From: Chlamydiota bacterium
Lineage (GTDB): Bacteria > Chlamydiota > Chlamydiia > Chlamydiales > JAJFMA01
DNA length: 40,380 bases
Direction of reading: 5' to 3'
Assembly (NCBI GenBank): GCA_021772415.1
Contig: JAJFMA010000096.1
Coordinates: forward strand, 1 to 40,380
Shown: positions 1 to 40,380 of the stretch, in pieces
Position numbering within the stretch: the stretch's first letter is position 1
How the letters are laid out: each line of letters opens with the position of its first letter
Position numbers and translations under genes: made by a program
The notes under the pieces: generated by a model
Told to the model about the DNA's origin: nothing
Databases searched by the model: none
The model's input: only the letters and a program-made list of their open reading frames with translations

Positions 1-60
1 CGTGCCCGTGTGCGTGCCCGTGTGCGTGCCCGATTCTCCTTCTTACCCCTTCCCGTGCGC
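1..60 (-). repeat. Upstream arm of 12-nt periodic repeat (CGTGCCCGTGTG)n, truncated by the window edge
   Basis: 1-42 (CGTGCCCGTGTGCGTGCCCGTGTGCGTGCCCGATTCTCCTTC) is the reverse complement of the GAAGGAGAAATCGGGCACGCACACGGGCACG units at 560-920. Confidence 0.9.
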
Positions 61-140
61 AACCCAATTATAATGAAGCTCTAGTCATCTCGACTCTTCC
101 TATGCTACTTTCCTCTCTGATCAAATCAAGGATGTGAACT

Positions 141-536
141 ATGACTTACTATCTAGATCATGAGAAATTGGATGTGTATCGCCTAGCAATACAGTTCGTC
201 GTATTAGCAGATGAAATTGTACAGGCTCTACCGCGCGGACGTGCTTACCTTGCAGACCAATTGAGGCGCGCTGGATCCTCAATACCATTAAATATTGCTG
301 AGGGTGCGGGGGAATACATGCCAACGGAAAAAATTCGATTCTACCGAATGGCTAAACGATCCGCCACGGAATGTTCTAGTATACTTGACATATTGCAACA
401 TCTACAGCTGATTGAGGATCAACTATTTATGAAAGCCAGAGAGAACCTTATACGAACAGTCGCCATGCTGATTAAAATGGCAAAAGGTTCGAGCAACCAC
501 ACGGGAACGGGAGGGACGGTGAAGAATTCAGGGTAA
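141..536 (+). CDS. Four helix bundle protein (23S rRNA IVP / bAvd-like family)
   Basis: 131 aa with family motifs EKLDVY, LADQLRRAGSSIPLNIAEG and RFYRMAKRSATEC; AAGGA RBS upstream. Confidence 0.88.
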   Translation: MTYYLDHEKLDVYRLAIQFVVLADEIVQALPRGRAYLADQLRRAGSSIPLNIAEGAGEYMPTEKIRFYRMAKRSATECSSILDILQHLQLIEDQLFMKARENLIRTVAMLIKMAKGSSNHTGTGGTVKNSG

Positions 537-925
537 CGCGGATCAGACAGGAGCTGATTTTGAAATCGGGCACGCACACGGGCACGGGAAGAAGAAAAAA
601 TCGGGCACGCACACGGGCACGCACACGGGCACGGAAAGAAGGAGAAATCGGGCACGCACACGGGAGCGAGAGGGACGGTGAAGAATTCAGGGTGACGCGA
701 ATCAGACAGAAGCTGATTTCGAAATCGGGCACGCACACGGGCACGCACACGGGCACGGAAAGAAGAAGGAGGAGGAGGTTCGAGCAACCACACGGGAGCG
801 GGAGGGACGGTGAAGAATTCAGGGTGACGCGAATCAGACAGAAGCTGATTTCGAAATCGAGCACGCACACGGGAACGGGAAGAAGGAGGTTCGAGCACGC
901 ACACGGGAACGGGAAGAGGGAGAAC
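485..925 (+). repeat. Downstream modular repeat array: 12-mer CGGGCACGCACA units, purine-rich linkers and three copies of a ~57-nt block
   Basis: Block GAGGGACGGTGAAGAATTCAGGGT(A/G)ACGCG(G/A)ATCAGACAG(G/A)AGCTGATTT(T/C)GAAATCG starts at 511, 670 and 802. Confidence 0.92.
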
Positions 926-993
926 CAGTTCGCCACTTGCATCGCTAAGCAAATCTTTGTTAATGTGTTCCTAATTTCCAAAGTTGGAGGGAA

Positions 994-1230
994 ATGTCCA
1001 CCTTCGTTACGACTCTCGTCATCGCTGTATTGGTCACTATGCTAGCCCTTTTCGGTCTCGGTATTGGATGGATTCTCACGGGGAAATCCCGTATCAGACG
1101 CGGAGCGTGTGGGATGGATCCTACCAAACCCAGAGATGGCTCATGTGGAAAGAAAATACAGTGCGGCCTATGCGACCGTAACATTGAACCGGACCCTTCG
1201 GAAGAGACAGAAACGGAGTCTGATAAATGA
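994..1230 (+). CDS. Small membrane protein with Cys-rich tail, NqrM/DUF539-like
   Basis: 78 aa; N-terminal TM helix, RGACG then C..CGLC; GGAGG RBS; ATGA overlap with the next gene. Confidence 0.55.
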   Translation: MSTFVTTLVIAVLVTMLALFGLGIGWILTGKSRIRRGACGMDPTKPRDGSCGKKIQCGLCDRNIEPDPSEETETESDK

Positions 1231-2375
1231 CAGCGCCGACCGCTACTGAATTAAGCGAAGATCTTATTACCCTAATGCCTACTGAGCGTTTACGCGCCAT
1301 TGCTGAGTCGGTGATGGAGGGGCGTCGCCTAAGCCAAGACGACGGCCTATATCTTTTTGAGACTGAGCATGAAGAAGCACTGCGCTCCCTTGCAGATTTT
1401 TCCCGTAAGCGCGCCGCTGGTGATGTTGTATATTACGCGACGACCTTCTACATCCATCCGACGAATTTATGTGAGCTGTCATGTCCTATGTGTTCCTTTT
1501 ATGCTAAGCCAGGCTGGGACACTGCGTGGTTTGTAAAGCCTGAGGAAGCTGAAGCAAAAATCCGCGAGCAGCTAGACAAAGATCTTACGGAAATTCACGT
1601 TGTGGGAGGCCTTTGGCGCGACTGTAACCTCGACTACTACGAAGATCTCTTTGGCCGCATCAGGGGGCTCGACAAGACCCTTCACATTAAGGCTCTGACC
1701 CCCGTCGAGTACGACTTTTTAGCTGAGCTCCACGGCATTCCCATCGAGGAAGTGTTCGAGCGCATGATTGGCTGGGGCCTTGGCTCCCTCCCGGGTGGAG
1801 GTGCCGAGGTGTTAGTTGAAAAGATTCGGAAGGGTCTAGCGCCGCAAAAAATCACCTCACAGCAGTTTTTGGACATCCACCGCATCGTTCATGGTTTAGG
1901 TCTTCCTTCAAACGTGACGATGCTATATGGCTCGATCGAAGACCCCGAGCACCTAGTCGAGCACATGTGTCGTGTACGTGAAGTGCAGGATGACACAGGC
2001 GGCTTCCAGACTTTTGTTCCTTTGAAGTATCACGACGAAAATAATGCTTTAGGTAAGCGTAAAAAGCGTCTTAAGCCTAAAGACGCGAGACGTGTTTTCG
2101 CTGTCTCTCGCTTGATGCTCGACAACATCCGCAACCTCAAAGTGCTGTGGAACTACCTTGGCGTCGACCTTGCGCAAGAGCTCCTTCGTTGGGGCGGCAA
2201 TGACCTCTCGTCTACTAACACTGAAGAGAAGATCATTGTAATGGCTGGAGGCGTACGCATCGAGATGACAGCCCAAGTCATGCAGAATTTGATCACGGAA
2301 TCGGGGAGAATACCTCACAAAATCCACTCAGGACACGACTACGGGGACGACACACCACGCTTATGCTCAGACTAG
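1227..2375 (+). CDS. mqnE: Aminofutalosine synthase (radical SAM, CofH/MqnE family)
   Basis: CxxxCxxC (CELSCPMC), LPGGGAE and TMLYG motifs; first of an mqnE-mqnA-menG cluster. Confidence 0.8.
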   Translation: MTAPTATELSEDLITLMPTERLRAIAESVMEGRRLSQDDGLYLFETEHEEALRSLADFSRKRAAGDVVYYATTFYIHPTNLCELSCPMCSFYAKPGWDTAWFVKPEEAEAKIREQLDKDLTEIHVVGGLWRDCNLDYYEDLFGRIRGLDKTLHIKALTPVEYDFLAELHGIPIEEVFERMIGWGLGSLPGGGAEVLVEKIRKGLAPQKITSQQFLDIHRIVHGLGLPSNVTMLYGSIEDPEHLVEHMCRVREVQDDTGGFQTFVPLKYHDENNALGKRKKRLKPKDARRVFAVSRLMLDNIRNLKVLWNYLGVDLAQELLRWGGNDLSSTNTEEKIIVMAGGVRIEMTAQVMQNLITESGRIPHKIHSGHDYGDDTPRLCSD

Positions 2376-3157
2376 GAGCGATTCAATACATCAACGCCCT
2401 TCCATTCTTTCTAGCTTTCGAAGAAGGAGAGCTCGAGTGTCCCGCAGAGAGGATATACGCTGTCCCATCGGCTCTGAATAAGATGCTACGCGAGGGCGCG
2501 TTAGATTTATCTCCTATAAGTGCTGCGGAATATTTGCTGCATTCCAACGACTACACACTGCTTCCACGGTTTTGTATCGGGGCGGAAGGTCCTGTCCACA
2601 GTGTGGCATTATTTTCAAAGCATCCCTTGGACCAGCTTAGTGGAAAGCGGGTGGGGCTGACGACGCACAGTGCGAGTTCAAACCTTCTCACGCAGGTGCT
2701 ATGTCATCACTTTTGGGACGTCACCCCAACCTTTGAACCCTTTAATCTCGATGACCCGGATTTAGATCTATTTGACGCACTTGTCATCATCGGCGATGCA
2801 TGCCTAGAACGCGTTGTAGAGCCCCCCTGGCAGAAAGTAGATTTAGCACAAGCGTGGCATAGCGCCACCGGACTACCATTTACCTTCGCTGTTTTTGCGG
2901 CACGTAACGCTATCGCTGAAACGCAAAAGCCACAAATTAATGCAATTCTGGACAGCCTCTCTCAAGCCTTAGAGTGGTCTCAGGACCATCAAAAACGCCT
3001 TTTCGAGCTTGCTGAAGACAGGTGTCCTCGTTCTACCGTCGCTTATGACGACTACTACAAGGCCCTACGCTTCCACTTTACGCAGCCGCAAAAAAAAGGC
3101 CTTGACCTCTTCGGTAAGTTGATCCACTCTCTGCCAAAAAAGGCGTGTGTCACATGA
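2363..3157 (+). CDS. mqnA: Chorismate dehydratase (futalosine pathway)
   Basis: MLRLGAIQYINALP, PSALN, IIGDACL and TGLPFTFAVF motifs. Confidence 0.88.
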   Translation: MLRLGAIQYINALPFFLAFEEGELECPAERIYAVPSALNKMLREGALDLSPISAAEYLLHSNDYTLLPRFCIGAEGPVHSVALFSKHPLDQLSGKRVGLTTHSASSNLLTQVLCHHFWDVTPTFEPFNLDDPDLDLFDALVIIGDACLERVVEPPWQKVDLAQAWHSATGLPFTFAVFAARNAIAETQKPQINAILDSLSQALEWSQDHQKRLFELAEDRCPRSTVAYDDYYKALRFHFTQPQKKGLDLFGKLIHSLPKKACVT

Positions 3158-3918
3158 ACTCAGCACCTGCTACCCCTCCACCGCAATACGAAAAACAAGA
3201 TCCGCAATCGATACGCCATATGTTCTCCCGTATCGCCAGCCGCTATGACGTAGGGAATGCTGTTTTGTCGATGTCCCTGTTTCGTCAGTGGAACAGAAGT
3301 CTTGTCCGCAATGTTATCCTCCCTCAGGAACCTAAAAGCTACCTCGACCTATGCTGCGGCACCGGAGATATTGCTCTTACCTATCTCAAAGGGCTGAGAA
3401 AACACCCCAAGCTGCCGGTTCCTCAAACCGTGTACATGGTGGATTTTTGCGAGGAGATGCTCGAGATCGCCAAGGCCAAAGCGCTGCGGGCTCGGCTACC
3501 AAAGGTGGACCTAGAGTTCATCACTGGAGACGCCATGGCGCTCCCTCTGGACGACAATAGTGTCGACTGTGTCAGTGTCGCCTACGGCATCCGTAATGTG
3601 GCCGATCCACGGCGTTGCTTCGAAGAGATTCTTCGGGTGCTACGTCCTGGTGGCCGCATCGGCATCTTGGAGCTAACACGCCCAAAAAACCCTTTTCTAC
3701 GTCTCGGTCATAACCTCTATTTGCGTACCTTCGTTCCACTATTGGGCCGTTATGTCGCCACCGATGGTGAGGCCTATGAGTATCTGCAAAAGAGCATTCG
3801 CAACTTTGTCGCTCCGGAACTTCTCTCGCAGATGCTCCAAGACTTAGGGTTCTCGGACGTTCGTCTACGCCAACTATCTGGCGGTATTGCCACCTTGCTT
3901 TCTGGACACAAAGCCTAA
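3154..3918 (+). CDS. menG: Demethylmenaquinone methyltransferase (UbiE/MenG)
   Basis: MFSRIASRYD, LDLCCGTGD, AYGIRNV and RVLRPGG; ATG at 3154 overlaps the mqnA stop (ATGA). Confidence 0.9.
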   Translation: MNSAPATPPPQYEKQDPQSIRHMFSRIASRYDVGNAVLSMSLFRQWNRSLVRNVILPQEPKSYLDLCCGTGDIALTYLKGLRKHPKLPVPQTVYMVDFCEEMLEIAKAKALRARLPKVDLEFITGDAMALPLDDNSVDCVSVAYGIRNVADPRRCFEEILRVLRPGGRIGILELTRPKNPFLRLGHNLYLRTFVPLLGRYVATDGEAYEYLQKSIRNFVAPELLSQMLQDLGFSDVRLRQLSGGIATLLSGHKA

Positions 3919-3970
3919 CCGAGCGTATAGTCCTTCGCGAAACTATCCTCAATCAAGGCGAGAGAGACTT

Positions 3971-4480
3971 ATGACGATTCATACCCTTGAAGAATTCTTC
4001 ACCCCCTGGTCCATTGAAACTAGAAAGACTCTGCAGCTGCTTCAGTGCATATCTGATGACAGCTTAGCAAAAGAGTTACACCCCGATGTACGCACCATTG
4101 GACGGCTAGTCTGGCATATTGTGCAGACGATGCCCGAAATGATGGAACGCACAGGCCTCACCGTTGAAGGGCCTGAGTACGACAGTCCTCCTCCCAAGAC
4201 AGCCAAAGAGCTTGTCGAAGCCTACGAAAAGACTGCAGGAGCCCTGGCAAAAGCCATCGAAGACAACTGGAAGACGGACGAAAGCCTCCAGGAAACTGAC
4301 GATATGTACGGCATGGAATGGACACGCGCCCAAACCCTTGAAGCCCTCATAGGACACGAAATTCACCACCGTGGACAGCTGACTGTGCTGATGCGTTTGG
4401 CTGAGCTGCCTGTCCCTGGCACCTATGGCCCCAGCCGCGACGAATGGGCCGGATACGGCATGCCTACGCCACAAGTTTAG
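3971..4480 (+). CDS. DinB/YfiT-like protein
   Basis: RTIGRLVWHI and HEIHHRGQLTVLMR metal-binding His motifs; likely ATG start at 3971. Confidence 0.85.
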   Translation: MTIHTLEEFFTPWSIETRKTLQLLQCISDDSLAKELHPDVRTIGRLVWHIVQTMPEMMERTGLTVEGPEYDSPPPKTAKELVEAYEKTAGALAKAIEDNWKTDESLQETDDMYGMEWTRAQTLEALIGHEIHHRGQLTVLMRLAELPVPGTYGPSRDEWAGYGMPTPQV

Positions 4481-4541
4481 CATAAAGCGATCGATTGCGG
4501 CTGGACCCATCCGTAGGAAGAAAACGAAGAACTAAGAAATT

Positions 4542-4681
4542 TTAACGCAAAGAAGCAAAGACGCTAAGACGCTAAGAGAAGAAACTCGTATTATAGTGCC
4601 CCCATTATCTAGACATTGGGGACCACTATAACACCATAGTTCCTCCCTTTGCGTCTTAGCGTCTTTGCTTCTTTGCGTTAA
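4542..4681. repeat. Long intergenic hairpin with 8-nt periodic arms (REPIN-like); may also act as a bidirectional terminator
   Basis: Perfect 31-bp inverted repeat 4542-4572 / 4651-4681 plus inner stem 4591-4604 / 4617-4631, between convergent genes. Confidence 0.9.
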
Positions 4682-4750
4682 CATTCTTTTTCTATGTCTG
4701 AGGCATTAGAACACCGGCTCCAAGAATCAATTGGAGCCGGACCCGTTTCC

Positions 4751-5482
4751 TTACTGGTCCGTCGAGGCTATTAATTTCACCAGATTCATTCCCTCTTTGT
4801 ACAGCAATGTGAATGTTCCAGCCGCAAAGGCTTTGGTGCCTGCTCCTTTAAGCAACTGCCTTCCAAATTCCACCTTCAATCCCTTTTGCCAACGTGTAAG
4901 AGCCGTGTCTGCGGGATGGCCAACAATACTTCCAAAAAAGCCACTAATAAAATAGGAAATCACGTCCACGAGGTGATTGTCTCCAAACTTTCTCTTCATC
5001 TCATTAGAAACCGGATCACTAATTCTGATGGCACCTAAGAAACTTGTTTCACGTACAAGAATGGCTCCGCTTTGCTTCCACGTAAGAGCCCTCAAGACCT
5101 GTGGCAGGGAGAGACCCATCGTCAACCCGTTGAACCAAGCTAAGGGCACGACGGAGATCGTACCCACAGCTAGTGAACTCATTAGCATCGAAGTGAATGT
5201 CGGTGCATCCCTTTTTCCCACGTACCTATTCCAAAGAACTTCAAAACCTTTCTGAGCAATCATCTGCGTGCCCACAATGCCGCCGATCACAGGCGCTGCT
5301 TTAACCCCGCTGGAGATCACTTGTCGAGGACGAAATTTTGGCATTACATTGCCAAGCTGGAGATCGCTTTTAGCCATGAAAAGGTAATAGGGCGGAATAA
5401 TCGCCGCTCCCGCAACTAATGGAGGAGCGAACCAGTCCTCTTTGTTCTTCCATATAGTCTTAAAAATCGAATTACAATCCAT
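4751..5482 (-). CDS. Mitochondrial carrier family (SLC25)-like membrane protein
   Basis: 243 aa hydrophobic; SGFFGSIVGHPADTALTRWQ resembles Px[DE]xx[KR]xRxQ, followed by LLKG; AILVRETSFLG resembles carrier helix 4. Confidence 0.6.
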   Translation of the reverse strand: MDCNSIFKTIWKNKEDWFAPPLVAGAAIIPPYYLFMAKSDLQLGNVMPKFRPRQVISSGVKAAPVIGGIVGTQMIAQKGFEVLWNRYVGKRDAPTFTSMLMSSLAVGTISVVPLAWFNGLTMGLSLPQVLRALTWKQSGAILVRETSFLGAIRISDPVSNEMKRKFGDNHLVDVISYFISGFFGSIVGHPADTALTRWQKGLKVEFGRQLLKGAGTKAFAAGTFTLLYKEGMNLVKLIASTDQ

Positions 5483-5631
5483 ACCACCATCACAGTAACA
5501 GTTTAATAAATAAGGGAATTAGTTATATTATCTAATTAAACTATTAACGAAAAGAAAGTAATCTCAATGAATTAAAACATCGTATTTAAAATACCGAGAG
5601 TTCTCTATGGATTTGCCTCTCCCGTGGCCGT

Positions 5632-6537
5632 TTAGGCTCTGGCTTTGATCCATTTTAGGACGAGATCGGCCGTTGGTCCTACGAGCATAACGCTGGCGAA
5701 GGTGACGCCGGCGCCGAGGAGTTTGTACCAAGTGAGTGGCTCATGAAGGAAGACGTATCCCCATAGAATGACAATGACGGGGCATAGAAGAGTGGCGAAG
5801 GCCACGTAGCTGGCACCTATTTTTTTGACGAGTCTGAAGTATACGATCCATGGAAGTGCTGTTCCGAAGACGCCGAGTGCGACCATATATCCGCTTAGGG
5901 TCCATGTGAGGGTTGCGCTATGCCATGGTTGGTCATAGAGAGCGCTGATGGGTGTCAGTAGCAGCGTTGCAGCGACGACTTGAAGTGTTGCTGCGGGCAA
6001 TGGCGGCACGTGATCCAGAGTGCGCTCTGTGTACAGGAAGCCTGACGCGAAGGAGATAGCCATCATGTTGAGCATGAGCACACCTAGTCCAATGCCATGT
6101 CCTTCGTGGCTGACGGTAGGCATCAGAATAATCATGAGACCGGCAAAACCGAGCACGGCTCCAGCAACTTGGCGGGCATTTAGTTTACGTTGACCGAGCA
6201 CTACAACAGAGATTACGAGGGTGTATAGGGACACTGATCCTTCGATGATACCAGCAGTAGAGCTGTCGGCGTAGACTTCACCGAGTGCACAGCAGGTGAA
6301 GGCGATGACGTTATTGAGTAAGCCCGCGATGAAAATCTTCTTCCAATCGCGTAAGTAGGGGCGCAGCGGACGTTTTTGAATAAAACACCAACCAAGCAAG
6401 AATAGAGAAGCGACAACAAGGCGCATCCACGTGAGCGTGATGGGGGGTATGTCGTGGACGCCGATGCGTATGATCAGGAATGTGGGGCTCCAGAGCAATG
6501 CTAGGAGACAAACACCTAGCAGGTCACGGGTTTTCAT
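5632..6537 (-). CDS. EamA/DMT family transporter
   Basis: 301 aa, about 10 TM helices, LLWSPTF..PPITLTWMRL N-terminus and LLCPV..GYVFLHE C-terminus. Confidence 0.88.
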   Translation of the reverse strand: MKTRDLLGVCLLALLWSPTFLIIRIGVHDIPPITLTWMRLVVASLFLLGWCFIQKRPLRPYLRDWKKIFIAGLLNNVIAFTCCALGEVYADSSTAGIIEGSVSLYTLVISVVVLGQRKLNARQVAGAVLGFAGLMIILMPTVSHEGHGIGLGVLMLNMMAISFASGFLYTERTLDHVPPLPAATLQVVAATLLLTPISALYDQPWHSATLTWTLSGYMVALGVFGTALPWIVYFRLVKKIGASYVAFATLLCPVIVILWGYVFLHEPLTWYKLLGAGVTFASVMLVGPTADLVLKWIKARA

Positions 6538-6614
6538 TTTTCCACCTAATTAGTTTAAATTTAAGTATTTAAATACGCCAGTATACTCCCCAGAGAATTT
6601 CTGGGCACACAACT

Positions 6615-7721
6615 TTATAAGAAATTCAAACGTAAAAACATCGATTCAAAACAGCTGCGGACTGACGACGATCGCATAATATTGAGGCGTGCGTCAGCAA
6701 CAACTTTTAGGACATTATCGAGAGGCAGCAACAGACCACGCTGCAGGGCTTGAGTAAGAGATTGCTCAACATAGGGGTGACGCAGTAATTTGGAGTCGCC
6801 TCCACGATGCAATAGATGCATGTCGCGGTACCATCCGAGGACAGCTTCTAATAGACCTTCGATTTCCTCGCGAAAGCGCAAAGTGACGGCACCATCGACT
6901 TCCTTCTGAAGGCTTTCGCGTTGTACAGCGGTGAAATTCTCACTTCCTTCGGGGGTGATGGACCCGGAGATCTCCTCGTTGAGCCCTTCCTTCAAGGCTT
7001 CACAGTGTGCATCTAAATCATTTAGGAACTCACCAAGCTCACTGTAGGCGTTAAGGCGTCCCTGTCCTAACAAGGCTAGCAGAGCATCGTGAATAGGACA
7101 CCCGCCTTTGTCTAGAGTGCGTAAGGCACGACCTATGGAGCCTCGAGCAATACCCGCGATATGCACCGCTTCGGCATGTTCACATCCTCTCTCGGCTTCT
7201 AGGAACTGCGCAATGGTGTTCTTTGGGATAGGCTTAAAATGGAGTTTACGGCAGCGCGACATAATGGTCGGGAGCAGGTGCTGTGGCGCACTTGCCAACA
7301 AGATAATCAGTGTGTGGTGAGCGGGCTCCTCAAATGTCTTTAAGAGGGCGTTGGCGCTAGTGGGAAGCATCCTGTCTGCGTCGTGGATGATGAAAACCTT
7401 GTACGCAGCTTCTGTAGGAGGCATATAGACCTGATCACCGAGACGACGCAGGGAGTCGATACTATGCATCGCCAGCTTCCCTTGCGGACGGAAGATATGC
7501 AAGTCGGAGTGGTTACCAGCATTGAGTTTATGTCTATGCGATGCGCTATCACCTTCGGAAGCAATCACCTCCTTGGCGAGTTCTAGAGCAAACAGGCTTT
7601 TACCCACCCCTTCGGGACCGGCGAAGAGTAGAGAATGCCCTATACGTTCGGCATCTACCATCCGTTGAAGATAGTCTTTGATGTGGTCGTTGCCCAGGAT
7701 ATGAGTGAAATCCATAGACAT
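6615..7721 (-). CDS. holB: DNA polymerase III delta' subunit
   Basis: HSLLFAGPEGVGK, ANALLKTFEEP and LPTIMSRC; follows tmk. Confidence 0.9.
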   Translation of the reverse strand: MSMDFTHILGNDHIKDYLQRMVDAERIGHSLLFAGPEGVGKSLFALELAKEVIASEGDSASHRHKLNAGNHSDLHIFRPQGKLAMHSIDSLRRLGDQVYMPPTEAAYKVFIIHDADRMLPTSANALLKTFEEPAHHTLIILLASAPQHLLPTIMSRCRKLHFKPIPKNTIAQFLEAERGCEHAEAVHIAGIARGSIGRALRTLDKGGCPIHDALLALLGQGRLNAYSELGEFLNDLDAHCEALKEGLNEEISGSITPEGSENFTAVQRESLQKEVDGAVTLRFREEIEGLLEAVLGWYRDMHLLHRGGDSKLLRHPYVEQSLTQALQRGLLLPLDNVLKVVADARLNIMRSSSVRSCFESMFLRLNFL

Positions 7722-8377
7722 CAGAGACGCTCCTGAATCGCCGCTGCTACCTGTCTAAAGACGTCGCTCGGATCCTGATGGGCATCGATAACATGTAGGC
7801 GTAACGGTTCACGCTGTGCTAGCGCCAAGTAACCCTCACGGATCGCCTGGTGGAATTCGATCGCTTCAGATTCTATGCGGTCGAGGTCACCGCTGCCTGC
7901 AGTGTCTTTGCTAGTGCTTCTGGATCGCTGGAGACCGACTTCGGGATCGACGTCGAGGTAGAACGTGAGGTCCGGCACAGTGTGCTCGCATACTATCTGG
8001 CACATTGCTTCGATACGGTCGGCGCCGAGTCCACGGCCAACCCCTTGGTAGACGATCGTTGAATCGTTAAAACGGTCACACAACACTACTCCACCCGAGG
8101 CTAGAGCGGGGCGGATACGTTCGTGGAGGTGCTGAGCACGCGAAGCTAAAAAAAGACAGAGCTCAGCCATCGCTGCGATATCGACGTCAGATTTCGTGTC
8201 AAGGAGCCAACGACGAACCTGGTCACCGAGCGTAGAACCACCCGGCTCCCGTGTCTTTAAAGTGGAGTAGCCCAGCGTAGCGAGATGTCCATCCAGCTGG
8301 GCGATGAGTGACGATTTACCGGCACCCTCGCCCCCTTCGAAAGACACAAACAGTCCGGGCCATTCGCTCTGAGACAT
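7721..8377 (-). CDS. tmk: Thymidylate kinase
   Basis: FEGGEGAGKS, TREPGG and LCDRFNDSTIVYQG. Confidence 0.96.
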   Translation of the reverse strand: MSQSEWPGLFVSFEGGEGAGKSSLIAQLDGHLATLGYSTLKTREPGGSTLGDQVRRWLLDTKSDVDIAAMAELCLFLASRAQHLHERIRPALASGGVVLCDRFNDSTIVYQGVGRGLGADRIEAMCQIVCEHTVPDLTFYLDVDPEVGLQRSRSTSKDTAGSGDLDRIESEAIEFHQAIREGYLALAQREPLRLHVIDAHQDPSDVFRQVAAAIQERL

Positions 8378-8380
8378 CTT

Positions 8381-10948
8381 CTATTCCTGAGGCGCTTCTT
8401 CTGCAGTATCTGCAGGCTGTTCCTGGATAGCCTCGGACTCTGAGGCCTCTTCAGTAACTACAACTTCAGCTGTTTCCTCTCCGTCAAACTCTTCTTCACT
8501 GGCCATTGCCGGCAGCTTTTGCATCGCAACGAGGTTGTCGGAATCTTGGAGCGTGACAACCTTGACACCTTGGGTATTACGTCCCATGACACGTAGGTCA
8601 CTGACACGTACACGGATGGTTTGGCCTGCCGCCGACATGAGCACAAGGCTTTCATCGTCTTCGACGCTTAGAGCGCCAATGACGTTGCCATTACGCTCAC
8701 TGGTAATGATGGAACGTACACCAACACCTCCGCGGTTTGTTTGGCGGAAGTCTTCGACCTTGGAACGCTTACCGAAACCGTTTTCGCAGACGACTAGGAT
8801 AGACTCGTCCCCTTTAACGACCTCTAAGCTGATGACGCCATCACCTTCACCACGGATGGAGACGCCCTTGACACCGCGGGCTAGACGTCCCATCGCACGG
8901 ACGGTGCTTTCATCGAAACGCACGGCCATTCCGCCACCTGTGAAGAGCATAATTTGCTCGGAGGTATTGACGAGGCGCGCACCGATGACTTCGTCTCCGT
9001 CGTCGATATTTAGCGCCCAGATCCCTTTGCGACGTGGGTTGCTGAATCCTGACAGAGGAGTCTTCTTGACGATCCCATTGCGCGTTGCAAGTACGATACC
9101 CGCCTCGCCTTCGAAATCGGAAACTTGAAGTATCGTAGCAATCTTTTCGTCCGGACGGATGTCTTCGAGAAGGTTGATAAGTGGTTTGCCTTTGGAGCGT
9201 CGCCCCGCATCTGGGATATGCCATACCTTGAGCCAGTAGCAACGCCCGAGATTAGTGAAAATCAGGAGGTAGTCGTGCGCGTTAGCAACATAGAGATCTT
9301 TGAGGGCATCCGTTTCCTTCTTAAGCTGGAAGCCTACAACACCCGAACCACCTCTGCGCTGCTCACGGAAGGTGTCTACAGGCATACGTTTAATGTAGTC
9401 ATCCTCGGAAATAGTGATAATCGCCGGTTCGTTAGGGATAAGGTCTTCGGCATCGACATCGCCTTCTGCAGGGATAATCTGTGTTCTGCGTGGGCATTTG
9501 TGTTTGGCTTTAACTTCTTCAAGCTCTTCTTTAATGATGTCGCGCACCATCTGTTCGCTGGCTAGGACAGCACGAAGGTATTCGATACGCTTGAGAAGAG
9601 CATCGTATTCGGCCTGGATCTTGCCGTGCTCAAGGCCTGTAAGCTGATAGAGCTTTAGGTCTAGAACGGCGTTAGCTTGCCTTTCAGTGAATTCAAAGCG
9701 TGCAATCAGTTCCTTCTTAGCCTCGTCACGGTTGGCGGAGGCGCGAATGAGCTTGACTACCTCGTCGAGGTTGTCGATAGCTTTAAGGTATCCCTCAAGG
9801 ATATGTGCACGAGCTTCTGCTTTGTTTAACTCAAAGCGTGTACGACGGCGGACAACTTCGATACGGTGCTCCACCCATGCAGCAATCATCTGTTGGACGT
9901 TCATGACTCTTGGACGTCCCTTGTCCAGAGCAAGCATGATGCAGCCAAAAGTGACTTGTAGGTCACTAAACTTGTAGAGCTGGTTGATGATAACTTCTGG
10001 GATCTGCTGGCGCTTGAGTTCGACAACTAGGCGCAGGCCGTCTTTGTCTGACTCGTCACGAAGGTCGCTGATACCCGTGATACTCTTATTGTTGATGAGA
10101 TCCGCGATCGTCTCGATCAAACGCGACTTGTTGACGTTGTAGGGGATCTCATCGATGATTAAGCGCTGACGTTCGGACTGGCCAGGCATGTCTTCGATGG
10201 CAATTTGCGCGCGCAATATGATGCGTCCGCGCCCATTGTGGTAGGCTTCTTTAACTCCGCGGTACCCACAGATAAGTCCTCCTGTGGGGAAATCTGGAGC
10301 TGGCATCACTTCCATCAGATCGTCGACGGTAGCACTGGGATTGTCAATAACCATGAGAGTTGCTTTGATCAGCTCTTCTAGGTTATGTGGAGGGATATTC
10401 GTCGCCATCCCCACCGCAATTCCTGACGATCCATTACAAAGCAGGTTGGGGAATTTCGCGGGAAGGACAGTAGGCTCCTTCTTAGTCTCGTCGTAGTTAG
10501 CGACCATATCGACGGTGTCTTTGTCGAGGTCCTCCATCAGCTGCACCGCCGACAAAGTCAGACGTGCTTCCGTATAACGCATCGCTGCTGGTGGGTCTCC
10601 GTCAACGGAGCCAAAATTCCCTTGGCCATCGACGAGTCGGTAACGCATCATCCATTCCTGTGCCATACGCACGAGGGTAGGATAGATGACCTGCTCACCA
10701 TGAGGGTGGTAATCACCAGAGGTATCACCGGCAATTTTTGCGCATTTACGGTGCTTGCCTCCGGGCGACAGGTTTAGCTGCCGCATCGCGTACAAAATAC
10801 GTCTCTGCGAAGGTTTCAACCCATCGCGGGCGTCTGGCAGGGCACGAGAAATGATGACGGACATCGAATAGCGTAGGTAGCTTTCCTTCATCTCGTCTTC
10901 CACATTACGTGGAATGATCACTTCGTTGATTGTGTTCTCCGTTGTCAT
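8381..10948 (-). CDS. gyrA: DNA gyrase subunit A
   Basis: RALPDARDGLKP, YHPHGE, AAMRYTEAR catalytic Tyr and GyrA box QRRGGSG. Confidence 0.98.
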   Translation of the reverse strand: MTTENTINEVIIPRNVEDEMKESYLRYSMSVIISRALPDARDGLKPSQRRILYAMRQLNLSPGGKHRKCAKIAGDTSGDYHPHGEQVIYPTLVRMAQEWMMRYRLVDGQGNFGSVDGDPPAAMRYTEARLTLSAVQLMEDLDKDTVDMVANYDETKKEPTVLPAKFPNLLCNGSSGIAVGMATNIPPHNLEELIKATLMVIDNPSATVDDLMEVMPAPDFPTGGLICGYRGVKEAYHNGRGRIILRAQIAIEDMPGQSERQRLIIDEIPYNVNKSRLIETIADLINNKSITGISDLRDESDKDGLRLVVELKRQQIPEVIINQLYKFSDLQVTFGCIMLALDKGRPRVMNVQQMIAAWVEHRIEVVRRRTRFELNKAEARAHILEGYLKAIDNLDEVVKLIRASANRDEAKKELIARFEFTERQANAVLDLKLYQLTGLEHGKIQAEYDALLKRIEYLRAVLASEQMVRDIIKEELEEVKAKHKCPRRTQIIPAEGDVDAEDLIPNEPAIITISEDDYIKRMPVDTFREQRRGGSGVVGFQLKKETDALKDLYVANAHDYLLIFTNLGRCYWLKVWHIPDAGRRSKGKPLINLLEDIRPDEKIATILQVSDFEGEAGIVLATRNGIVKKTPLSGFSNPRRKGIWALNIDDGDEVIGARLVNTSEQIMLFTGGGMAVRFDESTVRAMGRLARGVKGVSIRGEGDGVISLEVVKGDESILVVCENGFGKRSKVEDFRQTNRGGVGVRSIITSERNGNVIGALSVEDDESLVLMSAAGQTIRVRVSDLRVMGRNTQGVKVVTLQDSDNLVAMQKLPAMASEEEFDGEETAEVVVTEEASESEAIQEQPADTAEEAPQE

Positions 10949-10969
10949 GGTGACCTCAAGCTCCTAATG

Positions 10970-13477
<2,508 letters not shown>

Positions 13478-13534
13478 TCAAGCTCATCCTCGGGTCACCC
13501 ATTTGGGACCCGTCCCACAAAATGGGATAGCCAC

Positions 13535-13873
13535 CTATCCGATTCGAAATTCGATATCTTTAATAGTAGCCTTTGGAAGTCTTCGCCGTAATGTGGCGAG
13601 GATGCGCCCCTTATCGCGGCGGCTTAGTAAACTGTATAATGTGGAGTTCATCACCCTAACATGGAGGACTCCATCGTGAAAGGTATGGGCTTCGGTCATA
13701 CGAGCTACGGTACTGCCAACGACGTCACTCCAAACGGCGAGTACGCGGTCGGGGCGTTCGTCTAGGGAGGCGCTGACACTACGTAAAACTGAGGGCGCTA
13801 TGTCCCGCATTTGATGTGTTGTGCGCTGTGTTCCGTCGTAAGCTCTAGGCGTACGTCTTGTCCACTTCTTCAC
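13535..13873 (-). CDS. DUF721/DciA family protein
   Basis: WSDVVG..A..T....FHDGVLHVRV.NS pattern; directly upstream of gyrB. Confidence 0.8.
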   Translation of the reverse strand: MKKWTRRTPRAYDGTQRTTHQMRDIAPSVLRSVSASLDERPDRVLAVWSDVVGSTVARMTEAHTFHDGVLHVRVMNSTLYSLLSRRDKGRILATLRRRLPKATIKDIEFRIG

Positions 13874-13998
13874 TCGTTACCATACCTTCATCAAGAGTGG
13901 AATTTTACCACATTTTCATGCCTATCAGCAACACATTTATCTTGAAAAAAGCCCCCCCTGGAATCGTGTTCAGAGGCTGGGCTGAGGCTGAAGTGAGC

Positions 13999-14937
13999 TT
14001 AGGAGCCGATGCGTTGAATCAGGACCTCTTTTGGTAGCTGAAAAACGACATCCTCGGTGGTAAAAACGACATCTTCAACGCTGGTAACACCGAGTTCCAT
14101 AAGGCGTTGGATGCATGCTTGAACGACCTTTTCGGGAGTGGAAGCACCAGCTGTTAGACCGATAACGCGAACACCTTCAAGCCATTGCGGCAGGATCTCG
14201 CCTTCATTATTAATAAGGTAGGCGGGAACACCGCGTCGTTTGGCTACTTCAACCAGGCGATTGGAGTTGGAGCTTTGGGGGTCTCCGACGACGAGAACGA
14301 GTTGTGTTTCCTCGGCAATTTGCCGCAAAGCTAGCTGGCGGTTGGTGGTCGCATAGCAGATGGAAGAGCTCGGGAGTGTCTCGACTTGAGGATATTTCTC
14401 ATGCAGAGCTTCGGCGATATCTTTAACGTCATCGAGGCTTAGGGTTGTTTGAGTGATATAGAAGAGCTTCTGATCCTGAGAAAACTCGAGTTTCGCGACA
14501 TCCTCGGGCGATTCCACAACAGTGGTTACATCGGGAGCTTCGCCTGCGGTGCCAACGGTTTCAACGTGATTACGGTGACCGATAAGAAGGATCTGGTAGC
14601 CCATCTTGGCGTAGCGTTTTACTGCGGAGTGGACACGTGTTACTAGCCCACAGGTGGCGTCAATTTCAATGAGATTACGTCTTTTGGCATGTTCCCTCAC
14701 TTGAGGCGAGACACCGTGAGCGGAATAAATCAGGCGGGAACCTTCAGGCACCTCGTCGAGATCTTCGATGAAAATAGCTCCCATATCACGTAGGCGATTA
14801 ACGACGTGGCGATTGTGGACGATTTCATGCTTAACATAGATAGGAGCACCCCAGGTATCGAGAGCCTTCTCAACAGTTTCAATCGCGCGATCGACTCCGG
14901 CACAGAAGCCGCGAGGCTTAGATAGAAGTAATTTCAT
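13999..14937 (-). CDS. ispH: 4-hydroxy-3-methylbut-2-enyl diphosphate reductase
   Basis: PRGFCAGV, EIVHN, SAHG, DATC, ICYAT, SSNS and TAGASTP. Confidence 0.97.
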   Translation of the reverse strand: MKLLLSKPRGFCAGVDRAIETVEKALDTWGAPIYVKHEIVHNRHVVNRLRDMGAIFIEDLDEVPEGSRLIYSAHGVSPQVREHAKRRNLIEIDATCGLVTRVHSAVKRYAKMGYQILLIGHRNHVETVGTAGEAPDVTTVVESPEDVAKLEFSQDQKLFYITQTTLSLDDVKDIAEALHEKYPQVETLPSSSICYATTNRQLALRQIAEETQLVLVVGDPQSSNSNRLVEVAKRRGVPAYLINNEGEILPQWLEGVRVIGLTAGASTPEKVVQACIQRLMELGVTSVEDVVFTTEDVVFQLPKEVLIQRIGS

Positions 14938-15092
14938 GAGCTGTCTCCTCTCGGGTGTACTAGGACGTGTATGGTACTGCGAGAGGAGGATAAAGGCAAT
15001 TGTTAGTTAGTGATATGGCAAGGCACATGAGCTCCACAAAGCATGCGGAATTCCACGGCCTATACGACAGTTCGTTAGTCTTGACCCGGTGT

Positions 15093-15485
15093 TCAGTAAG
15101 CCTGCTTCTTTTTAATCGGTGATCTGAATTCGTACTGATTGATCTCTCGTATAATAGGAATTCCAAACTGTGTCACCAGGCCTCCAATTTCTAGCCACAT
15201 GACAGTCTGCGATGGTACTGAGTCGCCAGTCAATTGCCTAGTTGCCCAGGTTCCAACGACAATTGCAACACCAGTGGCCACCGCCCAGCGAAGAAACTTG
15301 CCTCCGTCTTGGACAGAGTCGGGCCACGCACTTTTGTCTAAGTTCTTTTTACCCGTGAACAGACGCACCACCTGATATTCGGTGACAGCGACAAACTGTC
15401 GAGAGAGTTCGTAGGCGATAACATGCGGTTGGAAAGCTGAAAGGGCTGCATTTATAGCGAATCGAGTAGGGCTTATTTGATCCAT
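15093..15485 (-). CDS. Hypothetical membrane protein
   Basis: 130-aa ORF with GGAGG RBS and two hydrophobic segments; no family recognised. Confidence 0.55.
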   Translation of the reverse strand: MDQISPTRFAINAALSAFQPHVIAYELSRQFVAVTEYQVVRLFTGKKNLDKSAWPDSVQDGGKFLRWAVATGVAIVVGTWATRQLTGDSVPSQTVMWLEIGGLVTQFGIPIIREINQYEFRSPIKKKQAY

Positions 15486-15569
15486 AGCGCGTTACCTCCG
15501 TGTGTCATGAGTAGAAAGAGCGGAGTCTAGCCCGAAGAGCGATGGAAGTGAATAAAAATTTAACTAATC

Positions 15570-16046
15570 TTAACGTAGGGAGGTTTCGACAAGATGTTGA
15601 AGGAGTCCTTCACAGGAGTCTTCAAGGATATCGAGGACCAGCTCAAAAGTGCCGGCATCTCCGTAGTAGGGATCGGGGATATCTTCATCTTTGTACGATG
15701 CGCTAAAGTGTGTAATTAAATGCACTTTAGCTTTGTGATAGGGCTCAGGAGCCTTTTGATAGAGGGTATACAGGACATCGCGGTCAGCCGAAAGGATGTA
15801 GTCAAAAGTGTCGAAATCGGCCTTCTCAATGACTTGAGCCCGCCCACTGAGGACAACACCGCGGATGAGAGCAGCCTTTTGCATACGTTCATCGGGCCGT
15901 TGTCCAATAGACCAATCTCCCACGCCACGGCTTTCCACAGATAAAGCAAGTGGGAAGTTGATTTTATGCGCAATATGACGCAGCAAACCTTCAGCAGCGG
16001 GAGAGCGGCAGATATTACCTAGGCAGACAAAAAGTACAGAAGCCAT
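15570..16046 (-). CDS. Low molecular weight protein-tyrosine phosphatase
   Basis: FVCLGNICRSP P-loop and DIPDPYY. Confidence 0.93.
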   Translation of the reverse strand: MASVLFVCLGNICRSPAAEGLLRHIAHKINFPLALSVESRGVGDWSIGQRPDERMQKAALIRGVVLSGRAQVIEKADFDTFDYILSADRDVLYTLYQKAPEPYHKAKVHLITHFSASYKDEDIPDPYYGDAGTFELVLDILEDSCEGLLQHLVETSLR

Positions 16047-16057
16047 TAGCGCGGCTC

Positions 16058-17896
16058 CTATTGCACATCTGCAGCGCAGCGGAACCCGTAAGTTCCGTTG
16101 ACGGTACCAGGATTATTTCTGTGTCGCCTGGAACAGCGAAGATCTTCTTTTAGGCTCTTCCAACAGCCGCCACGTAGCACGCGGTAGACTCCCTGGCGTG
16201 GACCTTGCGGATTATCAGGCTCTTGAACCGAGCGCTCGTAGTAGTTGTAATCGTACCAATCTAGACACCACTCGTAGACATTACCCGCCACGTCGTAAAG
16301 CCCGAGCTCATTCTCGGGGTAGGCCTTAATCGGTGTGGTATCAGCGCTAAAATAGTTAGCCTGGCTCTTATCAATCGCATCTCCTGTGGGGAACGCCCAC
16401 CCGTGGTCTCCGCCACTGGCTGCGACCTCCCACTCGGCCTCGGTAGGTAGGCGCTTACCTACCCACTTGGCGTAGGCGGAAGCCCCGTACCACGTTACCC
16501 CTACCACAGGATGTTTGTGGTAGCCTGACTCGATGCTCACTTTGCCACCACTACGCTTAATGCGAGACTCTCTTAAACGAATGAGGTCACGATGGAAATT
16601 GTCCTTTTCGCCTCCCATAGCCTCTAAGAAGCGCACAAACTGCTCGTTGGTGACAGGATGGACATCAACAGCAAAGCTGCGAAGGGTGATCTTATGGCGA
16701 GGCAGTTCGTCACGTTTACCGTCGGTACTACCTCGGGAGAAAGTTCCCCCTTCGATAATAATCATCTCAGTCTCGAGTGGAGCAATCTCCGGTAGCTCCT
16801 TCGACTCAGGTTGGTAGACCTTTACCGTATGGTCGACTTGGAAGGCCTTCTCGGGGTGAAGATCTTCCTCTGGACGCTCGAGATGGCGCGAACGGATGAG
16901 GGGTTGAGGACTTCCATCAGCGTGGCGAGCTTGGCGCTGAGGTGTCGGGGTAGGAGCCACTTGATTCAGCTCAGCCATAGCGTCGGTTAACGTCTTTGGA
17001 CGCTGTGTCGGCTCGGGGTGCATACACAACTGCACGAGTGCGTCCCAGTTGCCTACTAAATCGTCTCGCAGTGTAGAGGGAAGAGGGAAGCAGCCTTCTG
17101 GCACCCTGCCGGCCAAAAGCCAGTAAGCCAATACCCCAAAGGCATAGCGGTCTGTTGCCACACCAATCGCGTTGAAGCGTGCCACATCTTTTTGCTCAGG
17201 AGCAAGGAAGGCGAATGTTTGCTGGAAGGAATCGTGCCACGCCAACACCTCTGGGCTCGCGTCGGTACTGCCCTCGGACAATGTACGCAGCACAACAGAA
17301 AGTGTGCGCGCCAAAATGTGTAAACTACTTGCCATCCCAGCTAAGCCAAAATCTCCGACACTCACCTTCAAGCCATTACCTTCCACGCTGACGTGTACGT
17401 TAGAAGGCTTTAAGGCTCCATGGACGGCCGGATGATTCCCGAGCTGCGTTGTATGCGCATGATCCACAGCCGCGGCAACCTGCTGAAGGATTTGACTGAT
17501 CACATCTTCAGTAAGTCGTTGCTGATGCGCATCAAAAAACTGCACAAGACTGGTCGTTGCCCCCTCAGTATCCACTACCGCGTCAGTGACGAGGAAATAG
17601 CGGCCATCTGCTTGAGATACATTATGGACGCGAACGACATTAGGGTGATTTAACTGCCCAAGAAGACGCACTTCGGTTTCAAAACGCTGGATAAAACCAG
17701 GGGCGGAAGCGATGTCTTCATGGAGAATTTTGAGAACTACGGGCTGCTTAAGAAAGCGATGCTCAGCAAGAAATGTCTCACCGAGAGACCCCGACCCGAG
17801 GCTACGTAAGATACGGTAATCACCAAAATTACGAGAGCCCTCTTGACCCTGGAGCACTGCAGAATCGCTTTGCTGCCGTGTGTCGTCCTCCGTCAT
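16058..17896 (-). CDS. pkn1: Chlamydial Pkn1-type Ser/Thr kinase fused to an FGE-sulfatase (SUMF1) domain
   Basis: LGSGSLG, VLK, DFG and APE kinase motifs; C-terminal RLPTEAEWE, GNVYEW, RGGCW and GFRC. Confidence 0.85.
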   Translation of the reverse strand: MTEDDTRQQSDSAVLQGQEGSRNFGDYRILRSLGSGSLGETFLAEHRFLKQPVVLKILHEDIASAPGFIQRFETEVRLLGQLNHPNVVRVHNVSQADGRYFLVTDAVVDTEGATTSLVQFFDAHQQRLTEDVISQILQQVAAAVDHAHTTQLGNHPAVHGALKPSNVHVSVEGNGLKVSVGDFGLAGMASSLHILARTLSVVLRTLSEGSTDASPEVLAWHDSFQQTFAFLAPEQKDVARFNAIGVATDRYAFGVLAYWLLAGRVPEGCFPLPSTLRDDLVGNWDALVQLCMHPEPTQRPKTLTDAMAELNQVAPTPTPQRQARHADGSPQPLIRSRHLERPEEDLHPEKAFQVDHTVKVYQPESKELPEIAPLETEMIIIEGGTFSRGSTDGKRDELPRHKITLRSFAVDVHPVTNEQFVRFLEAMGGEKDNFHRDLIRLRESRIKRSGGKVSIESGYHKHPVVGVTWYGASAYAKWVGKRLPTEAEWEVAASGGDHGWAFPTGDAIDKSQANYFSADTTPIKAYPENELGLYDVAGNVYEWCLDWYDYNYYERSVQEPDNPQGPRQGVYRVLRGGCWKSLKEDLRCSRRHRNNPGTVNGTYGFRCAADVQ

Positions 17897-17900
17897 ACTC

Positions 17901-18842
17901 CTACGCTCCCCGTGCTTTATTTCCTGGCGGCCGATGTTCTCTAAGATATTGCTCTGCAGCGTCTAACGCTTTGCTGCGCCTGTACCATTCGCGGGCCGTG
18001 GTGAGCAGAGCTTTTGCCTCTGCGTGCTGCCCTGTGTCTACCGCCTCGCGCACGAAAAACGCGACATCATCCCGAGCGATCATGATATTGTGAGTCGCAA
18101 TATTCTTCAAGCTAGCCGACACCACAGAAGCTTTGGAATCCTCCGAAGCGAAGCTCACCGACATCCTGTAAAGAGAAGCGTCTTGCGGGAATAGTTGAAT
18201 CGCACGCTGAATGTTCTCGGCTACAGCAGCACGCCGTTTTTCGCGCTCCTCAGGTGTCCTCCCTCGTTGCCATAATCGTATGTGTAAAATCGCCTTAGTT
18301 TTGTAGGCAAGATAGTGCTCCGGAAGCTGGCGATAAGCCGCAAAGAAAACCGGGAAAAAGTTTTTAAAGTCCGATAAATTCGCATGCGCCGCTGCAACGA
18401 GATACCCAAGATGCGCATATTCTTCATGATGCTTAACGATGACAGCATACTGATCCACGATTTCCTCTGCCTCGTGCTTGGTAGCTATGCGTTTCTGATG
18501 GGTTAGATAGCCCTCTAGCGCAGCCATATAGTGAGGTTGTTCTTCGCGAAAGAGTGTTGCCGGGGTTTTCGGAGGCTTTAGGTCATCAAGGGCCTCTAAA
18601 AAAACCTCAATGGCTCGCCCCTGTTCCTGATCGAAGTGGTAGGCGATAGCCAAACGCAGCCCGATTTCAGCTTGGATTTCGGGATCAGATTCTTGTTTGA
18701 GAAGCGCCTTGGAGCGCTCAATTGCCGCCGTAATCTCATACTCCTCCATCAGAGCATCAATTTCGTCTGTTACCGGCGACGCCAGCAAGCCCAGAGGCGT
18801 GCTAATGCATAAAAATACTATTCGATGGAAGGAGAAGCCCAT
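17901..18842 (-). CDS. Exported TPR-like helical protein
   Basis: N-terminal signal-like segment, Ala/Leu/Tyr-rich helical repeats (AIQLFPQDASLY); 4 nt from pkn1. Confidence 0.6.
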   Translation of the reverse strand: MGFSFHRIVFLCISTPLGLLASPVTDEIDALMEEYEITAAIERSKALLKQESDPEIQAEIGLRLAIAYHFDQEQGRAIEVFLEALDDLKPPKTPATLFREEQPHYMAALEGYLTHQKRIATKHEAEEIVDQYAVIVKHHEEYAHLGYLVAAAHANLSDFKNFFPVFFAAYRQLPEHYLAYKTKAILHIRLWQRGRTPEEREKRRAAVAENIQRAIQLFPQDASLYRMSVSFASEDSKASVVSASLKNIATHNIMIARDDVAFFVREAVDTGQHAEAKALLTTAREWYRRSKALDAAEQYLREHRPPGNKARGA

Positions 18843-18918
18843 GCGTCATTTCTCTTCAATTCTCAATAATCTCGCCTCAGGATATCGAACACAAAGACCA
18901 AAGTCACCAAAGAAATAG

Positions 18919-18955
18919 AAAAGGGGCCGGACCCTGCGATTCGTGCGATTCTATG
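18919..18955 (-). repeat. Left (inverted) copy of the RAYT-flanking motif
   Basis: 18919-18952 AAAAGGGGCCGGACCCTGCGATTCGTGCGATTCT is 33/34 identical to the reverse complement of 20055-20088. Confidence 0.92.
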
Positions 18956-19020
18956 TTGCGGAGACCATTAACATTTGGCATAGTCCTGTTTAGTAGTATT
19001 TATTTTACAAGGCGATTGGA

Positions 19021-19998
19021 ATGCCTAGAAAGAAGCGATCTTGGCAAAAGAACATGTGCCACCACGTCATGCTAAGGGGCATCGACGGTAGAAACATCTT
19101 TGGTGACGATGGTGACCGCAGTAGATTCTGCCTATTACTCCAGGAAGCGTCCGAACTACACTCGTTCCGGATACATGGCTTCTGTCTCATGTCCAATCAT
19201 GTGCACTTCATAATAGAACCCGTTGGCGACCGATTATCGACTGGAGTTCACCGTTTTGCTGGAAGATACGCCCAGTACTTTAACAAGAAGTATGACAAAA
19301 ACGGGTACGTCTTCCAAGGGCGCTTTCGCTCTATTTTGGTGCAAGACGGGGTCTATTTACGAAGATTACTGAGATATATTCATCTGAATCCTCTGGAGGC
19401 ATCTCTCACTAGGTCAGCTGAGGAGTACAGGTGGTCTAGTCACGGCGCCTACTTCGGTAGAGCAATCTTTACTTGGCTAGAAACAGACCGAGTCCTGTCC
19501 TACTTTGGCAACAATCATCGAGATGCGTTGGCTAAATTAGCCGTCTTCATGAACGCAAAAGCACAGTCCCACGACGGTGCCGAAGAAATACAACGTGCTT
19601 CGCGGGTAGGGGCCTACGGAAGTCAGGAATTTACAAAGATCTACGCCCCAGAAACTGAGTCTAGTCTATTACAAAGTACCCACCAAATCATTGATCCAAA
19701 ACTCAAGTTGACTAATGCCTTAGAGGCTGTCTGCCAACGCTTTGACGTATCCATAGAGGTACTACGAAGTAGTGACAAAAGGCGCTGTGCTGTAGAAGCT
19801 AGAGCAGTCCTAACGCGGACTTGCCAAAGGATGGAAGGATTGAGTATCAATGACGTGTGTACATTACTTGGAAAGCACCACGGGACTCTGTCACGGCTAG
19901 CATCACGCGCTGTTAGTCAACCACATTTGCGTCACGCGGTTGACGAACTAGTGCAATGGCTGTCGAAATATGTACAGTCTCAGTCCAGTATCTATTGA
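19021..19998 (+). CDS. REP-associated tyrosine transposase (RAYT, Y1 HUH) with a C-terminal DnaA-domain-IV-like HTH
   Basis: MPRKKR..HHVMLRG, CLMSNHVH (HUH), VFQGRFRS, YIHLNP (catalytic Tyr) and YRWSS; C-terminus VCQRFDVSIEVLRSSDKRR..EAR..LGKHHGTL. Confidence 0.88.
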   Translation: MPRKKRSWQKNMCHHVMLRGIDGRNIFGDDGDRSRFCLLLQEASELHSFRIHGFCLMSNHVHFIIEPVGDRLSTGVHRFAGRYAQYFNKKYDKNGYVFQGRFRSILVQDGVYLRRLLRYIHLNPLEASLTRSAEEYRWSSHGAYFGRAIFTWLETDRVLSYFGNNHRDALAKLAVFMNAKAQSHDGAEEIQRASRVGAYGSQEFTKIYAPETESSLLQSTHQIIDPKLKLTNALEAVCQRFDVSIEVLRSSDKRRCAVEARAVLTRTCQRMEGLSINDVCTLLGKHHGTLSRLASRAVSQPHLRHAVDELVQWLSKYVQSQSSIY

Positions 19999-20052
19999 CA
20001 GCTTGCTTCATTCCATCTTGCCAGTTCCACACACACATACACCCACCTAACC

Positions 20053-20224
20053 ACAGAATCGCACGAATCGCAGGGTACGGCCCCTTTTACGAATCGCAGG
20101 GTACGGCCCCTTTTACAGAATCGCACGAATCGCAGGGTACGGCCCCTTTTACGAATCGCAGGGTACGGCCCCTTTTACGGCCCCTTTTACGAATCGCAGG
20201 GTACGGCCCCTTTTTACGGCCCCC
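20053..20224 (+). repeat. Tandem array of the RAYT-associated motif ACGAATCGCAGGGTACGGCCCCTTTT
   Basis: Five 26-27 nt copies (20063, 20089, 20125, 20151, 20189), two 10-nt leaders (20053, 20115) and two short suffix copies (20177, 20216); degenerate copy near 20372-20420. Confidence 0.95.
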
Positions 20225-20296
20225 TAAAATAAAACAATCAGAGTGAAACAACCATTCAAAGCATTTTACTCCTACCCAAAGACATTGAGCCCCCCA

Positions 20297-20345
20297 CATG
20301 ACCCTCCATGTACTCCATGCCCTTCCCTCCATGTTCTCCATGGTT
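20297..20345 (-). repeat. Solo arm of ~9-nt periodic CTCCATG repeat
   Basis: CTCCATG four times, ending CTCCATGTTCTCCATGGTT; related arm at 28995-29033. Confidence 0.65.
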
Positions 20346-20581
20346 TTTCTCGAGTGGACAAGGCTAAGCCATACACGAACCGCACGGTAGGGCCCCTTTA
20401 TCTCCGGCCCCTTTATCCCCGCATGCGTTCACCATGACCTCGAGCTTTCCACGGCGGCACACATACTTTTTCCTTGCCCTAGTTCCCCTTGGGCGTGTTG
20501 GCTTTTAATGATTTGTCTGTTATTTTGACTGCTTTCAAAAATCACGGTTTCTCCGTCACCCGCAACTGGTAACGACTCTTT

Positions 20582-23113
20582 ATGGATAAGCGCACTTTAT
20601 TCTTTTTTGTGTCTTTGACGCTGACGCTTTTTGTTGTGAACCTATTCTTTCAATACCAGAATCAGGGCACCAACAAGAAATGGGTCGAGCAGCAGAAAGC
20701 CCTACAGCAACAGCACCAGGAAAAGTTGTTGGTGGAGCTATCCGAGCGCACGAGTAAGCCGAATGAGCTTCCTTTGGTGGAGCTTTTCTCCGACAGCCAA
20801 GGCAACAGTTATGTGACTACTGGCGTCAAAGTTGATGATGCCATTCTAGTCCTTTCTTGGTCGGGAGCTCTTCCGAAGACGTTATATTCTCGTGAATGGG
20901 GTTCGCGGAAAACGCCACAAGCGCTATCTCTTCGCACAGAAGCCCCGCGCAGTGGTGAGCCTGCAATTTATAGTCGCAGTGCCACTGGGACGCTACGTAT
21001 TGCAGACCTCGAAGATGTGGGCACCTTTGACCTGCAGTTGATGAGCGCCGCTCCACGTCTAAGTTCCGAGGAGGTGCGCATTTCTTTGGGGCGTCTGCGT
21101 GACGGAAACTTCTCCCTTCCTGCTGAAGACTTAGAGATCACAGTGGATGAGCAGGCGGCATTTTTGCCAGGGCGCGACGCGATCATCTTACGGAAGACAA
21201 GTCAGGGTTATCTTCCTGCTGCGGTCTATTCTCTGGAACACAGCACTCTTTTCCGTCTCGAGGACTTTGAGGGGTTGGGGGCTGTGGAAGTGGTATCCGA
21301 AGTTCCCGAGATCCCTATGGGTACGGGAATCGCGGACCAGAAGTACTACGTGCTAGAAAACGCCTTTGTGCAGTTGGTTTTCACTAATGTTGGAGGAGCT
21401 CTTTCTGAAATCAACCTCCCGTTCGAGACTGAGGAGAACCCGAAAAGCGTTGTGAAGGAGATTGAGCTTGACCGCGAGATGATGGAGAAGCACCCTGCTG
21501 ACGCCCACTTCCCAGCTCACGGCTACTACACCACAGGTACTGCACACGATGGCACATCGACATTCCATGCGAAGGGTCATGAAAGCGGGTACTACCCACT
21601 TCTGAGGCGCGATGTCATCGCTGCCAATGGAAGCACGGAGACGGCGATCAACCCGCACTTTTACTCGACTAATATTGTGTCCGAGTATCCTGAGATGGCG
21701 CAGCGTCCGTATACGGTGAAGCGATTCACCAAAAACCAGATTGTATTCGAGTCGCAGCAGAGCCGTCGACGTATCACTAAGACCTATACACTATCTGATG
21801 CGGCTCCCTATGTTGTGGACCTCACGATCGACGTTGATGGCGACGCGAAGGGACTTTGGCTGACATCTGGAGTTCCTGAGGTGGAGCTTGTCTCTGGGTA
21901 TCCGGCACCTGCCATCAAGTATCGCTTTACGCGTTTTGACAAGAGTGAAGTCACTTCTGTGGATTTGCCTAAGGACACGATTGCTTTTAGTTCTTTCCAT
22001 CCGGACTGGATTACCAATTCCAATGGTTTCTTCGGATTAATTGTCGATCCTCTCTCGGAGATTGACCCAGGGTACAAAGCTACGCGGGTTTCGAGCCGTA
22101 GCGCTCCTACGCGTCTGATGCAGCTTAGTGCTGGTCAAGACTCTCATGGAGCACCTAAAGAATTCCCAGGGTATCAGCTTCTCCTACCTCTTAAGGGTAG
22201 TGGAGGCAGTATGCAGTTCCGACTGTTCACAGGTCCTTTTGCTAGCGACATATTGGAACGTGCCGACGAAGCCTTCAGTGACCCTGCAACGGGCTACAAC
22301 CCTGAGTACACTTCGGCACAAAGCTATCATGGGTGGGCGAGTTTCATTTCGGAGCCGTTCTCAAAGTTCCTTTTTGCGTTGATGCGGTTTTTCCACCATC
22401 TGACGGGGTCGTGGGCCTTTTCGATCATTCTATTGACGATAGCGCTAAGGCTTATGTTGTATCCACTGAATGCGTGGTCGACGAAGTCGGCTCTACGCAT
22501 GCAGAAGCTTGGTCCAAAAGTGGCTGCTCTTAACGAGAAATACAAAAAAGACCCCAAGAAGGCTCAGATGGAGACCTTCAACCTTTATCGTGAGGAAGGG
22601 GTAAACCCCATGTCGGGTTGCTTTCCGTTGATCATACAGATGCCTTTCTTGATCGGTATGTATGATCTGCTGAAATCGACGTTTGAACTTAGAGGCGCCA
22701 CATTCATCCCTGGATGGATCGATGACCTTGCTGCGCCAGATGTGCTGTTTACATGGGGACAGCCCATTCCGTTTATTGGGAATGAATTTCACCTACTGCC
22801 TCTGATTTTGGGTGCGTGCATGTTCCTTCAGCAGCGCATGATGTCTCCGGCTCCTAGCGATCCGAACCTAATGACGGACCAGCAGCGTCAGGCTCGTGCT
22901 ATGACGACGATGATGGCGCCGATGTTCACGATCATGTTCTACCACTTCCCTTCTGGTTTGAGCATCTACTGGATTTCATCGACGGTAGTCGGAGTGCTGC
23001 AGCAATGGATCACTGCGCGTCAGCTTAACAAGGAGAGCTCTGAAAAGGCCTCTGACTCGGGGTCTGGGTCGACACCAAGCAAACAGGGCAAGCCTAAGAA
23101 AAGGAAGGCATAG
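20582..23113 (+). CDS. yidC: Membrane protein insertase YidC (long chlamydial type)
   Basis: MDKRTLFF N-terminus, SWAFSIILLTIALRLMLYPL, NPMSGCFPLIIQMP and PSGLSIYW. Confidence 0.95.
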   Translation: MDKRTLFFFVSLTLTLFVVNLFFQYQNQGTNKKWVEQQKALQQQHQEKLLVELSERTSKPNELPLVELFSDSQGNSYVTTGVKVDDAILVLSWSGALPKTLYSREWGSRKTPQALSLRTEAPRSGEPAIYSRSATGTLRIADLEDVGTFDLQLMSAAPRLSSEEVRISLGRLRDGNFSLPAEDLEITVDEQAAFLPGRDAIILRKTSQGYLPAAVYSLEHSTLFRLEDFEGLGAVEVVSEVPEIPMGTGIADQKYYVLENAFVQLVFTNVGGALSEINLPFETEENPKSVVKEIELDREMMEKHPADAHFPAHGYYTTGTAHDGTSTFHAKGHESGYYPLLRRDVIAANGSTETAINPHFYSTNIVSEYPEMAQRPYTVKRFTKNQIVFESQQSRRRITKTYTLSDAAPYVVDLTIDVDGDAKGLWLTSGVPEVELVSGYPAPAIKYRFTRFDKSEVTSVDLPKDTIAFSSFHPDWITNSNGFFGLIVDPLSEIDPGYKATRVSSRSAPTRLMQLSAGQDSHGAPKEFPGYQLLLPLKGSGGSMQFRLFTGPFASDILERADEAFSDPATGYNPEYTSAQSYHGWASFISEPFSKFLFALMRFFHHLTGSWAFSIILLTIALRLMLYPLNAWSTKSALRMQKLGPKVAALNEKYKKDPKKAQMETFNLYREEGVNPMSGCFPLIIQMPFLIGMYDLLKSTFELRGATFIPGWIDDLAAPDVLFTWGQPIPFIGNEFHLLPLILGACMFLQQRMMSPAPSDPNLMTDQQRQARAMTTMMAPMFTIMFYHFPSGLSIYWISSTVVGVLQQWITARQLNKESSEKASDSGSGSTPSKQGKPKKRKA

Positions 23114-23961
23114 TGCGTGACATGATCTCACGCCTGTGGGTGTTGCTATGTATATTTGTGAGTGCGGGATACTGTGCTGATCCACAAATTGACATCGTTG
23201 CGCTGTCGGTCTTGCAGGACAACTATGCTTATGTGATTCGTTGGGAGGACAAAGCTATCGTCATCGACCCTGGCGAGGGTTGTCCTGTAGCGTCCTATAT
23301 TCATGTTAACAAGCTCAAGCTTGTGGCGATCCTCAACACGCACCATCACTGGGACCATGTCGACGGCAACCTTGGCCTCAAGGAATGGAGTCAATGTCGC
23401 ATCTATGGACCTAAAGACCGTCGCATCCCTGGCCTTGACCAAGGTCTTGCTGACGGGGAGAGGATCCAGTTTGGTCCTATCGAGGTCATCGCTATTGGCA
23501 CTCCTGGCCACACGCGTTCGCACCAGGCTTTTTATATTCCGAAGCTCAAAGCTCTATTTACAGGTGATTGTATCTTTGGTGCAGGCTGTGGATATCTTTT
23601 TGAGGGCACTCCTGCCAATTTGATGACGGCATTTGAGAACATACTCGCTTTGCCTGAAGAGACACTTCTCTACTATGGACATGAGTACACTCTCAATAAT
23701 ATGCGCTTTGCTTACGAAATAGACCCTGAGAACACAGCTGTGACAGATCGCTTCATCCGTGTTGCTAAGCTCCGCAAAGAGGGTCTTCCTTCGGTTCCTG
23801 AACGTCTCGATGTCGAGAAGAAGACAAACCCCTTCATGCGCTACGATGATACAGGGTTCCGCGAGCGTTTGGGCATTCCTGAAACTGCTTCACATGAAGC
23901 ATTTTTTAACGAGATCGTGGCTCTTAAGCAGCGCTTCAATGCCTCGCAGCGTGGCCGGTAA
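23113..23961 (+). CDS. gloB: Hydroxyacylglutathione hydrolase (glyoxalase II)
   Basis: DNYAY, THHHWDH, TPGHT, FTGD..F..GCG, GHEYT and EKKTNPF; alternative ATG at 23122. Confidence 0.9.
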   Translation: MRDMISRLWVLLCIFVSAGYCADPQIDIVALSVLQDNYAYVIRWEDKAIVIDPGEGCPVASYIHVNKLKLVAILNTHHHWDHVDGNLGLKEWSQCRIYGPKDRRIPGLDQGLADGERIQFGPIEVIAIGTPGHTRSHQAFYIPKLKALFTGDCIFGAGCGYLFEGTPANLMTAFENILALPEETLLYYGHEYTLNNMRFAYEIDPENTAVTDRFIRVAKLRKEGLPSVPERLDVEKKTNPFMRYDDTGFRERLGIPETASHEAFFNEIVALKQRFNASQRGR

Positions 23962-24012
23962 AGAATTTGCCTGAGAAACCAGCTAGTGGCTCCTCAGGCA
24001 TAGTGGGTATAT

Positions 24013-24804
24013 TTATGCGTTGTCTGGTGCACGCTTACGTCGTGCAGCCCACGCGAAAGTAAGCAGCGACCCCATCAGTAGATAGGTGCCAGGCTCGGGC
24101 ACTGTTGTTTGTAGTGCGATACTGGTATCAATACGGAATGACGATGCCGACGTATGTCTTTCTGCAAAGAAGAGATCAAAGTCGTAATCGTTTCCAATGA
24201 CAAGGCCTAGGGACCCAGCAACAGCATCTAGTGAGACGCTATCAGTCAATGCCGCATGCACTCCGCCGAGGTCTATAACTAGCTGATCATTGATGAAGAC
24301 AAACACATCATCGTCTCCGGTGAACGTAAATTCCTCTCCACCTTGGTAGGTAAATGACGAATGTATTTCATAGGTAAAGTGGTAATTGTGTGGATTACCT
24401 TCGTTCCCCATGAGCTGTCCGTCAATAGGAAAGAAGTCATTGTTGACATAGGTATATACGTTTGGATCGACAGTGATTGTATTGTCTAGCGTGATGCCTA
24501 ATGAGGTACTCTGGTTGACACCCCCAACATCGCGATACCACTGATCAAAATTGGTTTGTCCGGAAGTGGATGGATTTCCTGCTAGTCCAGCGTAGACAGG
24601 CTTCTTGTCTCCTCCAAGGTTATCCTCAACGATACCTGGGTCCACTCCGTTGTAGTTCTCGAAATCAGGATGTGATGACGAGAAGTCTCGCACTGTTCCT
24701 GACAGATTGAATGTAGCCGCGTTCGCAGACGTAGGAACAAACACAGAGGCTGCACAAAGAGCCAGGGCAGTTGCAGCGCAAAAACGCTTAAAATAACTAA
24801 ACAT
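24013..24804 (-). CDS. Fibro-slime domain protein with PEP-CTERM sorting signal
   Basis: Signal peptide, RDF...HPDFE, FFPID, HNYHFT, FTGDDDVFVFIN..LVIDLGGVH and FFAERH; ends VPEP, TM helix, RRKR. Confidence 0.9.
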   Translation of the reverse strand: MFSYFKRFCAATALALCAASVFVPTSANAATFNLSGTVRDFSSSHPDFENYNGVDPGIVEDNLGGDKKPVYAGLAGNPSTSGQTNFDQWYRDVGGVNQSTSLGITLDNTITVDPNVYTYVNNDFFPIDGQLMGNEGNPHNYHFTYEIHSSFTYQGGEEFTFTGDDDVFVFINDQLVIDLGGVHAALTDSVSLDAVAGSLGLVIGNDYDFDLFFAERHTSASSFRIDTSIALQTTVPEPGTYLLMGSLLTFAWAARRKRAPDNA

Positions 24805-24999
24805 GACGCACCTATTAATTTTATTAATGTAATATTTAGTAACGCATAATTAAATACAGTTACATATTAATGATAGCTATAAAAATATTTAATTAAAAAC
24901 CGCTTAAGAACTACTCTGAACCTATTTAAGTCTAAAGCACACGAAACCAGTAACTTATGAAAAATATTTTTTTTACATACGTTTGCGCTGAGAATGCTG

Positions 25000-26220
25000 C
25001 TAGTGATTTGCTGCAGGTTTGGGACTGCTCACTCTATGCTGGGCTTGCCCTCTTCGGCGTGCACGCCAAACGAGCCATGCCCCTAGAAGCACGAAAGGAA
25101 TACTGAGGAGCTGCCCGGTCTGCAGAAGAGACTCTTCGGCGAAGCCTCCCTGGGAGACCTTAAAATACTCCATAAGGATACGCCATCCGAATACGAGTAC
25201 AAAGAACCATCCGACTAGAAGACCGGGACGGCCACGATGCGCACCACGGGCCCACATGCGGTATAGAATAAAGAAAACGGCAAGGTAGAACATGCCTTCG
25301 TATAGCTGAACGGGATGTCTGGGCACTGGGGAGCCCCCTTCTGCGGGGTGTCCAAACACGATGGCCCACGGCATGCTTGTAGGCAGTCCAATGATCTCTT
25401 GATTAAAGAAATTTCCCAGGCGGATGCAAAAAGCGACTATGGCTGTGGGAACAGCAACAAGGTCAAGGATAGACCAAAAACTTGCTTGAGGCATACGCCT
25501 ACGCGCCATTATGGTGAAGGCAGCGATGGCAAGCATCACACCAATGGTGCCCCCGTGACTGGCGAGGCCTCCGTGCCACACCATAAAAATCTCTAAGGGG
25601 TGTTCCTTGTAGTAGTCCCACCCATAAAAGAAGACTTGCCCAAGTCGGGCTCCTACAATGGTACCTACAACAGTAAACCAGCAAAGGTGGTCTGTCAGCG
25701 CCAACGCCACTTCCCGCGTTGTCGCAAGAGCTCCAGCAAGTACTCGTTGAAGAGTTAGTCGGGCACGTACAACTTTGGTGTCTCCTAGCTGGAGGGCAAC
25801 ACGCCGGTCCACGGGCTCAAGAAAATCCCCTGCAATTCTCTCGAGATCCGACTCCGAAAGCAGTTTGCATAGCGCATCTGTAACCGCGTATTGGAGTTTT
25901 GGATCTTCCGAGTGGCCTCCGTCTATAAGAGCACATGTGTCCTTGTTTAGCGTCCGATAAATCACGTGTAATGGGTCTGCTGAATTGGAGCTAGCGGACT
26001 GTAGACGTGCCACAAGGTTTTGCCAATCGGTGATATGTGCGGGTGTGAGTGTAGGAACGACTAACAGTTCACGAGTAAACATTCCGATGATGATAAAATA
26101 GGCCACGATGAAACCGAGCGCAAACAGGGCTCCGTACCACCCAACTGGATGTCCTATCCATGGAATAGTAAATAGGTCACGAGAGGGGTCCCAAGTAAAG
26201 AGATAGGCAAAATACATCAT
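25000..26220 (-). CDS. lgt: Prolipoprotein diacylglyceryl transferase with an internal insertion
   Basis: WYG, GARLG, GGLASHGG, IRLGNFFNQE and RHPVQLYE; start uncertain (ORF extends to 26265). Confidence 0.93.
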   Translation of the reverse strand: MMYFAYLFTWDPSRDLFTIPWIGHPVGWYGALFALGFIVAYFIIIGMFTRELLVVPTLTPAHITDWQNLVARLQSASSNSADPLHVIYRTLNKDTCALIDGGHSEDPKLQYAVTDALCKLLSESDLERIAGDFLEPVDRRVALQLGDTKVVRARLTLQRVLAGALATTREVALALTDHLCWFTVVGTIVGARLGQVFFYGWDYYKEHPLEIFMVWHGGLASHGGTIGVMLAIAAFTIMARRRMPQASFWSILDLVAVPTAIVAFCIRLGNFFNQEIIGLPTSMPWAIVFGHPAEGGSPVPRHPVQLYEGMFYLAVFFILYRMWARGAHRGRPGLLVGWFFVLVFGWRILMEYFKVSQGGFAEESLLQTGQLLSIPFVLLGAWLVWRARRRGQAQHRVSSPKPAANH

Positions 26221-26329
26221 AATCGTCGAATACATGCTGTTATCGAAGACGTAGTTTACTCTCACTGGGGTTTTCTAGCAAAGAGCGTAGTCAATGCTGA
26301 TAGACCCTGATTGCCACCCAAGCCTTTGC

Positions 26330-26639
26330 GAGAGTGTAAAGAAATAGCACAAGGATATAAATCACGATAAATTGTTCATAAGGCCCGAAGGGACGACTCA
26401 TTGTAGCCCCACCCGGGAGGGTGGGGTAAGATTCAAAAGAAATCTGAGGCCTGTAAGGCCGACTCGTGGCTCCATAAGCGCTTCACAAGTATCTGTGAGG
26501 CATGAGTCGGCCTTACAGGCCTCCTGAATTTTCTATGCTTGACCCCACCCTCCCGGGTGGGGCTACAATGAGTCGCCCCTTCGGGACTCATGAAAAGTCA
26601 ACGATTTCTCAATCGATCTCGGGATTTCTTTACACTCTT
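26330..26639. mobile_element. 310-bp non-autonomous MITE-like element carrying a REP-like long hairpin
   Basis: TIRs GAGAGTGTAAAGAAAT / ATTTCTTTACACTCTT (15/16); TGC on both flanks; internal 43-bp (42/43) and perfect 20-bp inverted repeats. Confidence 0.8.
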
Positions 26640-26853
26640 TGCTAGGTTCTGCCCAAGGTTTTGGAAGCACTGTGGATCTTAGTTTTTTTGGTAAAGGAGA
26701 TAACCGTTAAGAAGTGTCACTTTGTCAGGGTTAGTTCCCACTCTCTGAAAATGCGCCTCTCAAGCCCGGATGCATACTAATTATTTTGAATAATATATTG
26801 ATCTTGTTACAATATAAACTATTAGTTATCAACATGCTATAGAGAGATTTTAA

Positions 26854-27381
26854 ATGATAAAACAACTAATTAGAATTATTTTCATTATCTCCATCTCAGT
26901 ATTACCCGTGGATATGCAGTCGATACCTACGGCAAGCGACGAGATCACTGCCAGGGGACAGCGTGGTGACCAACATGCGCGTCAGGGTCGGCAGCGGCAG
27001 CGATCGCATGCTAGAGAGCCTGTAAAGAAGCAGCAGGTCAAGCACTACCCGAAGCATCGCCGTCAAGACCGTCGCCAGGACTATCGTCGCGATCGCATCG
27101 ATGATCGCCACGACACCCGCTATGTCTATGGCACTGGCGGCTACTACGACGACAACTACTTCTACTACGGCGAAAGTGACGACGACTACTATGACGATGA
27201 CGATTATGACTACGATGATACTGATGACTATGACGATAGCCGCTACGAAGACGAGTACAACGATCGCTCAGATGCAGACCTTTACTATGATAATCGTCGC
27301 TATGACAGTCGGCGCCGGTATGACGACGATGATGATGACTATGACGAACATGAAACACGTTTCGATCGCTACTTCAACTAG
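26854..27381 (+). CDS. Secreted low-complexity protein (Arg/Gln-rich, then Asp/Tyr-rich)
   Basis: 175 aa, hydrophobic N-terminus, AT-rich upstream region, strong compositional blocks. Confidence 0.7.
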   Translation: MIKQLIRIIFIISISVLPVDMQSIPTASDEITARGQRGDQHARQGRQRQRSHAREPVKKQQVKHYPKHRRQDRRQDYRRDRIDDRHDTRYVYGTGGYYDDNYFYYGESDDDYYDDDDYDYDDTDDYDDSRYEDEYNDRSDADLYYDNRRYDSRRRYDDDDDDYDEHETRFDRYFN

Positions 27382-27499
27382 CATTAGCAGAGAAGCGACT
27401 CGACCGCTAGCAACGAGATTAAACTTTTCTTTTAAAATAATTATAATATCAATATTATTATGATAGATGAGTGTATTAATTCGAAATAAAGGGGTTTTT

Positions 27500-27949
27500 A
27501 TGAAATATATAAATTTCATTGGAATATCATTTCTCTCTCTTGTGCTTTTTATCCCGACGGAACTGCCTGCTACTTTATCTATGGCTTCGTTCTCCGATAG
27601 CGACCTCATAGCAAGACGGGGCGGAGGAGGGCATCACTCACGCGGTGGAGGAGAGCGACACAATCATGGAAGCGGAGAGTCTTACCATCCACAACATGAA
27701 CGTCGAAACTCGAGTAACGATTCCGAGCACGAAAACACTGAGAGCGACAGTGAGTACCACCATGGCGGCCGACATAATGAACGGCACGATGATAATACCG
27801 AGGTGTATTACGGCGGCGACTACAACGACAGCGAGTCGTATAACGAAGAAAGCCAAAGCTATGAGAACGATGAGAATGGACCCTCCTCGTTGTCGCAGCC
27901 TGAGGGCTATTTCGAGTTCAACAAGTACTTTCCTGAGGACGACAACTAG
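27500..27949 (+). CDS. Secreted low-complexity Gly/His/Glu/Asp-rich protein
   Basis: ATG at 27500 after AAGGGG; signal-like MKYINFIGISFLSLVLFIP. Confidence 0.72.
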   Translation: MKYINFIGISFLSLVLFIPTELPATLSMASFSDSDLIARRGGGGHHSRGGGERHNHGSGESYHPQHERRNSSNDSEHENTESDSEYHHGGRHNERHDDNTEVYYGGDYNDSESYNEESQSYENDENGPSSLSQPEGYFEFNKYFPEDDN

Positions 27950-28030
27950 CCCAAAGTAGGATAGACGCTGCGTCCTACCACGTAGCTTGGAGTCCAGCGC
28001 CCTGAGATAATAAAATAATCGGAGGATACT

Positions 28031-28744
28031 ATGTACAAATTTTCAATACCATGGATAGCTGCGACACTTGCATGTGTGGCGCTGGCGTTCCCTGATAGCG
28101 CATCTGGTGGTTGGCAAGGTGAGGACGCGCTGCAGGTGGCAGCCCAAAGCTCGCACAGTGACCAGCTCGTAGCGCACGGTGGAGGTGGAGGCCGAGGCAG
28201 AGGCAGAGGTCCCAAGGGACATCCAGGCCGTGGACACGGAAAGCCAGGAGGCGCCTTTATGTACCAACGGGCATTTACGCGTTGGATCCAGGAGTATGGC
28301 TTTGAGCAGTATGGCGACGAGGACGCTGCAGATGCCGTCAAAGACTACGACGAGGTGGTTTCTGGCAAGAAGCTCATTCGCGCCAACATGAGTGATGATG
28401 GCTGGCTTCTGGGACTGGGTAATAAGATGGTTTTTGGAGCCGAAGATATCGATTTCATGCCCAAATACAGCACGATGGTAAAAGTGTATATGCTTGAGTC
28501 TTCCGACGAAGATTCTCCTAATCACTACATTTTGCATGCTGAAGACCATTATTTCTACGCAGCTCGGTTAGATAAGATGGTTAGCGACAAGCAAGAGGAA
28601 GTGAGGGATGAGCGACACGATAGATGGCGTAACAACGGACCACCGTGGAATCGTGGTCACGGTCATGGCCGTGGACGTCACGGACGCGGTGGAGGTCACC
28701 GTCAAGGAGACGGGGACCAAGATGATCACGACCAAGGCTGGTGA
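28031..28744 (+). CDS. Secreted protein with Gly/Arg/His-rich termini and a probable folded core
   Basis: GGAGG RBS, signal peptide, GGGGGRGRGRG and GHGHGRGRHGRGGGH tails. Confidence 0.75.
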   Translation: MYKFSIPWIAATLACVALAFPDSASGGWQGEDALQVAAQSSHSDQLVAHGGGGGRGRGRGPKGHPGRGHGKPGGAFMYQRAFTRWIQEYGFEQYGDEDAADAVKDYDEVVSGKKLIRANMSDDGWLLGLGNKMVFGAEDIDFMPKYSTMVKVYMLESSDEDSPNHYILHAEDHYFYAARLDKMVSDKQEEVRDERHDRWRNNGPPWNRGHGHGRGRHGRGGGHRQGDGDQDDHDQGW

Positions 28745-28773
28745 GTTGACGACCGTCCATAAGGGTAAAAAAC

Positions 28774-28806
28774 AAGCCCTCATAGAGAAATCTCTATGAG
28801 GGCTTT
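28774..28806. terminator. Bidirectional intrinsic terminator between the 28031-28744 gene and tRNA-Pro
   Basis: AAGCCCTCATAGAGA / TCTCTATGAGGGCTT perfect inverted repeat, A-tract on the left and TTT on the right. Confidence 0.8.
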
Positions 28807-28809
28807 CTG

Positions 28810-28884
28810 TCGGAGTAGAGGGATTCGAACCCCCGACCTACTGCTCCCAAAGCAGCCGCGCTAGCCAAGCTGCGCTATACTCCG
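28810..28884 (-). tRNA. tRNA-Pro(UGG), CCA not encoded
   Basis: Minus strand CGGAGTATAGCGCAGCTTGGCTAGCGCGGCTGCTTTGGGAGCAGTAGGTCGGGGGTTCGAATCCCTCTACTCCGA: cloverleaf, TTCGAAT T-loop, anticodon TGG. Confidence 0.97.
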
Positions 28885-28994
28885 TTGGTCATTGACATCA
28901 GAAACGTTAGCATACAAAGCCTTAACTGGCTAGATAAAATTCTATGTGTTAGCACCGAAATTCAAAGAGAGTGTAGCCCGCAGCAATGAAAAGG

Positions 28995-29033
28995 AACCAT
29001 GGAGGTCATGGAGATAGGAAGGAGGTCATGGAG
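28995..29033 (+). repeat. Solo arm of 9-nt periodic CATGGAG repeat
   Basis: AACCATGGAGGTCATGGAG..GGAGGTCATGGAG; similar to the reverse complement of the arm ending near 20345. Confidence 0.6.
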
Positions 29034-29077
29034 ATGAGCGTCTCAAGCTATCTTTTAACCCTGATTGAGTCCTACTT

Positions 29078-29339
29078 CTGAGGCCTGTAGAGAGTATAAA
29101 GAAACCTCAATGTTCCCTTTTTTTGGACCTTAAGGGCTCTTCGCATGCTGGTACGCTGTGGTTTCTTGACACTCTCGTAAGGGCGACACCGTAACATGAA
29201 ACATGTGTCGCACTTACAGCGCTTCGGAGCTTAATTTGTCTACCTGGGGCTACGCCCCAGGCTATACAGATTTCAGCCCCTCGGGCCTTATGAACAATTT
29301 ATCGTGATTTGTACCCCAGTGTTATTTCCTGACACTCTC
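29078..29339 (-). mobile_element. Partial, inverted relative of the 26330-26639 element
   Basis: 29277-29339 is the near reverse complement of 26330-26392 (shared AAATCACGATAAATTGTTCATAAGGCCCGA); contains REP-like CCTGGGGCTACGCCCCAGG. Confidence 0.75.
29090..29176. mobile_element. 87-bp MITE nested inside the previous element
   Basis: TIRs GAGAGTATAAAGAAACC / GGTTTCTTGACACTCTC (15/17); GTA duplicated at 29087-29089 and 29177-29179. Confidence 0.8.
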
Positions 29340-29525
29340 TTCGAACCTTAGAAGTAATTCGCTAACAGGGATTTAGCTCTTATTTGTTCTCCCCTATCAG
29401 GAAAACAATTTAGGAGAGTCCTGAGTGTAAGGGTGTCAATTGCAGATTAGTATGCTTTGTCCTTGGAAGGAAATGGATGTTCCTCGATGATGGGCATCTT
29501 TCTAGGTTAAGAAAACGGGCTATTG

Positions 29526-30182
29526 ATGTTGCGAATATGTGTAGTGGGTGTAGCGTGTCTATTGACTCTTACTTCCTGTGGAGGCGAATCAAATACCACG
29601 GAGCGTCTCCCTTGGCAGGGCATTTCGGGGCGCGATGAAGGCAACGCTGAACGTGATCGCGTCTATCGTGTAAGAGTGCCAAGTGAGTGGACACGACGTG
29701 ATCCTGATTCCCATGTGTCTATTACCGACACCATGCTTGCTCTTTGCTCCTTTGACATCGAAGACCCCGCAGGCGCTGTCCATATCGCGGTCCACAATTT
29801 CCCTGCAGAGAGTATGAGCGATCGCATACCTCCTGGTGCTCAGGTCAGTCGTTGGCGCCAGCAGCTGGGCCTTCAAGACCCCTTAAGTTACACCATATCC
29901 CCATGTTCTCACGGAGGCTTTACAGGCCTATGTTTGCAGGGAGACGGTCACAAAGAAGATTCCCCCACTGCCATTCTGGCTTGGGCTATGCAGATAGGGA
30001 CGAAGCATTTTCGTAGCTTAGAGACCTCTGACAGCACTGTTCAGTCGAAGCTATTTCATCAAATGCGAGGTGACTACACCATCAAAGCCACGGGTCCCAA
30101 AGCATCTTTAGAACGACATCAAGACGCTATCGTTGCTTTTGCGCGCAGTTTTGAGCTCATAGAGGAGATTCCCACTCAGTGA
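29526..30182 (+). CDS. Lipoprotein associated with the cytochrome c biogenesis cluster
   Basis: Lipobox LTSC; QVSRWRQQLGL and YTIKATGP segments; GTGA overlap with the next gene. Confidence 0.65.
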   Translation: MLRICVVGVACLLTLTSCGGESNTTERLPWQGISGRDEGNAERDRVYRVRVPSEWTRRDPDSHVSITDTMLALCSFDIEDPAGAVHIAVHNFPAESMSDRIPPGAQVSRWRQQLGLQDPLSYTISPCSHGGFTGLCLQGDGHKEDSPTAILAWAMQIGTKHFRSLETSDSTVQSKLFHQMRGDYTIKATGPKASLERHQDAIVAFARSFELIEEIPTQ

Positions 30183-32572
30183 AGTGTCTACTAAGAGCAC
30201 TATGGACCTTTTTAGGAGGTATCCGCTTTGCGATCATCCTCATATCTCTAGCAGGTATAGGTGTGGCCTTAGGAACGGTTTTGGAGGCCCGAGCCGACTC
30301 TCATGCCTTTGCCGCGCAATGGATCTATAGCAGCTGGGTTTTCAGCTTATTGCTCAGTGGTTTCTTTGTGAATATTCTGGTGTCAGCATTGCGACGCTGG
30401 CCGTTTCGCTGGCATCACGTGCCCTTTTTAATCACGCATTTGGGACTCCTAATGGTACTCGCGGGTGTGATTACCAAACAGTTATTTGGTTTACAGGCGA
30501 CACTCGTTGTCACTGAAGGTGCCGCGACACAAACGGCTTTCGTACGTGACAGCCAAAGCCTGGAAGTCCACTACCGTCCAGAAGGTGGCAAAGACGTCAT
30601 TTCGGAATGGAATATCCCTTCGGGACTATCGCAGCTCGTGGCAATTTCTGGGGAGGCCCCGCCGGAGCTACGCATCAAAAAGCTCCGACAGGCAACGCAC
30701 TCTCGCGAGCGACTAGAGTTTTGGATTAAGGGCAGTCACACATATGTCGAAGGCCTTTCCCCCATACCTGTTCAGGATTGGGAAGGACATCCACACACCG
30801 ATGCTGTGGCAGTAAGCCTGGGTCAAGACCCGGTAGAAACATGGTCCTTTAGTGCATGGCGCTGCGATGAAGATGTTGAAACGGTGATGACCGCTCTGTA
30901 TACCCAAGACTGCATGCTTGTCTGTGAGGATGCTCTGACAGGTGCGCGTCTCGCCAAGACACCTTTGCGCCAAGCTCTTCGTGCAGGTGTGGCCGTCGGT
31001 GACTCTAGCGCAGCTGTAGGGCTCATTATGGGAGAAGGTGGGCGAACCCCACTATTAAAATTGGAGATCACAGAAGCTACGCTCCCGCTGCAGCACACCA
31101 AAATTGCGTTGAATGGCGCCGCAGCCCTGCTCAATAGGACAGAGCACTTTGAAGCATCCGACGCTCCATTAATGTGGAAGCTTGAGCGAACTACGCCCGC
31201 AGTGGCCTTTATCGAAGATTCCTATGGAGACCAATACGTCTGTGCTATGGATGCTCACGGCTTTTTTGGGGCGGAGGCCTTCCCCCAACATGGCTTTGAG
31301 TCACTGTGGGAGCTCGACGGAGGCTATGGCGGGTATGCCGTCGAAACCCAGGTACTTCCTCCTCATGTCGCACGCAGCCTCGAAGATCGGCAAAAAGCCT
31401 ATGACACGGTACTTGAAGAGCTCATTCACTCTAGTACTCAAGGTAGTGTTACCGTCATTGCTCCGCTAAAACTTCTCCACCACGCTTGCGAAGAGACAGG
31501 AAGCGATTTTGGTGCCGCCACAGCGGAACTACTCTCAGTGTGGCGCCGTAGCGGCGGCTGGTTAGTTCCGAAGCAGGCCCCTCTGTCGGTGTCGTTGGAA
31601 CAGACCCTGGCACGTATCGACTGGACCGCAGTTCCAACAGGCACATGGCGTGCTTGCCAATGGACGGCGGAGCTTACTCCTCTTGTGCAGCAGCAACTCC
31701 GCCACCGAGCTACCTCAGGAGCACGTTGGCCCCTACTAGAGATGCTAGGAGTGTACCTCCAGGACGGTAGCAGTAGTATCGAAGCCTTGAACACCCTAGT
31801 CGCTGCTCTGTTTGAAGTGGGTGCTGAGCTGCCCCTGCCGCCCCCTCGTGATGCCACTGCTGTTGCCTCGGCGCAGTGGCTTAGCGCATACTTGCGTGCC
31901 TATGACATCGACCCACACGCGGTGGAGCCTACCCTCGATGACGAGCAGCTTTGGGCCCTACTCGCTAACGACGCAAGCACCTCACAGCGTCCGACCTTGC
32001 GTAGTCCTGTCACCCATCATCACCTTTCGCTGACTCCTTTAGACAAGGTCGAAGACAATCTCCCCTTGGTGCTCCTAAAGATCCAAGACGCACGTGGCAG
32101 CGAGAACATTCCTCTCACATATGACCGTTTTTCGTCGGGCCCGCGTTGGACTGCCCTTGGTGGGCGCTATCTCGTGCGTTTCCAACCAAAGCATCTTGAG
32201 CTCCCCTATCGCGTTAGGCTTCATGACGCGCGCCAAATCAACCAGCCTAACTCGCAGCAAGCGCAGGCCTTTGAAGCTGATGTTTCTGTCACCGACACAC
32301 GTACTGCTCACACACACGAAGTCACACTCAGCATGAACCATGTCTATGAAACTTGGGACGGATACCGCTTTTATCTAGCAAATATCGCACCTCCAACAGA
32401 AACGGACGTGCGTCAGGTTCAACTTGTTGTGAACAGGGACCCTCTTAAGTACTGGCTCACCTATCCCGGAGCTCTTGTGCTCTGTATTGGGATCGTGCTA
32501 CTGTTCGTAATTCGCCCATATAAACAACGAAGAGGCCCCAACGATGGCAGAAAGCAACGTGGCAATCTTTAA
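30179..32572 (+). CDS. ResB/CcsB-like cytochrome c biogenesis protein
   Basis: N-terminal TMs with GTVLE and FLITHLGLL; C-terminal LPYRVRLHD, SMNH...DGYRFY and VNRDP..YLTYPG. Confidence 0.72.
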   Translation: MKCLLRALWTFLGGIRFAIILISLAGIGVALGTVLEARADSHAFAAQWIYSSWVFSLLLSGFFVNILVSALRRWPFRWHHVPFLITHLGLLMVLAGVITKQLFGLQATLVVTEGAATQTAFVRDSQSLEVHYRPEGGKDVISEWNIPSGLSQLVAISGEAPPELRIKKLRQATHSRERLEFWIKGSHTYVEGLSPIPVQDWEGHPHTDAVAVSLGQDPVETWSFSAWRCDEDVETVMTALYTQDCMLVCEDALTGARLAKTPLRQALRAGVAVGDSSAAVGLIMGEGGRTPLLKLEITEATLPLQHTKIALNGAAALLNRTEHFEASDAPLMWKLERTTPAVAFIEDSYGDQYVCAMDAHGFFGAEAFPQHGFESLWELDGGYGGYAVETQVLPPHVARSLEDRQKAYDTVLEELIHSSTQGSVTVIAPLKLLHHACEETGSDFGAATAELLSVWRRSGGWLVPKQAPLSVSLEQTLARIDWTAVPTGTWRACQWTAELTPLVQQQLRHRATSGARWPLLEMLGVYLQDGSSSIEALNTLVAALFEVGAELPLPPPRDATAVASAQWLSAYLRAYDIDPHAVEPTLDDEQLWALLANDASTSQRPTLRSPVTHHHLSLTPLDKVEDNLPLVLLKIQDARGSENIPLTYDRFSSGPRWTALGGRYLVRFQPKHLELPYRVRLHDARQINQPNSQQAQAFEADVSVTDTRTAHTHEVTLSMNHVYETWDGYRFYLANIAPPTETDVRQVQLVVNRDPLKYWLTYPGALVLCIGIVLLFVIRPYKQRRGPNDGRKQRGNL

Positions 32573-33488
32573 CGAACGGACGGAACCGGTCGCAGAGCTC
32601 AGTATTGAGAGCGCCAATACCCTACTCCAAGACGAGCTATCCAACCCTGTCATTAAGGTCACTCCCATTGCTCGGGGTAACCTCAACGAGAACTACATCA
32701 TTAGCTCTGGGGGCAACAAGTATGTTCTCAGAATCCACAAGCGCGATACCAGCAACTGCGCCCTAGAAGCCGCAATCTACGACAAGATCTGCGAAGAGGT
32801 TCCCATTCCTGAACTCATCGCCACCCACAGCGACTCCAAAGGCGCTTGGGCTCTATGGGAATATATTGACGCAACGCCGTTAGACCTACTGAAGAATCAA
32901 AGCGACCCAAAGCTCTGGCATTGCGTCGGTACCGCCTTAGCAAGTATCCACAGCTTCACCTTTGACGAAGCCGGCCTGCTTGGTTCGGACCTCCATGTTA
33001 TCTATCCGTTCGCACGGGGAAGCTCTCCCTACTACGTGGAAACGCGACGCCTCATCCACGACTCTACTCTCGTTAGAAAACGTCTCGGTGGAGAGCTCAC
33101 CCCAAAGGTAGCTGCTTTCGTCGACCAACACAGAGATTTTTTTCCTGTGATGGGTGCTACCGCAGCACTTGTCCATTCGGATTTCCGTCCCGACAATATC
33201 CTGGTTACCGACGATGGAGATGTTTTTGTCGTCGACTGGGAATTTTCCCATGCTGGTAGCCCTGTTCTCGATTTCGCTGTGCTGTTAAGGCACCAGGCTG
33301 TCTGTCCAGTGGATATCGACGCACTCACACAGGGCTACGAAGAGGCTGGAGGCTACCTTGGTGAAGAATGGCGCCAGCAAGCCCAGGTCTCTGATCTGGT
33401 AAATATCTTACAGCTCCTTGACCGAGACGCAAACAGGCCTAACCTATATGCCTTCCTCATCGAGCGGGTAGCAGATATCGTGAAGTAG
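32544..33488 (+). CDS. APH/choline kinase-like phosphotransferase
   Basis: KYVLR, LVHSDFRPDNIL and VVDWEF motifs. Confidence 0.85.
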   Translation: MAESNVAIFNERTEPVAELSIESANTLLQDELSNPVIKVTPIARGNLNENYIISSGGNKYVLRIHKRDTSNCALEAAIYDKICEEVPIPELIATHSDSKGAWALWEYIDATPLDLLKNQSDPKLWHCVGTALASIHSFTFDEAGLLGSDLHVIYPFARGSSPYYVETRRLIHDSTLVRKRLGGELTPKVAAFVDQHRDFFPVMGATAALVHSDFRPDNILVTDDGDVFVVDWEFSHAGSPVLDFAVLLRHQAVCPVDIDALTQGYEEAGGYLGEEWRQQAQVSDLVNILQLLDRDANRPNLYAFLIERVADIVK

Positions 33489-33498
33489 TGCTTGGGCA

Positions 33499-33757
33499 TG
33501 GTTTCCCTGCAAAAAAGCAAGACACCAGGAAAAACAGGAATAGAGGAAATAGAGGAATAGGAAGAAGGAAGCTTTGAGCCTGTTCCGTTCCTACTTTTCC
33601 TACTCTTACTTCGTATCTGCGCTTACCTGGCTAAAAGAAGGTCAGGAAATGTAGGAAAAGTAAGAAAGAACCACTCACAAAGCCTCCTTCCCACCCTTAC
33701 TTCTTTTCCTGATTCTCCTGGCACTCCTGGTTTCCCTGCAAAAAGACAAGACACCAG
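33499..33757. repeat. Nested purine/pyrimidine hairpin element bracketed by 30-bp direct repeats
   Basis: TGGTTTCCCTGCAAAAA(AG/GA)CAAGACACCAG at 33499-33528 and 33728-33757 (28/30), with inverted AGGAA/TTCCT arms between. Confidence 0.82.
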
Positions 33758-33834
33758 CCATCAGTACGGCTACTATTGACAGACGAGGGGACTCCGTGGC
33801 AGGTTGTATCTCCGTCGTATGTTAGGAACATGTC

Positions 33835-35859
33835 ATGCTTAGAATTTTCGCCGTCCTTGCAACGTTACTATGCTCGCTGTCGTCTACAGGATGGACAGCG
33901 CCTCCAGACGCCCGGGAACTGAAAGTTGTGCCCGTTGCCCATCAGGGACGTTTTCGTCCGATGGATGCATCAGCTCGCCTGTGGCTCCATGACCTCTATA
34001 GCAAGCAGCGTCTCAAAGGCAGCGACGCCGACATCGCCGCACTCCCCAACCGCGACGCCATCACTCTCGCCTGGCAGGTGCACCTTCGTGGGCATGAGCC
34101 ATACGACGACATGCCCCTGTTCTTCCTTGGTAGTGCCAAGGTCAAAGAAGCCTTAAATCTCAATACTAAAACAAGCCGCTTCACCCTGAACGAACTCCTC
34201 GAGGGTTTTGACAACTTCCGTGCTGGATGGCTCGAAATCCTCGTCCGCCACCACTACATCGAAGCGTACCATGCCCACGCCAACCGCAGCGCCGCAACGC
34301 GTTTGGAACTCACTTCATTAGTACCGGGGCTCTGGGTGGCAATGCGCGACAACAAACTAGTCATCCAACGCACTCCCAATGTATGGCCGTGGCAGGATAT
34401 CCCCAAAGGCACCGTCGTTGGGGAGGGGGTCCACGGACGCATTGCCGAGCGGAACCGCCAGCGCCCTGAGGTGGAATCTCTTACCACTCTTCTCCAGCAG
34501 ATAGACGCCTACACTGTACTCGAGGATATTGAGGCGAGTGAGAAATCGCTTATGGATCTGTCTGAAAGCCTCCAAATCCAAGGTAATTCCCGCGCTGACA
34601 TCGCGCAAATAATCGAGCAGACCTCTCCGTTGAAATCGCGCCTACAGACCGCAGGGGTCGACTTTCGGATGCTGCCGGACCGCCACAACCCTAGCCGATG
34701 GTACTCGTTACGAGCACTCCAGCTACTCCAGTACAACCCTACTCTGCACTTGTGGCAGCCGATCAAGAATTTCACTGCGTTCTCCGATCTAACCTTTGAA
34801 ACAGCGCAGCGCCACTATATCGCGTTAAGCGATGGTAGCGGCACTGACGCCAATATGCGCGGCCTTGTGGCGGCTCTTGAAGGAGGCTATAATGAGCTAC
34901 GCGCATCCCACGCTATTCCGTCGTTACCATCACAGCAGCAACTCCACGCCGAAGTCTTCTACTACAAATTCCCTTGGGGGATGCTCGCCGCTGCTATTTA
35001 CTTCCTTGCTCTAATAGCCTGCGTATTGTCTACAAGCCTAAAGTTGCAGTGGATCACTACAACGAGCATCGCCCTGACAGCTGTCGCATTCATCTTTCAT
35101 ACGGGGATTTTAGCGCTGCGGATGTATGTTCTCCAACGCCCCCCAGTGGCGAATATGTTCGAGACTGTACTCTACGTCCCATGGGTTGCTGTCGCGATAG
35201 CGCTCGTGGCACGCATATGGCAGCGCACGCCATGGGCCCTGATGGCAGCGTGTTTCCAAGCCTGCACCCTACTTATTCTTTTGGAACTCACTCAACTCCA
35301 CAGCGGCCTCGAGCCCGTCCAGCCTGTACTGAACTCGCAGTTTTGGCTCACTATCCACGTCCTTATGGTCGTTGCCAGCTATGGGGTGTTCATTCTAAGT
35401 GGCATCATGGGGCACCTATATCTTCTGGGCCGAGCACTGGGATGGCAGCTTCCCTACTCTGAGATCGCCCGCGGGATCCTCAACACTCTGTACATTGGTG
35501 TGGCCCTGCTCATTCCCGGCACCCTACTTGGTGGCGTGTGGGCAGCAGAAAGCTGGGGGCGCTTCTGGGACTGGGATCCAAAAGAGTCATGGGCCTTCAT
35601 CTCTAGCTGCGTCTACCTGGGGTGGATCCACGCCTACACTTTCCGTAAAATCGGGGACCTAGGCCTTGCCATCGGCAGCATCGTAGGCCTTTGGGCTATC
35701 AGCTTCACCTGGTACGGCGTCAACTACATTTTGGGAACGGGCCTCCATAGCTACGGATTTGGAAGTGGAGGAGAGCACTATTACTATCTCTTTTTGGCCG
35801 GAGAATTCCTTTTTGTGGCGACATGTACCCTGGCAAGTGGACGTAGAAAGCTGGTGTGA
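33835..35859 (+). CDS. ccsA: Cytochrome c biogenesis protein CcsA (system II) with N-terminal extension
   Basis: GRFRPMD N-terminus, PVLNSQFWLTIHV, WWD domain WAAESWGRFWDWDPKESW and GLHSY. Confidence 0.9.
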   Translation: MLRIFAVLATLLCSLSSTGWTAPPDARELKVVPVAHQGRFRPMDASARLWLHDLYSKQRLKGSDADIAALPNRDAITLAWQVHLRGHEPYDDMPLFFLGSAKVKEALNLNTKTSRFTLNELLEGFDNFRAGWLEILVRHHYIEAYHAHANRSAATRLELTSLVPGLWVAMRDNKLVIQRTPNVWPWQDIPKGTVVGEGVHGRIAERNRQRPEVESLTTLLQQIDAYTVLEDIEASEKSLMDLSESLQIQGNSRADIAQIIEQTSPLKSRLQTAGVDFRMLPDRHNPSRWYSLRALQLLQYNPTLHLWQPIKNFTAFSDLTFETAQRHYIALSDGSGTDANMRGLVAALEGGYNELRASHAIPSLPSQQQLHAEVFYYKFPWGMLAAAIYFLALIACVLSTSLKLQWITTTSIALTAVAFIFHTGILALRMYVLQRPPVANMFETVLYVPWVAVAIALVARIWQRTPWALMAACFQACTLLILLELTQLHSGLEPVQPVLNSQFWLTIHVLMVVASYGVFILSGIMGHLYLLGRALGWQLPYSEIARGILNTLYIGVALLIPGTLLGGVWAAESWGRFWDWDPKESWAFISSCVYLGWIHAYTFRKIGDLGLAIGSIVGLWAISFTWYGVNYILGTGLHSYGFGSGGEHYYYLFLAGEFLFVATCTLASGRRKLV

Positions 35860-36052
35860 CACCCCTATACCACTTACTATTAAAGAATTATGTTCATTTT
35901 CTGTTTGTGTTGAAAAAAAAGAAGATGTTAAAATATCTACGTGTGTGGATAATATAGCGCCTTGAACTATCACCGTGGATCTCTGTTGAGCAGATCAAGG
36001 CTTTATATAGCGTTCTACCTAAACTATCTGTGAATTACTACGTGGACTGACA

Positions 36053-36529
36053 ATGAGACACGTTAAAAGCGAAAGATTGAAAAAATTTGAGGCCGAGCTC
36101 ACTGACCTAGAGCAATGGCTTAAGCTCGGTTTGGTGCCCAAGAAAGATATCGAAAAGCACCAAGAAGAAATCGAAACCGTTAAGGTTAAGATCGAAGAAG
36201 AGCGAGAAAGGCTGGAATTCCTCAAGGAAAGTGGTGAAGGTGAGGAGTATGTCGCTCCCAAGCGTTCCGCGCGCCCAAGCACGTACACCGAAATGCCATC
36301 ACTGCCTGATGTAGATATGGGCGACACCCATGCTGGCGGCGGGGCTACGCAGTTTGACCTCGACTCAGAAAGCCAGGCAGGCGACAGCTCCGTCATCGCA
36401 GACCGCGACGACGACGACGACGCCGAGACCGTTGCTGAAGACGACATGGAAGACGAAGAATCCTACTTCAGTGACCGTAACCGCTGGAAGCGCGGCGGTA
36501 TCATCGACCCCGATGCCGACGACTGGTGA
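36053..36529 (+). CDS. Conserved chlamydial acidic coiled-coil protein (CT053-like)
   Basis: KSERLKK..EL.DL.QW..LGLVPKK N-terminus and FSDRNRWKRGGIIDPDADDW C-terminus; from recollection of the C. trachomatis protein next to hemN. Confidence 0.75.
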   Translation: MRHVKSERLKKFEAELTDLEQWLKLGLVPKKDIEKHQEEIETVKVKIEEERERLEFLKESGEGEEYVAPKRSARPSTYTEMPSLPDVDMGDTHAGGGATQFDLDSESQAGDSSVIADRDDDDDAETVAEDDMEDEESYFSDRNRWKRGGIIDPDADDW

Positions 36530-36536
36530 TCCACAT

Positions 36537-37673
36537 GTGAGCGCCAACACTGTTGGCCTCTACGTGCACCTTCCCTTCTGTCGCCACAAGTGCGGCTATT
36601 GCCACTTCTTTGTGCTGCCTGACCGTGAAGACCTCAAAGACTCCCTAGCTCGGGGCTTAGCTCTCGAGTGGGCACGCGTGCGCCCCTATTTTTCTAATAA
36701 GACTCTCGTTTCCATCTATTTTGGCGGAGGCACCCCTAGCCTCTACGGCCCCGAACGCCTGGGCGCCTTCTTGTCATTGCTCGCTGACGAGGCCACTCTG
36801 GCACCTGAATGCGAAATCACACTGGAAGCCAATCCCGAAGATGTAAGTGAAGCGCTCATACGCGACTACGCCAGTGTGGGTGTCAACAGAGTGAGTATGG
36901 GAATTCAGAGCCTAGACGACGACCTGCTGCAGCTACTGACACGCACACACAGCTCCGCAGACGCCGTTCGGGCCGTGCAAGCAGTTGGCTATGCTGGCAT
37001 CGACAATATCTCCGTAGACCTCATGTATGACATCCCACAGCAGAATCTAGCCACATGGGAGACCACGCTGGCGCGGGCATGTACACTTCCGATTCAGCAT
37101 CTGTCGCTGTACAATTTGACTATCGAGCCACACACGGCGTTTTATAAACGGCGTGAGCAGCTGGAAGCAAAGAGACCTCCCGACGACGAATCACGCCGCA
37201 TGTATGAGAGTGCCATCGCGCATTTCGAAGCCGCGGGCCTTATGCAGTATGAGATATCAGCTTTCGCGCGCCGTGGCCATGAAGCTATCCACAACAGTGG
37301 CTATTGGACGGGGCGTCCCTTTTGGGGTTTGGGCCCTTCGGCATACAGCTACTGGGAGGGAGCTCGCCTGCGTAATGTCGCCCACCTGGGGAAGTACCTA
37401 AAAAAGCTCGAAGCCGGTGAGCCTGCCCATGATTTTGTTGAAAAGCTCGAGCCCGCAGCACACACCCGTGAGATGCTCGTCATCGCCCTGCGGCTCGTTA
37501 GCGGTGTAGACCTTCCCAATTTTGAAGCACAGCATGGTGTGTTGGATACCGAGACATTGGCAAGCCTTAAGGCCCTGGCAAGCGATGGACTTGTTGTTCA
37601 CGAGGGAAGTCAACTGCTCTTGACCCCGCGGGGTCGTCTCTTCTACGATAGCGTCGCCACAGAACTTGTGTAG
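36537..37673 (+). CDS. hemW: Radical SAM heme chaperone HemW (HemN-like)
   Basis: LYVHLPFCRHKCGYC, YFGGGTPS, EITLEANP, QYEISAF and HNSGYW; GTG start at 36537. Confidence 0.9.
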   Translation: MSANTVGLYVHLPFCRHKCGYCHFFVLPDREDLKDSLARGLALEWARVRPYFSNKTLVSIYFGGGTPSLYGPERLGAFLSLLADEATLAPECEITLEANPEDVSEALIRDYASVGVNRVSMGIQSLDDDLLQLLTRTHSSADAVRAVQAVGYAGIDNISVDLMYDIPQQNLATWETTLARACTLPIQHLSLYNLTIEPHTAFYKRREQLEAKRPPDDESRRMYESAIAHFEAAGLMQYEISAFARRGHEAIHNSGYWTGRPFWGLGPSAYSYWEGARLRNVAHLGKYLKKLEAGEPAHDFVEKLEPAAHTREMLVIALRLVSGVDLPNFEAQHGVLDTETLASLKALASDGLVVHEGSQLLLTPRGRLFYDSVATELV

Positions 37674-37681
37674 GAGCCACA

Positions 37682-38302
37682 ATGCCCCGAGTGTTAGCAC
37701 TTGTCGCCCGCGATCACGGGCTAGCAGGATTGAAAACGCTACTTGATAGCGAGGACTATACTGTTGCCGCGATCGCCACGCACCGCCACCTGCCGCGCAG
37801 CGAAGATCCCGCGCGTAGCGAACGCCCAGAGTTCGCACACTACGCTGCCTTAGCGGCGGCGCGTGCTATCCCACTGCTTACCGTCGATACCAAGCATGAT
37901 CAAGAAGAGTTCGAGAACTTGTGCACTCAGATCAATTATGATGTGGTGCTGTCGATAAGCTGGAGGCGTTGGATCCCCACGGAGCTGTGCGCCCGCGCTG
38001 CGTACGGAGGCATTAACCTACATCGCGGTAAGCTCCCAGAGTACGCCGGCGCAGAGCCAATTAAAAGAGCTTTAGAGATGGGCGATACACGCATCAAAAT
38101 CACGGCGCATGTTCTCGATGAAGAAATCGACGCCGGAGAGGTTCTTGCAACTGTTGAACACCCTGCTGAGCGCGGAGCCAATGAGTCGGTGGATGCCGCT
38201 GTGGAGCGTCTCAAACGCGAAATCACGCCGCTTTTTGGACCGCTACTCATCGAGACATTGAACAAAATAACAAAGACTGGCGAGCTGACGCAGCGTAGCT
38301 AA
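37682..38302 (+). CDS. Stand-alone formyltransferase (Formyl_trans_N)
   Basis: GINLHRGKLPEYAGAEPI and AHVLDEEIDAGEV; AGGAG RBS. Confidence 0.8.
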   Translation: MPRVLALVARDHGLAGLKTLLDSEDYTVAAIATHRHLPRSEDPARSERPEFAHYAALAAARAIPLLTVDTKHDQEEFENLCTQINYDVVLSISWRRWIPTELCARAAYGGINLHRGKLPEYAGAEPIKRALEMGDTRIKITAHVLDEEIDAGEVLATVEHPAERGANESVDAAVERLKREITPLFGPLLIETLNKITKTGELTQRS

Positions 38303-38342
38303 CTGCGAGGCCGCTCACCGATGTGCAATGAGCTTTGAGTTA

Positions 38343-38470
38343 CCTTTGCGCCTTGCATTCTTTGCTTCTTTGCGTTTTCTCTCACGTAAATCTAAACAAG
38401 CCAATGCAAAGGGCTTGTTAAATCTACATGAAAAGAAACGCAAAGGCGCGAAGATTCGAAGACGCAAAGG
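38343..38470. repeat. Imperfect long hairpin of the same 8-nt (ACGCAAAG) family as 4542-4681
   Basis: 38343-38402 pairs with 38412-38470; lies between convergent genes. Confidence 0.8.
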
Positions 38471-38533
38471 AAGAAAGGGACAGACGTACAATTGTTTGCA
38501 CCACTGTACAAGAGTATGATGCAAAAGAGGTCT

Positions 38534-38560
38534 CTCTGTGCTCTCGGTGGTCTCGGTGGT
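38534..38560 (+). repeat. Solo 9-nt periodic arm CTCTGTGCT-CTCGGTGGT-CTCGGTGGT
   Basis: Three tandem 9-mers followed by ATTTTT. Confidence 0.55.
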
Positions 38561-38592
38561 ATTTTTCCCTCGGTAGAATGCGTCACATTCTA

Positions 38593-39312
38593 CTACGTAG
38601 CAAAGAGGAAGATGGCAGGCTTCTTGTGGAGGTTTGGCAAATCTGAGCGCTTCCACACCGACACCGGCTGTGTAACGAGCCCTTGGTCGGGGAGCGTGAG
38701 ATTCCACGCCACACATAACACTGTTTTGGGATCTAAAACTTCGAGCAAACTCTCCATGAGATGCCCATTGCGGTGGGGGGCTTCAATAACGATCTGTGTT
38801 GCGCGCGTCTTCTTTGCAGCCGCTTCAATTTGTTTGATGGACTCTCCACGCCTGGCGACATCACGGTCAAGGTATCCATGGAATGTGAACGACTGTCCAG
38901 GCAGGCCTGACTGCATAAGCGCCAATGTCACTGCTGATGGCCCTACGAACGCCTGTATGTTGACGCCTTGGTTGCGTGCACGGCTCACAAGCTTATGCCC
39001 AGGGTCTGCTATGCAAGGCATGCCAGCATCAGACACAAGGCCCCAGCGCTCACCTGCTATCACAGGCTCGAGTAAGAAATCGAGGTCGCTGTCATCGGTG
39101 TGCTTATTGAGAAGTGCCATAGGCATAAGATGTGCGGCTTTCTTTGTTTCAAAGCGCCCCAAGAACCTTCTGCCGCCGCCCTCGCTTTCGGCAATCAAAC
39201 CATCGAGGTTTGCCATCGCCTTGTCAACACTAGCAGGAAGAAAGGGCTGGTGATGCTTATGTTCCCCAAGAAGGTTCGGAAGAAGGAGTAATGTACCGCG
39301 TTTTTTTGACAT
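38593..39312 (-). CDS. RsmI-like SAM-dependent (tetrapyrrole methylase fold) methyltransferase
   Basis: LLLPNLLG, GLVSDAGMPCIADPG, VGPSA..LALMQSGL and FTFHGYL. Confidence 0.82.
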   Translation of the reverse strand: MSKKRGTLLLLPNLLGEHKHHQPFLPASVDKAMANLDGLIAESEGGGRRFLGRFETKKAAHLMPMALLNKHTDDSDLDFLLEPVIAGERWGLVSDAGMPCIADPGHKLVSRARNQGVNIQAFVGPSAVTLALMQSGLPGQSFTFHGYLDRDVARRGESIKQIEAAAKKTRATQIVIEAPHRNGHLMESLLEVLDPKTVLCVAWNLTLPDQGLVTQPVSVWKRSDLPNLHKKPAIFLFAT

Positions 39313-39315
39313 CGA

Positions 39316-40341
39316 TTACCTAGCTAAATTCATGATTAGGCGCTCCAGAAGGAAGTCTGGAGCAAGTGAGCTGTTTTTTGCTGTGAGCTCGGTCTCTTCA
39401 ATGGAAAGGAGTCCACGCTTGAAGCGTTGCATCCCGTAGCCGCGAGCGAGCTGTATGTGTTTATCTAAGATCTTGCCATACATATGGCGGAATTGCGCTG
39501 TAATGTCCGCGGGGTTGCCACCGTTGGCGAGGATAGAACAGACCTGGAACTCCGTCTGAAACTGGCGCCGCAGCTGGACGATCATACCTATAAGCGGGGC
39601 TCCTCCATCGAGAAGATGGCGTGCGACAAGTAGTGCCGCAGCAGCATCAAGGCGGAAGACAGCCTCGGACAGCTGAAAGATCGTATCGATGTCCACACGT
39701 GTGCATATTGCCGCCACATCGGCGACAGTGATCTGTGGGCGGTCGCCCACGTAGCAGATGAGTTTCTCCATCTCCATGCGCAGGAGCGCTTTGTCGAGAC
39801 CTGTCTGCTTAACGAGCGTCTGGACAGCGCGAGGCTCCATCTTCTTGCCTTCAGCAGACACGTTCTCTTGGAGCCATTGACAGTAGGCGGACTCTTTTTC
39901 CCATGGCTTCTTTTCGGCCAGCGACAGGATGACACCTGCCTTTTCGGCTTTTTTATACACGCGAGTATTCGCTGCTAGCGCTGTCGCCGACGCGACAAAT
40001 TTCACCGATGGGTTGGGCTTATCGAGGTAGGATTCAAGAGCTTTAAGCGCGTCTTTCTTCATCTTATCCATGCGACGCAGCAGGACAATTTTGCTGTCCG
40101 ACAGGAAAGGGATGGTGTTGAGCTCGTCTAAGACAGCGTCGATTTTAGTCGTTTCGCCATCGAACGTTTTGAGTATGAGATCGTGGTCGGCGCCTTCACC
40201 AAGGAGTTCTTTGAGAGTCAACGCCACAGCTTCGTCACACTCGGCTGTATCTTTGCTGATGATCACATAGACATCGGCATACTGCTGTGCGTTGCAGGCG
40301 GACAGGTGTTTTTGGTAGGCGCGTGTATTATCGTACTTCAT
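39316..40341 (-). CDS. holA: DNA polymerase III delta subunit
   Basis: 341 aa; LNTIPFLSDSKIVL, EMEKLICY and IFQLSEAV pattern. Confidence 0.85.
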   Translation of the reverse strand: MKYDNTRAYQKHLSACNAQQYADVYVIISKDTAECDEAVALTLKELLGEGADHDLILKTFDGETTKIDAVLDELNTIPFLSDSKIVLLRRMDKMKKDALKALESYLDKPNPSVKFVASATALAANTRVYKKAEKAGVILSLAEKKPWEKESAYCQWLQENVSAEGKKMEPRAVQTLVKQTGLDKALLRMEMEKLICYVGDRPQITVADVAAICTRVDIDTIFQLSEAVFRLDAAAALLVARHLLDGGAPLIGMIVQLRRQFQTEFQVCSILANGGNPADITAQFRHMYGKILDKHIQLARGYGMQRFKRGLLSIEETELTAKNSSLAPDFLLERLIMNLAR

Positions 40342-40380
40342 AGCGCAGCATTATACCCGAGACGCTCCAGCATCACAACA

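Follow-up and report, generated by a model that had tools for sequence, protein, structure and literature searches.

What is a gene for a HUH/Y1 nuclease with a DnaA-like extension doing between inverted copies of a single motif in a Chlamydiota genome, and which part of its protein would read that motif? We analysed a stretch of 40,380 nt (GenBank assembly GCA_021772415.1, contig JAJFMA010000096.1), referred to here as the window, and all positions are given within it. The locus is a TIRtron: its gene encodes a TIRYT, a type that corresponds to TnpA_REP subgroup 2.1.2. The sequence-only reading had presented it as a new, distinct class; the names TIRYT and TIRtron were in fact introduced by Di Nocera, De Gregorio and Rocco in 2013 (BMC Genomics 14:522; PMC3733652), and Quentin et al. 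(2018, BMC Genomics 19:475; PMC6006769) defined TnpA_REP subclass 2.1 with a Bac_DnaA_C-bearing subgroup 2.1.2, which they equated with TIRYT. Other parts of that description, a RAYT-like HUH/Y1 protein with a DnaA-IV-like helix-turn-helix (HTH) and neither a REP hairpin nor a GTAG foot, stand. Besides these two papers, the later literature that we found on the class comprises only two preprints, one on TnpA_REP of picocyanobacteria and one on the mobilome. Assignment to subgroup 2.1.2 is indicated by the domain architecture together with the published equation with TIRYT. The explanation that we favour overall, at a probability of about 80%, joins the TIRtron identity to a three-part anatomy of the ends and to a mechanism in which the HTH would dock the nuclease on them.

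The element and its neighbours are arranged as follows:

17901..18842, minus strand: left neighbour, a 313-aa protein, earlier called TPR
18919..18955, plus strand: left terminal inverted repeat, one half of an inverted pair, with a period-9 run of 8 identical bases
19021..19998, plus strand: TIRYT gene, an open reading frame of 325 aa
20052..20224, plus strand: right-end array, with every unit inverted relative to the left repeat
20292..20421, plus strand: solo end, older and diverged, oriented like the array (sixth copy of D1 at 88%, D5)
20582..23113, plus strand: right neighbour yidC (60KD_IMP), 843 aa

The left neighbour has no Pfam match and lies next to a kinase gene, an arrangement that is conserved in relatives. 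The spacer between it and yidC measures 1739 nt here, compared with ~120–250 nt in G002, G026 and G001; the same two genes being only a short spacer apart in close relatives, the proposal that a unit was inserted between conserved genes is upheld. The search for an empty site yielded the short spacer in kin but not an empty site at base resolution: even in the nearest genomes the neighbouring gene is only ~40–45% identical at the protein level, so exact borders and target preference are unreadable. Outside the dispersed ends described below no target consensus was seen, since the bases past CCCCTTT vary from copy to copy. An Rfam scan of 18000–21000, with E up to 1, gave no match.

The inverted pair (18919–18955 and 20052–20088) is 37 nt long and 95% complementary. 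Read from the outside inwards, the left repeat consists of AAAA, a GGGG run, CCGGACC and the direct half-sites CTGCGATTC and GTGCGATTC, at a period of 9. The right array contains two full units carrying both half-sites (from 20052 and 20117), three units with one half-site, and 12-nt box-only sub-units, TACGGCCCCTTT; its box is GGGTACGG, as against GGGTCCGG in the left repeat and in the dispersed copies. A 24-mer is found in five exact copies on the plus strand (starting at 20065, 20091, 20127, 20153 and 20191) and once on the minus strand (18919, with one mismatch), with 0 matches in 100 shuffles, and Tandem Repeats Finder reports a 62-nt period over 20053–20214 plus the 12-nt sub-unit. The distances first given for the motif hold: the upstream copy precedes the ATG by 66–102 nt, and the array starts 54–55 nt past the stop codon. 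The solo end comprises a CTCCATGG-rich module (20292–20345), the variant repeat CACGAACCGCACGGTAGGGCCCCTTT (20374–20399) and a duplicated box GGCCCCTTTATC (20391–20420), and has a blastn match to a mosaic repeat on contig C73.

The idea that this motif is private to the locus was not borne out. Its core 20-mer, present as an exact copy inside the left repeat at 18923–18942, has 31 matches in the genome at up to two mismatches, against 0 for a reversed control, and is absent from all 30 relatives searched. Using tblastn, we located TIRYT genes on C303, C131 (55% identity), C289 (40%), C300 (35%) and C49, the last a C-terminal fragment at a contig end. Each of these five paralogs, four of them additional to the one in the window, is accompanied by an inverted motif of its own; in four cases tandem copies come after the gene, and the fifth paralog sits between two inverted doublets. 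Repeats of 24–31 nt (up to four mismatches) occur at 16 loci for the window type, 10 for C289, 22 for C300, 4 for C131 and 3 for C49, and all but one of the 19 window-type copies fall outside long open frames. For the C300 type, 20 doublets are formed of a repeat, 60–61 nt (78–79 nt in two) and an inverted repeat.

Could the locus be a plain autonomous insertion sequence, a recent arrival whose gene and both ends move together and whose dispersed ends are decay products? The inverted arrangement of the ends about a single gene whose catalytic residues are intact, the short spacer at the site in relatives, and the patchy distribution of TIRYT among 31 related genomes (full-length only in G000, G006, G011, G012 and G017, with three copies in G006, and broken in G022) all speak for this. 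However, no second copy of the gene is found, the nearest paralog and the nearest database protein each being 55% identical, and every dispersed copy of the window end is gene-less, which makes an insertion sequence an improbable explanation; as the assembly is 79% complete and in 307 contigs, gene copies may be collapsed or missing in it. With its single-copy gene and its gene-less ends dispersed between genes, the element resembles a RAYT and its REPINs in behaviour. Separately, a 4.65-kb stretch between window-type ends on contig C253, holding a deaminase-domain gene, a PEP-CTERM protein and a rhomboid, was considered as a composite transposon and rejected, as it has no TIRYT and shows no sign of movement.

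The protein is divided as follows:

about residues 1–165: HUH/Y1 nuclease domain, with H60, H62 and Y119
middle part: helical, with a linker of lower confidence around residues 210–230
about residues 226–310: DnaA-domain-IV-like HTH, with invariant R261 and a recognition helix from K285-H-H-G-T-L-S-R292

The HUH motif (HVH) and the catalytic tyrosine had been described as intact, and indeed H60-V-H62 and Y119 are present and invariant across a 48-sequence alignment; Pfam Y1_Tnp matches residues 11–121 above its curated cut-off (E 7e-11). An AlphaFold2 model of the TIRYT (mean pLDDT 93.6) has E. coli TnpA_REP as its best Foldseek match (4er8_A, E 9e-7, TMt 0.74), with IS200/IS605 TnpA folds matching at E 3e-4 to 1e-3. 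For the C-terminal extension, the single sequence falls below the Pfam Bac_DnaA_C cut-off (26.6 bits versus 31.5), whereas the family profile matches chains of known structure from DnaA domain IV (3pvp, E 5e-9; 1j1v, E 6.5e-8) and the model superposes on 3pvp_A with a TMt of 0.74 and an rmsd of 3.2 across 93 columns. Given these profile matches and this superposition, we consider the DnaA-IV-like HTH that had been proposed there to be real. R261 is invariant in 48/48 sequences and, in the profile alignment, is paired with the arginine of DnaA; by our own mapping, it is probably the counterpart of Arg399 of E. coli DnaA, which makes a minor-groove contact (PMC5742627). Prediction of a homodimer from two copies scored 0.00 against a mark of 0.42, and carries no weight either way.

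With TnpA_REP bound to a REP hairpin as the best structural match, the nuclease domain might itself recognise folded single-stranded DNA, as in classical RAYTs or IS200/IS605, leaving the HTH to another use such as the replication-fork targeting suggested by Quentin et al. (PMC6006769). The characterised Y1 transposases all use hairpins, IS608 and ISDra2 among them (PMC6006769), and the box, read directly, holds a short imperfect palindrome, GGGNCCGGNCCC. This palindrome, however, leaves no room for a loop, and what is specific to each element within the end is repeated directly rather than in inverted orientation. Single-strand DNA folds of the motif and array did not surpass those of shuffles, whichever strand was folded (z −0.58 to +1.62), revealing no hairpin beyond chance, which agrees with the weak palindrome noted at the outset; read directly, the motif also lacks a GTAG foot, as had been stated. 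We consider this mode of recognition unlikely.

To describe the ends family-wide, we drew comparison sets from 80 of the ~590 matched loci per collection; among the matches listed in both collection scans, the best relatives are 32–34% identical. A flanking inverted repeat that exceeds the shuffle control by 3 or more accompanies 36 of 54 gene rows in the genome collection and 35 of 42 metagenome loci, confirming that homologs carry cognate flanking motifs. Two independent sets, of 35 and 33 elements, share a terminal layout of a GGGG run, 7 bases and two direct 8-nt half-sites. In the position matrix of 68 ends, G at −3 and −1 and C at +1 are found in 68/68, T at +7 in 63/68 and T at +15 in 38/68. 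Self-matching of the ends peaks at period 8 only (0.394 versus 0.301 shuffled, z 5.5, 0/500; 35 ends), and this was replicated with the independent metagenome loci (0.373 versus 0.279, z 5.6, 0/500; 33 ends). The outer G-run box (GGGG, then NC) is nearly invariant across the family, and the half-site sequence varies from element to element. With half-sites at period 9, not 8, and C rather than T at +7, the window element is off-consensus, and at least four copies in one orientation are found in only 4 of the 68 compared elements.

The placement of the ends also bears on a regulatory explanation, whereby the flanking repeats are operators through which the HTH represses or insulates its own gene, with the nuclease acting elsewhere or inactive. 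The left repeat is in a typical operator position, as is the family median, with its outer end 60.5 nt before the ATG, and DnaA domain IV also serves autoregulation. Yet the same motif lies downstream too, inverted, in most relatives; it is dispersed at ~16 loci far from the gene; and the catalytic H, H and Y are invariant. A scan of 18800–20620 found no sigma-70-like promoter, a weak test given that shuffles averaged 2.5. Operators are, in our judgement, a very unlikely account of the repeats.

Under the TIRtron explanation with an HTH-docked nuclease, two protomers would bind the two half-sites as duplex DNA through their HTH domains, which are flexibly tethered, here reading the direct repeat GAATCGCAC-GAATCGCAG, and would thereby give every paralog a private specificity. 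Binding would dock the HUH/Y1 domain on the G-box, both of them conserved, and DNA that is locally unpaired there would undergo cutting and rejoining by way of Y119. Tandem and partial ends by the gene, like the dispersed solo ends and the doublets, would then arise from TIRYT activity or from slippage between sites. We infer the binding, strandedness, cut site and polarity alike. Against the mechanism, a symmetric dimer would not usually target a pair of sites that abut head-to-tail, and replication slippage alone can explain the box-only tandem sub-units.

Covariation between half-site type (TGA or TGC) and protein columns was calculated over 24 pairs and 306 columns. With classes picked after the data had been seen, 22 of 46 ends dropped as unclassifiable, and statistics that ignore kinship (L152, L157 and L176, for instance, are almost identical to one another), the top column was residue 289 (z 4.9) and the third residue 292 (z 4.7); the second was residue 151, outside the HTH, and 7 of the top 10 lie within residues 226–300. 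Residues 289 and 292 reside in the helix aligned with DnaA ‘RDHTTV..’; it is the DnaA helix that enters the major groove (PMC5742627). ACG boxes accompany a shorter ‘SAVS’ HTH; box type thus tracks HTH type, so the HTH could contact the box instead of the half-sites. Overall, the two-half-site layout and the recognition-helix covariation favour, short of proof, an HTH that reads the direct repeats; these comparative results are silent on where or whether cutting occurs.

A single element adds little to a class that has been in print since 2013. The possible value lies in the combination of an invariant G-box with element-specific direct half-sites that track DnaA-like recognition-helix residues, a layout that turns the question raised in 2018, of whether the DnaA-like domain recognises the ends, into a concrete and cheap experiment. 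The genome is a convenient test bed, with five paralogs, five half-site sequences and matching dispersed repeat families. More tentatively, and at odds that we place somewhat below even, TIRYTs may be the first HUH/Y1 transposase-like enzymes guided by the reading of duplex DNA, with the HTH on two 8–9-bp half-sites beside a GGGG-NC box and residues 289 and 292 setting specificity. Were a few recognition-helix residues to set specificity, five orthogonal enzyme/site pairs could coexist in one 3-Mb genome, each spreading its own repeats, and TIRYTs as a family would amount to natural single-strand nickases that are addressed by sequence and can be reprogrammed.

Among the closest known systems are the published TIRtrons (PMC3733652): they too have a RAYT-like HUH/Y1 gene between terminal inverted repeats rather than REP hairpins, their repeats begin with a GGGG motif and some form moderately abundant families of singles, dimers and clusters, and a genome may hold several TIRYT genes whose repeats differ from gene to gene. 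Compared with the GGGGWSAS motif of some members (PMC3733652), the window box GGGGCCGG differs at the W and A positions, while its G-run and C at +1 agree with 68/68 ends. With its five long units, the right array is unusually large, and we saw no mention of the two-half-site layout in passages of PMC3733652. As in subgroup 2.1.2 (PMC6006769), the Y1 protein is long, with a C-terminal Bac_DnaA_C-like domain, and no REP-like secondary structures lie near the gene. Quentin et al. doubted end recognition by the DnaA-like domain because GGGGWSAS is unlike the DnaA box, and argued that it may have no part in target recognition (PMC6006769); the HTH target proposed here is instead the variable half-sites on the inside of the box.

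With classical RAYTs (E. coli TnpA_REP, PDB ID: 4er8), the element shares the nuclease fold, a single-copy gene with its own inverted repeat, a private repeat family dispersed between genes and, for the C300 paralog, REPIN-like doublets. It differs in its extra HTH domain and in lacking a hairpin and GTAG foot, and a classical REP-associated RAYT was rejected, there being no REP hairpin with GTAG or CGTC and an NCBIfam REP_Tyr_transpos (NF047646) score of 62.5 bits against a cut-off of 80. The HUH motif, single catalytic Tyr and Y1_Tnp match are common to IS200/IS605 TnpA (IS608, ISDra2), but those proteins are ~130–150 aa and without an HTH, and their elements have subterminal hairpin ends and are multi-copy as a whole; the absence of a hairpin beyond chance and the single-copy gene, 55% identical to its nearest paralog, speak against this assignment. 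DnaA proper was likewise rejected, as only positions 329–411 of the 437 in the TIGR00362 model matched (22.7 bits versus a cut-off of 343.9), and without an AAA+ domain the TIRYT is not an initiator. Its proposed sites, 8–9 nt long, abutting and head-to-tail, are unlike TTATNCACA in sequence. The HTH itself is homologous in fold and sequence to DnaA domain IV on the 9-bp DnaA box (1j1v, 3pvp), with the basic-loop arginine (R261) and the position of the recognition helix both kept.

The TIRYT of the window, a RAYT-like protein whose residue numbers we use throughout, lies between inverted copies of a terminal repeat. The features at this locus are as follows.

Features of the TIRYT locus in the window
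19021-19998, + strand: TIRYT open reading frame, 325 aa (ORF call)
20052 and 20117: starts of the full two-half-site units of the downstream array
20292-20421: diverged copy of a mosaic-repeat arrangement, directly after the array

The Pfam model Y1_Tnp spans residues 11-121 above its cut-off (E 7e-11), and the HUH (HVH) motif and catalytic tyrosine are intact, with H60, H62 and Y119, as well as R261, invariant in an alignment of 48 TIRYT homologs. Against the NCBIfam REP-associated tyrosine transposase model the protein scored 62.5 bits, below the cut-off of 80. The AlphaFold2 model has a mean pLDDT of 93.6 and is less confident only at the N-terminal end and near residues 210-230. Its top Foldseek match in the PDB is E. 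coli TnpA_REP with a REP hairpin bound (4er8_A; E 9e-7, TMt 0.74), and the DNA-binding domain of DnaA is matched as well (3pvp_A; TMt 0.74, rmsd 3.2, 93 columns). On the single sequence, Bac_DnaA_C reached 26.6 bits, below its cut-off of 31.5, but the TIRYT family profile matched solved DnaA domain IV chains with E-values of 5e-9 to 6.5e-8; the C-terminal HTH is therefore a true one, and a homolog of DnaA domain IV. The two domains proposed in the sequence-only reading are thus borne out, the second through the family profile and the superposition on 3pvp_A.

That reading had also taken the protein for a distinct class. As something new this does not hold, since the element belongs to a class published in 2013 and 2018. 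TIRtrons and TIRYTs were defined by Di Nocera et al. (2013, PMC3733652) as RAYT-like genes between terminal inverted repeats; the sections consulted describe GGGGWSAS as common to many of these repeats, some of which form repeat families of singles, dimers or clusters, and note that one genome can hold several different TIRYT genes. In the sections consulted, Quentin et al. (2018, PMC6006769) assign long Y1 proteins whose C-terminus resembles Bac_DnaA_C to TnpA_REP subclass 2.1, subgroup 2.1.2; they equate subclass 2.1 with the TIRYTs and found no REP-like structures near these genes. Those sections of the two papers report no biochemistry on the class, and a literature search for later work on it found none.

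A word-indexed protein search returned 1810 proteins at E ≤1e-3, most carrying both Pfam domains and the nearest 55% identical, and the representative clusters from an exhaustive search numbered 30,665 at E ≤1e-3, all Y1 relatives included, and 485 at E ≤1e-30. Distribution among 31 related genomes is patchy: full-length copies are present in the genome of the window (G000), G006, G011, G012 and G017, and a broken copy in G022. The best relative in the genome collection (locus L001) is from an uncultured Chlamydiales bacterium. Two very long proteins, P0131 (1680 aa) and P0137 (1052 aa), match the TIRYT query in tandem, over nine and six stretches, and may reflect gene copies in tandem that were read through or wrongly called.

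The inverted motif upstream and the array downstream were both confirmed. The upstream copy (18919-18955) pairs with 20052-20088 over 37 nt at 95% complementarity, and a 24-mer core, absent from 100 of 100 shuffles, occurs in five exact copies in the array and once, inverted, upstream. Three kinds of unit make up the array: full units with two half-sites, units with one, and 12-nt sub-units of the box only. As single-stranded DNA, motif and array on either strand fold no more stably than shuffles (z -0.58 to +1.62); the motif is not a REP-type hairpin, in keeping with the weak palindrome first described.

To define the end across the family, we took for each full-length homolog the best inverted repeat between the 300 nt before the gene and the 450 nt after it. 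Set 1 comprised genome_contigs loci, in-order relatives and the paralogs of this genome; metagenome and genome-collection loci were the best 80 of ~590 matched in each. In this set 36 of 54 gene rows scored at least 3 over the best of 10 shuffles, and a G-run box opens 35 of the 36. Set 2, independent, held 52 full-length genes at metagenome loci, 10 without flanks; 35 of the 42 tested exceeded the control, 33 with the box. Homologs therefore carry cognate flanking motifs, as had been anticipated. Aligned on the box, all 68 ends have G at -3 and -1 and C at +1; T follows at +7 (63/68) and, more weakly, at +15 (38/68), with G at +8 (32/68) and +16 (28/68). When the 26 nt inward of the box were compared with themselves at periods 3 to 14, similarity peaked only at period 8 (set 1, 0.394 vs 0.301 in shuffles, z 5.5; set 2, 0.373 vs 0.279, z 5.6; 0 of 500 shuffles in each), with z never over 2.6 at any other period in either set. 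Because the idea came from set 1 and set 2 was then put through an unchanged script, set 2 constitutes a replication. Taken together, the period-8 peak and the box-aligned positions divide the family end into three parts: the G-box, a stretch of 7 nt, and then two direct half-sites of 8 nt each, which often start TGA or TGC. The window element is a variant of this layout, with box GGGGCCGG and half-sites CTGCGATTC and GTGCGATTC at period 9. At least two end copies in one orientation lie beside the gene in 25 of 68 elements, and arrays of at least four in 4 of 68 (two of this genome, one from G006 of the same family, one metagenome locus).

We compared half-site class with protein sequence for ends with a TC or CC box, of which 24 could be classed (TGA 10, TGC 14) and 22 unclassifiable ends were dropped. 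Among 306 alignment columns, residue 289 is the most tied to class (z 4.9), followed by 151 and 292 (both z 4.7), and seven of the top ten columns fall within residues 226-300, a stretch that makes up about a quarter of the protein. With few ends, classes set after inspection and statistics that ignore kinship, this association is no more than suggestive of an HTH that reads the half-sites, and HTH subtype also goes with box type. In a profile alignment, K285-H-H-G-T289-L-S-R292 aligns with R-D-H-T-T-V-M-Y of M. tuberculosis DnaA. From our own reading of the alignment, we take T289, R292 and R261 to be Thr436, His439 and Arg399 of E. coli DnaA. In that protein the major groove is entered by helix 434-451 and the minor groove by Arg399, according to the sections consulted of PMC5742627. 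As far as searched, the end layout and the covariation are new to print, though the 2013 paper may already show the direct repeats in its Figure 9 or its supplements.

The kinase gene, the left neighbour (a 313-aa protein gene, 17901..18842, - strand) and yidC are syntenic in relatives, ten of which were matched (locus L085 runs into a contig edge; G008 was left out). The left neighbour-yidC spacer is 1739 nt in the window vs ~150 nt in G002 (L084), ~120 nt in G026 (L086) and at most 245 nt in G001 (L087); yidC is also near the left neighbour in G014 (L090), and is not within 1.5 kb in G009. Other DNA occupies the spot in G006 (2.6 kb with two ORFs), G004 (5.5 kb) and G003 (2.3 kb). Compared with its kin, the unit has thus been inserted, as proposed, at a spot that accepts insertions, with exact borders unreadable at such divergence. 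Every relative examined keeps the kinase beside the left neighbour. At 15570-17896 (- strand) a low-molecular-weight phosphotyrosine phosphatase gene adjoins a gene in which a Ser/Thr kinase is joined to an FGE-sulfatase domain; this kinase architecture and the long YidC resemble those of Chlamydiota.

Copies of the motif also occur elsewhere in this genome. In the 2.98-Mb assembly (307 contigs, 79% complete), of which the window is contig C303, the core 20-mer of box and first half-site has 31 matches with at most 2 mismatches; its reversed control has none there, and the core is found in 0 of 30 related genomes. The full 29-mer, at ≤4 mismatches, has 19 matches at 16 loci on 13 contigs, 18 of them outside long open frames. 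Many dispersed ends terminate a ~280-nt mosaic repeat rich in CTCCATGG modules. In three independent dispersed copies (C55, C127, C253), partial tandem duplications all begin where a half-site meets the box, at C|AGGGTCCGG; breaks could occur there, and slippage at short homologies would explain the duplications equally well. Within locus L194 (G000:C253:5400-10900), window-type ends that face outward bracket 4.65 kb with genes for a cytidine/tRNA-adenosine-type deaminase-domain protein, a PEP-CTERM protein and a rhomboid; a TIRYT gene is absent from this stretch.

Other repeats were seen in the window. In positions 1-922 a 12-nt unit (CGTGCCCGTGTG / CGGGCACGCACA) is arrayed in both directions, with super-units of 34 and 47 nt; its words also adjoin window-type ends on C178 and C234, and it probably represents a further family of dispersed repeats in this genome. 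Two short 8-nt-unit arrays, ACGCAAAG then its complement CTTTGCGT, stand face to face ~70 nt apart (4545-4577 and 4647-4678), with similar CTTTGCG words close to copies of repeats on C92 and C49. A dispersed repeat of 63-83 nt has copies at 26330-26392 and 29277-29359; blast with the flank of a C73 repeat gave roughly 30 genome matches at ~77-92% identity.

A tblastn search of this genome found three more full-length paralogs and one fragment.

TIRYT paralogs in the genome of the window (tblastn)
Contig C131: paralog, 55% identity
Contig C289: paralog, 40% identity
Contig C300: paralog, 35% identity
Contig C49: C-terminal fragment, cut by the contig end

Each has its own motif inverted across the gene, except C49, where the upstream side is missing. 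Five orthogonal gene/repeat pairs, the window's included, occur in one genome. Tandem end copies stand 3' of the genes on C131 (2), C289 (4) and C49 (4), and dispersed ends of each type (≤4 mismatches) occur at 10 loci for C289, 22 for C300, 4 for C131 and 3 for C49.

The domains and catalytic residues are in place, the inverted ends form no hairpin, and ends are dispersed without the gene. We envisage that the two half-sites would be bound in duplex form by flexibly linked HTH domains, which would give each paralog its private specificity, and that the G-box, itself conserved, would be where the conserved nuclease domain acts. Such HTH-guided nuclease activity would then give rise to the arrays, solo ends and doublets. 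Overall, what the sequence-only reading observed was confirmed and its interpretation is partly supported.

The C300 gene lies between two inverted doublets, and its type forms 20 doublets in which the repeat and the inverted repeat stand 60-61 nt apart (78-79 nt in two).

C300-type doublets
C300:318-434 and C300:1466-1581: doublets flanking the C300 TIRYT gene
Contigs C268 and C63: examples of further doublets

These are gene-less miniatures with the end configuration of the gene-bearing unit; they are like REPINs in form, but are built from a hairpin-less end.

Follow-up and report, generated by a model that had tools for sequence, protein, structure and literature searches.

Nested, end-anchored copies of a terminal inverted repeat beside a TIRYT-type transposase gene in a Chlamydiota genome

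TIRtrons, as described in the text of Di Nocera et al. 2013 (PMC3733652), are RAYT-like genes with flanking inverted repeats in place of REPs. In the text of Quentin et al. 2018 (PMC6006769), the ‘TIRYT’ proteins of Di Nocera et al. 2013 correspond to subclass 2.1.2 of TnpA_REP, which has a Bac_DnaA_C-like C-terminal domain. The motif GGGGWSAS is common to ‘some’ terminal inverted repeats (TIRs) only; dispersed families exist for some TIRs, ‘organized as REPs in dimers or clusters’, many TIR elements being present as such dimers or clusters, and different TIRYT genes with different TIRs can coexist in one genome (text of PMC3733652). For REPtrons, the texts of PMC3333891 and PMC8266576 report that tandem copies at one locus are near-identical and differ in number between strains, and that the repeat is flanked on both sides by a dinucleotide, C|T or C|A, at which the enzyme cuts. 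In the text of Ton-Hoang et al. 2012 (PMC3333891), a model of local amplification is proposed for TnpA_REP. A first cleavage would leave a 3′-OH for extension by a host polymerase, a second cleavage would follow 3′ of the repeat, and strand transfer would close the cycle; the model predicts units bounded by the cleavage site 3′ of the repeat and by a second, variable site.

The window, i.e. the whole stretch of 40,380 nt of Chlamydiota DNA that was analysed, comes from a draft genome of 307 contigs (2.98 Mb, 79% complete). An array of short direct repeats in it had been put forward as a candidate for an undescribed system. This claim is withdrawn, as a gene with inverted repeats of this TIRYT/TIRtron type is already in print; on sequence grounds the system is assigned to a known kind, TIRtron/TIRYT in TnpA_REP subclass 2.1. 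The transposase matches Pfam Y1_Tnp with E 7.3e-11 (42.7 bits, cut-off 23), and its C-terminus matches Bac_DnaA_C with E 6.1e-6, at 26.6 bits and thus under the Pfam cut-off of 31.5. Against the NCBIfam RAYT equivalog NF047646 it reaches 62.5 bits, below the cut-off of 80. When solved structures are searched with the single sequence, only DnaA domain IV is found (PDB 3pvp, E 2.8e-4). A profile of 11 homologs finds the same domain with E 1.1e-8 and, weakly, E. coli TnpA_REP 4er8 (E 0.0099), which is retrieved with the profile only. In an alignment of 11 sequences (the window gene, three paralogs and seven homologs from related genomes), H60 and H62 of the HUH motif and R82-Y83 are invariant, and from its position Y83 is the putative catalytic residue. 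The gene, its repeats and their surroundings are arranged as follows.

18919–18952, minus strand: left TIR, single copy of 34 nt, outer (GGGG) end facing away from the gene, 33/34 identical to 20055–20088
19021–19998, plus strand: transposase gene of the TIRYT type (Y1 HUH), coding for 325 aa, with a C-terminal helix–turn–helix that resembles DnaA domain IV (Pfam, alignment, profile search)
20053–20224, plus strand: expanded right TIR in the form of a nested 3′-coterminal array, its full unit being the whole 34-nt TIR plus 2 nt
20053–20088, plus strand: unit 1, 36 nt, full unit
20089–20114, plus strand: unit 2, 26 nt
20115–20150, plus strand: unit 3, 36 nt
20151–20176, plus strand: unit 4, 26 nt
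20177–20188, plus strand: unit 5, 12 nt
20189–20215, plus strand: unit 6, 27 nt
20216–20224, plus strand: partial last unit, 9 nt
20292–20347, plus strand: CTCCATG-rich module, which elsewhere in the genome precedes TIR-type ends within a composite dispersed repeat
20374–20420, plus strand: degenerate second TIR-like end (family D1, 88% copy), with its own diverged 15-nt end duplication (family D5, 15 nt twice)
20582: start of yidC, downstream of the array

The array lies downstream of the transposase gene and on the same strand. Its architecture, as given in the original prediction, agrees exactly with a re-reading of the letters: the six unit lengths and the 9-nt partial unit are correct, the T-run end claimed for the complete units is seen in all of them, and the 36-mer has AC solely at positions 1, 11 and 25, each of which is used as a restart in the window. 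The complete units likewise proved free of substitutions, the sole difference being a fifth T in the last one. Since the reverse complement of the left TIR is identical to 20055–20088 at 33 of 34 positions, the 36-nt full unit represents the right TIR plus two letters, and the T-run end of the unit is the outer end of the element. The outer motifs are GGGGCCGG on the left and GGGGCCGT on the right; compared with GGGGWSAS, GGGG and position 6 fit, while positions 5 and 7 differ. A target-site duplication was rejected, the letters outside the left and right TIRs being different both at the window and at locus L064. Positions 20053–20114 are exactly identical to 20115–20176 (repeat family D2), so that the series 36, 26, 36, 26 is one 62-nt block duplicated and not four independent additions. 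Tandem Repeats Finder (TRF) reports periods of 12, 26, 36, 38 and 62 on the array. The 12-mer unit occurs six times in the window, against 0.005 occurrences expected at the window's composition, and chance is no explanation for the array. A CRISPR-like reading was also discarded, since the units are nested and without spacers.

Directly after the array, at 20292–20420, lies a degenerate copy of a composite repeat. The end of its CTCCATG-rich module, CTCCATGGTTTT, has 59 copies in the genome and none for the reversed control, and a copy of the composite repeat used as BLAST query returns 71 rows. This module often occurs in inverted pairs, often followed by a TIR-type end, which implies a larger composite dispersed element; many copies of the window TIR form the end of a longer composite repeat that starts with the CTCCATG-rich module. 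Other repeats are also present in the window. Arrays of a 12-nt unit are present at 1–32, 567–664, 726–758 and 857–922 (CGTGCCCGTGTG at the window start, its reverse complement further on). They flank a small ORF region around 141–500, inside a higher-order repeat of roughly 130 nt, and this CGTGCCCGTGTG family is distinct from the TIR. At 4545–4580 and 4647–4680, inverted runs of 8-mers resembling ACGCAAAG and CTTTGCGT constitute a long imperfect inverted repeat; at other places in the genome, many TIR ends have similar ‘ctttgcgt’ modules immediately on their outer side. On the minus strand, 16058–17896 encodes a 612-aa protein with a Ser/Thr protein kinase domain and an FGE-sulfatase domain.

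The source genome holds five matches to the transposase, namely the window gene, three full-length paralogs (56, 42 and 34% identity) and one fragment at a contig end. All four full-length genes have their own inverted repeats, and at those on C303, C131 and C289 the downstream TIR is a nested array. The paralog on C300 has long TIRs without an array, with the outer motif GGGGTCAGG. Beyond the window, the arrays beside these genes are:

C131, downstream of the gene: two units
C289, downstream of the gene: 47, 47, 47 and 36 nt
C49, beside the gene fragment at the contig end: 45, 29 and 29 nt

Dispersed copies are numerous. The window TIR (30 nt, ≤3 substitutions) has 17 copies at 15 loci on 11 contigs, and the TIR of the C289 paralog has 16 copies at 11 loci, with none for the reversed control in either case. 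Arrays distant from any TIRYT gene occur on C253 (three), C49, C298, C55, C127, C133, C5, C297, C47 and C273. A CGGCCCCTT end is found at 64 loci, 51 of them with a single copy and 13 with an array. Throughout the TIR arrays of the genome the unit has the same shape, with a variable start (6–38 nt upstream) and an end fixed a few letters past the terminal C-run. As to requirements for array formation, a C at +6 is found in 9/13 arrays and 23/51 single copies, a difference that is not significant (Fisher P 0.21). A perfect 17-nt tandem repeat of nearly seven copies, at 2939–3053 of contig C302 of G000, runs into the contig end.

Similar arrays are found in relatives and beside distant homologs. 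The 3-contig genome G006, from another genus of the same family, has its own different TIR and arrays of 46, 23, 43 and 17 nt with one fixed end. In G017, a relative from the same order, the same TIR type is spread as inverted pairs and not as nested direct arrays: 42 exact GTCAGGCCTGACCCC copies are present, mostly as inverted pairs 44 nt apart (REPIN-like), and its TIRYT gene, too, is flanked by copies on either side. Reference genomes were scanned for homologs, and 593 of 600 candidate stretches were confirmed. Among the matches listed, which include Geobacter, Acidobacteriota, Chlamydiales MAGs, Coxiella, Duganella and others (two from Chlamydiales/Chlamydiae MAGs), 36 of 80 loci combined a match of nearly full length with a complete upstream flank and were examined. 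Inverted repeats of 14–44 nt are present at 33 of the 36, nearly all with the outer end GGGGTCAGG, and are absent at L074, L126 and L140. On the 66 TIR sides of these 33 loci there are 16 clusters of end motifs; 13 were judged by eye to be partial copies of the TIR end in tandem, and those upstream at L067 and L070 and downstream at L092 were set aside. Units of only 7–9 nt (tail plus 1–3 C) are present in arrays of the genome and of the homologs alike. Judged from these sequences, the observation is more general than the window and recurs beside related genes in many bacteria.

The fixed end generalises, also between paralogs whose TIR sequences are unrelated: units share an end about 4–6 nt beyond the terminal CCCC, which reads GGGG on the opposite strand. 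The distance was measured by an automated parse, in which letters were counted from the C-run to the start of the next copied stretch. The minimal tail has its mode at 5 nt both in the source genome (14/43 new junction types, with 29/43 at 3–8 nt) and in other genomes (9/46, with 35/46 at 2–8 nt). For informative units (≥19 nt), tails of 2–8 nt occur in 20/32 cases in the source genome, versus 12.1 expected (P 0.003), and in 11/19 cases in other genomes, versus 6.8 expected (P 0.035). The expected counts assume a junction anywhere in the unit, and the P values are rough because the counts are non-independent and the anchor pattern is self-chosen and loose, noise included. Outliers are mostly chance clusters of this loose pattern in coding DNA, or pieces holding two junctions. 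When letters that fit either side of a junction are allowed, a tail of 5 nt is admissible at 28/40 junctions and one of 6 nt at 22/40. Strict exact-suffix tiling succeeded for 23 of 48 anchor clusters, the window array being excluded by its extra T and partial last unit. Such tiling gives two-unit arrays no upper bound and hence was used for five multi-unit arrays only, where the tails are 5–6, 7, 6–7, 5 and 6 nt. The tails show no sequence relationship to one another (T-rich, AATCAC, GATCAC, ACCAT, AGCCT, CGAATA, CCTTCG and AAGTCA).

The restart is less constrained than the end. A test had been proposed of whether arrays beside homologs obey one rule of fixed end and fixed dinucleotide; the fixed end is found in paralogs, in the sister genus and in other phyla, whereas restarts vary. 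As a general rule AC/GT fails, since the restart base over 64 junctions is C in 30, T in 18, A in 10 and G in 6. C is preferred (30/64, against 27% C in TIR bodies; binomial P 6e-4), which makes it a preference and not a rule. At 40 junctions the number of letters common to the restart and to the flank after the last unit is 0 in 12, 1 in 15, 2 in 4 and 3 in 9, compared with a random-junction estimate of about 22, 11, 4 and 2. Short pairing is thus in excess. Which letters are shared depends on the locus, even within one TIR family (AC at the window array, C or CAG on C253, AT in G006), so that they do not represent an enzyme-specific dinucleotide. Base pairing with each locus's own flank would explain restarts more simply, and a 2-nt match agrees with the window array, where restarts fall on each of the three AC sites and nowhere else.

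The window array has a local origin. Each of the five units with the GGGT-A-CGG stretch has A at this position, in contrast to C in the left TIR and in 24 further copies of the genome; elsewhere in the genome the A variant is found in one copy only, on C24 and in a different context. As the five longer units share the locus's own variant, the array grew locally, and repeated insertion of copies from elsewhere is discarded at the window. The exact identity of units and of the 62-nt block points to recent events. The number of units is a draft-assembly figure: in contigs from four sequencing runs of one study (depth 2–5), none spans the array and all break inside it. No RNA run is listed among those that match the stretch. 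A contig of run X3 (depth 4.2) covers 20189–20477 and carries one additional 13-nt unit, and a contig of run X2 has a T insertion in a T-run of the array; these differences hint, if weakly, at variation of the array within the population. A 1105-nt contig of run X1, aligned at 20190–20223, has inverted unit copies at both ends and diverges from the window past the last unit (a loose end). This contig may come from a different locus or from a variant strain that has the same TIR.

How could such a pattern arise? The array is, on balance, probably the product of a local amplification triggered by the transposase at the TIR end. The pattern probably marks where the enzyme acts, and we infer that the fixed point is the site of TIRYT action on the TIR end. 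TIRYT would act there either by nicking or by tight or covalent binding, and each cycle would copy the TIR end anew. One route would follow the TnpA_REP and BIME model, in which cleavage leads to primer extension and then to strand transfer; a fixed second site combined with variable first sites would yield nested, 3′-coterminal units. Another would require one nick only, with polymerase run-off and then re-priming upstream on 0–3 nt of pairing, which would account for the locus-specific microhomology. Repeated cycles with different restarts, together with duplication of whole blocks, would complete the nested pattern. A stronger proposal, held only tentatively and with some doubt, is that the arrays are in vivo footprints of the catalytic cycle, in which TIRYT would nick 5–6 nt outside the GGGG/CCCC run and, through extension and rejoining, add partial copies of the repeat end in succession. 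The enzymatic repeat addition suggested by the original prediction thus survives in part: the fixed end is tied to the HUH gene family and has a counterpart in the TnpA_REP/BIME model in the text of PMC3333891, but the AC/GT site is lost.

A serious rival, though a rather less probable one, is plain replication slippage or microhomology-mediated template switching, independent of the enzyme: the polymerase would leave after the C-run or T-run and realign upstream, the fixed end being an intrinsic pause. Microhomology of 1–3 nt at most junctions, following each locus's own flank, speaks for it, and polymerase template switching yields an excess of shared letters without any enzyme. Within the window, the difference between 36- and 26-nt units falls between two near-identical internal stretches of 9–10 nt, the 12-nt unit requires a 4-nt match only, and T-run length is variable, as in the fifth T of the last unit and the T insertion of the X2 contig; moreover, tandem repeats abound in the genome, with 262 TRF regions over its 2.98 Mb. 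Against transposase action at a fixed point also stand 24 of 64 junction tails that are unlike the last tail of their own array. Yet the same distance, about 5–6 nt past CCCC or CACC, recurs with unrelated tails, so that a sequence-specific pause is unlikely. Pairing amounts to only 0–1 nt at 27/40 junctions, which is little for unaided slippage, and the unit has no stable hairpin to drive it (z +1.07 and +0.26; array z +2.54). In addition, the intergenic nested multi-period arrays inspected in the TRF list are all TIR-derived.

Selection offers another explanation, which we regard as unlikely: outer ends would be kept as putative iteron-like or DnaA-box-like sites for the helix–turn–helix, with copies supplied by any duplication mechanism and those that include the GGGG motif retained. 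The homology of the C-terminal domain of the transposase with DnaA domain IV agrees with this, as does the size of partial copies beside distant homologs, most commonly 11–14 nt with the GGGG motif included. However, the 7–9-nt units lack most of the motif and hold too little of the TIR for binding-site selection to be the sole cause, a constant outer boundary with a variable inner one is left unexplained by selection, and the TIR motif is unlike the DnaA box in the text of Quentin et al. (PMC6006769). Finally, two further readings of the array are very improbable, namely an artefact of assembly, or an RNA element of the upstream gene that derives from the repeat and acts as terminator or ncRNA. 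The draft state of the genome in 307 contigs and the breakage of contigs from all four runs inside the array would suit an artefact, but equivalent arrays exist at many other loci of the genome and in other assemblies, including the 3-contig genome. The location of the array downstream of the gene, on its strand and with T-runs, would suit an RNA; none of the three terminator-like sites overlaps the array, however, Rfam gives no match at E up to 1, and the array folds more weakly than shuffled sequence (z +2.54). The earlier ncRNA reading is accordingly abandoned. Local amplification triggered by the transposase remains the preferred reading.

The apparent novelty lies in the nested and end-anchored shape of the arrays, together with the constant distance of the junctions from the GGGG/CCCC run. 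Nested partial TIR copies anchored outside the GGGG run are not mentioned in the running text of PMC3733652, whose Figure 9 may show some, and no description of such copies was found in the text of the TIRYT and RAYT-DnaA literature, figures and supplements aside. End-anchored nesting makes a concrete prediction, namely a cut or stall point 5–6 nt outside the GGGG run, with array growth as its natural read-out, and bears on how REP-type and TIR-type repeats multiply. If the footprint reading is true, arrays would map the cleavage site across many phyla and ‘domesticated’ TIRYT transposases would be active repeat-adding enzymes. If slippage alone is at work, the pattern would be a mere oddity of repeat-rich genomes.

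Among known systems, TIRtron/TIRYT elements, as presented in the texts of PMC3733652 and PMC6006769, are the closest. Like the window, they combine a single-domain Y1 HUH transposase with a C-terminal DnaA_C-like helix–turn–helix, the extension in this group being of Bac_DnaA_C, HTH_23 or HTH_28 type, and inverted repeats flank the gene, with outer ends that begin with GGGG. Like the source genome, they have dispersed TIR families and divergent genes, each with its own TIR. They differ in the consensus GGGGWSAS given in the published text, versus GGGGCCGG and GGGGCCGT in the window. REPtrons (TnpA_REP/RAYT with REP/BIME) share Y1 enzymes and, according to the texts of PMC3333891 and PMC8266576, belong to a sister clade. 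REPs are palindromic hairpins of 20–40 nt, tagged with GTAG at one end, whereas the 36-nt unit has neither GTAG nor a significant hairpin; its identity as a REP was rejected on these grounds, shuffled sequence folding at least as well as either of its strands (z +1.07 and +0.26). Moreover, the window protein stays under the NCBIfam RAYT cut-off (62.5 versus 80 bits), and BIME-2 arrays, in the text of Corneloup et al. 2021 (PMC8266576), repeat whole units, whereas the units described here are nested truncations. In IS200/IS605 elements (IS608 and ISDra2), as the literature describes them, the Y1 HUH chemistry is the same, cleavage occurs at a set distance from a recognised end structure, and the right-end 3′-OH is joined to the left-end 5′ phosphotyrosine. 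These elements have subterminal hairpins, lack inverted repeats and move as identical copies; here, in contrast, the genome copies are divergent paralogs (56, 42 and 34% identical) whose ends are inverted repeats, and membership in IS200/IS605 was rejected.
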